Below, in pieces: positions 1-64,000 of a DNA stretch of 64,000 nt. The first letter of the stretch is position 1. Each line of letters opens with the position of its first letter. The notes beneath the pieces were generated by a model. The model did not search any database. It had not been told where the DNA came from and saw nothing but the letters and a program-made list of their open reading frames with translations. Source of the stretch: Gammaproteobacteria bacterium (GTDB lineage Bacteria > Pseudomonadota > Gammaproteobacteria > GCA-001735895); NCBI GenBank assembly GCA_050298595.1, contig JBNKUM010000118.1, positions 32,001 to 96,000 of the forward strand, read 5' to 3'. The translations under genes were made by a program, and so were the position numbers.

Positions 1-2
1 TT

Positions 3-2210
3 AAATCTCTTTTCCAGGTCATGCGCCACCTGTCGACGGATGTCTTCGTCAGGGCCATAAACCTCAGCAACTACCGATTGTAGAACGGGTGGACCTGGAG
101 GCATTTCAACAACCTGAATCTTCACATTATCGTTATCACCAATCACCTCATGTAGACGAGCACGCACGTCTTCGGCTATTTCATGACTGCTACGATCACG
201 GTGTTTCTTATCCAGTAACTGCACCTGAATATCAGCCTCCCAGGGCTGGGTTCTCAGATAATAGTGGCGCACCAATCCATTAAAATTGAAAGGCGACGAT
301 GCCCCAACATAGGTCTGCAGTGCAGTAACTTCTTCGACAGTCAGGATTTTCTCGGCCAACTCATTCACCTGATTGGCGGTGAGAGGTAAAGCAGAACCTT
401 CCTTCATATTAACCACAACATTGAATTCGGGCTTGTTATCCAGGGGCAACATCTTGACCGGTACAGCCTTGGTATAAAACATGGATGCACACAAAAAGAA
501 TACGATAAACAGGCTGGCGAGGAAGATGCGTCCCTTAGTTTTGTTGGTAATTAAAGGAATGAGTATTTTACGAAACAGATTGCCCAGCAATTCATTCTGA
601 GAATGTTCAGACTCTTCCATCTCCTTGAGCTTTTCCATTGATGGCTTAATACGCATGGCCAGCCAGGGGGTAAACATAAAGGCTGCAAATACTGAAAACA
701 GCATAGCAAAAGAACCCAGTGATGGAATCGGTTCCATATAAGGCCCCATCATCCCACGCACAAACCCCATGGGTAATAACGCAGCGATTACGGTCAGTGT
801 TGCCAGGATAGTCGGGTTACCCACCTCTCTCACCGCATCGATAGCAATATCAGTTTCGGTACTTTCAGCCATCAACCAGCGCCGGTAGATATTCTCTACT
901 ACGACGATGGCATCATCCACCAGAATCCCTATAGAAAATATCAATGCAAACAGACTCACCCTGTCGATGGTATAACCCGTTATCAGCGCATAAAATACCG
1001 TCACCAGTATGACCACAGGAATGACGATCATAACAACCAGAGCTGGCTCCCAACGAAAGTTAAGCGCAGCCCAGATTAAAACCACCACTATGCCTGTTGC
1101 TATGAATAACTTAAGAATCAGGCCATTGACCTTTTGCTCTGCTGATTTACCATAGTTTCGGGTCACAGCCACATGAATATTGTCGGGAATGACATTCCCC
1201 TTCATGGCTTCCACCTTAGCCAGGATATCTTCAGCTACTTCAACGCCATTCGAGCCTTTCTTTTTTGCTATCGCAACAGTAACCGCCGAGGCAGCGTAGG
1301 CTGCTTCAGCATTCTCTTCAAGGTGCTGGGCTGAGGTGTAATAATTGACTATCGATTTTGCATCGGCAGGTGCCGCAGTCACTCGTGCAATATCACGCAC
1401 ATAAACTGGAGAGCCATCATTGATCGCAACCACCAGACTTTCAATATCACTGACAGTTTTAAGAAAAGCTCCGGAATAAACCTTTGCGCTTTTATCATTG
1501 GATTCAATGTCACCCAGGCCGATTTCACTATTCGCTGTACGAATGGTATTAGCAATTTGATCCAGTGAAATATCATAACCGGAGAGCCTTTCGGGTAATA
1601 TTTCAATCTTAAGCTCATCTGAGCGGCCACCCACAACAAAGCCCTGGGCGGCATTTTCAACCGTACTGATAGATTGTAGAACATCCAGAGCGACTAATCT
1701 AAGAATGGAATCATCGTGTTCATTCGACCATAGCGTAAGAGTCACAACAGGAACATCATCAACCCCCTTTGGCTTTACCAGAGGTTGATCAACACCGGGT
1801 GGTATCTTGTCCATATTGGAAGAGAGTTTGTCGTACACCTTGACCAGTGATTTCTCCAGATCCTCACCAACCTCAAACTGTACGGTGACCATGCCCTGGT
1901 CACGAGTCGCAGCTGAATACACATGATCGACACCAGAAATCTCATTCAGCATTCGCTCCAGTGGATCGGTCGCCAGCCTGGATACCTGTTGCGCGGAGGC
2001 ACCTTTATAGCTGATAAAGATATCCACCATGGGGACTGATATCTGAGGGTCCTCCTGACGTGGTGTTAAAAACACGCCAAGAACACCTAGCGCGAAGCAG
2101 GCAATAAGTAGCAACGGGGTAAGTGGAGAATGAATAAAGGCCTTAGCCAGGTTACCGGCAATACCCAACGATTTATTTTTATGGTTTTTTGTATTATTTT
2201 GCTGTGTCAT
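3..2210 (-). CDS. RND efflux permease (AcrB/CusA family), N-terminal part; runs off the left edge
   Basis: Not in the ORF track because there is no stop in the window. Manual translation from ATG 2210 gives MTQQNNTKNHKNKSLGIAGNLAKAFIHSPLTPLLLIACFALGVLGVFLTPRQEDPQISVPMVDIF..., later SLFALIFSIGILVDDAIVVVENIYRR, the RND TM4 motif. Lies downstream of a membrane fusion protein gene. Confidence 0.92.
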   Translation of the reverse strand, partial: MTQQNNTKNHKNKSLGIAGNLAKAFIHSPLTPLLLIACFALGVLGVFLTPRQEDPQISVPMVDIFISYKGASAQQVSRLATDPLERMLNEISGVDHVYSAATRDQGMVTVQFEVGEDLEKSLVKVYDKLSSNMDKIPPGVDQPLVKPKGVDDVPVVTLTLWSNEHDDSILRLVALDVLQSISTVENAAQGFVVGGRSDELKIEILPERLSGYDISLDQIANTIRTANSEIGLGDIESNDKSAKVYSGAFLKTVSDIESLVVAINDGSPVYVRDIARVTAAPADAKSIVNYYTSAQHLEENAEAAYAASAVTVAIAKKKGSNGVEVAEDILAKVEAMKGNVIPDNIHVAVTRNYGKSAEQKVNGLILKLFIATGIVVVLIWAALNFRWEPALVVMIVIPVVILVTVFYALITGYTIDRVSLFALIFSIGILVDDAIVVVENIYRRWLMAESTETDIAIDAVREVGNPTILATLTVIAALLPMGFVRGMMGPYMEPIPSLGSFAMLFSVFAAFMFTPWLAMRIKPSMEKLKEMEESEHSQNELLGNLFRKILIPLITNKTKGRIFLASLFIVFFLCASMFYTKAVPVKMLPLDNKPEFNVVVNMKEGSALPLTANQVNELAEKILTVEEVTALQTYVGASSPFNFNGLVRHYYLRTQPWEADIQVQLLDKKHRDRSSHEIAEDVRARLHEVIGDNDNVKIQVVEMPPGPPVLQSVVAEVYGPDEDIRRQVAHDLEKRF

Positions 2211-2265
2211 TGTCGGATATCAGGATTTTATACGTGAGTGAAATAGCCTCTTGTTGATAGAGAGG

Positions 2266-3444
2266 TTACTGACTGTCGCTATCGCTGTTACTTGTTTTGC
2301 TTTCTACATCCGGCTTCCACCCAGATTTGATCGTTTTTGGTGGCGCACTAATGATTTTATCTCCAGACTTGATGCCTGATAGCACGGTAACTCTAGTCGC
2401 ATCATAGTCAGAGCCCAGCCTTACAATCCTCATCTTCGCCTGGTTTTCTTCATCCAGGATATAAACACTGGGCAGGCTGCCACGATAGATCACTGCATCT
2501 TTAGGAATAACAGGAACAAGTCTTCTATCTGCAGTAGTATCATTAATCGTCACCTCAGCATACAACCCTGGTCCACCTGGTGTGCCCTCTGGCAGATCAA
2601 ACTTTACGGTTACGGTATGTTTTTGTTTATCAGCAACTGGATATATTTGAGCGACCTTGGCTTTGGTGAAACTATTGTTTATATCCAGTTTGACATCAAC
2701 CAGGCTTCCTTTAGTCAAACCAAAAATCAGTCTTGCGGGGACTTCGGCCTGAATTCTAAGGTATTGGGTGTGAGCAAATTTCAGCAAGGGTGTGCCTGGT
2801 TGAACCGTATCGCCCTCTTCAACCATCTTGCGTACCAGCTTCCCATCAAATGGCGCAATCGCTCGAGCATCACGTAATTTGGCATCCAGTTCTTCCAGTC
2901 CAGAACGCGCCTTCATGACCATAGACTCTGCATTTTGCACCTGCGCTCCAGATGAATATAAGTCTCCATAGCGTTCGATATCCGGGTTACCAACGCCCAT
3001 CATGTTACCCATATTTTTGGTAAACATATTGTCGAACAAAGTTGGCATACCAAGCCCCGGCATACCGCTCAGGCTTTCTGCACGGGGAGAAATTAATTCG
3101 CGAGAATATTGAACCCTGGCATTGCGTAAACCGGATTCCGCATTTGAAAGTTGGGCTAACGCAGCTCTGCGCTGGGCGACCAGATCATCATCATCAATCG
3201 AGAGTAGTAAATTATTTTTCTGGAAGAAGTCACCCTCTGATCCGGCAATATATTGAACCCGGCCAGGAACCTGAGCTGAAAGCGTCACCTCTTTATAGGG
3301 AATAACCGTTCCACCAATTTTTATTTTATTTCCGAATTCAGCAGACTCAACAGTCATCAACTGCCATGCATGAGTACTACTCGATAAAACAGTAAGTATT
3401 GTAGCTATTGCCAGAGATGATTTTTTGAGATGGTTTGATTTCAT
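2266..3444 (-). CDS. RND efflux periplasmic adaptor (membrane fusion protein)
   Basis: Signal peptide, lipoyl half-motifs (AQVPGRV...EGD; APFDGKLVRKMVEEGDTVQPGTPL), coiled coil; adjacent to the RND permease. Confidence 0.92.
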   Translation of the reverse strand: MKSNHLKKSSLAIATILTVLSSSTHAWQLMTVESAEFGNKIKIGGTVIPYKEVTLSAQVPGRVQYIAGSEGDFFQKNNLLLSIDDDDLVAQRRAALAQLSNAESGLRNARVQYSRELISPRAESLSGMPGLGMPTLFDNMFTKNMGNMMGVGNPDIERYGDLYSSGAQVQNAESMVMKARSGLEELDAKLRDARAIAPFDGKLVRKMVEEGDTVQPGTPLLKFAHTQYLRIQAEVPARLIFGLTKGSLVDVKLDINNSFTKAKVAQIYPVADKQKHTVTVKFDLPEGTPGGPGLYAEVTINDTTADRRLVPVIPKDAVIYRGSLPSVYILDEENQAKMRIVRLGSDYDATRVTVLSGIKSGDKIISAPPKTIKSGWKPDVESKTSNSDSDSQ

Positions 3445-3717
3445 TTTTATATTACCAATATCGCTTGATCAGGCCGCTTTATTTATAGTTAAAGGCTGGA
3501 CCTGAAACTTAATCCAGATCTAAAACCTTCTTTATTTTTAGTAACTACATCTGCTAATCAATTTTGAATTTGATGGATTAAGCTACTTATTACCCAATGT
3601 ACTCTTTGAACCATGAGGTATAAAACCCGTGAAGTCTAGCAAGAATTCACTTATGGCGCATACATTAGACTTTTTGTTTTTCTTTTATCTCAAACTGGTG
3701 CCAACTTGATACGGGAG

Positions 3718-3747
3718 TATATTAGCAAGCATTAATATAGATATCAA
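3718..3747 (-). promoter_or_regulatory. Putative sigma70 promoter of the RND operon overlapped by a palindromic operator
   Basis: Minus strand TTGATA-17nt-TAATAT with TGn extension. The inverted repeat TATATTA-N8-TAATATA (3718-3739) covers the -10 and spacer. Confidence 0.5.
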
Positions 3748-3871
3748 TGTAAGAATTATCTGCCTCTCCCAAAAAATCAAACAGTAATGATTTCTGACTC
3801 ATCCGAACTACACTGAACTATCGACTATATATCGTAGAGCATTTAAACCTGTTCACATTGATTAAATCTGA

Positions 3872-4582
3872 TTACCTGTTTAGTCCCATATCAAGGAAGA
3901 CCTGAGCTAATCGAAGGTCTTCAGGGTGAGTTATTTTTATATTTCTACCATCTCCCTGCACCAGTCGAGGATGATAGCCGCTCAACTCCATAGCAGAGGC
4001 ATCATCTGTAACTAATAAATTCTGGGTTAGAATCGACTCTAGCGCCGTATAGATTTTACTAAGATAGAATGCCTGTGGAGTCAACGCCCGCCACAGGTGT
4101 TCACGAGGCTGTGTACTCAACACAGTAAGATCAGTATTCGCCTTTTTTAATGTATCCGCCAATGGTGTTGCCAACAGTGCGCCATCTTCACATCCCCTGG
4201 CAACCTGTAATAAGAGGTCAAGATCCTGATGCAGGACAAATGGCCTTACTGCATCGTGGATCATCACTATACAGTCTGCAGTGAGTTGAGATTTCAATGA
4301 GCTGAGCCCATTGAAAACAGAGTGATGCCTCTGCGCACCACCGATACAGGTTAACAGTGGTTTATTGGAATGATATTTAAGTAGTGGCCAGTGATCATCG
4401 CTTTCACTCAATATCAACATAACGCCATCGATTGCGTGAAAACTAAACAGGTTATCTAGCGTATGCTCTAACACTGTTTTATCACCCAAAGACAGATATT
4501 GCTTAGGCCGGTCAGCACCTATGCGTGACCCTACACCCGTTGCAGGAATTACGGCCCAACATTGAGGATTAGTAGAAGACAT
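3872..4582 (-). CDS. ispD: 2-C-methyl-D-erythritol 4-phosphate cytidylyltransferase
   Basis: PATGVGSR...PKQY, IHDAVRPF, LTPQAF, TDDASAME, NIKITHPEDL motifs; follows ftsB. Confidence 0.96.
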   Translation of the reverse strand: MSSTNPQCWAVIPATGVGSRIGADRPKQYLSLGDKTVLEHTLDNLFSFHAIDGVMLILSESDDHWPLLKYHSNKPLLTCIGGAQRHHSVFNGLSSLKSQLTADCIVMIHDAVRPFVLHQDLDLLLQVARGCEDGALLATPLADTLKKANTDLTVLSTQPREHLWRALTPQAFYLSKIYTALESILTQNLLVTDDASAMELSGYHPRLVQGDGRNIKITHPEDLRLAQVFLDMGLNR

Positions 4583-4875
4583 CAGGGCTCACCTGCCGCC
4601 TGCTGCGGGTTGACTAATTGATAAAAGGTTTCGCCTTTTTTAATCATCCCCAGGTCATTACGTGCTTTTTCTTCGTAAGCATCAAATCCGTTTTGTAGAT
4701 CTAAAACCTGAGCTTCCAGTTTGCGATTGCGCTCTTCCAGTAGCTTCAGCTTCTGCTTTTGAATTTCCAGCTCTGCAGATAGTTGCACGACTTCTGACAG
4801 GCTTCCATCACCAAACCAGAGTCGATACTGTAATACCAGAAAAGCAACGATTAATGCTGCAATCAACAGGCGCAT
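4582..4875 (-). CDS. ftsB: Cell division protein FtsB
   Basis: LQYRLWFGDGS, coiled coil, EEKARNDLGMIKKGETFY; eno-ftsB-ispD synteny. Confidence 0.96.
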   Translation of the reverse strand: MRLLIAALIVAFLVLQYRLWFGDGSLSEVVQLSAELEIQKQKLKLLEERNRKLEAQVLDLQNGFDAYEEKARNDLGMIKKGETFYQLVNPQQAAGEP

Positions 4876-4917
4876 CCCTTCACCTGTTCTATAATGTCAA
4901 AACATAAAAATCGCAAT

Positions 4918-6210
<1,293 letters not shown>

Positions 6211-6298
6211 TTAGATATTTGATTTACCTTTCAGCTTATCCGCTTCAGGTAACAGTTGTATAAACAGGATGCCTGAGAACCAGACTCTTCCCGTAATA

Positions 6299-8835
<2,537 letters not shown>

Positions 8836-8869
8836 TTAACTCAATCGATATAGCAGATAACTAAGCGCT

Positions 8870-9826
8870 CTATTTAGTAGCAAGAATAACCGCGCGCAAA
8901 GGGGCCGGATAACCCTCCACCGTTTTATTTCGGTCATGGGGATCCAGACACTCAGGCAGTGATTCAAAAGGCATCCACTCAGTACTTCTCTGCTCCTCAA
9001 TCGTAGTTTGATTAACATCTACAACCCTTATGTCGCTGAATCCACAGCGGCTAAGCCAGTGAGACAGTTCATCGGTAGTCGGTAAAAACCAGACATTATT
9101 CATACGCGCATATCGAGAACCCGGAACCAGAACCTGACCGCTACCACCTTCAATCACCAGCGTTTCCAGACAAAGCTCACCTCCAGGCTTGAGCAGTGAC
9201 TTTAATTGCAGTAAATGATCAATTGGCGACTTTCTGTGATACAAAACCCCCATTGAAAAAACCGTATCAAACCATTGCATGTTTACAGGCATATGCTGTA
9301 TGCCGACCGGCAGCATATGAATACGCCCATCCTGGATATAATGTTGTAACGCGCGAAACTGCAAATTGAACAGCAAGGAGGGGTCTATACCCAGTACCAG
9401 ATCGGGCTCATGAGCCAGCATACGCCAGCAGTGATAACCATTTCCACAACCCACATCCAGTATACGTCGCTGTTTGAGTGGAGACAGATGTCGATAAATT
9501 CGATCCCATTTAAAATCGCTATGCCATTCAGTATCTATATACACATCTGCCAGCTGGAACGGCCCCTTTCGCCAGGGCTTTAAGCCCTGCAAGGCCTGCA
9601 ATAGCAACTCACCCTGCTCACAGCCTCCACTAACCGTCACAGCTGAGCGATTTAACTGGATTTGAGCTTCATCAATGGGAGGAAGGGAATTTAAAGCCTG
9701 ATTCCAGCGTTCGAAATCTCCATGATGCGCGGCACTGAACCAGTGCGGATCCGAAGTTCGCAATGTTTCAACCCAGCCCTGAAAACCAGATTGCTCAAGT
9801 TGTTGATAGAGTACTTCACGAAACAT
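8870..9826 (-). CDS. cmoB: tRNA U34 carboxymethyltransferase
   Basis: PWRKGPF, IDTEWHSDFKW, LDVGCGNGYH, MGVLYHRKSP, TVEGYPAP. Confidence 0.95.
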   Translation of the reverse strand: MFREVLYQQLEQSGFQGWVETLRTSDPHWFSAAHHGDFERWNQALNSLPPIDEAQIQLNRSAVTVSGGCEQGELLLQALQGLKPWRKGPFQLADVYIDTEWHSDFKWDRIYRHLSPLKQRRILDVGCGNGYHCWRMLAHEPDLVLGIDPSLLFNLQFRALQHYIQDGRIHMLPVGIQHMPVNMQWFDTVFSMGVLYHRKSPIDHLLQLKSLLKPGGELCLETLVIEGGSGQVLVPGSRYARMNNVWFLPTTDELSHWLSRCGFSDIRVVDVNQTTIEEQRSTEWMPFESLPECLDPHDRNKTVEGYPAPLRAVILATK

Positions 9827-10551
9827 TATTTAATTGCCAGAAAAGAAACAAAATTAAAACAGTGAAAACTTTCAATCACTTCACTAAAGCCACATTCCTT
9901 AAGCCTTGTCAGGTGAAGTGATTTCTTATCCGGAATTAGCACTTTCTCCAGAGCTGTACGTTTCTGAGCGATTTCAAGATCGCTATAGCCCTGTAATTTT
10001 TTAAACGCCTGATACAGCTCTGTCATATTGACCTGAGTCTCAGCATCATCGTACTCAACCTTTTCACTCAGCACCAGCGCACCACCAGGACACATCCCTT
10101 GGTGGATTTTTGTTAATAGCGCTAAACGTTGTTCGGGGTTGATAAACTGCAAGGTCAGGTTCAACACAACCAGAGAAGCATTTTCAATAGCAAGCGATTC
10201 AAGATCATCACAAATCCAGTCAATGTCCTGGTCAGAATTTTTTTCTCGACATTTACTGATCATAGAGGGTGAGTTATCCACTGCTAAAATTGAACAGTTT
10301 CTTTCCTCAACCTGTTGGGCAATCACTCGAGACACAACACCTGTCGAACACCCCAGATCATAGACATTGCTATTTTCGGTAACAAAAATATCTGCATACA
10401 GAGCGATCAGACGCACCAGTAATTCATACCCTGGCACCGAACGACCAATCATGTCATCAAAAACCCTGGTCACCTGCTCATCAAACTCAAATGCCTTGAC
10501 TGAGGTTAGAGGCCTGGAAAAAACTTTGTCTTTTGCTGTGATATCGGTCAT
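9826..10551 (-). CDS. cmoA: Carboxy-S-adenosyl-L-methionine synthase
   Basis: FEFDEQVTRVFDDMIGRSVPGY, YDLGCSTG, NLTLQF, GYSDLEIAQKRTALE. ATG 10551 chosen as the start; the ORF track extends to 10581. Confidence 0.94.
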   Translation of the reverse strand: MTDITAKDKVFSRPLTSVKAFEFDEQVTRVFDDMIGRSVPGYELLVRLIALYADIFVTENSNVYDLGCSTGVVSRVIAQQVEERNCSILAVDNSPSMISKCREKNSDQDIDWICDDLESLAIENASLVVLNLTLQFINPEQRLALLTKIHQGMCPGGALVLSEKVEYDDAETQVNMTELYQAFKKLQGYSDLEIAQKRTALEKVLIPDKKSLHLTRLKECGFSEVIESFHCFNFVSFLAIK

Positions 10552-10607
10552 GTTTCGTGGGTGGCTAGATGCTACAATCAAATTTTTGCTAATTATCGCA
10601 CATCATT

Positions 10608-11438
10608 ATGTTAAAGAAATGTCTTTACCCAGTAGCCGGTTATGGAACCCGTTTTCTTCCCGCAACCAAATCCATGGCAAAGGAAATGTTGCCCATTGTC
10701 GATAAACCTCTGATTCAGTATGCCGTAGAAGAAGCCATGAGCGCTGGTCTTGTGCAACAGGCATTTGTCACCGGCCGAACCAAACGATCAATAGAGGATC
10801 ATTTCGATATCAGCTATGAACTGGAGAACGAAATAAGGGGCAGCGCTAAAGAAGATCAACTGAAAGAGATTAGAGATATACGTGACAATTGCGTATTTAC
10901 CTACACGCGCCAGAAAGCGATGAATGGATTAGGCAAGGCCATTCTGACTGGAGAACCGATGATAGGCGATGAAGCATTCGGCGTGATCCTGGCTGACGAC
11001 TTATGTATTACCGAAGGAGATTCGGTGATGCAACAGATGGCCGGCCTGTATAAACAATTTCGCTGTAGTATCGTAGCCATTGAAGAAGTCCCGGCAGAAG
11101 AAACCTATAAATATGGTGTGATTGCCGGCGAACAGTTTCAGGATAATATTTTCAAGGTCACCGACATGGTTGAAAAACCAGCCCCGGAAGATGCCCCTAG
11201 CAATATGGCAATCATTGGTCGCTATATACTCACTCCGGACATTTTTGATTATATCCGGGAAACCAAGCCGGGTTCGAATGGTGAGGTTCAAATCACTGAT
11301 GCATTGCTTGCGCAGGCTAAAAGCGGTTGTGTACTGGCGTATCGATTCAAGGGCAAGCGTTTTGATTGCGGCAGTCTACATGGATACGTTGAAGCCACCA
11401 ATTATTGCTACAACAAATTCCACGACCCTTCAGAGTAG
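10608..11438 (+). CDS. galU: UTP--glucose-1-phosphate uridylyltransferase
   Basis: PVAGYGTRFLPATK, KEMLPIVDKP, VEKP, GEVQITDA, RFDCGS. Confidence 0.96.
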   Translation: MLKKCLYPVAGYGTRFLPATKSMAKEMLPIVDKPLIQYAVEEAMSAGLVQQAFVTGRTKRSIEDHFDISYELENEIRGSAKEDQLKEIRDIRDNCVFTYTRQKAMNGLGKAILTGEPMIGDEAFGVILADDLCITEGDSVMQQMAGLYKQFRCSIVAIEEVPAEETYKYGVIAGEQFQDNIFKVTDMVEKPAPEDAPSNMAIIGRYILTPDIFDYIRETKPGSNGEVQITDALLAQAKSGCVLAYRFKGKRFDCGSLHGYVEATNYCYNKFHDPSE

Positions 11439-12668
11439 TAGCAGGTCAGTTAATTTACCGTCTACATATATTTGTGGCGTAGTAGTACGTAACCAGGGCG
11501 GGACACGATACTTTTGAAAAAGACGTTTCAGGCGATGACTGCTTGAAGCGTCCGTCGAAGCGTGCTCAGTTCGAAAATGCAAAGCCAGTGTCTGCCCCTC
11601 CTCGGTCATCTTGAGTTTAGCTAGCAGCTGCTGCCGACTGATTAAGATATTCAGCGCTTTAATCTCTAAAGATGTATCTTCTGGCACATCGTAAGCCGGC
11701 AATAAATCTGGCTCCAGATAATCATCCACCATAAACAGCAAACCATCATAACAGCGCAGACTATAACCCTGGGCCTTAATCAGCGGCATTGCATCTGAGG
11801 CTGCCGAAACCTGTTTAAGAACCTGTTGTAGCTTTTTGAATCCAGGTTGCTGTTGATGTCTGGTATTTATCCAGAAACGTATAAGGTTCTTCTGGCGTTC
11901 AGCGGAAAGACGGGTTAAGGCGAATATATCCAGACAGGGGGAGGTTGAAAATAAATGATCCCGTGTACAGGTCTGTAAATCAATCTGTGCCAAATCCTCT
12001 AGCAGTTGATGCTGTTCCCTTTGCCATTCGCTAACCCGGTGTAATAGTGGAATCACAGCAGGCCAGCGCTGTTTAATTCGCGGCAGAATCTGGTGGCGCA
12101 GATAATTCCGGTCATATTTAAATGAGTCGTTACTTGGATCTTCTACCCACTGCAAATTATGTTGAGCTGCATATTGTTCAATCGCTTCGCGCTGAAAATT
12201 GAGTAGCGGTCGAAACAGCCAGCCCTGCCCTAAACGGGTTAAATCAGCGATGGCTCTCAAACCCGCCGAGCCAGATCCACGCATCAGATTCAACATCAGC
12301 GTTTCCGCCTGATCATTCATATGATGAGCTGTTAGCAGTGCATCTTGCGCAGTTAGCGCCTGAGAGAATAAATCATAGCGAGCCTGACGGGCTACCGCTT
12401 CGAGATTAGCGCTATCAGGATTGAGATTCAGATGATCAACCCGAATCTCCAGATTGTATTTTTCTGCCAGATCATAGGCCATCTGCTGCATCTGTAGCGC
12501 ATTAGCTTGTAGACCGTGATTAATATGCCAAAGTACCAGCGAGTAACTATGCTGCTGCTGGAGCAGCCTGTGCAGCAACACACAGGAATCGATTCCTGCA
12601 CTGAAAGCCAAATACAGTCGATTTACGCTTTCAGGTAATTTTTCCAGCGAGAGATGCAGGGAAGACAT
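11430..12668 (-). CDS. tilS: tRNA(Ile)-lysidine synthetase
   Basis: AFSAGIDS PP-loop variant, HINHGL, ARQARY, TAHHMNDQAET, DPSN, RNYLR; follows accA. Confidence 0.94.
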   Translation of the reverse strand: MSSLHLSLEKLPESVNRLYLAFSAGIDSCVLLHRLLQQQHSYSLVLWHINHGLQANALQMQQMAYDLAEKYNLEIRVDHLNLNPDSANLEAVARQARYDLFSQALTAQDALLTAHHMNDQAETLMLNLMRGSGSAGLRAIADLTRLGQGWLFRPLLNFQREAIEQYAAQHNLQWVEDPSNDSFKYDRNYLRHQILPRIKQRWPAVIPLLHRVSEWQREQHQLLEDLAQIDLQTCTRDHLFSTSPCLDIFALTRLSAERQKNLIRFWINTRHQQQPGFKKLQQVLKQVSAASDAMPLIKAQGYSLRCYDGLLFMVDDYLEPDLLPAYDVPEDTSLEIKALNILISRQQLLAKLKMTEEGQTLALHFRTEHASTDASSSHRLKRLFQKYRVPPWLRTTTPQIYVDGKLTDLLLL

Positions 12669-12672
12669 TGCA

Positions 12673-13632
12673 TCAAGTTTCTATAAAGGCACCAAATCCC
12701 ATTAATCGGTTATAGCGTTGATCCAGTAGCTTATCGATACCGATTGCATCCAGTATCTCAATATTTTCAGATAGATTTTCACGCAAGCTATGAGCCATCT
12801 GATCATAATCCCTGTGAGCTCCACCCAAAGGCTCTCCGATAACCTGATCGATGAGTTTGAGCTCCAGTAATCGATTTGCAGTAATGCCCATGGCATCTGC
12901 AGCCTGAGCGGCCTTATCTGAACTTTTCCATAGAATAGAGGCACAGCCTTCCGGTGAAATGACAGAATAGGTTGCATACTGAAGCATATTAACCCGGTCA
13001 CCCACGGCTATAGCCAGAGCACCGCCTGAACCTCCTTCTCCGATGACAGTACAGATAATAGGCGTTTTAAGATCAGCCATCACATATAGATTTCGTGCAA
13101 TCGCTTCACTCTGCCCACGCTCTTCTGCACCGATACCAGGATAGGCCCCCGGGGTGTCTACCAGTGTGATCAATGGCATTTTAAATTTCTCAGCCATCTT
13201 CATTAATCGCATAGCCTTTCTGTAACCTTCTGGTCGAGGCATACCAAAATTACGTTTTATTTTTTCTCGGGTATCACGACCTTTTTGCTGGCCTAATACC
13301 ATCACAGGCTTTCCATTCAAGCGTCCGATTCCGCCTACCATTGGGCTATCATCAGCATATACTCGATCTCCATGTAGATACTCAAAATCCACAAACATCC
13401 GCTCGATGTAATCTACCGCATAAGGACGATTCGGATGACGAGCAATTTGTGAAATCTGCCAGGAGCTTAATTTGGAAAAAATTGAGTTGGTCAGACTTTC
13501 TGCCTTTTTTTCCAGAGTGCCAATTTCTTCTGTGATATTGATATCAGAGTCATCGGTTACATAACGTAGTTCTTCGATCTTGGCCTGAAGTTCAGCAATT
13601 GGTTGTTCAAAGTCTAGAAAATTTGGATCCAT
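12673..13632 (-). CDS. accA: Acetyl-CoA carboxylase carboxyltransferase alpha subunit
   Basis: [41 protein letters not shown]. Confidence 0.98.
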
Positions 13633-13822
13633 AGCGCTATAAGCCTGCCTTTATATTCGGTGTATTTATAGAAAACATTATTGTGTTATTGTTTGCGCAT
13701 AATGAGTGATCACTGATCTTATACAAGGAATAAATTAAAATGATTCACTACGGGTTAGAAACAGGAATTGTATCGATTTAAGCTTAAACTGTCAGTAATA
13801 ACCGATAATTTAACGCCAACAA

Positions 13823-14527
13823 TTATTCACATAAAGACTGGTTGATACGTTCTAGCTGTGCCACCGGGTCGATATGTGCGGTAATGGGTCGACCAATCAC
13901 CAGATAGCTGGAACCTGCGGCAATGGCCTGCTGAGGTGTCATGATACGCTGCTGATCATTACTATCTGAGCCTTCAGGCCGAATACCTGGTGTCACCAGT
14001 AAAGGCTTAGTGCCAAATTGATTTCGAATAGCTTCAGACTCTAGTGCAGAACAGACCATACCATCCAGCCCACATTCCAGGCTTAAAGCGGTCAAATCCA
14101 TAACAGCCTGACCAGGTGTTTTTTGAATGCCTATTTGGTCCAGACCCTGCTGATCGGTACTGGTTAGAATAGAAACCGCAATCAAATACGGAGCCTGACC
14201 ATCAAAATCATCGACTGCCTGTTTGGCCGCCAACATCATATTTCGACCACCAAGCGCATGAACATTAACCATCCATATACCTAGTCTGGCTGCAGCAGTG
14301 ATCGCCTTATTAACCGTATTGGGAATATCATGAAATTTCAAATCAAGAAACACATCATAACCTCGAGAGACTATGGCTTTGACAAGCTCGGGCCCTGCAG
14401 CTGTAAAAAGTTCCTTTCCAATTTTAACCCTGCACAGGGATGGGGAGATTTGATCAATAAATTGTAGAGCATTTTTCGCATCGGCATAATCCAGCGCGAC
14501 AATAATCTTTGAATCTGTTTTTTGCAT
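13823..14527 (-). CDS. pyrF: Orotidine 5'-phosphate decarboxylase
   Basis: IVALD, KIGKELF, FLDLKFHDIPNTV, VTPGIRP, VIGRPIT. Start set to the ATG at 14527, just after the lapB stop. Confidence 0.96.
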   Translation of the reverse strand: MQKTDSKIIVALDYADAKNALQFIDQISPSLCRVKIGKELFTAAGPELVKAIVSRGYDVFLDLKFHDIPNTVNKAITAAARLGIWMVNVHALGGRNMMLAAKQAVDDFDGQAPYLIAVSILTSTDQQGLDQIGIQKTPGQAVMDLTALSLECGLDGMVCSALESEAIRNQFGTKPLLVTPGIRPEGSDSNDQQRIMTPQQAIAAGSSYLVIGRPITAHIDPVAQLERINQSLCE

Positions 14528-14541
14528 ATAAGTACTCAGAA

Positions 14542-15699
14542 TTAGTGAACCGGCTTCAGGCTTGACCAGGATTTGCAGCTGGGACAATTCCAGAACATGC
14601 TTTGACTGCCATAGCCACAGATATTACAGGTGTATGCTACACGTTTATTTTTGATTTCCTTAAACTGACTAGTCAGATCGGGCCAGGTATCATCCAGATG
14701 TTGAGGGTAAGCCTTAAAATAGCGCATCGCAAATTCAAAAACGTCTAGTGCAGCTGACTGCTTGAGCGCCTGTTTGATAAATTCCAGCAACTGTTTGTGC
14801 TGATCTCCAGCCAGATAACTTTCAAGCAGTTCTACCGCCAGAGGGCTAACCGGCATTTTTTCATACTGCCTGTAAAGAAACTCCTGAAATCGCTGAGTAG
14901 AACCACGATTAAGTAATATTTCACGAGCAGCAGGAATCAATAGCTCGATCTGGTGAGAATTTGGTTCAAGTATCTGATCGAACAACCTGGTTGCTTTGCT
15001 TATCTCATTATTTTTCAAATGGACGTCGATCAATAACAGGGAGGCTCGCGTGCATTTACTATCGGTTTGCAGTGCCATATCAAGCTGCTCTCGTGCCTGT
15101 CTCAAATTACCTCTTGCCAGTGATTGCTGAGCCAGTTCGCAATAACAATGACTCAAAATCAGACGCGCATCGGGTTCATTCATATCAAGTAAGATTTTTG
15201 CTTCGTCTCTGGCTTCAAGCCATGACTTTTCCATACTATACAGTTGCAACAACTGGCGGTGAGCATGGGCATGTTGTGGATTTATTTGAACCAGTTCTTT
15301 ATACAGATTTTCTGCACGATCCAGCAGACCTGCTTTTTGATAATCCTCAGCCAGCTCAGACAATGCCATAACTCTTTGGCCCTGTTCAAGATTGGGTCTG
15401 GCTATCAGGTTTTGATGAATTTTAATGGCTCGATCTACTTCGCCTTTACTGCGGAAGAGATTACCTAAAGCGAGATGGGTTTCTATGGTGTCTTTATCAA
15501 CCTTGACCAGCTCTACAAATAACTCGATAGCTTTATCTGAGTTATTGGCCAACAGGTAATTCAAGCCCTGTATATAATATTCGGAACAGTTAGCAAAATC
15601 GCTCTGTGTTGATTTTGATGGCTTAGGCTTAGAAAAACGACCAACTAGCCATCCGCTAAATAAAGCCAGAAAAATAATGACTGGTAACCAGATATCCAT
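14542..15699 (-). CDS. lapB: LPS assembly protein B (TPR plus rubredoxin domain)
   Basis: N-terminal TM helix, GLNYLL, HLALGNLFRSKGEVDRAIKIHQNL, C-terminal CNICG...WNCPSCKSW. Confidence 0.95.
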   Translation of the reverse strand: MDIWLPVIIFLALFSGWLVGRFSKPKPSKSTQSDFANCSEYYIQGLNYLLANNSDKAIELFVELVKVDKDTIETHLALGNLFRSKGEVDRAIKIHQNLIARPNLEQGQRVMALSELAEDYQKAGLLDRAENLYKELVQINPQHAHAHRQLLQLYSMEKSWLEARDEAKILLDMNEPDARLILSHCYCELAQQSLARGNLRQAREQLDMALQTDSKCTRASLLLIDVHLKNNEISKATRLFDQILEPNSHQIELLIPAAREILLNRGSTQRFQEFLYRQYEKMPVSPLAVELLESYLAGDQHKQLLEFIKQALKQSAALDVFEFAMRYFKAYPQHLDDTWPDLTSQFKEIKNKRVAYTCNICGYGSQSMFWNCPSCKSWSSLKPVH

Positions 15700-15759
15700 A
15701 CGAGGGATGGTAGTCTACCTGGATTAAAGCATCAATGATTTGAATCGGGAGTAAAGCTT

Positions 15760-16071
15760 TTACTTCTGATTATTTGCGCGATCACGCAACTCCTTACCCG
15801 GCTTGAAATGCGGTACATATTTACCCGGCAATTCAACCTTATCACCTGATTTTGGGTTCCGGCCCACACGAGGAGGACGAAAATGCAGGCTAAAGCTTCC
15901 AAAGCCACGTATCTCTATTCTTTCACCCATAGATAACGCGTTGCTCATCATCTCGATTAAGCTTTTCACTGCCAACTCGACATCTTTATACGCAAGATGA
16001 CTTTGACTACGAGAAAGGTTATCGATCAAATCAGATTTTGTTAATGAAGGTATATATTCTTGTTCTTTCAT
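15760..16071 (-). CDS. ihfB: Integration host factor beta subunit
   Basis: [44 protein letters not shown]; follows rpsA. Confidence 0.96.
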
Positions 16072-16089
16072 AACAACGCCCCTTATTGA

Positions 16090-16118
16090 ATAAAAGGGCG
16101 GGTAATTAACCCGCCCTT
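16090..16118 (-). terminator. Intrinsic terminator after rpsA
   Basis: Minus strand AAGGGCGGGT-taatt-ACCCGCCCTT (10 bp stem) followed by TTA, 5 nt after the rpsA stop. Confidence 0.75.
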
Positions 16119-16123
16119 CAATT

Positions 16124-17803
16124 TTACTCGTCTGAACCTAGCTTCTCTTTCAGCAGGTCACCCAGACTGGTAGTTGCTGCACTGCTATCACTGCTGGCAG
16201 CATAATCCTGTAAAGCTTCCTGTTCTTCATCAGCATCTTTGGCTTTGATTGACAGAAAAACACTACGGTTTTTACGATCCATACCGGTTAGTTTGGCTTC
16301 AACTTCATCACCTTCGCTAATGAAAGCTCTGGCATCTTCAACGCGATCTTTGGCCATTTCGGATGCACGCAGAATACCTTCCAGTCCATCACCCAGATCA
16401 ATGATAGCTGCTTTAGCATCTACCGATATGACCTTGCCTGTCACGATGCTACCCTTGGGGTAAGTACCGATGAAGTTAGCAAATGGGTCTTTATCCAGTT
16501 GTTTGATACCCAACGAGATACGCTCACGCTCAGGATCAATAGACAGAACCATGGCTTCAACTTCCTGGCCTTTCTGGTAATCGCGAACCGCTTCATCACC
16601 AGTTTTATGCCAGGATAGATCTGTCAGATGAATCAGACCATCAATATTGCCATCCAGGCCAATGAAGATACCAAAATCTGTAATTGACTTGATTTTACCA
16701 CTGATCAGATCGCCCTTGTTATGAGTTGCTGAGAACTCATCCCATGGATTAGCCTGACACTGCTTCATGCCCAGAGAAATACGACGACGTTCTTCATCGA
16801 TCTCAAGGATCATAACTTCAGTCTCATCACCCAGGTTTACAACCTTGTTTGGATTGACGTTCTTGTTAGTCCAATCCATTTCTGAAACGTGAACCAGGCC
16901 TTCAACACCATCTTCAATTTCAACAAAACAGCCGTAATCGGTGATATTGCTGACCTTACCGAACAGACGTGAACCTTCTGGATAGCGACGCATGATGTTA
17001 ACCCACGGATCATCACCCATCTGTTTCAGGCCAAGAGATACACGATTCTTATCACGGTCGAACTTCAGCACCACAACTTCGATTTCCTGTCCGATCTCAA
17101 CAACCTCTGAAGGATGCTTAACACGCTTCCAGGCCATATCGGTGATATGCAGCAGACCATCGATACCACCCAGGTCCAGGAACGCACCGTAATCGGTCAG
17201 GTTCTTGACAATAGCGGTAACCTTTTCGCCTTCTTTCAGTGATTCCAGCATTTTTTCGCGTTCTTCACTGAATTCCTGCTCAACCACTGCGCGACGAGAT
17301 ACCACAACATTGTTGCGCTTCTGGTCTAACTTGATGATTTTGAATTCTAAATCTTTTTCTTCGAGATATGCAGTATCTCTAACGGGTCTTACATCTACCA
17401 GTGAACCTGGCAGGAATGCACGAATTTCACCGATATCAACAGTAAATCCGCCTTTGACCTTTCCGGTAAAGCGACCGGTAACGATTTCGTCGGCTTCAAG
17501 CGCCTGCTCAAGACGTTTCCAGGCACGAGCACGTTTTGCTTTTTCGCGAGACAGTCTGGTTTCACCATAACCATCTTCAAATGAATCTAGTGCAACTTCA
17601 ACCTGATCACCGATCTCGACGCTGAGTTCACCTTTTTCATTGTAAAACTGTTCTACTGGTATAACACCTTCAGATTTGAGTCCGGCATTTACGATAACAA
17701 CATCGCGGTTGATACCAACAACCTCACCGGTAATTATTTCACCTACGTTCATATTTGTCTGAGCAATACTTGCCTCAAACATTTCTGCGAAACTTTCTGA
17801 CAT
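16124..17803 (-). CDS. rpsA: 30S ribosomal protein S1
   Basis: [10 protein letters not shown], six S1 repeats, [31 protein letters not shown]. Confidence 0.99.
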
Positions 17804-17923
17804 GGAATTTCCTAAAGAATAAAATAAGTAATCAGGCTAAGGAGAGCCCAGATTACAGTCTAGTTAAACAACATGGTGGCAGAGTGCCTGACACCACACC
17901 TAAAATTACTGACGCATAAGTGA

Positions 17924-18610
17924 CTACACTTCAGTATTTGAATCGTTGATCGTTCGTATATGTTCCATCACCAGTTCAAATACCTGCTCCAGGTCCATCA
18001 TACTTGAATCAACAACTACTGCATCGGTAGCTGGAATCAACGGAGAAACAGGGCGATTCTGGTCGCGCTCGTCTCTGATTTCAATTTCTTTTTGCAGGTC
18101 GGCGATGTTAGCGGATAATCCCATATCAATCAACTGCTTATAACGCCTTTTTGCCCTTTGCTCGGCACTTGCGTGCAAATAAAGCTTAATTTTGGCATCT
18201 GGGAACACCACGGTACCCATATCACGACCATCAGCCACCAGCCCCGGAGGCTGAAAAAAATCTCGCTGTAACTGCAACAATTGTTCGCGAATGCTGGGAT
18301 ATGCAGCAATAACGGAGGCAGATGCGGCCGTTTTTTCTTCACGAATCTGGCTGGATACATCGACTCCATCCAGATAAGGGATAGTCAATTCGTCACCGGT
18401 TTTAAAACTGATCTGCATTGAGCTTATAGCGCCCAGTACTGCAGATTCATCTGTCAGATCGACGCCTTTTTTTAATGCCTGTAATGCCGCCAGACGATAA
18501 ATAGCCCCACTGTCCAGAATTTGAAACCCAAGTTCGCGTGCAACACGTAAAGCTAAACTCCCCTTACCTGAGCCACTGGGGCCATCGATTGTGATGACAT
18601 ATGCGGTCAT
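17924..18610 (-). CDS. cmk: Cytidylate kinase
   Basis: ITIDGPSGSGKG, LDSGAIYR, VADGRDMGTVVFP. Confidence 0.97.
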   Translation of the reverse strand: MTAYVITIDGPSGSGKGSLALRVARELGFQILDSGAIYRLAALQALKKGVDLTDESAVLGAISSMQISFKTGDELTIPYLDGVDVSSQIREEKTAASASVIAAYPSIREQLLQLQRDFFQPPGLVADGRDMGTVVFPDAKIKLYLHASAEQRAKRRYKQLIDMGLSANIADLQKEIEIRDERDQNRPVSPLIPATDAVVVDSSMMDLEQVFELVMEHIRTINDSNTEV

Positions 18611-19917
18611 GGCTTCTCCTCTACCCTGATATCGAAACCAGCATGTTTAGCCAGGTCACTAAAGCCTGGAAACGAGGTATTGACATTATCACAGTCATTA
18701 ATCGTGATGGTTCCCTTAGCTCGCAGTGATGCAACGGCAAAAGCCATCGCAATACGATGGTCGCCATGTGATTCAACAGTACCTGATCCAATTTGACCAC
18801 CCTGAATCACAATACCATCGGGCGTAGCCTCAGCAGAAATTCCCAGAGTGTTCAGGCCATCTGCCATTACCTGAATACGGTCACTCTCTTTTACTCTTAA
18901 TTCTTCTGCACCTGTAAGAATGGTAGTGCCTGTGGCGCAGCTCGCTGCAACGAACAGTACCGGAAATTCATCTATAGCTAAAGGGACCAGGTGTTCAGGG
19001 ATTTGAATGCCTTTTAACTGGGCACTGTGCACAACAATATCAGCCACTGGTTCTCCACCCACTTCACGCTCATTGATTAAAGTAATATCAGCCCCCATCA
19101 ATTGAAGGATATCTATGACACCTGTACGGGTTGGGTTGACACCCACATGAGTGAGCGTGAGTTCGCTATCAGGGGTAATACTAGCAGCAACCATAAAAAA
19201 AGCTGAGGATGATATATCAGCAGGAACTTCTATGTTGCAGGCTGTTAATTGCTGTCCGCCCTTCAGACTGATGTGATTGTCTTCAGTAATCACTTCACAA
19301 CCAAACCCACGTAGCATTCTTTCGCTATGGTCGCGTGTCGGGGCAGGCTCAATCACCTCCGTCACACCGTCAGCATATAGTCCTGCCAGCAGCACACAGG
19401 ATTTAATCTGAGCAGAGGCAACCGGTAAGGGATAACGAATTGATCGTAATGGATTATTCCGGGCATGAATTGTTAAGGGTGCTGTGCCCCCAGCCTGGCT
19501 ATCGACCCTGGCACCCATCAATTCAACCGGGTCTATTACCCGTTTCATTGGTCGTGATGATAGAGAAGCATCACCAATTAATACCGAATCAAATGCCTGG
19601 CCGCTTAACAAACCCACCAGTAAACGCATAGCTGTGCCTGAATTACCCATATCAAGTGCGGCAGCAGGTTTACACAGGCCATTCAAACCAACACCCTGAA
19701 CGATAATTTCAGATTTAGTTTGCTGAATATCTACCCCCATAGCCTGAAAAGCTTTCAATGTATTCAGGCTATCTTCACCATGTAAAAAACCGGTGATTTC
19801 GGTAGTACCATTGGCAATTGAAGCCAACATGATAGAACGGTGTGACATCGATTTGTCACCTGGCACCCGGACATAGCCGTAAACAGGACCAGCAGGATTG
19901 CAGATATAAGTTGTCAT
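18607..19917 (-). CDS. aroA: EPSP synthase (class II)
   Basis: PGDKSMSHR, GNSGTAMRL, ASAQIKS, RDHSE, ELRVKESDR, DHRIAM. Confidence 0.97.
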   Translation of the reverse strand: MTTYICNPAGPVYGYVRVPGDKSMSHRSIMLASIANGTTEITGFLHGEDSLNTLKAFQAMGVDIQQTKSEIIVQGVGLNGLCKPAAALDMGNSGTAMRLLVGLLSGQAFDSVLIGDASLSSRPMKRVIDPVELMGARVDSQAGGTAPLTIHARNNPLRSIRYPLPVASAQIKSCVLLAGLYADGVTEVIEPAPTRDHSERMLRGFGCEVITEDNHISLKGGQQLTACNIEVPADISSSAFFMVAASITPDSELTLTHVGVNPTRTGVIDILQLMGADITLINEREVGGEPVADIVVHSAQLKGIQIPEHLVPLAIDEFPVLFVAASCATGTTILTGAEELRVKESDRIQVMADGLNTLGISAEATPDGIVIQGGQIGSGTVESHGDHRIAMAFAVASLRAKGTITINDCDNVNTSFPGFSDLAKHAGFDIRVEEKP

Positions 19918-20019
19918 TACTTAAGTAAGTTAGGGTAAATTGAGAAAGCGAATTGTACCTTATGTTATAGAAGGAAATTACAAAAGGTTAATTAATAACT
20001 ATCAGAGCTGCCATACATA

Positions 20020-20880
20020 TTAAAGTTTGCGTAACTGATCTCGCGTATGCTTCGCATCTTTGAAAGAATCGTGTAGCGCTTCAGCATCATGCTCCCTGAT
20101 GGCTTTTGAGATCGAATCCAGTTCGCGCTGATAGCCTTCGATCAATTCCAGCAAAGCCTCGCTATTGGCCAGGCAGATATCACGCCACATCACCGGGTCG
20201 CTGGATGCAATACGGGTAAAGTCTCGAAAACCACCCGCAGCATAACTAAAGATCTCATCCTGATCACTCATCTTGGATAAATGTGATACCAGTGAAAAAG
20301 CCAACATATGTGGTAAATGTGAAGTAGCCGCAAGCACCCGGTCATGATGCTGCACATCCATGGATTCAACCTCTGCTGAACAGGCTAGCCACATATTACG
20401 CACGGTTTCCAGCGCATCGGCAGATGTCTCAGCTATGGGTGTTAGAATTATTTTCCGATTTTGATACAGGGTAGCAAAGCCCGCTTCAACACCACTGCGT
20501 TCAGTACCCGCGATAGGATGACCCGGTACAAAGCGTGCTACATTTTTGCCCAGGCGTGCTCTAGCACAATCAATGACGCTTGCTTTAGCACTTCCAACAT
20601 CGGTAATCACAGCAGTTTCTGAAATCGCATCTGCCAGTTCAGCAAACACAGCATCCATTGCTCCTAAAGGCACTGCAACCACAACCACATCAGCATCTTT
20701 AACCGCATCGGCGATCGTTGTTTGATAGTTATCCAGAACACCGAGTTGCACACCCAGCTTTAGATTTTCGACATTACGGCCATAACCGGTTACTTTTTTT
20801 ACATACCCAGCCTGTTTGAGAGCCAAAGCAAGCGAGCTGCCGATCAAACCAACACCGATTATGCTTAAATGATCAATCAT
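20020..20880 (-). CDS. tyrA: Prephenate/arogenate dehydrogenase
   Basis: GVGLIGSS Rossmann motif, TDVGSAK, GHPIAGTE, HDRVLAATSHLPH, GGFRDFTRIASS. Confidence 0.92.
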   Translation of the reverse strand: MIDHLSIIGVGLIGSSLALALKQAGYVKKVTGYGRNVENLKLGVQLGVLDNYQTTIADAVKDADVVVVAVPLGAMDAVFAELADAISETAVITDVGSAKASVIDCARARLGKNVARFVPGHPIAGTERSGVEAGFATLYQNRKIILTPIAETSADALETVRNMWLACSAEVESMDVQHHDRVLAATSHLPHMLAFSLVSHLSKMSDQDEIFSYAAGGFRDFTRIASSDPVMWRDICLANSEALLELIEGYQRELDSISKAIREHDAEALHDSFKDAKHTRDQLRKL

Positions 20881-20924
20881 TGGTTTTACATTCCAAATAG
20901 CTTAAAGATTCCTTCGCCCGCATG

Positions 20925-22031
20925 TTAAAGCGCAATTTTTGGATAAGAGCCGAGAATTTTGAATAGTGCCGCCTGCTTCTGCAAGCCTTCCAGAGCAATA
21001 GCCACATGCTCATCGTTTTGATGGCCATCAATATCGATAAAAAACACATAATCCCACAAACGATCTGGCGAGGGACGTGATTCAATCTTATTCATACTTA
21101 TTTTATTTTCCGCCAGAGGCGACAGCAGTGAGAGTAATGAACCCGGCTGGTTGCGCGTGGATAATAACAATGAAGTCTTATCGTGTCCGCTGGGTGCTAC
21201 TTCCATATCGCCTATCACCATGAAACGAGTAGTATTATTTACCATATCCTCAACATTTTTTGCACAAACCTTAAGCCCGACTATTTCAACAGCCTGAATA
21301 CCGCAAATTGCAGCTGCTGTTTTATCTTCGCTGGCCAGATGAGCAGCTTCAGAATTACTGTTTACAGGAATACGCTCTATGCCCGGATAATTCTGGTCAA
21401 GCCAGTTTCGACATTGGGCAAAAGATTGCTGGTGCGAGTATATCTTTTTTATATCAGCAGGATTCTGGCTAAGATTTGCTAATTGATGGTGAATACGGAT
21501 TTCAACTTCTCCACACACTTTAAGATCACTATGTAAAAACATATCCAGAGTATGGCTGATTACACCTTCAGTAGAGTTCTCCACTGGTACCAGCCCGAAG
21601 TCTGCATGCCCGGCTTCGACCGCATTAAAAACATCAGGAATACAACTTAAAGCCACTGTATCGACCGAGTGACCAAAGTGTTTTAACGCAGCAGCCTGAG
21701 TGAAAGTTCCCTCAGGTCCCAGATAGGCGATACGCAAAGGTTGTTCAAGAGCAAGGCAGGCTGACATCACTTCGCGTATCAGGCGCCCAGCCTCTTTATC
21801 GCTAAGCGGTCCCTGATTCAATTGTTTCAGGCGATTGATCACCTGAACTTCACGATCAGGGCGAAAAAAATCCAGAGCCTCACCGTCCTTCAGCTCGGCT
21901 TTTTTTGCTTCAGCCACCTGGATAGCGTACTGCGCGCGTTGGTTAAATAACTTTAATAATTGCTCATCGATTTCATCGATGCGCTGTCGTAAGCTGAGTA
22001 AATCAGGAGTTGAATCGGTTTTTTGGGACAT
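20925..22031 (-). CDS. pheA: Chorismate mutase / prephenate dehydratase (P-protein)
   Basis: LRQRIDEID chorismate mutase domain, AYLGPEGTFT, PVENSTEG, NTTRF, IESRP ACT domain. Confidence 0.96.
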   Translation of the reverse strand: MSQKTDSTPDLLSLRQRIDEIDEQLLKLFNQRAQYAIQVAEAKKAELKDGEALDFFRPDREVQVINRLKQLNQGPLSDKEAGRLIREVMSACLALEQPLRIAYLGPEGTFTQAAALKHFGHSVDTVALSCIPDVFNAVEAGHADFGLVPVENSTEGVISHTLDMFLHSDLKVCGEVEIRIHHQLANLSQNPADIKKIYSHQQSFAQCRNWLDQNYPGIERIPVNSNSEAAHLASEDKTAAAICGIQAVEIVGLKVCAKNVEDMVNNTTRFMVIGDMEVAPSGHDKTSLLLSTRNQPGSLLSLLSPLAENKISMNKIESRPSPDRLWDYVFFIDIDGHQNDEHVAIALEGLQKQAALFKILGSYPKIAL

Positions 22032-23194
22032 CAGATAATACGTACTGCCAGTACACCTTTGATTTGTTTTATTTGTTCAGCCACTGAAGCATCAATGGTT
22101 TTATCCAGATCCATCACAGTATATGCAATATCCTTACGTGACTCATTCACCATATGGTGGATGTTAATATTGTTCGCACCGAGAATATGTGAAATCTGCC
22201 CAACCATATCCGGCATATTCTGATTTACAACGGTAAGACGAAAATCGGTAGCCCTTGCCAACTGAACCTCGGGAAAATTTACCGAATTAGTAACATTCCC
22301 ATTTTCCAGATAATCACGTATCTGATCAGCCACCATAATCGCACAATTCTGTTCGGCTTCATGGGTTGAGGCACCCAGATGCGGTAGCATAATCACACCC
22401 TTTTTCCCTTTTAGCAGGTTTGAAGGAAAGTCAGAGACATAGGCCTGCAAATGATCCGATGCCAGTGAATCCAGTACCGCCTGATCATCGACGATACCAT
22501 CTCGAGAAAAATTTAAAATCACGCCACCCTTTTTCATCATCGCAAGACGTTCAGCATTGATAATATTTTTTGTTGCCGGGATTAACGGCACATGCAAGGA
22601 GATAAAATCCACCTTGGTCATCATACTATCAACGCTACTGGTTGCTTTTACATCAGCGGACAGGTTCCAGGCGCTTTTTACGCTAATACCAGGATCATAA
22701 CCAATTACCTTCATACCCAGAGATCGAGCCACATTTGCTACCTTGACCCCTATCGCACCCAGACCAATAACACCTAATGTACGACCTGGTAATTCGTAGC
22801 CTACGTATTTTTTCTTTCCTTCTTCAACCTGTTTCGATATCGCTACATCATCGCCTTTCAACTGACTGGTATATTCCCAGGCCTGGCATAGATTACGACA
22901 GGCAAGCAACATACCTGCAACCACTAGCTCCTTTACTGCATTGGCATTCGCGCCGGGTGCATTGAATACAGCCACCCCGCGTTCGCTCATTTTTTCCAGT
23001 GGAATATTATTAACCCCGGCACCAGCTCGACCTACTGCTACGAGTGAAGACGGGATTTCCATATCATGCATCTTGAAAGATCGCAGTAAGATTGCATCAG
23101 GCTCAGAACATTCAGATGAAACCTCGTAGTCTCCGCGAGGTAAACGTTCCAGACCCTGAGCCGAGATATTATTCAGAGTTAATATTTTTTTCAT
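22031..23194 (-). CDS. serA: D-3-phosphoglycerate dehydrogenase (about 390 aa, with ACT domain)
   Basis: RAGAGVNNIP, PGANANAVKEL, GLGAIG, PHLGASTHEA; directly downstream of serC. Confidence 0.9.
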   Translation of the reverse strand: MKKILTLNNISAQGLERLPRGDYEVSSECSEPDAILLRSFKMHDMEIPSSLVAVGRAGAGVNNIPLEKMSERGVAVFNAPGANANAVKELVVAGMLLACRNLCQAWEYTSQLKGDDVAISKQVEEGKKKYVGYELPGRTLGVIGLGAIGVKVANVARSLGMKVIGYDPGISVKSAWNLSADVKATSSVDSMMTKVDFISLHVPLIPATKNIINAERLAMMKKGGVILNFSRDGIVDDQAVLDSLASDHLQAYVSDFPSNLLKGKKGVIMLPHLGASTHEAEQNCAIMVADQIRDYLENGNVTNSVNFPEVQLARATDFRLTVVNQNMPDMVGQISHILGANNINIHHMVNESRKDIAYTVMDLDKTIDASVAEQIKQIKGVLAVRII

Positions 23195-23205
23195 TGGACT
23201 AATCC

Positions 23206-24288
23206 TTATCCATTGCGATTGGAGAAATCTTTCATGAACTCAATCAGAGTATCCACACCCTCTTCTGGCATTGCATTATAGATACTGGCTCGCATGCCAC
23301 CCACTGAACGATGTCCTTTTAGAGTCACCAGACCCGCTTCCTTCGCTTCAGACAGGAAGGCAGCGTCCAGTTCTGAATTTTTCAGCACGAAAGGTACATT
23401 CATCCAGGAACGATTTTCCACCCTGACAGGGTTGGAGTAAAAATCATTTCCATCAATAGCAGCATATAACTTTTGTGCCTTACGCTGATTTACTTCACCC
23501 ATTGCGCTTAATCCACCATTCTTTTTCAACCACTGAAATACCAGACCGGAAAGATACCAGGCATAGGTGGGAGGTGTGTTGTACATCGATTCGTTTTCAG
23601 CATAGGTCGCATAATTCAGCATAGCCGGGCAGCTATCAGTGGCAGAACCTATCAGATCATCACGAACAATGGCTATGGTTAAACCGGCAGGTCCGATATT
23701 CTTCTGTGCTCCCGCATAAATAATACCGTATTTGGTGACATCTACTGGACGCGAAAGAATAGTAGATGACATATCTGCAACAATCGGTACATCACCTGTA
23801 TCAGGTAATCCATCAAACTCTACACCGCCGATAGTTTCGTTTGGCGTGATATGGACATAGGCGGCATCACTGGATAAGGTCCAGTCAGCATAATCGGGCA
23901 CAGAATTAAAACCATCCGCTTCAGAGCTTGCACAGATATTGACTTCTCCATAACGCTTACCTTCAGAGATCGCCTTCCTGGACCAGGCCCCAGTGTTACT
24001 ATAATCCGCTTTACCAGTGCGCCCCATCAAATTTAACGGTACCATAGCAAATTGAGTGCTTGCTCCACCTTGCAGAAACAGCACTTTATAGTTATCAGGA
24101 ATAGACATTAACTCTCGTAAATCCTTTTCAGCAGTGCTGGCAATGCCCATAAACTCCTTGCCACGATGACTCATTTCCATCACCGACATACCACATCCCT
24201 GCCAGTCAATCAGTTCCTCTTGTGCCTGTTGCAATACTTCAGCCGGCAACACAGCCGGACCTGCACTGAAATTAAACACTTTTGCCAT
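23206..24288 (-). CDS. serC: Phosphoserine aminotransferase
   Basis: [44 protein letters not shown]. Confidence 0.98.
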
Positions 24289-24388
24289 TCTCTTTTCCCA
24301 TTGAGTTAAAAAGTTTAAAGTTTCCCTCTGCTACCAGTTGAGTAAAAAATAAAACTCAGCGCTATTCGAAAAGGGTGTATTAGTGAAT

Positions 24389-26953
24389 CTATTCTTCGCC
24401 AGCATCTCCGTTCTCTTCATCGTCGGTGGCAACAGGCTCAATTTGAACCAGTTTTTCATCTTTGCTAAGACGTATCAGGGTGACACCCTGAGTATTACGC
24501 GACATGACTGAAATATCTGAAACTGGGGTACGCACCAGAGTACCGGCATTACTGATCAACATGACTTCATCTTCATCACTGGCAAGAATAGCGCCAACTA
24601 CCTTTCCGTTTCTATCGCTAGTCTGGATTGAAATCACGCCCTGGCCACCACGCCCCTGACGGGAGAAATCTGACACTATGGTACGTTTTCCAAAACCGTT
24701 TTCAGTAGCAAACAGTATGGTATTTTCTACTTCAGGTTGAACTGCGATCAATGAGATCACCTGATCGTCAGGTTTAATCCGAATACCGCGTACACCCGCT
24801 GCAGTACGGCCCATGGCGCGTACACCCTGTTCGGGGAAGCGTATACCCTTACCAGAAGCGGTAAACATCATCAGGTCTTTTTCACCGTGAGTGAGTTGTA
24901 CACCCACCAGACTATCATCATCGCGCAGGTCAATCGCAATAATGCCATTTGTTCTGGGGCGGGAGAAACTGGAAAGTGGCGTACGTTTTACCGTACCGCT
25001 AGTAGTAGCGAAAAAGATAAAATCACTTTCTGGATAATCACGTACCGGCAGTATAGCGGTAATGCGTTCATTTTCTTCCAGCGGTAACAGGTTAACCATA
25101 GGACGACCACGTGCCGTTCTGGAACCAATAGGTAACTGATAAACCTTTAGCCAGTAAACCTTGCCAAGTGTGGAGAAACATAACAGCGTATCGTGAGTAG
25201 AAGCGATAAACATCTTTTCGATAAAATCTTCATCCTTAACCTTAGTGGCTGCTTTGCCGCGCCCACCTCTTTTTTGGGCCGTATAGGCCTCTAAAGGCTG
25301 CGCCTTTGCGTAGCCAGCATGACTTAAGGTCACCACGACTTCTTCATCATTGATTAAATCTTCAACCGTCAAATCCTGCTGATCAATAACGATTTCTGTA
25401 CGTCGTGGATCGGCAAACTGTTCTTTGGCTGAGAGTAATTCAATACGGATTTCGGACATCAGGCGCTCTTCGCGATTCAGGATATCCAGTAAGTCTTCAA
25501 TCTTTTCCAGGATTTCGCGGTACTCGCTGATAATTTTTTCCTGCTCTAAACCAGTCAGCTTGTGCAGCCTTAAATCCAGAATCGACTGAGCCTGTTTTTC
25601 AGTCAGGTGGTAGGCATTGTCATTCAGACCGAATTCAGTCCCCAGCCCATCTGGGCGTGATGCTGCAGAACCGGCACGCAATAACATGTCATTGACCAGT
25701 CCAGGCGCCCAGGCACGTTCCAGTAAGGATGCCTTTGCAACCGCAGGACTAGGAGATTTTTTGATCAATTCGATAATTTCATCGATATTGGACAGGGCAA
25801 CCGCCAGACCTTCTAACAGATGCGCACGTTCACGCGCCTTACGTAAATCATAAATGGTTCTACGGGTAACGATTTCACGACGATGACGGATAAAGGCATG
25901 CAGGATCTGACTCAGATTCAACAAACGCGGCTGGCCATCGACCAAAGCCACCATATTGATACCAAATACATTTTGTAATTGAGTTTGCTGGTACAGGTTA
26001 TTCAGAATCACATCGGCGATTTCACCTCGACGTAATTCGATTACCATGCGCATACCGTCCTTATCAGACTCATCACGTAGGCCGGTGATTCCTTCTATTT
26101 TCTTTTCTTTAACAAGCTCAGCAATCTTTTCCAGCAAACGCGCCTTGTTCACCTGATAAGGTAACTCATGCACGATAATACTTAGCTTACCGGACTTCTC
26201 ATCTTCTTCTATCTCAGTACGAGCTCGCAGGTAAATTCTGCCACGGCCTGTTCGATAGGCCTCACGTATGCCACGCGCACCGTTGATGAAGGCAGCAGTT
26301 GGGAAATCGGGCCCAGGAATACATTCCATTAACTGTTCAACGGTTGCATCGGGTTGATCAACCAGCAATACACAGGCATCAATCACTTCACCCAGATTAT
26401 GCGGTGGGATATTAGTCGCCATACCCACGGCGATACCGGATGAACCATTCACCAGTAGATTAGGAATTTTGGTTGGCAGAACTGAGGGTTCTGACTCTGA
26501 TTCATCATAGTTAGGAATGAAATCAACGGTTTCCTTTTCCAGGTCGGCCAGCAACTCGTGCGCAATCTTGGACATACGGACTTCTGTATATCGCATTGCA
26601 GCAGGCGAATCACCATCCACCGAACCAAAGTTACCCTGACCATCAATCAGCATATGACGTAAGGAAAATGGCTGTGCCATACGTACTATCGTATCGTACA
26701 CTGCAGTATCACCATGCGGGTGATATTTACCGATTACATCACCCACAACACGGGCAGATTTCTTGTAAGGTTTATTCCAGTCATTGCCCAGTTCGCTCAT
26801 CGCGAACAGCACTCTTCGATGCACCGGTTTCAAGCCATCGCGTACATCAGGAAGAGCACGACCAACGATGACACTCATGGCGTATTCAAGATACGACTGG
26901 CGCATCTCATCTTCAAGGTTTACGGGAAAGATTTCCTTTGCTATATCAGCCAT
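24389..26953 (-). CDS. gyrA: DNA gyrase subunit A
   Basis: [28 protein letters not shown], GyrA-box QKRGGRG. Confidence 0.99.
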
Positions 26954-27231
26954 TCAAACAGTTTCTCATGTGGGGTTACAGCCTAAGCCAGATTGCAGTC
27001 TGAGCGATACATCAACCCGATAATCGGGTCGTGCTTGGCATCAAATTGGGATGATTTGATGAAATAAAAATGATTGGAATTGATAATATTTATTGCTAAT
27101 TCGCCAGACGTTAAACTGTGCTAGCGGCTCCATATTTTTGATTTGAGCGATTTTAACACACACCCTGACAAAACCACTAGTCCAATAAACGCCGCTTACA
27201 GCCCATTTAGGGGTGATTTATCCAAAATTTG

Positions 27232-28251
27232 TTAAAATAAGTCCTTCATTTTGTTTTTGTCAGGCTGCATAACGATACCCTTCTCTGTGACGATGGCTGT
27301 CACCAGACTTGCCGGGGTCACATCGAACACTGGATTCCAGGCATCTACCCTGCTCTGATCGGTATAATACTGACCCAGAATCTCATCCTGGCCGCGCTGT
27401 TCTATCTCGACCTGATCACCACTTTCGGTCACCATATCGACTGTAGTAATAGGGGCAACCACCATCATGGAAACCCCGTAATGCTGTGCCATCACAGCCA
27501 GGTTATTGGTGCCGACCTTATTAATAACATCTCCGTTGGCACAGATTCGATCTGCGCCGACTATGACCCAGTCGATTTTCATCTGTGCAAATAAAGAAGA
27601 AGCCGCGCCTTCAATGATGACCGAAACAGGGATATCATCTTCAGCCAGCTCCCAGGCTGTTAATCGAAGGCCCTGTAACCAGGGCCGGGTTTCTGATGCA
27701 AACACTCGATCCAGACGCTTTTCATACCAGGCACTTCTAATAACGCCCAGAGCGGTGCCATAACCCGCTGTAGCCAGAGCTCCCGCATTACAATGTGTTA
27801 GCACCCTGCTTCCCGGTTTGATAAGGCTTGCACCTAGCTGGCCCATGGCCAGATTATCATCCAGATCCTGCTGATGTATGCGTCTCGCATTATCCAGCAA
27901 TGCCTGTTGCATATTCTCGCACTGGTTGTCGAGTACCTGGCGCTGCTGCTGTACCGCCCAGCTTAGATTAACAGCTGTGGGTCGTGCATCATTTAATAAC
28001 ACCAATGCCTGTTCAAAATCATAACTCGAGTCCCGCAACCACTGACGATATCCCAGACAGACCGCATACGCGGCAGTAATGCCTATAGCAGGTGCGCCTC
28101 GAACCACCAGATCTTTAATCGCCTGCGCCGCTTGCTCCAGCGTGTTACACACAAGATTCTCCATCTGCTGGGGAAGCTTACGCTGATCGATTAGTATAAG
28201 ACTGTCATTCGACCAGCTGATCGGTGAGATTTTGGATGGATGTGTAGACAT
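27232..28251 (-). CDS. mtnA: Methylthioribose-1-phosphate isomerase
   Basis: VRGAPAIG, RPTAVNL, THCNAGALAT, ETRPWLQG, GADRI, NPVFDVTP. Confidence 0.96.
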   Translation of the reverse strand: MSTHPSKISPISWSNDSLILIDQRKLPQQMENLVCNTLEQAAQAIKDLVVRGAPAIGITAAYAVCLGYRQWLRDSSYDFEQALVLLNDARPTAVNLSWAVQQQRQVLDNQCENMQQALLDNARRIHQQDLDDNLAMGQLGASLIKPGSRVLTHCNAGALATAGYGTALGVIRSAWYEKRLDRVFASETRPWLQGLRLTAWELAEDDIPVSVIIEGAASSLFAQMKIDWVIVGADRICANGDVINKVGTNNLAVMAQHYGVSMMVVAPITTVDMVTESGDQVEIEQRGQDEILGQYYTDQSRVDAWNPVFDVTPASLVTAIVTEKGIVMQPDKNKMKDLF

Positions 28252-28338
28252 GATTTAACCGGGCTAAAAATCGCGTATTATACGTTTAAAATGTCCCGTG
28301 ACATTGCACAATATTCATTTTCGTCATAAGGTTCGCGC

Positions 28339-29658
28339 ATGAAAACCCTAACCATCATAAAAGCCCGCTGGATTTTGACCGTTAACCCGCAGTTTGAACT
28401 ACTGGAGCATGCTGCGCTGGTGATAGATGGTGATGAGATTCAACGCATTCTACCTGCAGACGAGCTCCAGCCTCAGGAGCTGGATCAGGCTGAAGTGTTT
28501 GAACTGGAAAACCACGTACTAATGCCGGGCCTGGTCAATACTCATACTCATGCAGCGATGAGCCTGATGCGCGGTATCGCCGATGACCTACCTTTAATGG
28601 AATGGTTGAATGATCATATCTGGCCGGTTGAAAGGCGTTGGGTGGACCGAGAGTTTATTGAGGATGGTATTAAGCTAGCCGTTGCAGAAATGGTGCGCGG
28701 TGGCACGACCTGTTTTAACGATATGTATTTCTTCCCCGATGTAATGGCCAAAACCTGTCAACAGATGGGCATGCGTGCCACAGCAGGTCTGATCGTACTG
28801 GATTTCCCAACCATGTGGGCGCAATCTGCCGATGAATATCTGAGCAAGGCATTGACGGTACTCGACGAGATACACGAATTTCCATTAATCTCTTCAGCAC
28901 TTGCCCCACATGCGCCCTATACCGTTTCTGATGAACCCTTAAAGAAAATAGCCATGTACAGCAACGAACTCGACTTACCCGTTCACATACATGTACACGA
29001 AACCCAGTTCGAGATCGACGAAGCGGTAAAAAATAGCGGCATGCGGCCACTAGAAAGGCTGGATCAGCTAGGCCTGCTCACCCCCAACCTGATGGCTGTC
29101 CACATGACCAGCATTAATGAAATGGAGCTGGAACGCCTGGCCGAAACCGGGGTAAATATCGTGCATTGCCCAGAATCTAACCTGAAACTGGCAAGCGGCT
29201 TCTGCCCGGTTAGCAAGTTGCAACAGCAAAACAGCAATGTCTGCCTGGGTACCGATGGCGCTGCCAGCAATAATGATCTGGATATGTTTGGCGAAATGCG
29301 TAGCGCTGCACTTTTGGCCAAAGGCATATCCGGTGATGCTAGTAGCTGTAACGCTGAGCAGAGCGTACGTATGGCAACCATTAATGGGGCCAAAGCACTG
29401 GGGTTGAATAAAAAAATCGGCTCACTTGAAGTCGGCAAGAAAGCCGACATGATAGCGGTCGACTTTTCACAGATAAACAGTCAACCCATCTACGACCCGG
29501 TCGCCCAACTGGTGTATTCCTGCAACAGCCTGCAGGTTTCGCATGTATGGATAAACGGTATCAACAAACTCAACAACTATCAACTTACCGATATAGATGC
29601 GGTAGAAATCATTTCAAAAGCCCAACAGTGGCAGCAAAAAATCTCAGATAATTCATGA
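28339..29658 (+). CDS. mtaD: 5'-methylthioadenosine/S-adenosylhomocysteine deaminase (TRZ/ATZ amidohydrolase)
   Basis: PGLVNTHTH, PHAPY, HIHVHET, HCPESNLKLASG, GTDGAASNNDLD; divergent from mtnA and upstream of ubiG, as in many Gammaproteobacteria. Confidence 0.82.
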   Translation: MKTLTIIKARWILTVNPQFELLEHAALVIDGDEIQRILPADELQPQELDQAEVFELENHVLMPGLVNTHTHAAMSLMRGIADDLPLMEWLNDHIWPVERRWVDREFIEDGIKLAVAEMVRGGTTCFNDMYFFPDVMAKTCQQMGMRATAGLIVLDFPTMWAQSADEYLSKALTVLDEIHEFPLISSALAPHAPYTVSDEPLKKIAMYSNELDLPVHIHVHETQFEIDEAVKNSGMRPLERLDQLGLLTPNLMAVHMTSINEMELERLAETGVNIVHCPESNLKLASGFCPVSKLQQQNSNVCLGTDGAASNNDLDMFGEMRSAALLAKGISGDASSCNAEQSVRMATINGAKALGLNKKIGSLEVGKKADMIAVDFSQINSQPIYDPVAQLVYSCNSLQVSHVWINGINKLNNYQLTDIDAVEIISKAQQWQQKISDNS

Positions 29659-30359
29659 ATACACAAAATGTCGATCACGCTGAAGTTGAAAAATTTCAGT
29701 CTATAGCCAGTCGCTGGTGGGATACCGAAAGCGAATTCAAAACCCTGCATGATATCAATCCCCTGCGCATCAATTATATTGAACAGCAATGCGGCGGACT
29801 GGAAGGCAAAAAGGTCCTGGACATAGGCTGCGGTGGCGGCATTCTATCAGAAGCCATGGCAGCAAAAGGCGCCATAGTAACAGGAATAGATATGGCGGAA
29901 TTGTCGCTTGATGTTGCGCGTATGCATTTAATGGAATCTGGCCTTAAGGTGGACTATCAGAAAATCACAGCTGAAGAATTCTGTGCTCTTCATACTCATC
30001 AATTCGATGTGGTTACCTGCATGGAATTACTTGAGCATGTACCTCAGCCATTATCCATAATCAATGCAGCCGCTCACTCACTAAAGCCAGAAGGCAGTAT
30101 GGTTTTATCCACGCTAAATAGAAATCCTAAATCCTATCTGCTGGCTATAGTCGGTGCCGAATACATCATGAAGATGCTGCCCAAAGGCACCCACGATTAC
30201 AATAAATTCATCAAGCCCTCAGAGCTTGCGCGAGCAGTTCGAGAATCGGGTATGGAAGTACAGGATGTCAGCGGCATGAGCTACCACCCCATTACCCGAC
30301 AATACAGTCTGAGTCGTGATGTAGATGTCAACTACCTGATGTCCTGTCGCCACAGATAA
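29655..30359 (+). CDS. ubiG: Ubiquinone biosynthesis O-methyltransferase
   Basis: NVDHAEVEKF, WWD, LHDINPLR, LDIGCGGGILSE, LPKGTHDYNKFIKPSEL. Confidence 0.97.
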   Translation: MNTQNVDHAEVEKFQSIASRWWDTESEFKTLHDINPLRINYIEQQCGGLEGKKVLDIGCGGGILSEAMAAKGAIVTGIDMAELSLDVARMHLMESGLKVDYQKITAEEFCALHTHQFDVVTCMELLEHVPQPLSIINAAAHSLKPEGSMVLSTLNRNPKSYLLAIVGAEYIMKMLPKGTHDYNKFIKPSELARAVRESGMEVQDVSGMSYHPITRQYSLSRDVDVNYLMSCRHR

Positions 30360-30365
30360 CTCCCT

Positions 30366-31016
30366 ATGACGATTCAGGCTATTTTATTCGACCTGGACGG
30401 CACCCTGGTCGATACAGCTCCCGATTTAGCGGTTGCACTAAATCACGTCGTGGCTGAAGAAGGGCTAGCCACCCTGCCGCTAGAAGAAATACGCCCGCAT
30501 GTTTCACGCGGCGGGCTGGCACTCATCCAGCTGGCATTCCAGCAACATCGTCAGGAACATGAACTTGAGCCCCTGCGCTTGCGTCTGCTGAACTATTATC
30601 TGGAGCATATCGCGGATCACTCGCGCCTGTTTGATGGTTTTGAATCGGTACTTGAAACTCTGGAAAACAATTCGATCCCCTGGGGCATAGTCACCAATAA
30701 ACCGGGCTGGCTCACCCAACCTTTATTAGTAGCATTAAAACTCGACCAACGCTCCGCTGTTACGATCTCTGCCGACACCACAGCACAAAAGAAACCGCAT
30801 CCTTTGCCGCTGACCACCGCAGCTGAGTTAATCAATGTTGATTGCAAAAACTGCCTGTATATTGGTGACGACCCACGCGATATTACTGCAGGTAACGCGG
30901 CTGAAATGATTACAGTCATCGCAAAATACGGCTATATAAGTGAGAATGCAGATCTGGACCAATGGCAGGCGCAACACCACATCGATTCTCCACAGCAAAT
31001 TCTTGAACTGATCTAA
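30366..31016 (+). CDS. HAD phosphatase (phosphoglycolate phosphatase / MupP-like)
   Basis: FDLDGTLVDTAPDL, VTNKP, KKPHP, YIGDDPRDI. The ubiG-HAD-yciK position matches Pseudomonas mupP. Confidence 0.85.
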   Translation: MTIQAILFDLDGTLVDTAPDLAVALNHVVAEEGLATLPLEEIRPHVSRGGLALIQLAFQQHRQEHELEPLRLRLLNYYLEHIADHSRLFDGFESVLETLENNSIPWGIVTNKPGWLTQPLLVALKLDQRSAVTISADTTAQKKPHPLPLTTAAELINVDCKNCLYIGDDPRDITAGNAAEMITVIAKYGYISENADLDQWQAQHHIDSPQQILELI

Positions 31017-31048
31017 AGCTTAATAAATTTTACACATCTAAAAACACT

Positions 31049-31792
31049 ATGAACACAGCAACCATACCCAAAGACTATCAACCCACAGATAACTGCCTGA
31101 AAGATAAGGTCATCCTGATTACCGGTGCCACTGGAGCGTATGGCAAAGCCATGTCATTGTCTTACGCCAGTCACGGAGCCACTGTGATCCTGCTCGGCAA
31201 AAATGTACGCCTGCTTGAAAACCTGTACGATGAAATCGAACAGGCAGGCTACCCCATGCCCGCCATCTACCCACTCAATCTTGAAGGGGCTACTGAAAAA
31301 GATTACTACGATATGGCGCAGAATATAGACAATGAATTCGGACGACTGGATGGACTGGTACATGCTGCTGGTATTCTGGGTGACCCTACCCCGTTCCAGC
31401 ATAGCGAAACAGAAGGCTGGTACAAGGTTATGCAGGTTAATCTGAATGGCCCGTATATGATGACCAAACATCTGATCGATTTATTCAAAAAGTCCGACCA
31501 TGCCTCACTAGTTTTTATGACCGATGTAAAAACAGGGGCTTACTGGGATGCCTATACGGTGAGTAAAAAGGCAGTCGATGGCCTGATGCAGAATCTTGCA
31601 GCGGAATACGAAGGTTCCAGTCTTTTCGTTAACAGCTTTAATCCTGGTCCATCAAAAACTGCACTGCATATTCGTGCCTTTCCTGCTTCAATGGAGAATG
31701 ATTCACTGCCTGAACCGAAACAGCATAAAGACCTGATGCTTTATCTGATGAGTGATGAGTTAGATCAATGTGGTGTTTGTTTTACGCCTTAA
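31049..31792 (+). CDS. yciK: YciK-family short-chain oxidoreductase
   Basis: LKDKVILITGA, LENLYDEIEQAG, AIYPLNL, AYWDAYTVSK (YxxxK); conserved synteny. Confidence 0.85.
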   Translation: MNTATIPKDYQPTDNCLKDKVILITGATGAYGKAMSLSYASHGATVILLGKNVRLLENLYDEIEQAGYPMPAIYPLNLEGATEKDYYDMAQNIDNEFGRLDGLVHAAGILGDPTPFQHSETEGWYKVMQVNLNGPYMMTKHLIDLFKKSDHASLVFMTDVKTGAYWDAYTVSKKAVDGLMQNLAAEYEGSSLFVNSFNPGPSKTALHIRAFPASMENDSLPEPKQHKDLMLYLMSDELDQCGVCFTP

Positions 31793-31886
31793 ACTAAGGG
31801 CATTAAAAAACCAAAGATATCCTGGTGTCGGAGTCTGTGATTATTTAAGGCTCAATGCTAAATCCTCATCTGCATTTTCAAGCACC

Positions 31887-32375
31887 TCAGTCCTCAATCT
31901 TTAAACGCTGGTGCCATTCCGCAAGTGACTCTTGCGGGTACTCCTCAAACATTTTGTCTGTTGGCCCGGCATGGACTTCAACCCATGAAGCCTTTGAGCC
32001 CAGCATCATGTGTGTACGCTCTGGAGGTATGGGCATTTCAGTATCAATTGCCGAAGCAAATGGGTGCACAAGTTCCGGCCACCTCGGATCCCATTGCCAG
32101 AGAGCACTGCCGCAGATTTTGCAAAAATGTCTTTGACCGGGACTCTCCTTATTTTCTCCGATTTCTGGATCTTTGATTATCGCCTGATAGACACTGATGT
32201 GTTCTTCACCTTCAACTTTCAGTGTTGCGTAGTCTCCTCCCAGATTAATTGCATAACCGCCTCCTCCGGCAGTTTTTCGGCAAATAGAGCAATAACATTG
32301 ATTAAATGGATAGGGCTGGTTTGAATTAAGAGTGAAGTGGACGCGACCACAATGACATGAACCTTCGAGCTGCAT
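31887..32375 (-). CDS. GFA (CENP-V/Mss4-like) zinc-binding family protein
   Basis: GSCHCGRV, CYCSICRK, RHFCKICGSALW; GGAG SD upstream. Confidence 0.9.
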   Translation of the reverse strand: MQLEGSCHCGRVHFTLNSNQPYPFNQCYCSICRKTAGGGGYAINLGGDYATLKVEGEEHISVYQAIIKDPEIGENKESPGQRHFCKICGSALWQWDPRWPELVHPFASAIDTEMPIPPERTHMMLGSKASWVEVHAGPTDKMFEEYPQESLAEWHQRLKIED

Positions 32376-32402
32376 GGTTTACTCTCCAAATATTATTCTG
32401 CA

Positions 32403-32537
32403 TTACAAACGGCTTACTTTCCTAGCGTAAATAACAGCGTTAATAAATGATTCTCCGTCACCACCCATGAATGTGTACATATTACCTTCGATGGTTACAG
32501 GCATTTTTAATTCAAAGAGTAATTCATTGTAACGCAT
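32403..32537 (-). CDS. Small ORF, 44 aa (below the ORF-track cutoff); may be a gene remnant
   Basis: GAGGATAGGG-ATG, then MRYNELLFELKMPVTIEGNMYTFMGGDGESFINAVIYARKVSRL*; co-oriented with and 27 nt upstream of the GFA gene. Confidence 0.4.
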   Translation of the reverse strand: MRYNELLFELKMPVTIEGNMYTFMGGDGESFINAVIYARKVSRL

Positions 32538-32659
32538 CCCTATCCTCAATAAATCACAGGTTGAATCAGGGCTGACATCTATTATTTAGTGAAAATAGCC
32601 GCACATTTTTAAGTCCGAGTGCAATAGCGTTGTTATATGCTCTTCTACCAAATTTGTAC

Positions 32660-33037
32660 TCAGTTTATTACCAATCCAGATAGTCCAAGCAAAGCGACCG
32701 AGGCGAAAAGTGAAGTAGAAGGAAATCGAAACGGATTTATACCACCCTTTCGAGCCACCGCTGCACTGAGCAATGATAAAGCTGAATTCAATAATGTTAA
32801 AAATATTACCAACTCTGGACGATCAGGATGTAAAGCCACATACGCATAAGCTGCCCCCATAAATAAAGTGTAAATGGTAGTAACGTGCCAACAGTAATAG
32901 TTCAGCCATTTTGAGGCTATTGGCAAACTGGAGTTAGCTAATAATGGTATCGCTACACGAGGACCACCGATAAATGTATGAACAGAAAAGGTAACAACAC
33001 TCATAATTGTCGCCGCCCAAAATAATGATACCTGCAT
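32660..33037 (-). CDS. Hypothetical membrane protein (about 4 TM)
   Basis: GAGG SD; four hydrophobic segments; HTFIGG and CWH polar motifs. Confidence 0.75.
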   Translation of the reverse strand: MQVSLFWAATIMSVVTFSVHTFIGGPRVAIPLLANSSLPIASKWLNYYCWHVTTIYTLFMGAAYAYVALHPDRPELVIFLTLLNSALSLLSAAVARKGGINPFRFPSTSLFASVALLGLSGLVIN

Positions 33038-33202
33038 GCTTTTTCCTCAAAGTTTGAATTTTTTCCGTTAAACGGGTTGTTTGAGCTTCAAATTACAGGT
33101 TTATTTATACCATGAATCTATAATATCAATGAGTTACTCAGGTCCGCCCTGAATGGCGAAACTACTTAAAAAAATCAGCGCACACTTCGCTAGTTTTTAT
33201 GG

Positions 33203-33411
33203 CTGATGCAAAACCTTGCTGCCGAATACGATGACTCCAATCTATTCGTTAAGAGTTTCAACCCTGGCCTGTCAAAACAGCATTACATATTCGCGCCTTT
33301 CCGGCATCTACGGAAAATGATTCTCTACCTGAAGCAACACAGCATATAGACCTGTTGCTTTCTCTGATGAGTAACGAGCAGAATCAAAGCGGTATTTATA
33401 TTACTCAATAG
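33203..33411 (+). pseudogene. yciK: Diverged second copy of the 3' 210 bp of yciK, with a 1-nt deletion
   Basis: Aligns to 31583-31792 codon by codon (LMQNLAAEY..S.LFV.SFNPG.SK/TALHIRAFPAS.ENDSLPE..QH.DL.L.LMS.E); hand count about 49 differences in 210 nt. Confidence 0.9.
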
Positions 33412-33442
33412 AAAAAGCCCCATCCTTTGAGGATGGGAGTTT
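33412..33442. terminator. Probable bidirectional intrinsic terminator
   Basis: AAAAAGC-CCCATCCT-ttg-AGGATGGG-AGTTT between the yciK remnant stop and the convergent lipoprotein stop. Confidence 0.65.
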
Positions 33443-33471
33443 ACCTTTTATTTTCTGGGTCCTACTTAACT

Positions 33472-34326
33472 CTATGGGAGATAATCTGACCAGCTATAAG
33501 TAGTACCTACACCTTCAACTGTGACGGTAAAACTGTCACAACTATTAAATTCTACACTACCTGTTGAACCGCCTGAACCGGTATAAGTAATTGACCCCGA
33601 TGAAGGAACGCCACCAGTACAACTTCCATAGGTAACATCAGCATTGATTACGACATAGCCATAATCCGGATCATAAACTGTAGCATTAATAGAATAAGAA
33701 CTGGATCCAGTACTATAAACTGAATCGACGTCTACCCGGTAAGTACGACCATCAAGTCCTGAGAAATCAGATAGATAGGAACAGTTATATGAAGCGTCAC
33801 ATTCTATCGTTGTATTCAGATTATAGGTTTCACCCATATAAACCATTGTGAAATTGTTATAGCGAAGAATGAATGATCCATCTGAATTTTGTGTAAAAAC
33901 AGCAGTTCCATTAACCACAATGCCTGAACCAGTCATTGTGCAATTATTATAAGTAAACGTCATCTGAGAATTATCAGCATTATTAGTCGCATCTACGGAA
34001 CCAGAACTACATACATTCGCTACTGGCGTATTTGCAGTTCGATTGGCTAAAAATAGACTACGTAATGTTTTACTGGATAAATCAAGCAAAGAAGACGCTA
34101 CAGGAGAAGGTCTGGGAATAGGAGCATTATCAGAAGCAACTGCCTCACTGGCACCACCAGCTGCAGCAACCGCTAATTTATCAGCATTTGAAGTATCAAC
34201 TTTTGCCTGTGACGTTGCGCCACCATAAGTAACTCCAGTGCCACCTCCTCCACTACTACCACCTCCACAGGAGATTAAAAGCACACTAGAAAATATAACC
34301 ACAGGAAGTGACATTTTATATTTCAT
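33472..34326 (-). CDS. Hypothetical lipoprotein, Gly/Ser/Thr-rich with several Cys
   Basis: GAGG SD; signal peptide with lipobox LISC followed by a GGGSSGGGG linker; beta-rich-looking C-terminal part. Confidence 0.85.
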   Translation of the reverse strand: MKYKMSLPVVIFSSVLLISCGGGSSGGGGTGVTYGGATSQAKVDTSNADKLAVAAAGGASEAVASDNAPIPRPSPVASSLLDLSSKTLRSLFLANRTANTPVANVCSSGSVDATNNADNSQMTFTYNNCTMTGSGIVVNGTAVFTQNSDGSFILRYNNFTMVYMGETYNLNTTIECDASYNCSYLSDFSGLDGRTYRVDVDSVYSTGSSSYSINATVYDPDYGYVVINADVTYGSCTGGVPSSGSITYTGSGGSTGSVEFNSCDSFTVTVEGVGTTYSWSDYLP

Positions 34327-34634
34327 ACGAGTTTCCTCAATATTGATGTGATAAATGAAGTTACAGATACTAGACTAAAGAATGACTATCCATAGTAAAA
34401 AACTCCGCAATCTGATGTTTTATTAAAAGAAATTCACAAAAAATTGTGGAATATCAAAAGCTGATCTAACTCGTAATTTGCTGTAAAACAAGAAAAATCC
34501 GAGCCAGAGGACAATATCCACTAATATTTGAAAGTAATGCTCTCTGACCTGGGTTTTTAAAACACTGAAAACAGCCCGTTCTGGGATGGAGTTTTAATAT
34601 AATCAATAGCGTAAGTAGGTCTGATCTGGTGTAT

Positions 34635-35297
34635 TCACATTCCATTACAACTATGCAATCGAACTACTCCAGATGGCGTATCGATATCAACAGTCAGGTA
34701 GGGTGTTTCATTGGCAGGTAGCTCATATATTTTTACAAGTTGTAAAGCATCTATCGAATCCAGTGCATTACGCAGCCAATCCGGATAAGGATGGTAAATT
34801 TCCAGGCTTTTAAGTTTGCAACCCAGATCTGCCATACTTTCAGAAGGATGAATCTCTGTATGCCATTCGATGGCATAGGGCAATAGACCTCCAGCCAACA
34901 GTCTACCGTCTTCAGGAAGACCAAAATACCAACTTAGATTTCCTCTACTGATTAATTCCGGTTTTCCAGGTGAAAAACTGGCTTGCTGCATTAGCCCATT
35001 AATATCTTGAGTGTTGACAACCCAAGTGAGTAGTGAGGGTTGTTGCTCAATACAGTGTCGAGTATAGGGGTCATCTAATCCGTACCATCTTGGGCGACTG
35101 GGCGCTGCAATTTCTTTGTTTACAGCAATGACTTCCAGGAAAATCCCATCTCCCAACTTCATCAGGTGATTATGAGTTCCCATTTTTATATGCTCACCAC
35201 CATAAGGAATATCTACACCGAGCACATTTTTTAGATAATTTACACCCTCTGAGAGACTACTTGCTCCAATTACAAAATGATCAATTTTTGGTGGCAT
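34635..35297 (-). CDS. VOC/glyoxalase-like domain protein (Glyoxalase_3 type)
   Basis: IDHFVIG, GGEHIKMGTHNHLMKLG, FLEVIA, RWYGLD, LPYAIEW. Confidence 0.88.
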   Translation of the reverse strand: MPPKIDHFVIGASSLSEGVNYLKNVLGVDIPYGGEHIKMGTHNHLMKLGDGIFLEVIAVNKEIAAPSRPRWYGLDDPYTRHCIEQQPSLLTWVVNTQDINGLMQQASFSPGKPELISRGNLSWYFGLPEDGRLLAGGLLPYAIEWHTEIHPSESMADLGCKLKSLEIYHPYPDWLRNALDSIDALQLVKIYELPANETPYLTVDIDTPSGVVRLHSCNGM

Positions 35298-35395
35298 GTT
35301 TACCTTTTTAAATATTTCAAAATAATGGTACTAGATAATAATGCTCAGGTTAGGCCATGTCATTTTTTACAGCGTTACGGTAAGAAGGGAAGTAA

Positions 35396-35447
35396 AAACG
35401 CGGATGACGTAAACGCAACGTAAACGCGCATAAACGCGGACACCCAT
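35396..35447. repeat. Imperfect tandem stutter repeats of TAAACGC(G) ending in GGACACCCAT
   Basis: aaacgcgga 35396, taaacgca 35410, taaacgcg 35421, taaacgcggacacccat 35431. Confidence 0.75.
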
Positions 35448-35541
35448 AGATCATTGCCCTTTCGGATCGGTCTTGCGGTTCAGGTTGTCGTAGGGATTAA
35501 GTGGTTGGGGTTACATAGGAATAATTCTCATGTACCTCCGA

Positions 35542-35572
35542 CCCCTTTATCTCCGCGCCCCCTTTATCTCCG
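35542..35572. repeat. 14-bp direct repeat CCCCTTTATCTCCG, two copies
   Basis: Exact copies at 35542-35555 and 35559-35572, abutting the point where the intron-like sequence stops. Confidence 0.85.
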
Positions 35573-35700
35573 ATTTTGTCTTGGGCGTCCTTCAGACCTC
35601 ACCTCACGATGACGCCCTTGCCCTTTGACAAACCTTCGGCTCTGCGAATACCTGGTAAGAAGACTTTCACCTCTCTAGTTAAGTGCCATGCCCGGCACAC
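35573..35700 (-). mobile_element. 5' fragment (about 128 nt of domain I) of a group IIC intron; no RT ORF or 3' end
   Basis: Minus strand starts GTGTGCCGGGCATGGCAC (GUGYG 5' consensus), then AGAGGTGAAAGTCTTCT hairpin, GCCGAAGG, GCAAGGGCGTCATCGTGAGGTGAGGTCTGAAGGA, recognisable as class IIC domain I; immediately follows a stem-loop (attC). Confidence 0.8.
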
Positions 35701-35775
35701 ACGACTTAAACAGCGGCGCGCGCGTTTTGCGCGTCCGAATGAGCGCAGCGAATGACTACTTTTACTTGTTAGAGC
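35701..35775 (-). mobile_element. Integron attC site, interrupted in its core site by the intron
   Basis: Minus strand GCTCTAAC (inverse core, overlapping the ORF end ...SNK*), then ATTCGCTGCGCTCATTCGGACGCGCAAAACGCGCGCGCC, then TTTAAGTCGT followed by the intron. Confidence 0.8.
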
Positions 35776-36232
35776 GTTCATTGGATAGAGCTTCAAGCTC
35801 TAATGCTTTAGCTTCTATTGCCATATCTAATTCTTTGCCATGTTTGGAACCAAGCTCTCCACCAAATATCATTGATTTCTCAAGAACGAGTGGGGCCTTT
35901 TTCATATAGCTGGCTAGGCGGGGATCACTAAAAGCCTTATTAGCGTACTCCAACTCTTCAAGGGTAAATATGTCCATGTATATTCTAGTTTGGCCTTCTT
36001 TATATTCTTCAGATGAAAGTATTTTTTTAAAGAACGATGTGAATTCATATTTAAAAGGCCTTAACTGTGGTTTCGACATAAAAATGCCGTTTACCATACT
36101 TTCAGCCATTTCATCAGTGCTAGAAATATTTTGTATTAGTTCGACATGCTTTCTTGCTGCTTTATAAAGATTGTCAGAAGCAAAAGCGGAAGAGATACAC
36201 AGAGATAAAAATAAAATATTTAAAAGTTTCAT
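35762..36232 (-). CDS. Integron cassette gene: secreted DUF2059-like protein
   Basis: Signal peptide ending SAFA; IYMDIFTLEELEYANKAFSDP resembles the DUF2059 core; AT-rich; bounded by GTTAGAGC and GCTCTAAC. Confidence 0.75.
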   Translation of the reverse strand: MKLLNILFLSLCISSAFASDNLYKAARKHVELIQNISSTDEMAESMVNGIFMSKPQLRPFKYEFTSFFKKILSSEEYKEGQTRIYMDIFTLEELEYANKAFSDPRLASYMKKAPLVLEKSMIFGGELGSKHGKELDMAIEAKALELEALSNERSNK

Positions 36233-36249
36233 GAATTTTCCATTTTTAA

Positions 36250-36295
36250 GCTCTAACGCCTGGACTCAAAGGAGAGCGAACGCAGTGAGCGAATG
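36250..36295 (-). mobile_element. Partial upstream attC (right half with core site GTTAGAGC)
   Basis: Minus strand ATTCGCTCACTGCGTTCGCTCTCCTTTGAGTCCAGGC-GTTAGAGC. The core is exactly complementary to the GCTCTAAC at the cassette's other end; no left half is visible. Confidence 0.65.
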
Positions 36296-36356
36296 AGAAC
36301 CACATCAATGGTGGACGATGCGGGAAGTATACGGTCCCTACCCCACCACATAGCAA

Positions 36357-39300
36357 TTACATAGACCTCGAATAATCCACATAAAACCCCGTCTTCCCCA
36401 GATGCTGCTCAAGTGTCAACATACACTCTTCACTAGCTGAAAGCGTCCATGAATCTGACTTCAGGCGATACTCATAGCCCTTGTCCTGACGTTTAAATAT
36501 CACGGGAATACATTCATTGATTTGAAAGGGCCGCAACGCTTCTGCAAGCTGATCGATTTTTTCTGCTGCGCCATTGTGTAGATTGATATGCAAGGCTTGC
36601 GCATGATTCAGACGCCAGGTTTCCAGTAGCTCGACCTTGCGTGCTTTGATACGAATGCCATTGTTAAAATCATCGTAGGAGATACCGCCTTCTACTACCC
36701 AGATCTGATCCTTTTGTACGATGGATTCAATCTCGCTTAACATGTCAGGGAATATACGCACATCGATGCGCCCACTGCGATCATCCAGTGTGACAAAGGC
36801 TTCACGTCCACTGGGTGCGTTACGCGTGCGGATACCAATCACTAAACCTGCTACCACAGTATCTTCATCCTTACGCCTGTATCCACCCGAGGAGGCATCG
36901 GAATTATCCAGTTTTTCGTGCCATGCGCCCAGACTGGTAGGCGAGATCTGTTTGATTTCCTGTTCATACATATCAATCGGGTGACCGGTGAGAAACAGAC
37001 CCAGGCTTTCGCGCTCATGCATGAGCCTTGTTTTCTCATCCCAGAAAGGCACATCTGGGAGCGGCTTATCCTCGGTTTCATCCCCCGCTGCTGCAAACAT
37101 GTCGACCATACCGGCATCTGCATTTTTCTGTGCCTGTTCTGCTGCCTGCAGAGCATAGGGTAGATGTGCCTGAATAGCTGCTCGGTTTTCGGAAAAACAA
37201 TCCAGCGCTCCACAGCTGACCAGGGCTTCCATGACCTTTTTATTCGCCTTGGACATGTCTACCCGATTACAGAAATCATCCAGAGATCGATACTCACCAT
37301 TTTTGCGTTCGTTGATGATGACATCAATCGCTGCCAGCCCTACCCCTTTAATCGCACCCAGCCCATAGATAACTTCACCCTTGTCGCTGGCGCGGAAATG
37401 ATAATCCGAGCGATTCACACTGGGCGGTAGCACGGGTAACTTCATGCTGCGACATTCTTCGATCAGGGTCACCACCTTGTCGGTATTATCCATATCAGAT
37501 GACAATACAGCAGCCATAAATTCTGGCGGATAGTGGGCCTTTAACCAGGCCGTCTGATAGGATACCAGCGCATAGGCTGCGGAGTGGGATTTGTTGAAAC
37601 CATAGCCGGCAAACTTTTCTACCAGATCAAAGATCTTCATCGCCAGATCAGGATCGATATTGTTTTCTTTTGCACCTTCAGCGAATACCGAGCGCTGTTT
37701 TTCCATCTCTTCGGGTTTTTTCTTACCCATTGCCCGGCGTAGTAGATCCGCACCGCCCAGCGAATAACCCGACATTCTCTGCGCAATCTGCATGACCTGT
37801 TCCTGATACAGGATAATGCCGTAGGTGGGTTCCAGCGTTTCTTTCAGGCATTCGTGCTGGTAATTAGCGTCCGGGTAGGATACGGCCTCTCGACCATGCT
37901 TACGGTTGATGAAGTTATCCACCATGCCCGACTGTAGAGGCCCCGGTCTAAATAGCGCCACCAAAGCGATAATATCTTCGAAGCAGTCAGGTTGCAGACG
38001 ACGAATCAGATCTTTCATGCCGCGTGATTCAAGCTGGAACACCGCTGTGGTCTGACAGGCCTGTAATAGATCGAAGGTGGGTTTATCGTCCAGCGGGATA
38101 CGCTCTATCTCTACCGGAGTCTCACGATTTTGATTGATCGCTTTCAGCGCCCAGTCAATGATGGTCAGGGTCCGTAGCCCCAGAAAGTCAAACTTGACCA
38201 GACCGACATCTTCTACGTCGCCTTTATCAAACTGCGATACCAGGCCTCCTCCCCCCTGTTCGCAATAGATGGGAGAAAAGTCATTCAGATCACTGGGTGA
38301 TATAACCACGCCACCCGCGTGCTTGCCGACATTACGCGTGAGCCCTTCCAGTGAGCGTGCCATATCCAGAATGGAGGTAACTTCCTCATCTTCCTGATAC
38401 AGCGTGCGCAGGTCTTCTTCCTGCTCCAGTGCCTTGGTCAGTGTCATGCCGATCTCGAAGGGGATCAGCTTTGCGATGCGGTCAACGAATCCATAAGGCT
38501 GGCCGAGTACCCGCCCCACATCGCGTACCACCGCTTTGGCGGCCATGGTACCGTAGGTAATGATCTGTGATACCTGATTACGGCCATAGGTTCTGGCTAC
38601 GTAGTCGATAACACGATCACGCTTTTCCATGCAGAAGTCGATATCGAAATCGGGCATGGATACCCGCTCTGGATTCAGAAACCGCTCGAACAGTAACTCG
38701 TATTCCAGTGGGTCAAGGTCAGTAATCTTCAGCGCATAAGCTACCAGTGAGCCAGCACCGGAACCACGACCCGGACCAACGGGAATATCATTTTCCTTTG
38801 ACCATGCGATAAAGTCCGCCACGATCAGAAAGTAGCCTGGAAACCCCATCTGGGTGATAACGTCGAGCTCGATCTGTAAACGCTCGTCGTAAGGTTTACG
38901 ATCCAGCACTTCACCTTCGGGTAATTGTTCCTGTAAAAACTGCAGGCGTTTTTCCAGACCATCCTCAGACACCTTGCGGAAATAACTGTCTTCGGTGTGC
39001 TCTTCCGGGATGGGGAAAGCTGGCAGATAATTCTTGCCCAGCGATAGCTTCACATTACAGGCCATCGCGATATTCACCGTATTTTCTATCGCCTGTGGAA
39101 TATCACGAAACAGCTCAACCATCTCTTCGCTGGAGCGCAGATACTGTTTCGGGCTATAGTTTTTGGGTCGACGATTATCCTCCAGCGTAAAACCGCTGCA
39201 GATACACACGCGAACCTCGTGCGCATCGAAATCACTGGCATCGATAAAGCGTACATCGTTGGTGGCGACTAATGGAATATTCTTGCTGCTGGAAAACTGT

Positions 39301-39854
39301 AAGGCTTGCTGGATATACAGCTCTTCGTAAGGCCTGTCGGTACGCTGAATCTCCAGGAAGAATCGGCCCGGAAACAGCTCCTGCCAGGCATCCAGATATT
39401 CCTCAGCCAGCACCGGGTTACCCGCCTTGATAGCCTGCCCCACATCCCCCTCCAGTGCGGCGGATAATGCTATCAAGCCATCGCAGTGACCCTGCAGCCA
39501 GTCAAGTAAGATGGTGGGGCGATCAGCCACCTGCCCTTCCTGATAGGAACGGGAAATCAGGCGTTTGAGATTGAGATAGCCGATATCATTCTGGCATAAC
39601 ATCACCAGTCGACTCAGATTCTGTGGCCGGTCTTCGGTTCGAATCCACACATCAGCACCGAAGATCGGTTTTACCCCGGCGGCTGTAGCGGTTTTAAACA
39701 GTTTGACCAGACCGAACAGGTTGGACATATCGGTCATAGCAACCGCACCCATACCCCGTTCAACCACTTTTTCGATCATTGGCTTAATACGAAGCGTGGA
39801 ATCGACTAGCGAGAACTCAGAATGCAGGTGTAGATGTACGAATTTTGTTGTCAT
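36357..39854 (-). CDS. dnaE: DNA polymerase III alpha subunit
   Basis: FVHLHLHSEFS PHP domain, GPGRGSGAGS, ERVSMPDFDIDF, GFNKSHSAAY; normal length, no intein. Confidence 0.99.
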   Translation of the reverse strand: MTTKFVHLHLHSEFSLVDSTLRIKPMIEKVVERGMGAVAMTDMSNLFGLVKLFKTATAAGVKPIFGADVWIRTEDRPQNLSRLVMLCQNDIGYLNLKRLISRSYQEGQVADRPTILLDWLQGHCDGLIALSAALEGDVGQAIKAGNPVLAEEYLDAWQELFPGRFFLEIQRTDRPYEELYIQQALQFSSSKNIPLVATNDVRFIDASDFDAHEVRVCICSGFTLEDNRRPKNYSPKQYLRSSEEMVELFRDIPQAIENTVNIAMACNVKLSLGKNYLPAFPIPEEHTEDSYFRKVSEDGLEKRLQFLQEQLPEGEVLDRKPYDERLQIELDVITQMGFPGYFLIVADFIAWSKENDIPVGPGRGSGAGSLVAYALKITDLDPLEYELLFERFLNPERVSMPDFDIDFCMEKRDRVIDYVARTYGRNQVSQIITYGTMAAKAVVRDVGRVLGQPYGFVDRIAKLIPFEIGMTLTKALEQEEDLRTLYQEDEEVTSILDMARSLEGLTRNVGKHAGGVVISPSDLNDFSPIYCEQGGGGLVSQFDKGDVEDVGLVKFDFLGLRTLTIIDWALKAINQNRETPVEIERIPLDDKPTFDLLQACQTTAVFQLESRGMKDLIRRLQPDCFEDIIALVALFRPGPLQSGMVDNFINRKHGREAVSYPDANYQHECLKETLEPTYGIILYQEQVMQIAQRMSGYSLGGADLLRRAMGKKKPEEMEKQRSVFAEGAKENNIDPDLAMKIFDLVEKFAGYGFNKSHSAAYALVSYQTAWLKAHYPPEFMAAVLSSDMDNTDKVVTLIEECRSMKLPVLPPSVNRSDYHFRASDKGEVIYGLGAIKGVGLAAIDVIINERKNGEYRSLDDFCNRVDMSKANKKVMEALVSCGALDCFSENRAAIQAHLPYALQAAEQAQKNADAGMVDMFAAAGDETEDKPLPDVPFWDEKTRLMHERESLGLFLTGHPIDMYEQEIKQISPTSLGAWHEKLDNSDASSGGYRRKDEDTVVAGLVIGIRTRNAPSGREAFVTLDDRSGRIDVRIFPDMLSEIESIVQKDQIWVVEGGISYDDFNNGIRIKARKVELLETWRLNHAQALHINLHNGAAEKIDQLAEALRPFQINECIPVIFKRQDKGYEYRLKSDSWTLSASEECMLTLEQHLGKTGFYVDYSRSM

Positions 39855-39870
39855 GAATTAAAAGCAATTA

Positions 39871-39954
39871 AACCACAAAGGGCACGAAGAACACGAAGGG
39901 GGATTAGTGAGTTACTAACACCTCCTCTTCGTGTCCTTTGTGTACTTCGTGGTT
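39871..39954. repeat. Long imperfect palindrome whose arms are three 9-bp CACRAAGnn units (REP-like)
   Basis: AAC CACAAAGGG CACGAAGAA CACGAAGGG ...spacer... CTCTTCGTG TCCTTTGTG TACTTCGTG GTT fills most of the rnhB-dnaE gap. Confidence 0.85.
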
Positions 39955-39963
39955 GGTTAAACG

Positions 39964-40551
39964 TCACAGGATATCCCGCACCGGTTTAAAACTGCGTCTA
40001 TGCACAGGGGAAACCCCATGTTCGATCAACAGATCACGATGCAGTTGGGTGGGATAGCCTTTGTGTTTGGCAAACTGGTATTCTGGGTACTGTTCGTCCA
40101 ACTCCAGCATCTGGCGATCTCGATGCTGCTTGGCAAGTATAGAAGCTGCACTGATGCAGGCTTCGGTTAGATCTCCTTTGACGATGGCTTCTACCGAGTA
40201 ACCGGGCAAATCCGGTTCGCGGTTACCATCTACCTGCACATGTTCGGGACGCACATCCAGCGCCAGCACCGCTCGTTGCATCGCCAGCATGCTGGCGTGC
40301 AGAATATTGATTTCATCGATCTCCTGCACGCTCGCCTCGGCTATGGCATAGCTAAGCGCATGCTGTTTAATCTGCTGCTCCAGAATGATGCGTTTTTTCT
40401 CGCTTAACTTCTTGGAATCGGTCAAACCCTGGATTGGGTTATTGGCATCCAGGATGACGGCAGCTGCTACCACCGAACCTGCCAGCGGCCCTCGACCGGC
40501 TTCATCTACCCCGGCCAGCAGAACAGGAATATATTTAGTGCTGTTATTCAT
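39964..40551 (-). CDS. rnhB: Ribonuclease HII
   Basis: [46 protein letters not shown]. Confidence 0.97.
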
Positions 40552-40613
40552 TAGTGTTATCGCTGCTGCATGTCTATAATGCAGCGGTTTTTTAATCGGA
40601 ATTCGGTGTTCTT

Positions 40614-41564
40614 ATGTCACAAAAAATCAATGTTGCTGTAATCGGCGTCGGCCATCTGGGTAAGTGGCATGCAGATAAATATGCTGCGTCTGAAGATTGT
40701 AACCTGGTCGCTGTGGTAGATACCGATCTGGATGCCGCCCGCGCCGTTGCCGACAAGCATGGTGCCGAAGCCGTCACCGATTATCAAGCGATTTTAGCTC
40801 GAATCGATGCCGTCAGTCTGGTGGTGCCCACCAGCGTGCATTACCCGATTGCGAAGGACTGCCTGGAAGCAGGAATTCACTGCCTGATCGAAAAACCCAT
40901 CACCGAAACTGTAGAACAGGCACAAACCCTGATCGACATAGCCAAAGCCAAGAACCTGACACTACAGGTCGGGCATATCGAACGCTTTAACTCGGTGATG
41001 ATGGATATAGATGATATTCTGGATAAACCACAGTTCATGGAATCCACCCGTCTGGCACCCTTTACCCCACGTGCTACCGATGTCAGTGTTATCCTTGATT
41101 TAATGATCCACGATATCGATATCATCCTCGATTTGATCGATAGCCCGATCAGGCATATCTCAGCTAGTGGCATCTCGGTGCTATCCGATGAAATCGATAT
41201 CGCGAATGCCAGACTGGAGTTTGAAAGTGGTTGTGTTGCCAATGTCACCGCCAGCCGCATTAGCCGTAAGCGTGAACGCAAGCTACGTATCTTCCAGAAA
41301 GACGCTTACATCTCAGCTGACTTCCAGGAAAAGATTCTGGCAGTGAATCGTAAGGGCGATGAAAAAACAGAAAGCGGCTTTCATGATATTACCCACAATG
41401 AAAAAACCTATCAGGATACCGATGCCCTGAATCTGGAAGTGCTGGATTTCATCCGCGCGATCAAAACCGGCAATTCACCCAAGGTAACCGGTGAAGATGG
41501 TAAACGCGCCTTGCAGGCAGCTAGTGAAATCACCCGACTGATAAGAGCTTCAGTGACCCAATAA
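40614..41564 (+). CDS. gnnA: Gfo/Idh/MocA oxidoreductase, probable UDP-GlcNAc 3-dehydrogenase
   Basis: GVGHLGKWHADKY, IEKP, QVGHIERFN, DVSVILDLMIHDIDI, NVTASRIS; in an operon with an aminotransferase and lpxB. Confidence 0.8.
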   Translation: MSQKINVAVIGVGHLGKWHADKYAASEDCNLVAVVDTDLDAARAVADKHGAEAVTDYQAILARIDAVSLVVPTSVHYPIAKDCLEAGIHCLIEKPITETVEQAQTLIDIAKAKNLTLQVGHIERFNSVMMDIDDILDKPQFMESTRLAPFTPRATDVSVILDLMIHDIDIILDLIDSPIRHISASGISVLSDEIDIANARLEFESGCVANVTASRISRKRERKLRIFQKDAYISADFQEKILAVNRKGDEKTESGFHDITHNEKTYQDTDALNLEVLDFIRAIKTGNSPKVTGEDGKRALQAASEITRLIRASVTQ

Positions 41565-41640
41565 CCCATTTAAACCCTGCAGGGTCTTCACAGTATTAGC
41601 TGACTTTGCAGGAATATATTTTTTTTAAAAGGTAAATACT

Positions 41641-42732
41641 ATGCCAATACCTATGGTCGACCTGAAAGGTCAATACGAAACCCTGAAACCCGAAATCGAT
41701 GCCGCTATAATCCAGGCACTGGGTGAAACTCGCTATATCCTGGGCCCAAACGTACAGGCCTTTGAACAGGAAGCGGCTGATTACCTGGGCGTCAAACACG
41801 CGATTAGCTGCGCCTCTGGCACCGATGCACTTCATCTGGCGCTGCTTGCTGCAGGTATTAAAGCGGGTGATGAGGTGATTACTACCGCTTTCACTTTCAT
41901 TGCGACTGCAGAAGCCATCCGCTATGTGGGTGCGACACCGCTTTTCGTTGATATCCTTCCTGACACATTGAATATCGATCCACAGAAGATTCGTGAAGCT
42001 ATCACACCTAAGACCACGGCTATCATCCCGGTACATATCTTCGGACAACCAGCCGACATGGATGAAATCATGTCCATCGCCAATGAAAATAATCTAAAGG
42101 TAGTTGAGGATTGCGCACAGTCATTCGGCAGTCGTTATCACGGCAAGATGACTGGCTCTATCGGTGATCTGGGTGCATTCAGTTTTTTCCCAAGCAAAAA
42201 TCTTGGCTGTTATGGTGACGGTGGACTAATCACTACCAACTCTGATAGCTATGCTGAACAGATTAAGATTTACCGCAACCATGGCAGTAGCAAGCAATAT
42301 CACCATGATGTCATCGGTTATAACAGCCGCCTGGACGAATTGCAGGCGGTTATCCTGCGCATCAAGCTAAAGCATATTGATGAGTACAATCAAAACCGTT
42401 TGAATGTAGCGAAAACCTATAATCGCCTGTTGGCTGATTCGGCCATTATCACACCGAGTATTCCTGAAGATAGCGATCATATCTTTCATCAGTACACGGT
42501 ACTGGCTGAAAACCGTGATCAGATAAAAGACCATGTGCTTTCGAAAGAGATTGCCAGTGCTGTGTATTACCCAGTGCCTCTGCATCAACAAAAGGCATTT
42601 GCTGACTCACCTAAGGTCTCTTTACCAGTAACCGAAGATATTTCTACGCGCTGTGTTTCCTTTCCGGTATTTCCTGAAATGACCCAGCAACAGATTGAAA
42701 CCGTTTGCCAGGCGATACTTGAAGTTGCCTAG
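41641..42732 (+). CDS. gnnB: DegT/DnrJ/EryC1/StrS aminotransferase, probable UDP-3-oxo-GlcNAc transaminase
   Basis: SGTDALHLAL, VEDCAQS, SFFPSKNLGCYGDGG, GYNSRLDELQA; lies between gnnA and lpxB. Confidence 0.78.
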   Translation: MPIPMVDLKGQYETLKPEIDAAIIQALGETRYILGPNVQAFEQEAADYLGVKHAISCASGTDALHLALLAAGIKAGDEVITTAFTFIATAEAIRYVGATPLFVDILPDTLNIDPQKIREAITPKTTAIIPVHIFGQPADMDEIMSIANENNLKVVEDCAQSFGSRYHGKMTGSIGDLGAFSFFPSKNLGCYGDGGLITTNSDSYAEQIKIYRNHGSSKQYHHDVIGYNSRLDELQAVILRIKLKHIDEYNQNRLNVAKTYNRLLADSAIITPSIPEDSDHIFHQYTVLAENRDQIKDHVLSKEIASAVYYPVPLHQQKAFADSPKVSLPVTEDISTRCVSFPVFPEMTQQQIETVCQAILEVA

Positions 42733-42739
42733 TTATTCC

Positions 42740-43888
42740 ATGAGCCAGAAACACGCCCCTCATGTCATGCTGCTAGCCGGTGAAGCCTCCGGCGATGCAC
42801 ATGGCGCCGAAGTCGTTGAAGCCATGAAGCAACTGAACCCGGATGTACATTTTTCCGGCATGGGCAGCACCGAATTAAAACGTGCTGGAGTCGATGTATT
42901 CTTTGACTCCGCCAGCATTGCCGTAGTCGGCATCGTTGAAGTGTTAAAACACTGGGGCGAAATTAAGCAGGCGATGGAGCTGGTTAAAAACAAGCTGGAA
43001 ACCACCCGCCCTGACCTGCTGGTATTAATCGATTACCCAGAATTCAATCTCAAGATGGCGCGGCATGCCAGGTCTCTGGGCATCAAGGTACTGTTTTATA
43101 TCAGCCCTCAGGTGTGGGCCTGGCGTCCCAAACGTATTCATAAGATCGGACAGTCCATCGACCACATGGCAGTGCTGTTCAAGTTTGAGGCCGAATATTA
43201 CCAACGCGCCAATATTCCTGTTACTTTTGTAGGCCACCCTCTGGTTGACAAGGTAAAAACCAGTCCCCATGTTGCTCAGCAACGTGAAAGTATTAATGTC
43301 GCGCAAGATCAGAAACTGATTGGTCTGTTTCCCGGTAGCCGTAAAAGTGAAATACATCGTCTATTACCGCTGATGCTGGAAACCGCTGCACGCATGCAGA
43401 AACATGATAAAAATCTGGTTTTTGTTATGCCGGTGGCAGCCTCGCTGGATTATGCGGCTATTAAAGCGCAATGCGAGCAGTCTGGTATCGATATCAGACT
43501 CACCCGAGAAAATATTTACGATGTCATCGCCAGTTGTGACGCAATCGTCTCCTGCTCAGGTACGGTTACTCTTGAGATCGCCCTGTTAGGGGTTCCATTA
43601 TGTATTGTTTACAAAATGTCCTGGCTTTCCTATCAGATCATGAGCCGCCTGATCACCATCCCTCATATTGGTCTGGCCAATATCGTTGCTAATAAACATA
43701 TTGTGAAGGAATTCCTTCAGGATGAAGCAAGCAGTGAAAATATAGCCAATGAACTCTTTCGCTTGCTGAATGATACTTCTTATCGACAGCAGGTTATAAC
43801 GGGATTGCAGGAAGTAAAAGTTAACCTGGGTATGGGAGAAGGCTCCAAAAATATGGCAGAGCTCATTTTACGCACACTGGATAATTAA
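42740..43888 (+). CDS. lpxB: Lipid A disaccharide synthase
   Basis: AGEASGDAHG, IDYPEFN, YISPQVWAWR, FVGHPL, FPGSRKSE, SGTVTLE. ATG 42740 chosen as the start. Confidence 0.96.
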   Translation: MSQKHAPHVMLLAGEASGDAHGAEVVEAMKQLNPDVHFSGMGSTELKRAGVDVFFDSASIAVVGIVEVLKHWGEIKQAMELVKNKLETTRPDLLVLIDYPEFNLKMARHARSLGIKVLFYISPQVWAWRPKRIHKIGQSIDHMAVLFKFEAEYYQRANIPVTFVGHPLVDKVKTSPHVAQQRESINVAQDQKLIGLFPGSRKSEIHRLLPLMLETAARMQKHDKNLVFVMPVAASLDYAAIKAQCEQSGIDIRLTRENIYDVIASCDAIVSCSGTVTLEIALLGVPLCIVYKMSWLSYQIMSRLITIPHIGLANIVANKHIVKEFLQDEASSENIANELFRLLNDTSYRQQVITGLQEVKVNLGMGEGSKNMAELILRTLDN

Positions 43889-43934
43889 TGGTCCCGCAAA
43901 AATTATAAAAAATTCCACATAAACTATATACTGG

Positions 43935-43961
43935 TTAAGTTCTTTAATGTTATGCCGAAAT
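43935..43961 (+). promoter_or_regulatory. Sigma-28 (FliA)-type promoter of the chemoreceptor gene
   Basis: TTAAGTTC-N11-GCCGAAAT compared with consensus TAAAGTTT-N11-GCCGATAA, about 60 nt upstream of the MCP start. Confidence 0.65.
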
Positions 43962-44020
43962 AGTTAAATCTGAATCCGAGATTTCAGATTGAAATTAACC
44001 AATATTGTGGGGTATGTTTT

Positions 44021-45724
44021 ATGCAAGCCTATAAGGCATTGTTTTTTGCTTTTATACTGACAGTAGTTGCCCAGCTTTTTGCCACGCTTCTTGTTCTATG
44101 GATATCAGGTGGGGACATCTCGCAGTGGTTGATGTACTTCCTGAGTGCTTTATTTGCAACCATGACAGGTGCAATTTACTTCTACCAGAGCACCAACAAA
44201 CCCATTAATCTCGCATTAAAGCTTATTAATTGTCGATTCAAGGATGCGGGGAAAGATAGTCAGCAAATGCAGCAACAACTAAAAGCTCTGCTGCAATCGC
44301 ATTCTGAGTTACTTGGCGATATCTCCCTGCTGGATACTACACTGAATAACTTTGATATTACCGCACAAAGTCTGTCAAAAACATCCAGTCGTAGTGCTAT
44401 TTCCGCTGCTGAAGTTTCATTTTCTGTGAGTGAGCTACGGAAAAAACTGGAAATTCAGGCGAATGCCATTACCCAACTGGTAGAGTCCTTTAAACAGATT
44501 ACCGACAGCGGGCAGCAGGTTGCCGAACGTTGTTCTTCAGCCAGTGATTATTCGCGTCAGGCCTATAAGGACAGCACTGAAAGCAAGGATGTATTGCATG
44601 CAACACACGATAAAATTAGTTTGATCCTGAAAAATACTGAAAAGGTATATGGATTGATTGAAGCACTGGGTCAAAATTCAGACAAGATCAAGGACGTAAC
44701 ACAGGTTATCGAAGACATCGCCAACCAAACCAATCTGTTGGCACTCAATGCCGCCATAGAAGCTGCTCGCGCCGGTGATATGGGCCGTGGATTTGCAGTC
44801 GTTGCCGACGAAGTACGCAACCTGGCGGCAAGAACTTCTGAAGCTACCAACGAAGTCGGTAAAATTATAGAACATAACCACAATGAAACTTCTGAGGTGG
44901 TGATCTTATTTAAAAACCTGGCCGAGGAATTACAACAGGGAACTCAATACATCAAGGATATTGAAGACATTCTGGGTGCTGTATCAGAAAAAGTTGCCAA
45001 TGTGGAAGACCACATTTCAGAGATGGCTTCGCATGCTGCTGAAAATCATAAGCATATGCAGGATATCACTCAATCGATCAGCACTCTGGATGGAGAAATC
45101 TGCGAAAGCAGGGATCACATTCAACAACTGGATGATGAAGCAGAACGATTTACTGATCTGGCAGAGCAGGCAAACTCAGCATTAGCAGAATTGAATATTC
45201 AGGGCATACATCAGAAAGTATTTCATATTGCCAGTAACGCCGCAGAGAACATTCAGGCTCGATTTGAAAAAGCTATCCGCCAGGGTGAGATTAGTGAAAC
45301 TGATCTGTTTGATCGTAATTATGAGAAAATAGCCCATACCAACCCACAGAAATATGCAAGCCGATTTGATCGATTTACCGATCAGGTACTACCGCAAATT
45401 CAGGAAGATATCTTACTCAACCATCAGTTTCTGGCTTTTGCAATCACTACCGACGATCATGCCTATGTGCCCACACATAACAACAAATTCTGCAAACCAC
45501 TAACCGGTGACCCAGAAAAAGACCTGATTGGAAATCGCACCAAACGTCTATTTAACGACAAAACCGGAGCTCGTTGCGGCAGTCATACTCAAAAGTTACT
45601 GCTGCAAACCTATAAACGTGATACCGGTGAAGTAATGCACGACCTGTCTGTACCGGTTTATGTCAACGGCAGGCATTGGGGTGGTTTTCGAGTTGGTTAT
45701 ACCAGCGATGCTATATTTATTTAA
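44021..45724 (+). CDS. Methyl-accepting chemotaxis protein with a C-terminal Cache-like extension
   Basis: Two adjacent N-terminal TMs, [38 protein letters not shown]-terminal domain ending [20 protein letters not shown]. Confidence 0.93.
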
Positions 45725-47198
45725 ACTTAAGCCTGTAGCCAAGCTTTAAAATTTCGATACATTCCTGAGTAAGATCAGCATGGGTTAATGGATGTTTATC
45801 CAGATACCCTTTGCTGAATTTCAGCTTGAATAACTTCTTGGCATATTTGATTTTAACCAGACGTGTACTATCAAAATCTCGACTTCGCTCAAGGATGATT
45901 GCAATACGTAACAGGCATAAAACTAACAGTATCTTTTTATTCAGACGTGGAAATTCTTCAACCAGGTGAATTTTGATCTTGCCACGTTGTAAGCGTAATA
46001 ACAGCCCAAGAGTATTTTGCATCTCGCGCGAAAAACCCGGCATATCTGATTGTTCAATAATATATCCACTATGATCTGGATAGTTAGTGTGTGAGATTGA
46101 TAAACCGACTTCATGCAGTTTGCAGCTCCATAATAACAATAAGCGCTGCTGCTCTTCAGTCTCAATATCCAGTTGATCGTACAGATGCATTGCGCTGCTG
46201 CAAATGCGCCCTGACTGGGCCACATCGATCTGGTAACGTAATTCAAAATCACGTACGGTATCTATTCGGATATCATGGCCGCCAGCGGTTTCTATCATGT
46301 CATTTAACAGGCCTTCTCGCAGTGCGCCTTCTGACGCCAGCATGGATTCAATCTGAAATTCTTCAAATGCAGCAATCAAAACACACAAGCCACCAATAAT
46401 GACCGGTGCGCGGTTTTCCGATAAGCCCGGCAAAATGACATGGTCTATATGCCCTGCCCTGGCCCACAACTCACTGAGTTGTTTAAGGTGTGAATAATCG
46501 ATTAAGCCCTGTGTGCCGTAATTCTCGGTTAGAATTCTGGCAATGGTTTTTATAGTACCGGATGAACCAATACACTCCTGCCAACCATGCGCCATATATT
46601 CATCACTAATCCATTCCAGTTTGCGACGACAGTCAATGACAGCACACTGGATCAAGGTTTCGCTGATTACACCGTCGGCAAACCATTTCTTGGTCGTGGT
46701 TACACAGCCCATATTCAGGCTTTCCATCATGATCGGCTGGTAAGCCTGGCCTATGATAAATTCTGTACTACCACCACCGATATCAATGACCAGACGATAA
46801 TCTTCGGTTTGAGCCAGGCTATGCGCAACCCCCTGATAAACCAGACGCGCTTCTTCTCGACCAGCAACAATACTAATAGGGAACCCCAGAGCCTGTTCAG
46901 CGCGGGAAAGAAAGGAGGCAGAGTTACGTGCCCGGCGTAGGGTATTGGTACCAACAGCTATGACATTCTCTGCTGGCAAATCCTTAATGCGTTGACCGAA
47001 TCTGCTCAGGCATTGCAAAGCCTGCTCCATTTTTTCTTCGGATAAAACATTTTTTGCGTCAAGACCTGCTGCCAGGCGTACCATTTCCTTTATCGCATCA
47101 ATAGTTTGCGGCTGGTTATTCTGTAACCTGGCAACAACCATGTGAAAACTGTTCGACCCCAGATCGATAGCAGCCAGTTGGCGTTTGGTATTGATCAT
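45717..47198 (-). CDS. ppx: Exopolyphosphatase (Ppx/GppA)
   Basis: [44 protein letters not shown]. Confidence 0.93.
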
Positions 47199-47201
47199 AT
47201 A

Positions 47202-49403
47202 TTATCGATTTCTGTTTTTTCGCAAGCTACTGCGGTAGTTCATTTTTTTATGTGCCCGAGCTGACTTACTGCGCTGATTGGCCAGTTGCACCATCTTATC
47301 CTGTGCACTAAGTCCATCTTCAACACTGCCTGATCGACGAATATAGCTGCCGTCTGCTTGCATATCCCAGGCAGAAATCGGGTCATTCAAACAGGAATTT
47401 AATATACTGCGACATTCTTCGCGGTGTACATCTTCTTCCACCGGGGTAATGACTTCCACCCGGTGTTCCAGGTTACGCGTCATTAAATCGGCTGAACCGA
47501 TATAGAACTCTTCAACGCCCCCATTTCTGAAATAATAGATTCGACTATGTTCCAGAAACCGGCCAACAATGCTGACTACTGAGATATTATCTGATAAGCC
47601 CTTGATCCCAGGTCTAATACGGCAGGTATCACGTATAATCAATTCCACTTTGACCCCTTGCATAGAGGCAAGATACAGCTCACGACAGATATCAACATCT
47701 TCCAGTGCATTTGCCTTAAAACGAATCAAGCCCTGAGTTTTACCTTTATGGTGTTTTATTTCGCGCTGAATCTTACTGATCAGCGCTGCTTTCAATAATT
47801 TTGGAGCAGGAAGAATCTTCAGATAATTTCGTTTCGGTGTAAAACCAGTGGTCAGATAATTGAATAATTCGGTTAAGTCACGACCAATTTCATCATTACA
47901 GGTCAGAATACCCACATCACTGTACAGGCGCGCAGTGCCTGCGTGATAATTCCCGGTACCCAGATGGGCATAGCGCCTTAGCCCGGTATAATCCTTGCGC
48001 ACTACCAGAATAACCTTGCAATGAGTCTTCAGCCCGACGACGCCGTAGGTCACGTGTATACCCGCTTCTTCCAGTCGGCTGGCCCAGATGATATTAGCGG
48101 CTTCGTCGAAACGTGCCTGTAACTCAACCACAACGGCTACCTGCTTGCCATTACGTGCTGCGGTAATCAGGTAGTCAATGATCTTGCTATCTTCTGAAGT
48201 ACGATACAGTGTCATTTTAATCGCATGTACCTTGGGATCCTGACTGGCTTCTTTCAAAAAACGAATCACACTGGTCGCAAAAGATTCATAAGGATGAGTC
48301 AGGAATAACGATCCAGCATCCCTGATGGCATAGAATATACTTCGTGATGCACGTAGTTTGACATGATCTATGGGGCGATGTGGTTCATCGTGCAATTCGG
48401 GTTTATTGATCGAAACCAGTTGCATCAGGTCACGCATGCCCAACATGCCTGGACCAGGAAAAGTATCCTGTTCTCCTTTCAAACCCAGTTCCGCTGACAA
48501 CATGCCTCTGCGCCCTTCATCCATATCGTTATTTACCGATAAACGTACCACAGTGGCAAATTTTCGATTGCGTACTTCTGACTCTATGGATGCCAGTAAG
48601 TCATCTGCCTTTTCACGTGAGGTGCCAACATTGATATTTCTCACCACACGAAATAGTTCGCAGGCTTCAATTTTCAGTTTGGGGAATAACAGGTCGAGGT
48701 TGTTCGACATCACGTCTTCAAGCTTGACGTATTTATGTTGCTTACCCAGGTTTATGAATCGATCAATCCCCGACTCGCCACTAGGTACCTTGACCCTTGC
48801 CAATAGACTATCTTCACCTTCCGGATAGCGTAGTGTTACCAGCAAATTAAGTGATAGATTTGAAATAAAGGGAAATGGGTGAGCGGGGTCTACAGATTGC
48901 GGGGTAACCAGAGGGAAAATATTCTGTATATAATACTCACGTAATTCGGCCTGCTCTTCCAGTGTCAGATCATCATATCCACAGATATTGATCTCGTGTT
49001 CGGCGAGTAACTTTACCAGTTCCGGATAAATCTCACGGATACGATCTTCCAGTTCGTTGACAATGACATAAGATTGCACAATCTGCTGGCTAGGGGTACG
49101 CCCGTCTACTGACAGCAGCTGAATATTTGCACCTAGTTGCTGTTTTAAGCCGCCGATACGTTTCATGAAAAACTCATCCAGGTTAGAATTCACGATCGCG
49201 ATGAACTTTAGTCTCTCGAGCAGCGGGTTGTTTTCATTCTCCGCTTCAAAAAGAACGCGTCTATTAAATTCCAGCCACGAATATTCTCGATTCAGGTAAT
49301 ATTGCGGGTCAGACAAATCGAATTCAGTTACCGGCTCGGCAGCTTCCAGCGCTGGTTTTGCTGTGATTTCGGAGACTTCATCGGTAGGTTGGTTTAAAGA
49401 CAT
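47202..49403 (-). CDS. ppk1: Polyphosphate kinase 1
   Basis: NREYSWLEFNRRVL, NLDEFFMKR, DPAHPFPFISN, KMTLYRT, ARFDE, LKTHCK, GTGNY, SIVGRFLEHSR. Confidence 0.97.
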   Translation of the reverse strand: MSLNQPTDEVSEITAKPALEAAEPVTEFDLSDPQYYLNREYSWLEFNRRVLFEAENENNPLLERLKFIAIVNSNLDEFFMKRIGGLKQQLGANIQLLSVDGRTPSQQIVQSYVIVNELEDRIREIYPELVKLLAEHEINICGYDDLTLEEQAELREYYIQNIFPLVTPQSVDPAHPFPFISNLSLNLLVTLRYPEGEDSLLARVKVPSGESGIDRFINLGKQHKYVKLEDVMSNNLDLLFPKLKIEACELFRVVRNINVGTSREKADDLLASIESEVRNRKFATVVRLSVNNDMDEGRRGMLSAELGLKGEQDTFPGPGMLGMRDLMQLVSINKPELHDEPHRPIDHVKLRASRSIFYAIRDAGSLFLTHPYESFATSVIRFLKEASQDPKVHAIKMTLYRTSEDSKIIDYLITAARNGKQVAVVVELQARFDEAANIIWASRLEEAGIHVTYGVVGLKTHCKVILVVRKDYTGLRRYAHLGTGNYHAGTARLYSDVGILTCNDEIGRDLTELFNYLTTGFTPKRNYLKILPAPKLLKAALISKIQREIKHHKGKTQGLIRFKANALEDVDICRELYLASMQGVKVELIIRDTCRIRPGIKGLSDNISVVSIVGRFLEHSRIYYFRNGGVEEFYIGSADLMTRNLEHRVEVITPVEEDVHREECRSILNSCLNDPISAWDMQADGSYIRRSGSVEDGLSAQDKMVQLANQRSKSARAHKKMNYRSSLRKNRNR

Positions 49404-49525
49404 TTGAATTCCTGGCGATATTTTTGGACTAGGTCATGTAAAATTAGATTCGCTACCCGTTAAGATTAAAGTATAAACGTTTTTTTTTCATTAATTTCAT
49501 TCTCATAAATAACTCTTCTAATGTT

Positions 49526-50089
49526 ATGCCTCAAATATTAAATAACGATTTGATTCCTGTTATTCTGATTGTTTTCGGTTTATTTTTCATTTTTTTCATC
49601 AATCGATCCCGCCTCTCGGGCTATTGGCTGAACCTGAAAACTCGCCGCTGCCTGGAACACCTGGGAGTGGATCAGATTACCAATGTTAAATGCCCGGATG
49701 GACTAGGGCACGAATTCAGCTTAGATCGGTTGATTCTGCGCCAAAATGGCATATCCATACTGATATACAAAAAATACCCCGGAAAGATTTTCTGTGCCGA
49801 CCATATAGATGAATGGACACAGATGCTGGGTCAGAAAAGCTATACTTTTACAAACCCACTGTTTGAACTGGATTTTCAGATTAAGGCTCTGCAGGCCTGT
49901 ATCCCCGGCATTGACATTGATGGCTACCTGTTTTTTGACCACAATGCCGAATTTCCAAAAGGACACCCGCAACGGGTCATTCACCCTCAGCATATTCCAC
50001 ACAATCTTCATCGCCCTCAACATATCGAGATTGATCAAAAGATCATACAGGCGTGGAATGATTTTAGATCTGATATGAAAACTGCATGA
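49526..50089 (+). CDS. Membrane-anchored NERD-like (nuclease-related domain) protein
   Basis: N-terminal TM; LDRLILRQNGISIL..K.YPGKIF...WTQ.....YTFTNPL resembles NERD. Confidence 0.65.
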   Translation: MPQILNNDLIPVILIVFGLFFIFFINRSRLSGYWLNLKTRRCLEHLGVDQITNVKCPDGLGHEFSLDRLILRQNGISILIYKKYPGKIFCADHIDEWTQMLGQKSYTFTNPLFELDFQIKALQACIPGIDIDGYLFFDHNAEFPKGHPQRVIHPQHIPHNLHRPQHIEIDQKIIQAWNDFRSDMKTA

Positions 50090-51279
50090 CCCCTGACAGC
50101 AGGTTGAAAAATGTCTGGCAGCTATCCCTGGCCCAGGCATTAATGATGTCGGTGAATACCCTTCTATTCACCCTGTCCGCCATCCTTGGATATGAGCTTG
50201 CTGATACCAAGTCACTGGCTACCCTGCCACTGGCTATTCAATTTTGCATTACCATGCTAACCAGTTTTCCTGCTTCTATGTTTATGAACCGTTATGGGCG
50301 CAAGGCCGGATTCATTCTCAGCTCATTTATAGGATTCGCAGGAACGCTACTGGCCATTCTTGCGGTAAACGAACACTCTTTTGTTGTGTACTGCATGGCA
50401 ACAGCACTGTTTGGCATTTACACTGGATTTGGCAATTATTATCGCTTTGTAGCAGTCGAGGTTTCACCTCCAGAAAAACGAAATAACGCGATTTCCTATG
50501 TACTCGCTGGCGGTGTCATAGCAGCAGTGGTTGGCCCTAATCTCGCCAATTACACCAGAGATCTTTTCAGCATCGCCTATATTGGTAGTTTTATAGCAGT
50601 ATTTATCCTGTATGGATTTAACCTGCTCAATTTCTCCATAATGGATTTACCCAAACCAGTAAACCGTTCAATACAGGACTACGCTCGTCCACTCAAAGAG
50701 ATTATTGCACAGCCTGCTTATCTGGCAGCTCTGCTATCTGCCACTTTGGGGTATAGCATGATGTCGCTGTTGATGACTGCTACTCCTCTGGCGATGAAGC
50801 ATCACGACATGGGCTTAGGCGATGTTGCTTTTGTCATTCAATGGCACGTATTAGGTATGTTTGTGCCATCATTTTTTACTGGTCACCTAATGACCCGTTT
50901 TGGTATCGAACGCATTATGTTCATCGGCACCGTAGCGATCTTTGCTGCGATTACTATTAACCTGACTGGCAGCAGCATATGGAATTTCTGGCTGGCGTTA
51001 CTGTTACTCGGCGTAGGTTGGAATTTCATGTTTATCGGTGGGACAACCCTGCTAACAAAAACTTACACCGAAGTAGAAAAGGCAAAGGCTCAGGCTTTTA
51101 ATGACTTTATCGTTTTCAGTGCAGTGACCTTGTCATCTCTTGGAGCGGGTGCTTTACAGTACCTGCTGGGGTGGTGGATGGTAAATTTCAGTGTCATACC
51201 CTGCGTACTGATCTGTATGATCTCTATCGCCCTGTATGACCTACATAAACGCAGAGAGACTGCTCAGAATGTCTTTTAA
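50086..51279 (+). CDS. MFS transporter
   Basis: About 12 TM segments, MNRYGRKAGF, YRFVAVE, MTATPLAM, IQWHVLGMFVPSFFTGHL, GVGWNF. Confidence 0.92.
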   Translation: MTPDSRLKNVWQLSLAQALMMSVNTLLFTLSAILGYELADTKSLATLPLAIQFCITMLTSFPASMFMNRYGRKAGFILSSFIGFAGTLLAILAVNEHSFVVYCMATALFGIYTGFGNYYRFVAVEVSPPEKRNNAISYVLAGGVIAAVVGPNLANYTRDLFSIAYIGSFIAVFILYGFNLLNFSIMDLPKPVNRSIQDYARPLKEIIAQPAYLAALLSATLGYSMMSLLMTATPLAMKHHDMGLGDVAFVIQWHVLGMFVPSFFTGHLMTRFGIERIMFIGTVAIFAAITINLTGSSIWNFWLALLLLGVGWNFMFIGGTTLLTKTYTEVEKAKAQAFNDFIVFSAVTLSSLGAGALQYLLGWWMVNFSVIPCVLICMISIALYDLHKRRETAQNVF

Positions 51280-51708
51280 CTCTGGGAACTGATCACCTTT
51301 TTTGTACAGATGAAACTGCGATTCACTCAACTCGATAATATATCGTGATGGGCGTGGTGCCCCATAAATTGGACAGTTAACGACTTTACAGGGCAGTAAA
51401 AGTTTAATATCGACAATCTCAGCCTGTTCATCCATCCATATAACGGTTAGCGGGATGAGGGTATTTTTCATCCAGAAACGATAATTGCCTGATTTCGGAT
51501 AAACGAAAAGCATACCTTCATTATCAGCCAGTGACGCTCGATACATTAAGCCCTGCTGTCGCCGTTCATTATTGTCTGCAATCTGTAATTGATAATGCCG
51601 CTGGTTCAGGTTGATAGACAGAATATCAAAGGACATTCCTGAGGCTAAAGGCGAGACAGAAAAAATCAGCAGGTATATTAAACTAAAAGCAGTTAGAAAT
51701 ATTTTCAT
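51241..51708 (-). CDS. DUF192 family protein
   Basis: Signal/TM segment, IADNNERRQQGLMYR, EGMLFVY, FWMKNTLIPL, YIIEL. ATG 51708 chosen as the start. Confidence 0.88.
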   Translation of the reverse strand: MKIFLTAFSLIYLLIFSVSPLASGMSFDILSINLNQRHYQLQIADNNERRQQGLMYRASLADNEGMLFVYPKSGNYRFWMKNTLIPLTVIWMDEQAEIVDIKLLLPCKVVNCPIYGAPRPSRYIIELSESQFHLYKKGDQFPELKDILSSLSAFM

Positions 51709-51785
51709 CAGACTGTCTATGTGTGGATTGAGATAGAAGTATTGCCGCAATATAATGACTTCAAGCCGCCACTGCCTTAAAACGC

Positions 51786-51986
51786 TTAATCATGTTCTTC
51801 TATCCATGCCATCTGAATAGCTTCCAGAATTTTTTCATTTGAGCCTTCTGGGTTATCATCAAAATCATCCAGAGCACAAACCCAGCTATGTAGATCAGTA
51901 AAGCGAACATACTGGGGGTCTACATCCGCATGTGTTTGTTCCAGTTCAATCGCTATATCCAGTGTATCTATCCATTTTAAAGCCAT
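51786..51986 (-). CDS. iscX: Fe-S assembly protein IscX
   Basis: LKWIDTLDIAIEL, DPQYVRFTDLH, SNEKILEAIQMAWIEE. Confidence 0.95.
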   Translation of the reverse strand: MALKWIDTLDIAIELEQTHADVDPQYVRFTDLHSWVCALDDFDDNPEGSNEKILEAIQMAWIEEHD

Positions 51987-52182
51987 AGTTCACCTCCTCA
52001 GTATCATTAGCCTTAAATTATAAATCAGCTGTCGTAAAAACCTACTATTTTGAGACAAAATTGATGATTATGAATGTTTGATGCAGGTGCTTTATGGGAT
52101 ACTGAATCTGGGTTACTACTCTTATGCGAGTGGTCAACTGCAGAATCCAGGTTAAACTTGCTAAAAGCAAAGTAGCTGCACT

Positions 52183-52521
52183 TTAATGAGTTTCAGAAAC
52201 CATGTTGATGGTGTATTTAGGAATTTCAATAACCAGATCATTCTGATTAACCTTTGCCTGACAGCTTAAGCGGGAATCCGGTTCCAGACCCCAGGCTTTG
52301 TCCAGATAATCATCTTCATTCTCATCAGACTCTTCCAGGGTTTCAAAACCTTCTCGGATATAGACGTGGCAGGTGGTACAGGCACAGGATTTTTCACAGG
52401 CATGTTCAATTTCAATGCCATTCTGTAACAGCGCGTCACAGATACTAACACCGCTTTCGGCGTTAAACACTGCGCCATCGGGGCAAATTTCTTCATGTGG
52501 AAGTACGATAATCTGGGGCAT
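52183..52521 (-). CDS. fdx: ISC [2Fe-2S] ferredoxin
   Basis: [47 protein letters not shown]. Confidence 0.97.
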
Positions 52522-54393
52522 TTACACATCCACCTGTTCAATATTTTTTCCTGAGAGTACTTTCTGTACACTCGCATTCATACGTCGGGCCACGTACTCT
52601 TCGCTAGCCACTTCAACCTGCTTGATCGCCTTCTTCAAGCTATCGCTGGAAGCAGTTTCGATTATTCTTTCCAGCTCATCACGAACCGATTGAATCTGTT
52701 GATATTCATCATTTGATAACAGCTCATGACCATCCGATGCCAGCGCTGAATCTACTGCTTCTAACACACGTCTTGCTTCAACCTGCTGTTCAGCCAGCAT
52801 GCGCGCATCGATATCTTCTTTGGCATGCGACATAGAGTCACGCAGCATGGTCTCAATCTCATTATCCGTTAAACCATAGGAAGGTTTAATCACGATATCT
52901 GCACGCACTCCGCTACTTTTTTCTTCTGCCAATACTGATAGCAACCCATCTGCATCCACCTGATAGGTTACCCGGATACGTGCAGCCCCGGCTGTCATTG
53001 GAGGAATGCCGCGCAATTCGAAGTGGGCTAGTGAACGACAATCAGAAACCAGCTCACGCTCTCCCTGCACGACATGGAATGCCATTGCCGTCTGGCCATC
53101 CTTGAAGGTAGTAAACTCCTGTGCTCGAGCTACAGGGATAGGGCTATTCCGATCAATAATCTTTTCACTCAGTCCACCCATGGTTTCGATACACAGCGAT
53201 AATGGCAACACATCTAACAGCAACATTTCCTGGTCATTTTTATTACCTGCCAGTACATCCGCCTGTAAAGCTGCACCTATCGCCACTACCTTGTCCGGAT
53301 CAAGATCGATTAAGGGTTCGCGCTCAAAGAACTTACCCACCTGTTCAACAACCAGAGGAACCCGGGTAGATCCACCGACCATGACAACATTGGTTATTTC
53401 GCTTTTATCCAGCTTCGCATCGCGTAATACCCGGCGACAGGACATCAGGGTTTTCTTCACCAGATCCTGGATCAGACTATTCATGGTGTCGCGCGTCAGC
53501 GTTGTAGTAAAACTGAGGTTTGCGTGCTCAATCTTGATTTCAGTGGAATCATTTAAAGTCAGGTCTTCCTTGGCCTTACGTGCAGCAATCAGAATCTGAC
53601 GTGACAATATAGAATCTATCTTTTCTATACCGGCCTGTTTGATTATCCATTCACCGATATCGTTATCCATATCATCACCACCCAGAGAACTATTCCCGCC
53701 GGTGGCCAGTACTTCGAATACACCCTTATTCAAATGCAAAATGGAGATATCAAAGGTACCGCCACCCAGATCATAAATGGCAATAACACCATCGGGCTGT
53801 TGATCCAGGCCATAAGCGACCGCCGCTGCGGTTGGTTCGCCGAGCAATCGATACACATTCAATCCAGCCAGTCTGGCCGCATCACGCGTAGCCTGGCGCT
53901 GGGCATCATCGAAATAAGCAGGCACCGTAATCACAACACCGCTAAGTTCCTCACCCAATGTTTGTTCTGCACGATCAGCCAGAGATTTAAGTATTTCTGC
54001 AGATACCTCAATGGCACTCACATGCCTCTGTCGGGTAATGATACGTGGAACAGTAGAATCAGTATTGCCATCAAACTCATAGGGTAAGACATTAGAAAGG
54101 CCTTTCAGGTCTTCGATACCTCGGCCCATGATGCGTTTCACCGATGATAATGTATTCAATGGGTCGGAAGCCTGTAACAGCTGTGCTTCATACCCAACCA
54201 GAGTCTGTTCAGCGCCATAATGCACAATAGAGGGCAGCAAATGCCTGCCCGCTTCATCGGGCAGAGTTTCTATCTTGCCGCTGCGTTTTACCGCTACCAG
54301 TGAATTGGTAGTGCCAAGGTCAATACCCGCAGCATAATTACGATGGTGCGGCGCACTGGCTTGTCCAGGTTCTGTGATTTGTAGTAATGCCAT
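52522..54393 (-). CDS. hscA: Fe-S chaperone HscA (Hsp70)
   Basis: [44 protein letters not shown]. Confidence 0.97.
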
Positions 54394-54415
54394 GATTTAT
54401 TAGTGTTAACAGCCC

Positions 54416-54958
54416 CTAAAATAACTGATCTTCCAGCTCAAACTGAAAGTCGTCGAGCTGATCGAGTATACGTTGGACAAACTGCATTTTTTTGCTCACT
54501 TGACGCGCCTCTTCCAGCTTGCCCTGCTGATAGAGAGTTTCAAATTGTTCGGCATACTCTTTTGAGCGTTGGTCGAGTTTACCCGTCACATGATCGCAGC
54601 AACGCATGGGATCCTGGCAGCTTTTGCATTGATCCATCTCTTCGCGTATTTCAATCTGTTCCATCAGAAAAGCAGTATCATTGGTGGTTTCGTGCTCATC
54701 ATTCATATCCAGGCCACCGATTTCGAGCATATAGCGTGCTCTTTTCACCGAGTGATGCAGAATTTCATAAGCTTCGTTAATCCACGCTGCCTTTTGTACT
54801 GCTATACGCTTTTCCTGATCACTGCCATTTATAAAGCGATCAGGATGATAGGCTGCCTGTAATTTTTGGTGATTATCATGTAGCAGGCGCTTATCCAGTT
54901 GAAAATCAACCGGCAGGCCAAACAGCTCAAAGTAATTTTGATTCAGATCGAGTTGCAT
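54416..54958 (-). CDS. hscB: Fe-S co-chaperone HscB
   Basis: NYFELFGLPVDF, HPDRF J-motif, INEAY, RARYML, FLMEQIEIRE. ATG 54958 chosen as the start. Confidence 0.94.
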   Translation of the reverse strand: MQLDLNQNYFELFGLPVDFQLDKRLLHDNHQKLQAAYHPDRFINGSDQEKRIAVQKAAWINEAYEILHHSVKRARYMLEIGGLDMNDEHETTNDTAFLMEQIEIREEMDQCKSCQDPMRCCDHVTGKLDQRSKEYAEQFETLYQQGKLEEARQVSKKMQFVQRILDQLDDFQFELEDQLF

Positions 54959-54969
54959 ATCGGCAATAT

Positions 54970-55293
54970 TCAGACGGTAAAGCTTTCGCCGCAACCACAC
55001 TCATCCTTGGCATTAGGATTGGTGAACTTAAAGCCTTCATTAAGCCCTTCACGCGTAAAATCTACCTGAGTGCCATCGAGATAAACCAGGCTTTTCGGGT
55101 CTATAATGACCTTCACACCCTGGCTCTCAAACACCTGGTCTTCTTCGTTTAACTCGTCTACAAACTCGAGAACATAAGCCATACCTGAACAGCCCGTGGT
55201 CTTGATACCGATTCTCAAACCGATACCTGAACCTCGATTATCCAGAAAGCTCTTCACGCGTTGGGCAGCAGTTTCAGTCAAACTTATTGTCAT
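54970..55293 (-). CDS. iscA: A-type Fe-S carrier IscA
   Basis: [41 protein letters not shown]. Confidence 0.96.
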
Positions 55294-55304
55294 GTGTATC
55301 TCCT

Positions 55305-56459
55305 TCAGTTAGCTGCACGTCTAAAACTGGCAGGCACCTGATTGATTAAACTGTGTAACAAAGCAATCAGTTGATCGATTTGTTGACAGGTATTGTCATT
55401 ACCAAAACTAACCCTGACGGCATTCAGTGCCAGCGCTTCATCGACCCCCATGGCCCTGAGTACATGGCTGGGTTGAGTGACCGCACTATGACATGCTGAT
55501 CCACTGGCTAGCTCGAAACCGGCCTGATCAAGTTGCATCAGCAGGGTTTCACCGTGGTAGTAAGGAATTGAAAAGTAACTGGTATTGGGCAAACGTTCGC
55601 AGCTACCTGAAAAAATATGCACACCGCTTATGCCCATCAGTTGCTGTTCAAAATAGCGCCGCAATTCTAACAGATATGTCTGACGCTCTTGCAAATTTAT
55701 TTGTGCTAATTGCGCAGCTTTCCCCATACCCACCAGTAGTGCCACATTCTCAGTGCCAGCGCGTCGCCTGGATTCCTGTGGTCCACCACTTAGTAAAGGT
55801 TTTTTAATATTAGCCTTATGATTGAGTATTAACGCACCGCAGCCCTGTGGGCCCTGGAATTTATGTCCTGAGAGCGTTAACAGGCCTGCGTTTAGATCTT
55901 TAATATCAACCTCAATCTTGCCTACCGCCTGAGTAGCATCGGTATGCAGCAATAGATTATCTGACGAAACTTGTTCGAATAGTCGTTTTACTGGCTGAAT
56001 AGCGCCAGTTTCATTATTCGCTAGTTGCACTGATAGCAGATCAGGATTGTATTCAGCAATCACAGCGGTCGATTCTGAGACGTCTACCAATCCTTCAGCA
56101 TTCACCGCTAAATAAGCAGTGGATCCACCCATAGCCGCAATCTGCCTGACCGGTTCAAGAACACTGGCGTGTTCAATTGAGCTGCACATAATGCGACTGT
56201 TCTGGCTATCCGCAACAAAGCCTTTGATAGCTAAATTGTTTGCCTCAGTACCACCGCTAGTGAAGATAACGTTTGCAGCATCGGCATTCACCAGCTCAGC
56301 AACCTGCTGACGCGCACTCTCAATCGCTGAACGTAAAAAGCGGCCACTTTGATGCAGGCTGGAAGCATTGCCATGCGATGCCTTCAGGAAAGGTAACATA
56401 GCATCCAGCACTTCAGGGTGTAGCGGGGCTGAAGCATTATGATCAAGATACACGGGCAT
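55305..56459 (-). CDS. Group I cysteine desulfurase (IscS/NifS-like paralogue lacking the IscS C-terminal tail)
   Basis: [34 protein letters not shown] (PLP Lys), SGSACHS (catalytic Cys); 384 aa, no SPLW tail. Confidence 0.9.
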
Positions 56460-56471
56460 CGGCTTTAATAA

Positions 56472-56933
56472 TCAGGACTGGCCGGACGCCATGTAATGTG
56501 GAAAGTCCTGTTCTGTATAATCTTCGTCACTGATCTGGTTACGAATCATATCAGCCAGAGATATACCGGTCAGGTAGCTGGAAATCTGATTGCTTAATTC
56601 ATCCCACAGCTGTTCGGTGAGACAGGGCTCGTAATTATTGGCTCCTGGTAAGGCATCTTTATTAGTCACTTCAACCTTATCGTCTACCGCTAGAATGATG
56701 TCCGAGACACTCACCTGTTCTGGAGAAACACTCAATCGATACCCGCCGCCAGGGCCACGCGTACTGATAACCAGCTTATTACGCCGCATCTTGGCGAATA
56801 ACTGTTCCAGATAGGACAGGGAAATCCCCTGACGTTGAGAGATATCTGCTAAGGATACGGGTCCCTTATCCGAGTGCATAACCATATCGAGTAATGAAGT
56901 AACTGCATATCTGCTTTTGGTGGATAAACGCAT
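56472..56933 (-). CDS. iscR: IscR-family Rrf2 regulator with a degenerate cluster-binding motif
   Basis: MRLSTKSRYAVT, GPVSLADISQRQGISLSYLEQLFAK, RGPGGGY; only one Cys in the protein. Confidence 0.9.
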   Translation of the reverse strand: MRLSTKSRYAVTSLLDMVMHSDKGPVSLADISQRQGISLSYLEQLFAKMRRNKLVISTRGPGGGYRLSVSPEQVSVSDIILAVDDKVEVTNKDALPGANNYEPCLTEQLWDELSNQISSYLTGISLADMIRNQISDEDYTEQDFPHYMASGQS

Positions 56934-56965
56934 TGGTACACCTGTTGTTTGGCCGATTTCGAGTC

Positions 56966-57023
56966 AGTATACAATCCTGACTAAATTGGTCAAGTATTAA
57001 TTCCTACTATTTTAGTCGGGATT
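56966..57023 (-). promoter_or_regulatory. isc promoter with two tandem type-1 IscR boxes
   Basis: Minus strand AATCCCGACTAAAATAGTAGGAATT (57023-56999) and ATACTTGACCAATTTAGTCAGGATT (56997-56973); the latter contains -35 TTGACC, 16 nt before -10 TATACT. Confidence 0.8.
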
Positions 57024-57048
57024 AATATTGATTTCTTCAGGCTACCCA

Positions 57049-58338
57049 TCAGGCCACTGGCAATATTATCCGAACCAGGCTCCCCTCACCTAACTGACTT
57101 TGTATCAGCATTTCAGCCTGATGTGCATCGACTATCTTTTGACAAAGGTACAACCCGAGCCCAAAACCACCGGTAGCCCGCTGGCGCGCAGGGTCGGCTC
57201 GATAGAAAGCCTCGGTAGCCTGATTCAGGTCTTCTGTAGCCATACCGCAGCCATGATCTTCCACCTCTATGACGATGTTTTGCCGGTGTTGTATTAGTCT
57301 GATCTCTGGACTTACGTCTGACTCGGAAGAGTACTTGAATGCGTTATCTAACAGATTTTTCACTAAAAGCTCCAATCTAGCTCTATCAGCATTGATTGAG
57401 ATTGAAGGAAGAGAGGCTGTTATTGACCTGTCGGCAAAAAATTCATTTAACAGCTCTCTAATCATTTCATCCAGTTGAAAATCAGTTCGATTGAGCACAG
57501 CGTGCGGCCGATTCAAACGCTCCGACTCCAGTATCAATGCGAGCAGGCTTTCCATCTCGCGAATATCATCCACCAGCGCCTGGCGTGTCGCATCATCAGC
57601 CATGAGCTCAAGGTTTACTCTTGCTCGTGTTAAGGGTGATCTCAGCTCATGACTGATGGCGAGTAGCAGTTGCTGCTTGGCTTCCAGCATCGAATGTATC
57701 TGCTGTGCCATTTCATTAATGCCCTGCCCCAGGCTCTTAAATTCAATACTGCCCGTGGGTTCCAATGGTTGTAAAAGGTCCCCCTGGCCAATTCGTGCGA
57801 CAGCATCGTTGATCGGCTTTAGCGGTTTTAAGCTCTGTCGAATCAACACAAACAGAAACACAAGCGTAACAATAAAAATCACCAACATGGAAAAACCTCG
57901 TTGGTGTGATTCGCTTTTGAATAAACGGCCAACTGCGTAGAGATAGGTATAACCATCCTGTTTCAGCATCAGATAATTATTACCTCGTTCAAAGGCAAGC
58001 TGATAACGCTGGTAGGGTTCGGGTGCATTTTCGAAATCTAACTGTGAAATATCGGGTATTTTTGAATGAGATTGCCAGTTTATATCTGGACCACGTATCG
58101 AAAGCTCAAATGCTAGCCCATCACTTAAACGGCGCGCTTTATCGATATCCGGTGGGCTGCCAATATCCTGCACTATGTAGTCCAGATATTGCACAATATT
58201 TGGCAATAGATCCTGCTTAAAGTGCGCCTTGATACTATGAGCCAGATTGATACCAAACAGGGCAATTACCAGCACACCTGTTACCAGAAAATACAGCATT
58301 AAACGAGTGATCAAAGATTGCCTTAAGCGTTGCAACAT
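57049..58338 (-). CDS. HAMP-domain sensor histidine kinase
   Basis: Two TMs, HAMP, ISHELRSPL H-box, NLLDNAFKY, DHGCG, FYRAD, GGFGLGL. Confidence 0.94.
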   Translation of the reverse strand: MLQRLRQSLITRLMLYFLVTGVLVIALFGINLAHSIKAHFKQDLLPNIVQYLDYIVQDIGSPPDIDKARRLSDGLAFELSIRGPDINWQSHSKIPDISQLDFENAPEPYQRYQLAFERGNNYLMLKQDGYTYLYAVGRLFKSESHQRGFSMLVIFIVTLVFLFVLIRQSLKPLKPINDAVARIGQGDLLQPLEPTGSIEFKSLGQGINEMAQQIHSMLEAKQQLLLAISHELRSPLTRARVNLELMADDATRQALVDDIREMESLLALILESERLNRPHAVLNRTDFQLDEMIRELLNEFFADRSITASLPSISINADRARLELLVKNLLDNAFKYSSESDVSPEIRLIQHRQNIVIEVEDHGCGMATEDLNQATEAFYRADPARQRATGGFGLGLYLCQKIVDAHQAEMLIQSQLGEGSLVRIILPVA

Positions 58339-58344
58339 GTACTT

Positions 58345-59025
58345 TTACTCGCTAATAACGGGTGGTAAAACAAATTGATAACCTCTGGCACGTATGGTTT
58401 TGATTATCTGCAGCGGGTTCAGCTTTTGACGTAAACGACTGATTTGAATATCAATCGCTCGGCTAAAGATATCGGCTTCGATTCCATTTAACTCAGTCAT
58501 AATGTCATCGCGCGAAAAGACTTTTTGCGGCTGCTGCGCCAATAGCAGTAAAAGCCGGTATTCATTGGAAGTGAGATCCACAATCCCATCATCCGTTTTA
58601 ACCTGCTGGGTTTGAGTATCAATCTTTAGTCCCTCAAAAACTAACTCGTGACTGGATTTAACAATAACCGATCGCTTGAGAATATTTTTAATTCTCGCAA
58701 CCAGTTCGCGAGGTTCGAAGGGTTTTGGCAGGTAATCGTCAGCTCCAATCTCAAGACCAACTACTCTGTCCATCACATCACCTCTGGCAGTTAGCATTAA
58801 TACAGGGGTTTCAGAAAACTGGCGGATTCTTCTACAGGTTTCGAAGCCATCGATTTCCGGAAGCATAACGTCGAGAATGATTAACTCGAACGAATGCCCT
58901 CTTAACAACTCCAGAGCCTTCAGTGGATGAGTTTCGCTGGATAATTCAAAGTCAAACTGCGCCAGATACGCCTTAAGTGGTGCAGCCAGTTTTTCATCGT
59001 CATCAATCAAAAGTAGCTTTTTCAT
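58345..59025 (-). CDS. OmpR/CpxR-family response regulator
   Basis: IDDD, LDVMLP, MLTARGD, GADDYLPKPFEPREL, RAIDIQISRLRQK. Confidence 0.95.
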   Translation of the reverse strand: MKKLLLIDDDEKLAAPLKAYLAQFDFELSSETHPLKALELLRGHSFELIILDVMLPEIDGFETCRRIRQFSETPVLMLTARGDVMDRVVGLEIGADDYLPKPFEPRELVARIKNILKRSVIVKSSHELVFEGLKIDTQTQQVKTDDGIVDLTSNEYRLLLLLAQQPQKVFSRDDIMTELNGIEADIFSRAIDIQISRLRQKLNPLQIIKTIRARGYQFVLPPVISE

Positions 59026-59063
59026 TTAGCTATTGTAGGTTTTAAGTCTCAAGATAGGTAGCA

Positions 59064-59093
59064 TCCGGAGTTGCCAATGATGGCAACTCCGGA
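59064..59093. terminator. Perfect 13-bp hairpin after the Spy/CpxP-like gene (terminator or mRNA stabiliser)
   Basis: TCCGGAGTTGCCA-atga-TGGCAACTCCGGA; no strong U-tract on the minus strand. Confidence 0.6.
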
Positions 59094-59103
59094 ACAAACA
59101 GAT

Positions 59104-59607
59104 CTAACCATCTATCCATTGAGTATGGTCATGTCGATAACCAAAGTTGCCTGTAAACCTATAATGACCGCCGCGTTTCTCAATTATTTCCTTAAGCTCT
59201 ACTTTCTGTTCAGCATCTAATGAATCAACAAACTGGGCAATTAAAGCCACCATCTCAGGAGCATTTTGATTCACCATATCGGTTTTCTCGGTGATTTTCT
59301 GTAACACAGCAGATTGATCCATAGGACCTTCACCCAGCATCTGTTGAATAACAGATACCCTGTCTTCTCTTTGCTGCCTTACCTGTTGCATGATTTCAGC
59401 GAAACGCGAGGTTAAGGATTCGAGTTTAATTTCCTGCTCGCTATTTAAGTCCAGTTTACGACTGATGTGATAATTAAACATATCGGCTTTCTCCTGCATG
59501 CTCATATTTTCGAAGTGGTGTTTGGCGCCAAAAGCGAGTACAGATCCGCTAATCATCAGGATAACTACACTGGCGATTATGATTTTGCTTGATTTTTTCA
59601 TGATCAT
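59104..59607 (-). CDS. Periplasmic Spy/CpxP-like helical protein
   Basis: Signal peptide ending VLA, LDLNSEQ and SLDAEQK (LTxxQ-like motifs); upstream of the RR-HK pair. Confidence 0.7.
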   Translation of the reverse strand: MIMKKSSKIIIASVVILMISGSVLAFGAKHHFENMSMQEKADMFNYHISRKLDLNSEQEIKLESLTSRFAEIMQQVRQQREDRVSVIQQMLGEGPMDQSAVLQKITEKTDMVNQNAPEMVALIAQFVDSLDAEQKVELKEIIEKRGGHYRFTGNFGYRHDHTQWIDG

Positions 59608-59648
59608 CTCGTTTGTTTTATGACAACTACATAATAAGCATTAGCTGT

Positions 59649-59693
59649 GTAACAAACTTCTCTGAGGGGTAACGATTTGTATCTATGTGTAAC
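59649..59693. promoter_or_regulatory. CpxR/OmpR-type direct-repeat binding sites
   Basis: GTAAC at 59649, 59669 and 59689 and GTATC at 59679, a 10-bp register resembling the CpxR box GTAAA-N5-GTAAA. Confidence 0.6.
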
Positions 59694-59792
59694 GTTGGAT
59701 AATTCAAAAGCCGTGTTATGATGATATATATCAACCCAGTTCAAAACCCTGATTGGTTACAATAGCTACTTACAAACTCAACTCTTCACACC

Positions 59793-60455
59793 TTGGACCT
59801 TAACTCAACACATTTAGCTGATGGCTGGATCTGGGCACATTTTATCTACTGGCCGATATTTCTGTGGGCTGTGTATCGTGCTCCATGGCGAATCCTGATA
59901 CAAAATGACTCTAGCAATATACTATTTGCAGCCTGTACTGCAGTGTTTGTACTATGGATATTAAAGGTCAATATAGAAACAGGTCTGTCGATACATTTAC
60001 TGGGGTCTACTATCCTGACATTGATGTTTCGCTGGCAGGTTGCTGTATTGGCAAATGCCGTTATCGTACTGGGAATCACGCTGGTTACTGCTGCGGATTT
60101 TCAGGCCTATGCTATGAATACTTTACTCACTGGAGTCCTGCCCATTTTTATAAGCTACTCGATCTGGCGACTTAATGAGTGGTACCTGCCCCCCAATTAT
60201 TTTGTCTATATCTTTATCGCGGCTTTCCTTTCTGCAGGTTTATCCATGATTTCCAGCGGATTTGCCTCCTATCAGATACTTACCTTGCTAGATAACAACC
60301 TTTCACCAGAAATGCTTGATGAATACCTGATGGTTTTTATCCCCATTATGTATCCTGAAGCATTTATAACAGGAGCGATTATTTCCATCTTCGTGATATA
60401 TAAGCCTGAATGGATATCAACTTTTGACGATAAGCGATACCTCGATAACAACTAA
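59793..60455 (+). CDS. CbiM-like energy-coupling-factor permease (solitary S-component-like)
   Basis: About 6 TMs, GLSIHLLG, LPPNYFVYIFIAAF, PEAFITG, YKPEWISTFDDKRYL; TTG start. Confidence 0.75.
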   Translation: MDLNSTHLADGWIWAHFIYWPIFLWAVYRAPWRILIQNDSSNILFAACTAVFVLWILKVNIETGLSIHLLGSTILTLMFRWQVAVLANAVIVLGITLVTAADFQAYAMNTLLTGVLPIFISYSIWRLNEWYLPPNYFVYIFIAAFLSAGLSMISSGFASYQILTLLDNNLSPEMLDEYLMVFIPIMYPEAFITGAIISIFVIYKPEWISTFDDKRYLDNN

Positions 60456-61192
60456 TTTTTATACTTCTCTACTGAGCTTAAAATCCCTCGCAGGATATTA
60501 ACCTCATTTTGTGTAGGCAAAACGCGTTGATACAATCTGCGTAAGCGTTTCATCATCTGACGGGGATTTTCAGCATCGATAAATCCTGTAGAAACCAATA
60601 CCTGTTCCAGATGGCAGAAATAGCCTTCAAGCTCGGCGCTACTCGCCATAGGCTCTTCTTCGCTGGCAGGCTGATCAATAGTTTCAGCTGAAATTGCTAA
60701 AGATTGTTGATATTGCTGATAAATTTCGTAACTAATGACCTGTATCGCAGCACCAACATTAAGCGAACTGAAATCAGGGTTTGTTGGAATGTTTACTGTA
60801 AAATGGCAATGTTGTAATTCTTCATTGGTGAGTCCTGCATGCTCACGGCCAAATACAACGGCCAGTTTCTGATCATCTGGTAGCGCGACTGCTTTTTCAC
60901 CCACCTCACGCGGGTTCAATTGTGGCCAGGTGAGTGACCTGATTCTTGCACTTGTACCTATCACCAGATGACAATCCGCCAATGCTTCAGTTAAGGTATT
61001 AAACCTCGTTAGCTCATCCAGTACGCTATTCGCACCTGATGCACGAGCATAAGCCCGTTCACCGACAGGGCACTTTGGATTAACCAGAGCCAGATCGCTA
61101 AATTGCATATTTTTCATGGCCCGGGCGGCAGCACCGATATTACCCGGATGCGTGGTTTCCACCATGACGATTCTGATGTTGTCTAATTTCAT
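60452..61192 (-). CDS. trmJ: tRNA (C32/U32-2'-O)-methyltransferase
   Basis: HPGNIGAAARAMKNM, GTSAR, VFGREHAGLTNEEL, SSLNVGAA, EVNILRGIL. Confidence 0.95.
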   Translation of the reverse strand: MKLDNIRIVMVETTHPGNIGAAARAMKNMQFSDLALVNPKCPVGERAYARASGANSVLDELTRFNTLTEALADCHLVIGTSARIRSLTWPQLNPREVGEKAVALPDDQKLAVVFGREHAGLTNEELQHCHFTVNIPTNPDFSSLNVGAAIQVISYEIYQQYQQSLAISAETIDQPASEEEPMASSAELEGYFCHLEQVLVSTGFIDAENPRQMMKRLRRLYQRVLPTQNEVNILRGILSSVEKYKN

Positions 61193-61224
61193 TAAGGCCT
61201 GTTGACGCTATTTTATAAAGCCCG

Positions 61225-63561
61225 TCAGGATACATCAAAATCAACGGAAATATTGGAAGGTTGGCTTTGAAACTCGATTGATTTCAAATTTTGAGGTTTG
61301 TGAATATAGTAGCCCTGACCGTAGGCAACACCGATATCCTGTAATTTCCTGTTAATTTCTTCATTCTCGATAAATTCTGCAATACATTCCTTGCCCATAA
61401 CCCTGACTACACCATTGATTGACTCAACCATTGCATGATGCACTAGATCGGTATGCAGATTACGCACAAAACTACCATCTAGCTTGACGTAATCTACATC
61501 CAGGTTTTTCAGGTAGCTAAACGATGACATGCCTGAACCAAAATCATCCAATGCTAACTGACACCCCTGGTCCTTGATTCCCTGAATAAATTTGCGTGCC
61601 TGAGAGACATTGGTCATTGCAACCGTTTCAGTAATTTCGAAGACCAGGCTCTCAGGCAAAATCTGATGTTGCGCAATCAGATTTCTGATAAGTGTCAGCA
61701 TCTCTTGATTACCTACTGATTTACCCGACAGGTTTATATTTAAACGAATTCCTGGATGCTGAGCCAGGAATTCAATCGATTTGATAACCACCTGCCGATC
61801 CAGTTTATCGATTCCTCCATATTGTTCCAGCGCGGGTATAAACACGTCCGGGTAGATCAAATTGTTTTCATTATCACGTAACCTAACCAGTATCTCATAC
61901 CAGTCAGGTATATCCTGACCACTGATTGCCTGAATTTTCTGCCCAAAAAGCTCCATTCGACCAGACTCAATCAGCCGTATGGTTTCACCCGACCAGTACA
62001 TTTCATTGCGCCGGTTTTGAGACATAGTGTCATCAGGATGGTATAGATGAACCCGATTGCGACCCATCACCTTGGCAGCAGAACAGGCTGATTCAACCTC
62101 TCTGAGCAGGTCAGAAGCATCGACCACTTCTTCAGTGACCTCAGCTACTCCAATACTGGCAGAGATATCAAACTTTTTATTGTCCCACATGAAGGCATGA
62201 GCACTTATCTGGGTTCTGATAGTCAGCGCAATCAATTCCGCCTGAATCAGATTACATTCTCTCAACAAGATGCCGAATTCATCGCCACCGATACGTGCTA
62301 ACTGATCATTTCGACGCAATATGCCACCCAGTGATATCGCTATTTGTTTGATCATTTCATCACCGGCGGCAAGACCACAGGTTTCATTGATAATCTTGAA
62401 GTGATCTAAATCGATATATAAAACTACTGCGGCAAGTTCTACATTATGTTTAACCTCTTCAACTGCCTGACTTATCTGGATCTCAAACTCCTTTCTATTT
62501 TTCAGCCCGGTCAGGGCATCATGAGTCGCCTGGTAGGAGAGTAATTGTTTGCTTTGTTCAAGCTGAGTAGTACGCTGCTTTACGGTCTGTGTCAGCGAAG
62601 CGTTGAGCTTCCTGATTTCTTCATCCAGATGCAATCGCTTCAATTCACCACGCCTGAAAACATAAAAGAACAGTAAGCTTAATATCAGGTATAACCCCCC
62701 TATGCTGAGCGCATCTTGCAGGTAACTAAGCTTGTTAGCTTGCAAATACTTATGATCAATAAGATCAACCATTTCCCATTTAGTACCAGGAATCAATACA
62801 CGCGAATAGATCGAGGCTATTTCTGCCTCGCTTAGATATTTATCCCTGCTGATTTTAGATCGACTGCCCTTAGCCCCCATTTCAATCAGGAATCGCCCAT
62901 CATCCTGTATTCGAATCAGAAAGAATTGATGATGGTAGGGCTGTCCATTGTTTATTAGACGTTGCAACACCCAGGTATCCAGGCTGACGAAAAAAATCCC
63001 ATCACTCAGCCCTATCAAATTAGGAATTTTTTGCAGTATATCGATATGGTAAATATCTGTGTGAGCGCGACTGTGAATCGCTATTTCGTTATCTTTCCAG
63101 GTCTGAGAAAACTTCTCGATATCCGCACGACAGGACCTGCCGACAAAATTGTTCGGGTCCGCCAGTAAAATACTTCCCTGATTTTCCACCAGCGTAAAGT
63201 TGATCATCTCGGGAAAATAGCTTCGCACAACATCACCAAGCTCAGAATAAATGCTAGAGGAAACTGGGTTTGCTGCTAGTTTCTGGATCACAGTAGGATG
63301 ATTTTTTATCAGCAGGCTTAGCAGGTGGCGGCTTTGAGAGATATAATTTTCTATCTCACTACGGGTTATCTTCAGGCCATGCTCACTTATTTCATACTGG
63401 TTTTTAATAAAATCAGCAGTTCGGCTCTGATACACAAAAGACAGACCACCACCTATCAACACCCAGGAAAGGATAAGAAAAATAAGTGTATTAAGAATAG
63501 TCGTGTCAAATTTCACGAATGCGTCCTTATCAGTTCCAGTGATTAAAAGGATGAGTACCAC
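61225..63561 (-). CDS. Membrane-bound diguanylate cyclase/phosphodiesterase (periplasmic sensor-GGDEF-EAL)
   Basis: Two TMs flanking a periplasmic domain, HDALTGLKNR, ARIGGDEF, EILVRL, DDFGSGMSS, KLDGSF, AEFIE, QGY. Start uncertain. Confidence 0.92.
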   Translation of the reverse strand: MVLILLITGTDKDAFVKFDTTILNTLIFLILSWVLIGGGLSFVYQSRTADFIKNQYEISEHGLKITRSEIENYISQSRHLLSLLIKNHPTVIQKLAANPVSSSIYSELGDVVRSYFPEMINFTLVENQGSILLADPNNFVGRSCRADIEKFSQTWKDNEIAIHSRAHTDIYHIDILQKIPNLIGLSDGIFFVSLDTWVLQRLINNGQPYHHQFFLIRIQDDGRFLIEMGAKGSRSKISRDKYLSEAEIASIYSRVLIPGTKWEMVDLIDHKYLQANKLSYLQDALSIGGLYLILSLLFFYVFRRGELKRLHLDEEIRKLNASLTQTVKQRTTQLEQSKQLLSYQATHDALTGLKNRKEFEIQISQAVEEVKHNVELAAVVLYIDLDHFKIINETCGLAAGDEMIKQIAISLGGILRRNDQLARIGGDEFGILLRECNLIQAELIALTIRTQISAHAFMWDNKKFDISASIGVAEVTEEVVDASDLLREVESACSAAKVMGRNRVHLYHPDDTMSQNRRNEMYWSGETIRLIESGRMELFGQKIQAISGQDIPDWYEILVRLRDNENNLIYPDVFIPALEQYGGIDKLDRQVVIKSIEFLAQHPGIRLNINLSGKSVGNQEMLTLIRNLIAQHQILPESLVFEITETVAMTNVSQARKFIQGIKDQGCQLALDDFGSGMSSFSYLKNLDVDYVKLDGSFVRNLHTDLVHHAMVESINGVVRVMGKECIAEFIENEEINRKLQDIGVAYGQGYYIHKPQNLKSIEFQSQPSNISVDFDVS

Positions 63562-63774
63562 TTTCCTTATTCATTAATTTAATAGTACATCTTTGTAGAT
63601 AAATCACAGCTATTTTCGCCTGCAATAAGCCAAAGGCTAATTTTTGAAGAACATTGCTAACAATTTAATAAACCTCTAAAGGCCGTAGTTAAACTGTGAA
63701 ATTCCCCGACATTTTATAGTCAGTTTTGTTAAACTGCGCGCCTCTTAGCGAACCTCTGTTTCAGAAAATATCTT

Positions 63775-64000
63775 ATGCAACCCATGATGAACATAGCTAT
63801 CCGTGCTGCACGCTTAGCTGGCGACTATATTACCCGTCAAATCAACAACATCCCTAATCTGGAAATTGAATCAAAATCACCCAATGATTTTGTCACTCAG
63901 GTTGATCGGCAGGCTGAAGCGCGCATTATCGATACCTTATTAAAAGCCTACCCTGATCACAGCATTCTGGCAGAAGAATCAGGCTTATCCGGTGATAGCG
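63775..64000 (+). CDS. suhB: Inositol monophosphatase / Nus factor SuhB, N-terminal part; runs off the right edge
   Basis: Manual translation MQPMMNIAIRAARLAG...KSPNDFVTQVDRQAEARIIDTLLKAYPDHSILAEESG; divergent from trmJ as usual. Confidence 0.93.
   Translation, partial: MQPMMNIAIRAARLAGDYITRQINNIPNLEIESKSPNDFVTQVDRQAEARIIDTLLKAYPDHSILAEESGLSGDS

Follow-up and report, generated by a model that had tools for sequence, protein, structure and literature searches.

The isc-type operon of a Gammaproteobacteria bacterium (GCA_050298595.1, contig JBNKUM010000118.1; genome G000) encodes the HscA/HscB chaperones, a ferredoxin, IscA and IscX, and neither iscU nor a canonical iscS is identified in it by ORFs or NCBIfam models, which raises the question of whether these chaperones serve a system without a scaffold. 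The operon lies in a window of 64 kb, the whole stretch of DNA analysed here, which comes from a draft assembly of 119 contigs (98.6% complete, with an estimated contamination of 1.84%). ORFs together with NCBIfam and Pfam matches give the order iscR2 (iscR-like), Des2 (desulfurase), iscA, hscB, hscA, fdx and iscX on the minus strand:

56966..57019, minus strand: iscR2 promoter region, a sigma-70-like promoter with two IscR type-1-like boxes
56472..56933, minus strand: iscR2, an IscR paralogue of 153 aa (TIGR02010 below cut-off, Rrf2 Pfam match, alignment)
55305..56459, minus strand: Des2, a class-I (IscS/NifS-like) cysteine desulfurase of 384 aa (residues, separate clade)
55294..55304, minus strand: Des2-iscA spacer of 11 nt carrying a Shine-Dalgarno sequence (sequence, bridging contigs)
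54970..55293, minus strand: iscA, an A-type carrier of 107 aa (TIGR02011, 188.9 bits against a cut-off of 150.6)
54416..54958, minus strand: hscB, a J-type co-chaperone of 180 aa from the ATG at 54958 (TIGR00714, HSCB_C, solved chains)
52522..54393, minus strand: hscA, an Hsp70-type chaperone of 623 aa (TIGR01991, 859.7 bits against 708.55)
52183..52521, minus strand: fdx, the ISC [2Fe-2S] ferredoxin of 112 aa (TIGR02007, 179.9 bits against 132.1)
51786..51986, minus strand: iscX, 66 aa (TIGR03412, 110.4 bits against 40.4)

The gene order, the 11-nt gap between Des2 and iscA and the absence of an iscU remnant, all reported in an earlier note on this DNA, are borne out by ORFs, families and sequence. 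The TGA stop codon of Des2 is followed by AGGAGATACAC and then by the ATG of iscA, the AAGGAG motif taking in the final A of this TGA, and no ORF and no remnant of iscS or iscU is identified in the sequence of this spacer. Ahead of iscX lies a non-coding spacer of 196 nt (51987-52182). HscB had been considered altered. The listed ORF of 194 aa begins at a GTG within iscA; read from its ATG, the protein is an ordinary HscB that possesses the HPD motif, scores 105.5 bits with TIGR00714 (cut-off 46.75) and 45.7 with HSCB_C (22.1), and aligns almost end to end with the solved chains 4it5 (E 2.7e-35) and 1fpo (E 3e-31), sharing the FLMEQ stretch with the former. The genes are all under purifying selection: compared with the related locus L005, dN/dS is 0.024 for both hscA and hscB, the pair for which the note had named this check, 0.017 for iscA, 0.118 for Des2 and 0.104 for iscR2.

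The answer to the question is found outside the window. A search of the whole genome for IscU, canonical IscS and SufBD located iscR1, iscS and iscU, followed by an acetolactate synthase gene, on contig C56. This IscS is 410 aa long, ends in the LSPLW tail and exceeds both IscS cut-offs (777.3 bits against 548 for NF010611, 755.4 against 643.2 for TIGR02006). IscU scores 222.5 bits with TIGR01999 (cut-off 192.4) and contains LPPVKIHCS in its translation, combining the three Cys of a scaffold with the LPPVK chaperone-binding motif, and IscR1 possesses CX5CX5CXXH, its TIGR02010 score of 199.1 bits being slightly below the cut-off of 207.55. Contig C56 belongs to the same genome as the window: GC contents are 0.462 and 0.451, the tetranucleotide correlation between them is 0.944 (-0.18 to 0.26 for three loci from other genomes), and dS values against a same-genus relative are similar (0.40-0.51 for iscS and iscU, 0.31-0.71 for the window genes). 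Over the whole genome, IscS, IscU, IscA, HscB, HscA, Fdx and IscX all exceed NCBIfam cut-offs, with IscR1 slightly under. One HSCB_C match and one HscA match over cut-off are found, both in the window, and no SUFBD_core match is found in the 98.6%-complete genome.

The locus is thus best regarded, with a probability of about 0.85, as the downstream half of a conventional ISC system, the genes of which are divided between two transcription units. The first unit (iscR1-iscS-iscU on C56) would make the persulfide and build the cluster on the scaffold IscU, and the second (in the window) would provide Fdx as the supplier of reductant, IscA as A-type carrier, and IscX. The LPPVK motif of IscU is the binding site of HscA, and the HscB/HscA of the second unit would bind this motif in trans, on the IscU of the first, and release the cluster. 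Since the chaperones would serve the C56 IscU in trans, a new client is not needed. A second, altered IscR copy is the only unusual part of this otherwise ordinary split system; the loss of ligands in IscR2 and the placement of Des2 in a separate short-tailed clade remain of interest.

A survey of relatives, as the earlier note had proposed, recovers the same split form in the family of the window and Des2-iscS-iscU in other lineages, and it supports the idea put forward there that iscS-iscU cleanly moved from an operon with two desulfurases. Of the 64 loci fetched, 14 have Des2, iscS and iscU side by side, all of them from other Gamma- and Betaproteobacteria, and 11 of these continue to iscX; the three genes are contiguous also in G031 and G040, outgroup genomes of the same class. 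The family form is iscR2-Des2-iscA-hscBA-fdx-iscX, with iscR1-iscS-iscU elsewhere. Among 24 genomes of the family (f1, G000 left out), 21 possess a Des2 orthologue (at least 53% identity) and 22 an IscU. The two are on different contigs in all 20 genomes that hold both; different contigs alone do not prove separation of the units, which follows from the direct Des2-iscA junctions. Of the split-type loci, L005, L008, L009, L010 and L062 come from five genomes, all of which carry iscR1-iscS-iscU on a separate contig, and their IscU proteins are 90-97% identical. The ancestor would have been an iscR-Des2-iscS-iscU-iscA-hscBA-fdx-iscX operon, from which iscS-iscU presumably departed with a conservative iscR copy; the copy left beside Des2 would then have lost three of four cluster ligands.

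A promoter scan identified a sigma-70-like promoter ahead of iscR2, TTGACC-16-TATACT (56993..56966), with 10 of 12 matches, and two type-1-like boxes, one at 56977-56993, overlapping the -35 hexamer, and one at 57003-57019. These two boxes are the only matches with at most one mismatch in the 64-kb window to YYGACTRWWWYAGTCRR, the type-1 consensus given in a section of PMC3899308; 0.12 were expected, and two were reached in none of 100 shuffles. No type-2 site is identified in the iscR2 promoter. On C56 a perfect type-1 box lies 18 nt upstream of iscR1. Among relatives, boxes with at most one mismatch are found upstream of iscR2 in seven of eight loci, and type-1 boxes precede iscR1 in five of five. 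Holo-IscR represses via type-1 sites, as described in the same section of PMC3899308, and to judge from the motif matches, the two units are most likely under joint repression by cluster-loaded IscR1.

IscR2 is 50% identical to IscR1 of the same genome and scores 172.6 bits with TIGR02010, under the cut-off of 207.55. The note had called this IscR altered, and alignment agrees. The [2Fe-2S] ligands of IscR are C92, C98, C104 and H107 (parts of PMC3899308), and IscR2 has K, A, C and E at these positions; K/R, A/S/P, C and E are found in all nine members of its clade, three of the four ligands being gone. IscR2 is conserved across the bacterial family, with C104 kept and Glu invariant at 107. 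The other 23 aligned IscR rows (17 from other lineages and six IscR1, one of the latter a fragment that spans the last three ligand positions only) keep C, C, C and H. IscR2 retains the recognition-helix residues S40, E43 and Q44 (SLSYLEQLF stretch), whose roles are treated in parts of PMC9973013 and PMC3899308; in E. coli, E43 keeps apo-IscR off type-1 sites (the latter source). In the phylogenetic tree the IscR1 and IscR2 clades each have a support of 100 and are joined in a polytomy. IscR2 may be a regulator in which Fe-S sensing is changed or missing, at odds somewhat short of even; the single-Cys IscR of Rhodobacter sphaeroides still bound a cluster (portions of PMC4618611), so that ligand loss does not prove IscR2 to be cluster-free.

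Des2 has its active-site residues in place, with a catalytic His, the Lys that binds PLP (SGHK) and the Cys of the catalytic loop (SGSAC), and SGHK, SGSAC and IEH are conserved in all 19 aligned Des2 rows. It matches PF00266 (Aminotran_5) with 242 bits and has the residues that characterise a class-I cysteine desulfurase, while scoring under every NCBIfam equivalog cut-off. It is not a canonical IscS, with 291.5 bits against 643.2 for TIGR02006 and 297 against 548 for NF010611; its alignment to the IscS of its own genome (34% identity) stops at IscS residue 383 of 410, and its C-terminus, PASFRRAAN, has no LSPLW motif, which confirms the claim that this desulfurase of 384 aa is without the SPLW tail. 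At the C-terminus of E. coli IscS, helix alpha12 contacts IscU, according to a portion of PMC2854127. Nor is Des2 a NifS, although TIGR03402 gives its best score (375 bits against 530.75): the true NifS of the genome adjoins NifU on contig C85, and the two do not group together. The tree places Des2 in a clade of short-tailed desulfurases apart from IscS and NifS, and the closest solved relative is the equally short IscS2 of A. fulgidus (4r5f/4eb5, 382 aa). Within the family, the Des2 gene of G007 has an in-frame TAG, and no orthologue is found in G026 (97% complete). The iscR-Des2 pair heads operons with iscSU, with sufBCD-sufS (L015 and L055, SufB and SufD being confirmed in the latter), or with iscA as the sole further isc gene, after which come ndk and rlmN in L018 and rlmN only in L042. 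Des2 is predicted to be a catalytically intact, faster-evolving accessory desulfurase.

Tentatively, and with some doubt, the split may be suggested to have given rise to a two-tier regulon, in which IscR2 would be permanently apo-like or would sense something else, and Des2 would represent an IscU-independent desulfurase subfamily. IscR2 may then set the chaperone/carrier half and Des2 independently of the Fe-S feedback of IscR1, or may instead modulate IscR1 at the shared type-1 boxes; the Des2 subfamily, with its conserved R(R/Q)AA tail, would be found across Proteobacteria at the head of ISC, SUF and mixed operons. It is unlikely that the split went further and created a functionally distinct module, one that serves IscU in trans while sulfur passes straight from Des2 to IscA or another acceptor, for example in cluster repair or for a thio-cofactor, and IscR2 exerts control independent of Fe-S status. 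Such a module would agree with the purifying selection on a Des2 whose catalytic residues are kept, with the absence of three ligands throughout the IscR2 clade, and with the several operon types headed by iscR-Des2, which suggest no fixed link between Des2 and IscU. However, the TAG in G007 and the missing orthologue in G026 indicate that Des2 may be dispensable, and the iscR2 promoter has type-1 boxes like those of iscR1. Moreover, the A. fulgidus IscS2 was reportedly crystallised with IscU, so that IscU may still be a partner of a short-tailed desulfurase.

Very improbable is the functional proposal of the earlier note, an undescribed system for IscU-independent Fe-S delivery or repair, in which HscA/HscB would have a new client and perhaps work alongside SUF. 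The operon without iscU or canonical iscS speaks for it, as does a Des2 without the C-terminal helix by which E. coli IscS docks IscU (PMC2854127, in part), but the same genome has a canonical iscS-iscU pair with LPPVK, as do five of five relatives with the same operon form, the hscBA of the window are the sole copies, without which IscU would have no chaperones, no SufBD core is found in the genome, and HscB is ordinary. A misassembled junction, the possible fault at 55294-55304 that the note itself had named, or a mis-binned iscSU contig is hardly conceivable even in a draft of so many contigs with some estimated contamination, since the Des2-iscA adjacency recurs in seven other assemblies (L005-L010 and L062), Logan contigs (not raw reads) of two runs from two studies span it with no joint reported there (X3 record 15, 55070-55667; X5 record 28, 54988-55385), and both the base composition of C56 and its dS to the sister genome agree with those of the window.

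A chaperone pair operating with no scaffold would have been a striking find, but the claim falls away since iscU is present on another contig of the genome, and neither the split operon nor IscR2 nor Des2 overturns current models of Fe-S biogenesis. The split ISC system is a clean, family-wide case of a textbook operon cut in two, with a putative regulator duplication and with each promoter retaining its operator boxes. An IscR paralogue that naturally lacks three ligands, beside an intact IscR, offers a ready-made system for the apo-type role of IscR, and Des2 belongs to a widespread, unstudied clade without the IscU-docking tail, whose genes come after iscR in operons of ISC, SUF and mixed type.

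All components of the E. coli/Azotobacter-type iscRSUA-hscBA-fdx-iscX system are present in this genome, with IscR type-1 boxes at the promoter; the differences are that they are divided between two contigs, with a separate IscR paralogue at the head of each unit, and that an extra Des2 follows iscR2. The two-desulfurase isc operon of records labelled Ca. Muproteobacteria, Acidiferrobacteraceae and Rhodocyclaceae has the same genes in the same order, with a Des2 of the same clade (46-49% identical), but there Des2 and iscA are separated by iscS-iscU, and C, C, C and H are all retained in the one IscR present. The alphaproteobacterial isc-suf operon, iscR-iscS-sufBCDS, as described in parts of PMC11475020 for Caulobacter and of PMC4618611 for Rhodobacter, is similar in having an IscS-like desulfurase after iscR and no iscU in the operon, and the tree groups the post-iscR desulfurases of Maricaulaceae and Rhodovibrio with Des2, in its clade; isc-suf operons, however, continue with SUF genes and are without hscBA, fdx and iscX, whereas no SufBD is found in the present genome. 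Finally, the IscR of R. sphaeroides resembles IscR2 in having one Cys left in the ligand region, but from the same parts of PMC4618611 it is the only IscR of the cell, with its one Cys outside the canonical positions, whereas in IscR2 the remaining Cys is the canonical C104, and the same genome encodes an IscR1 with all its ligands.

The operon at 51786..56933 on the minus strand belongs to the ISC system and does not represent a new one. It consists of seven minus-strand genes arranged head to tail, identified from open reading frames and from NCBIfam and Pfam profiles and referred to here as unit 2:

56933-56472, minus strand, IscR2, an Rrf2/IscR-like regulator of 153 aa
56459-55305, minus strand, Des2, a cysteine desulfurase of the class-V aminotransferase fold, 384 aa
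55293-54970, minus strand, iscA, above its curated NCBIfam cut-off
from the start codon ATG 54958, minus strand, hscB, 180 aa, above its curated NCBIfam cut-off
54393-52522, minus strand, hscA, above its curated NCBIfam cut-off
52521-52183, minus strand, ISC ferredoxin (fdx), above its curated NCBIfam cut-off
51986-51786, minus strand, iscX, above its curated NCBIfam cut-off

IscR2 falls below its cut-off (172.6 vs 207.55 bits), and Des2 lies under all desulfurase equivalog cut-offs, the best being NifS (375 vs 530.75), with IscS at 291.5 vs 643.2. Between the TGA of Des2 and the ATG of iscA are 11 nt (AGGAGATACAC), which leave no space for an iscS or iscU remnant. The earlier note described the locus correctly in its gene order, in this spacing and in the lack of the LSPLW segment from Des2. 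The HscB that it called altered is ordinary: the 194-aa reading frame begins at a GTG within iscA, and from ATG 54958 the protein has 180 aa, contains HPD and can be aligned over almost its whole length with the solved HscB chains 4it5 (E 2.7e-35) and 1fpo (E 3e-31). A misassembly at 55294-55304 is dismissed, as the Des2-iscA junction recurs in seven other assemblies (L005-L010, L062) and is spanned, by contigs rather than raw reads, in two sequencing runs from two studies (X3 record 15, X5 record 28), with no joint reported.

The missing pair is found elsewhere in the same genome. A NifU_N profile search of the assembly (119 contigs, 98.6% complete) gave two matches, the N-terminal domain of a NifU on contig C85 and an IscU on contig C56. 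The latter contig encodes a 160-aa IscR (IscR1), followed by a 410-aa IscS (777.3 vs 548 and 755.4 vs 643.2 for the two cut-offs) and a 125-aa IscU (222.5 vs 192.4) that bears LPPVKIHCS. A gene for the acetolactate synthase large subunit comes after iscU, so unit 1 is iscR1-iscS-iscU only. C56 belongs to the same genome as the window: its GC of 0.462 is close to the 0.451 of the window, the tetranucleotide frequencies of the two correlate at 0.944, compared with -0.18 to 0.26 for three loci from other genomes, and dS to the same-genus relative is similar for the C56 and window loci. In the whole genome HSCB_C has exactly one match and HscA one over its cut-off, and both lie in the window. The sole chaperones and the sole housekeeping scaffold thus come from two separate loci, and the plain reading is that HscB/HscA and the C56 IscU would cooperate in trans. 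The scaffold-less system that the earlier note had proposed, with no IscU and with HscA/HscB serving another client, is abandoned, since iscS and an LPPVK-bearing iscU elsewhere in the genome are what had been named beforehand as deciding against it. The SUF system suggested to work alongside finds no support either, as SUFBD_core had no match in this 98.6% complete genome, while the control search was positive in 14/14 reference genomes. A nif-type Fe-S set occupies 278843-281206 of C85, where NifU (300 aa) and NifS (423 aa) are encoded together with an IscA-like gene; the organism is probably a nitrogen fixer that relies on NIF alongside ISC and does without SUF.

The evolution of the split was followed in 64 loci with Des2 relatives from species-representative genomes, annotated by tblastn using the window and C56 proteins as queries. 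The direct order Des2-iscS-iscU is found in 14 loci, labelled Ca. Muproteobacteria, Acidiferrobacteraceae, Rhodocyclaceae and unnamed Gammaproteobacteria; iscR immediately precedes Des2 in 11 of them and is lost to the contig end in three. Eleven of the 14 run on through iscA, hscB and hscA to iscX, including L023, in which fdx had no hit. The window-like order iscR2-Des2-iscA-hscB-hscA(-fdx-iscX) is found in seven loci, and an eighth (L054) ends within Des2. In all five searched genomes with split-type loci, iscR1-iscS-iscU lies on a separate contig, the IscU proteins being 90-97% identical. A sample of 40 relatives includes the 24 genomes (four genera) of the family of the window. Within this family a Des2 orthologue (at least 53% identity) is present in 21/24 genomes, with none found in G008 (86% complete), G017 (74%) and G026 (97%); IscU is present in 22/24, with no hit in G013 (79% complete) and G017. 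Des2 and IscU are on different contigs in 20/20 family genomes holding both, and Des2, IscS and IscU are contiguous in two outgroups of the same class, G031 and G040. The split is thus a family-level trait, and the 14 contiguous loci, the seven split loci and the two outgroups support the earlier proposal that iscS-iscU left an ancestral operon with two desulfurases. Two loci labelled Bacteroidota (L012, with Des2-iscS-iscU only) and Ca. Methylomirabilis (L028, with the full operon) have isc genes that nest among Ca. Muproteobacteria-type sequences, which probably reflects mis-binning of the contigs and not transfer.

The regulator of unit 2 has indeed been altered, as the earlier note held. 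In an alignment of 32 IscR sequences, the positions of the cluster ligands C92, C98, C104 and H107 (E. coli numbering; identities from a passage of PMC3899308) are occupied by K/R, A/S/P, C and E in 9/9 IscR2 members of the split clade, three of the four ligands being replaced. C, C, C and H are retained in 17/17 IscRs of other lineages and 6/6 IscR1, one of which is a fragment that spans the last three positions only. The recognition stretch SLSYLEQLF, including E43, is kept in IscR2, whose identity to IscR1 is 50% and whose dN/dS is 0.104. IscR2 (stem 1.14) and IscR1 (stem 0.82) each form a clade with support of 100; their placement as sisters was not adopted, as the IscR tree joins them in a polytomy only. 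Since the IscR of R. sphaeroides, with a single Cys, still binds a cluster according to PMC4618611, and since IscR2 never varies at C104 and E107, a cluster-free IscR2 is offered tentatively, at a little under even odds.

The full type-1 IscR consensus, taken from PMC3899308, was matched with at most one mismatch at two sites in the 64-kb window (0.12 expected; two reached by 0/100 shuffles). Both sites, 56977-56993 and 57003-57019, are in the iscR2 promoter, and the former overlaps the -35 hexamer of a TTGACC-16-TATACT promoter. A perfect match is located 18 nt upstream of iscR1. Such matches occur in 7/8 related iscR2 promoters at the same threshold, with L005 matching only at up to two mismatches, and in 5/5 iscR1 promoters. 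Given boxes at both promoters, the simplest model is that holo-IscR1 would repress both units. The type-2 motif ANNNCCNNANNNNNNNTANGGNNNT (PMC4169559) has no match above chance in the 64-kb window; its one match, at 30358-30382, is distant from the operon, is equalled by 27/100 shuffles and was rejected. Immediately upstream of iscR2 on the same strand (57049-59025) is a two-component pair recognised from its translations, with a 226-aa OmpR-type response regulator and a 429-aa histidine kinase.

Within the operon, promoter-like sites (11 vs 11.6 expected) and terminator-like sites (6 vs 4.4 expected) are at chance level and internal ones were rejected, and no Rfam family matched 51000-57300 at E<=0.1. 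The spacer between fdx and iscX (51987-52182) is 196 nt of non-coding sequence with no ORF of note; L005 has a similar length (about 200 nt) and the remaining family loci only 12-33 nt, and one contig of run X4 jumps 45 nt within the spacer (from 52138 to 52184). Immediately after iscX (51241-51750, minus strand) comes a DUF192 (COG1430) gene whose product has a hydrophobic stretch at its N-terminus; by tblastn this position is kept only in the same-genus locus L005. An RNA run, X12 (5% of sampled words), gave eight pieces with 0-17 differing letters each on parts of fdx, hscA, hscB, Des2 and iscR2; as these are contig data and an RNA library may contain DNA, they are not counted as evidence of expression. 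X5 and X12 cover only parts of the locus.

Des2 is 34% identical to the C56 IscS, the alignment ending at IscS residue 383 of 410, and its C-terminus reads PASFRRAAN. In a quick IQ-TREE analysis of 98 desulfurases, the Des2 clade (52 rows, SH-aLRT 93) is set apart from a 39-row clade (97) containing IscS and the NifS of this genome, and the stem is 0.81 for the Des2 of the split family vs 0.08 for its IscS. The catalytic His, the PLP lysine (SGHK) and the loop cysteine (SGSAC) are retained, and the short tail R(R/Q)AA is conserved and specific to Des2. Its dN/dS of 0.118, from a single pair with the same-genus relative and 4-7 times that of iscA, hscB, hscA and iscS, clearly points to selection that is still purifying. 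A same-genus Des2 orthologue with 69% identity (G007:C46:5489-6634) contains an in-frame TAG, and in G026 the best hits are IscS-like at 35-38%; some members of the family may be losing Des2 or may manage without it.

Several operon types, the iscSU type among them, are headed by an iscR-Des2 pair. It is found with iscA-sufB-sufC-sufD-sufS and a NifU_N protein in L015, and with sufB...sufD in L055 (Maricaulis). In two Gammaproteobacteria loci iscR-Des2-iscA is followed, in place of further Fe-S assembly genes, by ndk and rlmN (L018, 8827-10373) or by rlmN only (L042, 7510-8814), which may represent another, independent truncation of the two-desulfurase operon. In seven Nevskiaceae loci, which gave no iscR hit, Des2 comes before an IscS-like gene (44-56% identity to IscS) and iscA, and 4/7 have a NifU_N-like gene in between.

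The arrangement suggests a division of labour in which IscS and IscU of unit 1 would assemble the cluster, and Fdx, HscB, HscA, IscA and IscX of unit 2 would take part in its reduction, release and carriage. IscR1 would sense the cluster supply and shut down both promoters, and IscR2 and Des2 may be accessory, lineage-modified parts. Of this scheme, gene content, the split, ligand loss, conservation and the boxes are observed, and cooperation in trans, joint repression and the parts played by IscR2 and Des2 are inferred. As the components are those of ISC, with iscS-iscU on C56, the earlier description of an undescribed system is withdrawn. In open-access papers and preprints we found neither the split arrangement described nor a case of an intact IscR accompanied by a ligand-less paralogue, and PMC9628965 has nothing on second desulfurases.

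Among known enzymes, the closest solved relative of Des2 is A. fulgidus IscS2 (382 aa; 4r5f/4eb5), which is just as short and reportedly has been crystallised with IscU. Des2 lacks the segment corresponding to helix alpha12 (Arg379-Lys391) of E. coli IscS, which touches IscU, and deletion of residues 376-404 there abolishes binding, according to a passage of PMC2854127. The alphaproteobacterial isc-suf operon of Caulobacter, described in PMC11475020, encodes an IscS-like enzyme with about 35% identity to its E. coli counterpart. Whereas the textbook ISC operon is one unit, here it is split into two, the regulator is duplicated with one copy lacking the ligands, and a second, short-tailed desulfurase is retained.

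What the first reader, a model, noticed from the sequence alone, without database searches (positions are those of the whole stretch)
56472..56933. IscR has lost three of its four [2Fe-2S] ligands
Seen: gap-free alignment of VDDKVEVTNKDALPGANNYEPCLTEQLW to E. coli [28 protein letters not shown] gives C92 to K, C98 to A, C104 kept and H107 to E. The DNA-binding helix SLSYLEQLF, including E43, is unchanged. Established: these four residues ligate the cluster in E. coli IscR. Inference: the regulator cannot sense Fe-S status in the canonical way and may be constitutive or sense something else through the lone Cys (persulfide, oxidation, or metal/heme with the new Glu). Its presence in an iscU-less operon suggests coordinated rewiring rather than random decay.
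Basis: partly seen in the sequence, partly recalled or inferred. Interest (0 to 1): 0.72.

Follow-up and report, generated by a model that had tools for sequence, protein, structure and literature searches.

The report
Second IscR lacking cluster ligands
An uncultured marine bacterial lineage keeps two IscR regulators, a normal one and this conserved copy that has lost three of its four iron-sulfur ligands, which makes it a natural test case for how such a regulator works without its usual cluster.

Summary
Window 56472-56933 (-) encodes a 153-aa IscR-type Rrf2 protein that aligns without gaps to E. coli IscR. It has K92, A98, C104 and E107, and an unchanged recognition helix.

It is not the cell's only IscR. 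The same genome has a canonical iscR (Cys3His) with iscS-iscU on another contig. The window gene ("IscR2") heads desulfurase-iscA-hscB-hscA-fdx.

The split system and IscR2 are conserved across a whole order of uncultured marine Gammaproteobacteria:
- 70 of 79 genomes have it.
- All 68 sequences share [Y/F]-E-P-C-L-T-E.
- dN/dS is 0.04-0.10, so this is not decay.

Its promoter is almost invariant and carries a type-1 IscR box over the -35.

Best reading (0.4): IscR2 is a cluster-free, one-cysteine IscR paralogue. Holo-IscR1 gates its synthesis, and C104 is its own sensing residue. The main rival (0.3) is non-canonical Fe-S or metal binding.

Ligand-poor IscR-like proteins are common in sequence space, and single-Cys Rrf2 regulators are published. 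I class this as a new variant of a known kind. The scan had already noted the same phenomenon on other DNA (e1-1377841).

The parts
56472..56933 (-). iscR2: 153-aa IscR-derived Rrf2 regulator with K92, A98, C104, E107 and one cysteine
   Evidence: ORF. Pfam Rrf2 123.5 bits. NCBIfam IscR TIGR02010 172.6 bits, below the cut-off of 207.55. Gap-free alignment to 4hf0. 50% identity to the genome's canonical IscR.
56973..56997 (-). Proximal type-1 IscR box ATACTTGACCAATTTAGTCAGGATT, overlapping the -35 hexamer
   Evidence: Matches the consensus ATASYYGACTRWWWYAGTCRRSTAT at 22 of 25 positions (consensus quoted in PMC3899308). The core is present in 67 of 67 upstream regions of the clade.
56966..56993 (-). 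Sigma-70-like promoter TTGACC-16-TATACT
   Evidence: Best promoter-like match in 51900-57200, 10 of 12 positions. The 32-nt box-plus-hexamer pattern is found in 65 of 67 upstream regions, and the identical 32-mer in 41.
56999..57023 (-). Distal IscR-like box AATCCCGACTAAAATAGTAGGAATT, abutting the proximal box
   Evidence: Sequence. Scores 19 of 25 against the consensus. A distal box of at least 19 of 25 is seen in only 12 of 67 upstream regions, all from the window's genus and close relatives.
55305..56459 (-). Class I cysteine desulfurase (384 aa), NifS-like. Keeps the PLP lysine and catalytic Cys and lacks the C-terminal tail of IscS/NifS
   Evidence: NCBIfam NifS 375 bits and IscS 291.5 bits, both below cut-off. 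34% identity to the genome's IscS and 37% to its NifS. Intact in 46, remnant in 5 and absent in 7 of the 58 related loci that reach iscA.
54970..55293 (-). iscA
   Evidence: TIGR02011 188.9 bits, above the cut-off of 150.6.
54416..55000 (-). hscB. The listed GTG start overlaps iscA. The family alignment begins at residue 22, so the real start is probably the internal ATG near 54958.
   Evidence: TIGR00714 105.5 bits, above cut-off. ORF.
52522..54393 (-). hscA
   Evidence: NF003520 944.1 bits, above cut-off.
52183..52521 (-). ISC-type [2Fe-2S] ferredoxin (fdx)
   Evidence: TIGR02007 179.9 bits, above cut-off.

Best explanation
IscR2 is a functional, duplicated descendant of IscR. It has given up the Cys3His [2Fe-2S] site and does not hold the canonical cluster. 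It keeps the IscR DNA-reading head, so it still binds IscR-type operators.

It is the second tier of a two-regulator circuit. The canonical paralogue IscR1 (encoded with iscS-iscU) senses Fe-S status. In its cluster-bound form it represses the iscR2-desulfurase-iscA-hscBA-fdx operon at the invariant type-1 box over the -35. IscR2 therefore accumulates only when Fe-S supply is short.

IscR2's own input is the single invariant cysteine C104, at the N-cap of the dimerisation helix inside the fixed motif Y/F-E-P-C-L-T-E. I take it to be a reactive thiol (persulfide, oxidant or electrophile sensing), as in other one-cysteine Rrf2 regulators.

Shown here: the loss of ligands, the paralogy, the conservation, the purifying selection, the box and the split operon. 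Inferred: who binds the box, that no cluster is bound, and what C104 does.
For: Ligand loss and retained DNA head:
- Three of four ligand positions are replaced, and the segment 91-100 that holds C92/C98 in canonical IscR is variable in sequence and length across the clade.
- In E. coli even H107C gave no holo-protein in vitro (PMC5411485, passages).
- The DNA-contact residues named for E. coli IscR (S40, Y41, E43, Q44, R59; PMC11475020 passages) are invariant.

Paralogy and conservation:
- A canonical IscR1 with iscS-iscU exists in the same genome and in 7 of 7 relatives' loci.
- IscR2-level matches occur in 70 of 79 genomes of the order. In the 5 genomes without it that I checked, hscA was also missing or cut by a contig end.
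- dN/dS is 0.04-0.10.
- The IscR2 clade is monophyletic (SH-aLRT 100) with a long stem of 0.82 and short crown branches.
- C104, E102, P103 and E107 are present in 68 of 68 sequences.

Promoter and regulon:
- The 32-nt pattern is found in 65 of 67 upstream regions and is identical in 41. It contains a type-1 box.
- Type-1 boxes scoring at least 22 of 25 also lie before iscR1, erpA, grx4, a tusE/dsrC-like gene and a Sfum_1244-family gene, so a working IscR regulon exists.
- In E. coli and Klebsiella only holo-IscR binds type-1 boxes (PMC4169559, PMC5411485).

Structure and precedent:
- The AF2 model puts C104 directly before helix 105-122.
- One-cysteine Rrf2 sensors are a published class (SifR C102, PMC9218516).
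Against: - No tool here can show absence of a cofactor.
- Rhodobacter sphaeroides IscR, with a single cysteine, was reported to bind an Fe-S cluster after reconstitution (PMC4618611).
- An invariant Cys plus two invariant Glu and an aromatic residue also looks like a metal site.
- 52 of 68 clade members carry a second cysteine, C75, so the clade as a whole is not strictly monothiol.
- Binding of IscR1 to the iscR2 box is inferred from motif similarity only. IscR2 has the same recognition helix and could bind the box itself.
- No IscR2-specific operator was found.
- The model gives the loop 91-100 low confidence (pLDDT 59) and no coordinates were available to me.
Confidence: 0.4

Rival explanations
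1. IscR2 still binds an Fe-S cluster, or a single iron or other metal ion, through non-canonical ligands. Candidates are C104, E107 and E102, possibly Y101, C75 where present, a residue of helix 1 of the other subunit, or an external thiol such as glutathione or a carrier protein. It would then be a second Fe-S or iron sensor with a different set-point, autoregulating at its own type-1 box.
For: - C104, E102, P103 and E107 are present in 68 of 68 sequences, and an aromatic residue at 101 in 68 of 68. That is a compact set of possible ligands.
- Clade-specific fixed changes cluster in helix 1 (S7, S13, L14, V18, M19, S21). In other Rrf2 proteins helix 1 supplies ligands to the other subunit's cluster (NsrR Asp8, PMC5411485; general statement in PMC9218516).
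- R. sphaeroides single-Cys IscR was reported to bind Fe-S (PMC4618611).
- The promoter box is of type 1, which in E. coli needs the holo form. An earlier scan note on another genome read it this way (e1-1377841).
Against: - Only one thiolate per subunit in the window's genus.
- The fixed helix-1 changes are to Ser, Leu, Val and Met, not to Asp, Glu, His or Cys.
- The loop between 91 and 100 is variable.
- In E. coli, single ligand changes abolish the cluster.
- A canonical IscR1 in the same cell can explain the type-1 box without any cluster on IscR2.
Confidence: 0.3
2. IscR2 is a permanently apo-form IscR with no sensing of its own. C104 and E107 only cap and stabilise the dimerisation helix. 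The signal lies entirely in how much IscR2 is made, set by IscR1 at the promoter. IscR2 carries out the jobs that apo-IscR does in E. coli at type-2-like sites. The holo and apo roles of one protein would thus be divided between two genes.
For: - E43, which blocks apo-IscR from type-1 sites, is kept.
- Engineered Cys-to-Ala IscR is a working apo regulator in Klebsiella (PMC4169559).
- iscR2 is the first gene of a type-1-boxed operon.
- The pattern C-x-x-E at a helix start fits a capping box. This is an inference from the DSSP and general knowledge.
Against: - A purely structural N-cap would be expected to drift to Ser, Thr or Asp somewhere in 68 sequences with saturated synonymous divergence. 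It never does.
- The genome has no sufB, the classic apo-IscR target.
- I found no type-2-like site. The boxes I examined do not fit the spacing of the motif AxxxCCxxAxxxxxxxTAxGGxxxT (my reading).
Confidence: 0.2
3. IscR2 is a decaying duplicate on its way to loss.
For: It scores below the NCBIfam IscR cut-offs. The neighbouring desulfurase is a remnant or absent in 12 of 58 loci.
Against: - dN/dS is 0.04-0.10, as low as for IscR1.
- The frame is intact in all 67 related loci.
- It is present in 70 of 79 genomes of an order.
- The motif and the promoter are invariant.
Confidence: 0.02

Closest known systems
E. coli / Pseudomonas aeruginosa [2Fe-2S] IscR (PDB 4hf0, 4hf1; NCBIfam TIGR02010)
   Same: Gap-free homology over 134 residues (E 2e-39). 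Identical recognition helix, including E43, and identical wing. First gene of an isc operon. Type-1 box over the -35, much like P. aeruginosa site B ATAGTTGACCTAATTACTCGGATAA.
   Different: K92, A98 and E107 replace Cys, Cys and His. It scores below the family cut-off. It coexists with a canonical IscR. Its operon lacks iscS and iscU.
Engineered apo-locked IscR (C92A/C98A/C104A, 'IscR-3CA')
   Same: It cannot hold the canonical cluster. The engineered form still binds type-2 sites and regulates genes (PMC4169559 abstract and passages). The crystallised E. coli protein in 4hf0 is this kind of variant, with Ala at 92, 98 and 104 in the alignment.
   Different: IscR2 is natural, keeps C104, and has fixed compensating changes (Y101, E102, P103, E107 and helix 1) under purifying selection.
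Rhodobacteraceae single-Cys IscR (R. sphaeroides; PMC4618611)
   Same: An IscR at the head of Fe-S biogenesis genes that lacks the three conserved cysteines and has one C-terminal cysteine.
   Different: There the cysteine (C142) is at a non-canonical position, the protein is the only IscR, it binds the Iron-Rhodo box, and it was reported to carry an Fe-S cluster (passages). Here the cysteine is the canonical C104, the boxes are of type 1, and a canonical paralogue is present.
Monothiolate Rrf2 repressors (SifR / YwnA; PMC9218516)
   Same: Rrf2 fold with one conserved cysteine near the start of the dimerisation helix (SifR C102), acting as a thiol sensor without a cluster (passages).
   Different: SifR belongs to a separate sequence cluster of Rrf2 proteins. 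IscR2 is nested among gammaproteobacterial IscRs. 52 of 68 IscR2 sequences have a second cysteine. Quinone reactivity was not tested.
CymR (Bacillus / Staphylococcus)
   Same: A cluster-free Rrf2 regulator. An oxidised form of the S. aureus protein has been solved (3t8t, title). That it senses through a single cysteine is recalled, not checked here.
   Different: Only a distant match (E 2e-14; NCBIfam CymR 88.4 bits against a cut-off of 195). Different regulon.

Membership tests
IscR (NCBIfam TIGR02010 / NF008110 equivalogs) | Score at or above the curated family cut-off | tested here: not met
   172.6 bits against 207.55, and 157.7 against 275. It passes only the Rrf2 superfamily model (133.5 against 73.3).
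IscR (NCBIfam TIGR02010 / NF008110 equivalogs) | Cys92, Cys98, Cys104 and His107 cluster ligands | tested here: not met
   K, A, C, E in the window. No Cys at 92 or 98 and Glu at 107 in 68 of 68 clade members, against C, C, C, H in 27 of 27 canonical sequences.
IscR (NCBIfam TIGR02010 / NF008110 equivalogs) | DNA-contact residues S40, Y41, E43, Q44, R59 and the GPGGG wing | tested here: met
   Invariant in the 95-sequence alignment and in both groups. The residue list comes from PMC11475020.
IscR (NCBIfam TIGR02010 / NF008110 equivalogs) | Heads an isc operon whose promoter carries type-1 IscR boxes | tested here: met
   The operon is iscR2-desulfurase-iscA-hscB-hscA-fdx. The box matches at 22 of 25 and overlaps the -35. 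However, iscS and iscU are at another locus.
IscR (NCBIfam TIGR02010 / NF008110 equivalogs) | Binds a [2Fe-2S] cluster that switches DNA specificity | not testable with these tools
   Needs anaerobic biochemistry.
Rrf2 superfamily (Pfam PF02082) | Winged-helix plus dimerisation-helix domain above the gathering score | tested here: met
   123.5 bits against 30, covering 131 of 132 profile positions. The AF2 model has mean pLDDT 82.9 with the expected helices and wing.
Monothiolate Rrf2 (SifR/YwnA group) | A single conserved cysteine in the whole group | tested here: inconclusive
   There is one cysteine in the window's protein and C104 is in 68 of 68, but 52 of 68 also have C75.
Monothiolate Rrf2 (SifR/YwnA group) | Sequence membership in that cluster of Rrf2 proteins | tested here: not met
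   IscR2 branches among canonical gammaproteobacterial IscRs, and its best solved relatives are IscR, not SifR or YwnA. The published network itself was not rebuilt.
Rhodobacteraceae single-Cys IscR | A lone cysteine at the non-canonical C-terminal position, and the Iron-Rhodo box | tested here: not met
   The cysteine here is at canonical position 104 and the boxes fit the type-1 consensus. The features of the Rhodobacter protein are from PMC4618611.

The most novel reading that the evidence does not exclude
IscR2 is a new kind of sensor built on the IscR scaffold. It would use a Cys-Glu-Glu (plus Tyr/Phe) site at the start of the dimerisation helix, either to hold a mononuclear iron or a labile cluster shared with a carrier, or to accept a persulfide. 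A whole bacterial order would then run Fe-S homeostasis with two IscRs of different chemistry, with the holo and apo jobs that E. coli packs into one protein divided between two genes.
Probability: 0.25. Interest if true: 0.7.

Novelty: new variant of a known kind. Interest (0 to 1): 0.5.

Why it matters
IscR is the textbook case of one regulator with two activities, switched by a labile cluster. How the cluster changes DNA specificity is still argued from mutants, because the papers I read state that no holo-IscR structure is available (PMC5411485).

This lineage offers a natural experiment:
- A canonical IscR and a ligand-poor copy have the same DNA-reading head.
- Both are under strong selection in about 70 genomes.
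- The isc genes are divided between the two.

Testing which protein binds which box, and what the invariant C104/E107 motif does, would show whether the apo role can be a separate, evolvable function. It would also show whether IscR scaffolds can be re-used for thiol or metal sensing.

The finding also warns annotators that "IscR" at the head of isc genes need not be a cluster protein. 46 of the 117 full-length nearest cluster representatives have two or fewer loop cysteines.

Tried and rejected
- Structure model. It gives the Rrf2 fold, but the loop 84-104 is coil and the block 91-100 has pLDDT 59. No coordinates reached the script box, so I could not measure C75-C104 or C104-helix-1 distances.
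- Search of 1.84 billion representatives. Clusters at 50% identity do not separate IscR2 from canonical IscR. It was useful only to show that ligand-poor IscR-like proteins are frequent.
- The listing of cluster members. Source names for these proteins could therefore not be seen. I did not send search for homologous proteins.
- Type-2 sites. By eye, the boxes before iscR1 and iscR2 do not fit the spacing of AxxxCCxxAxxxxxxxTAxGGxxxT. No genome-wide type-2 scan was made, because nine fixed bases are expected by chance dozens of times in 5.5 Mb.
- A natural IscR2-less genome as a test. All 5 candidates lacked or truncated hscA too, so they are assembly gaps.
- RNA evidence. Contigs from two metatranscriptome libraries of one study (X11, X13) lie on parts of iscR2 at about 92-100% likeness. 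Such libraries can hold DNA, and contigs show no transcript start. No contig of these two runs lay on 56939-57100. None of this is used as evidence.
- Heme through a Cys-Pro motif. The protein has none (Pro-Cys only).
- CymR membership rejected (88.4 bits against a cut-off of 195).
- Complex prediction was not used. A homodimer or paralogue heterodimer would pass by likeness to solved IscR dimers.
- Literature searches for a described IscR paralogue lacking ligands found none. "IscR2" matched only ISCR2 insertion elements.

Full report
**1.

Window 56472-56933 on the minus strand is a 153-aa open reading frame. It matches Pfam Rrf2 over 131 of 132 profile positions at 123.5 bits.

Its best solved relatives are E. 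coli IscR entries (4hf0, E 2e-39). The alignment of residues 1-134 has no gap. In that register the four positions that ligate the [2Fe-2S] cluster in E. coli and P. aeruginosa IscR read K, A, C, E. Those positions are C92, C98, C104 and H107, as quoted in PMC3899308 (passages).

The recognition helix SLSYLEQLF with E43, and the wing RGPGGGY, are unchanged. The protein contains a single cysteine. NCBIfam places it below both IscR equivalog cut-offs (172.6 against 207.55; 157.7 against 275) and above the Rrf2 superfamily cut-off.

**2. The surroundings.**

Downstream on the same strand lie five genes:
- a 384-aa class I cysteine desulfurase (NifS model 375 bits, IscS model 291.5 bits, both below cut-off)
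- iscA
- hscB
- hscA
- the ISC ferredoxin

But the genome (5.49 Mb, 119 contigs, 98.6% complete) has two more Rrf2 matches. One, on contig C56, is a 160-aa IscR with C-x5-C-x5-C-x2-H. It is directly followed by a 410-aa iscS and an iscU that passes its family cut-off (221.7 bits), and then by unrelated genes.

The two regulators are 50% identical (72 of 143). I call them IscR1 (canonical) and IscR2 (the finding). The genome also has nifU/nifS-like genes on C85 and no sufB. The ISC system is therefore split over two operons, each with its own IscR.

**3. Conservation.**

*Distribution in the order.* The GTDB order that holds this genome has one family, four genera and 79 species genomes. By my count of the table, 70 of the 79 have a match of 69-93% identity to IscR2, and one more (G094) has a partial match. 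Most of them have a second match at about 50%, which is IscR1. I checked five genomes without an IscR2 match. Four also lack hscA, and in the fifth hscA is cut by a contig end. These absences are therefore assembly gaps.

*Synteny.* All 14 fetched IscR2 loci show iscR2 followed by iscA-hscB-hscA, and by fdx where the contig allows. All 7 IscR1 loci show iscR1-iscS-iscU.

*Sequence motifs.* A scan of one genome per species of GTDB gave 67 loci at 64-93% identity. All are uncultured, mostly marine Gammaproteobacteria MAGs, plus the Olavius algarvensis Gamma 3 endosymbiont scaffold. The next-best 13 loci, at 48-59%, all have C, C, C, H. Across the window plus these 67 sequences:
- C104, E102, P103 and E107 are invariant.
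- Position 101 is Y or F.
- Q108 is present in 66 of 68.
- The segment 91-100, which holds C92 and C98 in canonical IscR, varies in sequence and length. Position 92 is K in 57, R in 10 and P in 1.
- Fixed clade-specific changes also sit in helix 1: S7, S13, L14, V18, M19 and S21.
- 52 of 68 members have a second cysteine at position 75. The window's genus has Ser there.

*Selection.* dN/dS against the three nearest relatives is 0.043, 0.076 and 0.104. For IscR1 in comparable pairs it is 0.057 and 0.039.

*Tree.* A quick maximum-likelihood tree of 77 sequences was built from 23 of the 68 IscR2 sequences, all 27 canonical ones and 27 cluster representatives. It makes IscR2 one clade (SH-aLRT 100) on a long stem (0.82) with short crown branches. 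The clade sits among canonical gammaproteobacterial IscRs. It is not sister to the family's IscR1 clade, which also has support of 100. Deeper branches are unresolved.

This is the signature of change of function followed by constraint, not of decay.

**4. The promoter.**

The 115-nt spacer upstream of iscR2 contains TTGACC-16-TATACT. This is the best sigma-70-like match in 51900-57200. A 25-nt box, ATACTTGACCAATTTAGTCAGGATT (56997-56973), lies over the -35. It fits the type-1 IscR consensus ATASYYGACTRWWWYAGTCRRSTAT at 22 of 25 positions (consensus as quoted in PMC3899308). It resembles P. aeruginosa site B.

The 32-nt box-plus-hexamer pattern occurs in 65 of 67 upstream regions of the clade. 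An identical 32-mer occurs in 41, although the flanks are unalignable. A second, abutting box is confined to 12 regions of the window's genus and its neighbours.

The iscR1 promoter has a perfect palindrome, ATTCCTGACTAAATTAGTCAGGAAT, which is conserved in the family. In the genome, boxes scoring at least 22 of 25 also precede erpA, a Grx4 monothiol glutaredoxin, a TusE/DsrC-family gene and a Sfum_1244-family gene. A 20 of 25 box precedes apbC. A classical IscR regulon is thus in place, and the iscR2 operon belongs to it.

In E. coli and Klebsiella only cluster-bound IscR binds type-1 boxes, and E43 keeps the apo form off them (PMC4169559, PMC5411485, PMC3899308; passages).

**5. Origin.**

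Two genomes of other families in the class (G026, G035) carry iscR(CCCH)-nifS-like desulfurase-iscS-iscU-iscA-hscB-hscA, with fdx seen in G035. The window's operon is this arrangement minus iscS-iscU, and those two genes sit with IscR1 elsewhere. The iscR2 promoter also keeps the box-over-minus-35 layout seen before single iscR genes of outgroups.

The desulfurase has these properties:
- It is 34% identical to the genome's IscS and 37% to its NifS.
- It keeps the PLP lysine and the catalytic cysteine.
- It lacks the C-terminal tail.
- It is dispensable. Of the 58 related loci that reach iscA, it is intact in 46, a remnant in 5 and absent in 7.

Three other outgroup genomes (G034, G038, G039) have a canonical IscR directly followed by iscA. 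An iscU-less operon therefore does not by itself go with ligand loss. A second IscR in the genome does.

**6. How it most likely works.**

The following steps are shown:
- The canonical site is gone.
- The DNA head is intact.
- The gene is constrained.
- A canonical paralogue and a type-1 regulon exist.
- iscR2 is the first gene behind an invariant type-1 box.

The following steps are inferred:
- Holo-IscR1 represses the iscR2 operon, so IscR2 and the carrier/chaperone genes rise when Fe-S supply is short.
- IscR2 binds IscR-type operators without the canonical cluster.
- The never-substituted C104, placed by the model directly before helix 105-122, is a reactive thiol input, by analogy with the monothiolate Rrf2 sensor SifR (C102; PMC9218516).

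I put this at 0.4.

The main rival (0.3) is that C104, E107 and E102 bind a non-canonical cluster or metal. This has happened before: R. sphaeroides single-Cys IscR was reported to bind Fe-S (PMC4618611), and helix 1 of the partner subunit supplies a ligand in NsrR. A purely apo-locked regulator without its own signal gets 0.2. Its weak point is the absolute invariance of a cysteine. Decay gets 0.02.

**7. Novelty.**

Loss of IscR ligands as such is not rare. I took the 150 nearest 50%-identity cluster representatives. 117 of them are full length. Of these 117, 71 have three or four cysteines in the loop, 37 have none, 8 have one (6 of them at position 104) and 1 has two. Single-Cys and cluster-free Rrf2 regulators are published.

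I did not find any description of a constrained, ligand-poor IscR paralogue beside a canonical IscR in a split isc system. This rests on searches of PubMed Central and bioRxiv full texts. Supplements were not consulted, and subscription journals are not covered.

Earlier notes of this scan describe the same phenomenon on another genome (e1-1377841). That note read it as self-repression by a changed mechanism. A different clade with an iscU-only operon under a cysteine-less IscR paralogue is noted in e1-1151747. I rate the finding a new variant of a known kind, with interest 0.5.

Noticed in passing
window 55305-56459; L078, L080, L095, L122, L130 (remnants); L086, L090, L103, L108, L109, L117, L118 (absent): The desulfurase between iscR2 and iscA is being lost repeatedly within the clade. 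Of 58 loci it is intact in 46, a remnant in 5 and absent in 7, while iscR2-iscA linkage is kept in all 58.
   Followed up: partly
L152 (G026) and L153 (G035): Outgroup genomes carry an eight-gene operon, iscR-nifS-like desulfurase-iscS-iscU-iscA-hscB-hscA-fdx, with a canonical IscR. A second desulfurase between iscR and iscS is therefore older than the split seen in the window.
   Followed up: partly
L149 (G039), L150 (G038), L151 (G034): A canonical Cys3His iscR is directly followed by iscA, without iscS or iscU next to it. In L150 only weak SufS/SufU-like matches lie further on.
   Followed up: no
own genome: C90:5490, C8:177139, C72:18026, C53:10867, C86:7180: Type-1 IscR boxes (20-23 of 25) lie before erpA, a Grx4 glutaredoxin, a TusE/DsrC-family gene, a Sfum_1244-family gene of unknown function, and apbC (divergent from metG).
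   Followed up: partly
alignment position 75 of IscR2 (window residue S75): 52 of 68 clade members have a cysteine at position 75, just before helix 76-83. The window's genus has serine. Whether C75 and C104 can meet is unknown.
   Followed up: no
window 57049-59025 (-): A histidine kinase and response regulator pair lies directly upstream of iscR2 on the same strand. The kinase is syntenic in most related loci (41-85% identity).
   Followed up: no
L086, L090, L122: Record titles name Polaribacter, Acidimicrobiia and Urechidicola for contigs that carry this gammaproteobacterial iscR2 operon at 74-77% identity. These are probably mis-binned contigs or mislabelled MAGs.
   Followed up: no
window 54416-55000 (-): The listed GTG start of hscB overlaps iscA by 31 bases. 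The HscB family alignment begins at residue 22, so an internal ATG near 54958 is the likelier start.
   Followed up: no
own genome C85:235979-236335 (-) and C85:278873-280863: There is a third, weak Rrf2 match (35.5 bits) inside a 436-aa open frame. NifS- and NifU-like genes lie about 43 kb away on the same contig. No sufB was found in the genome.
   Followed up: no
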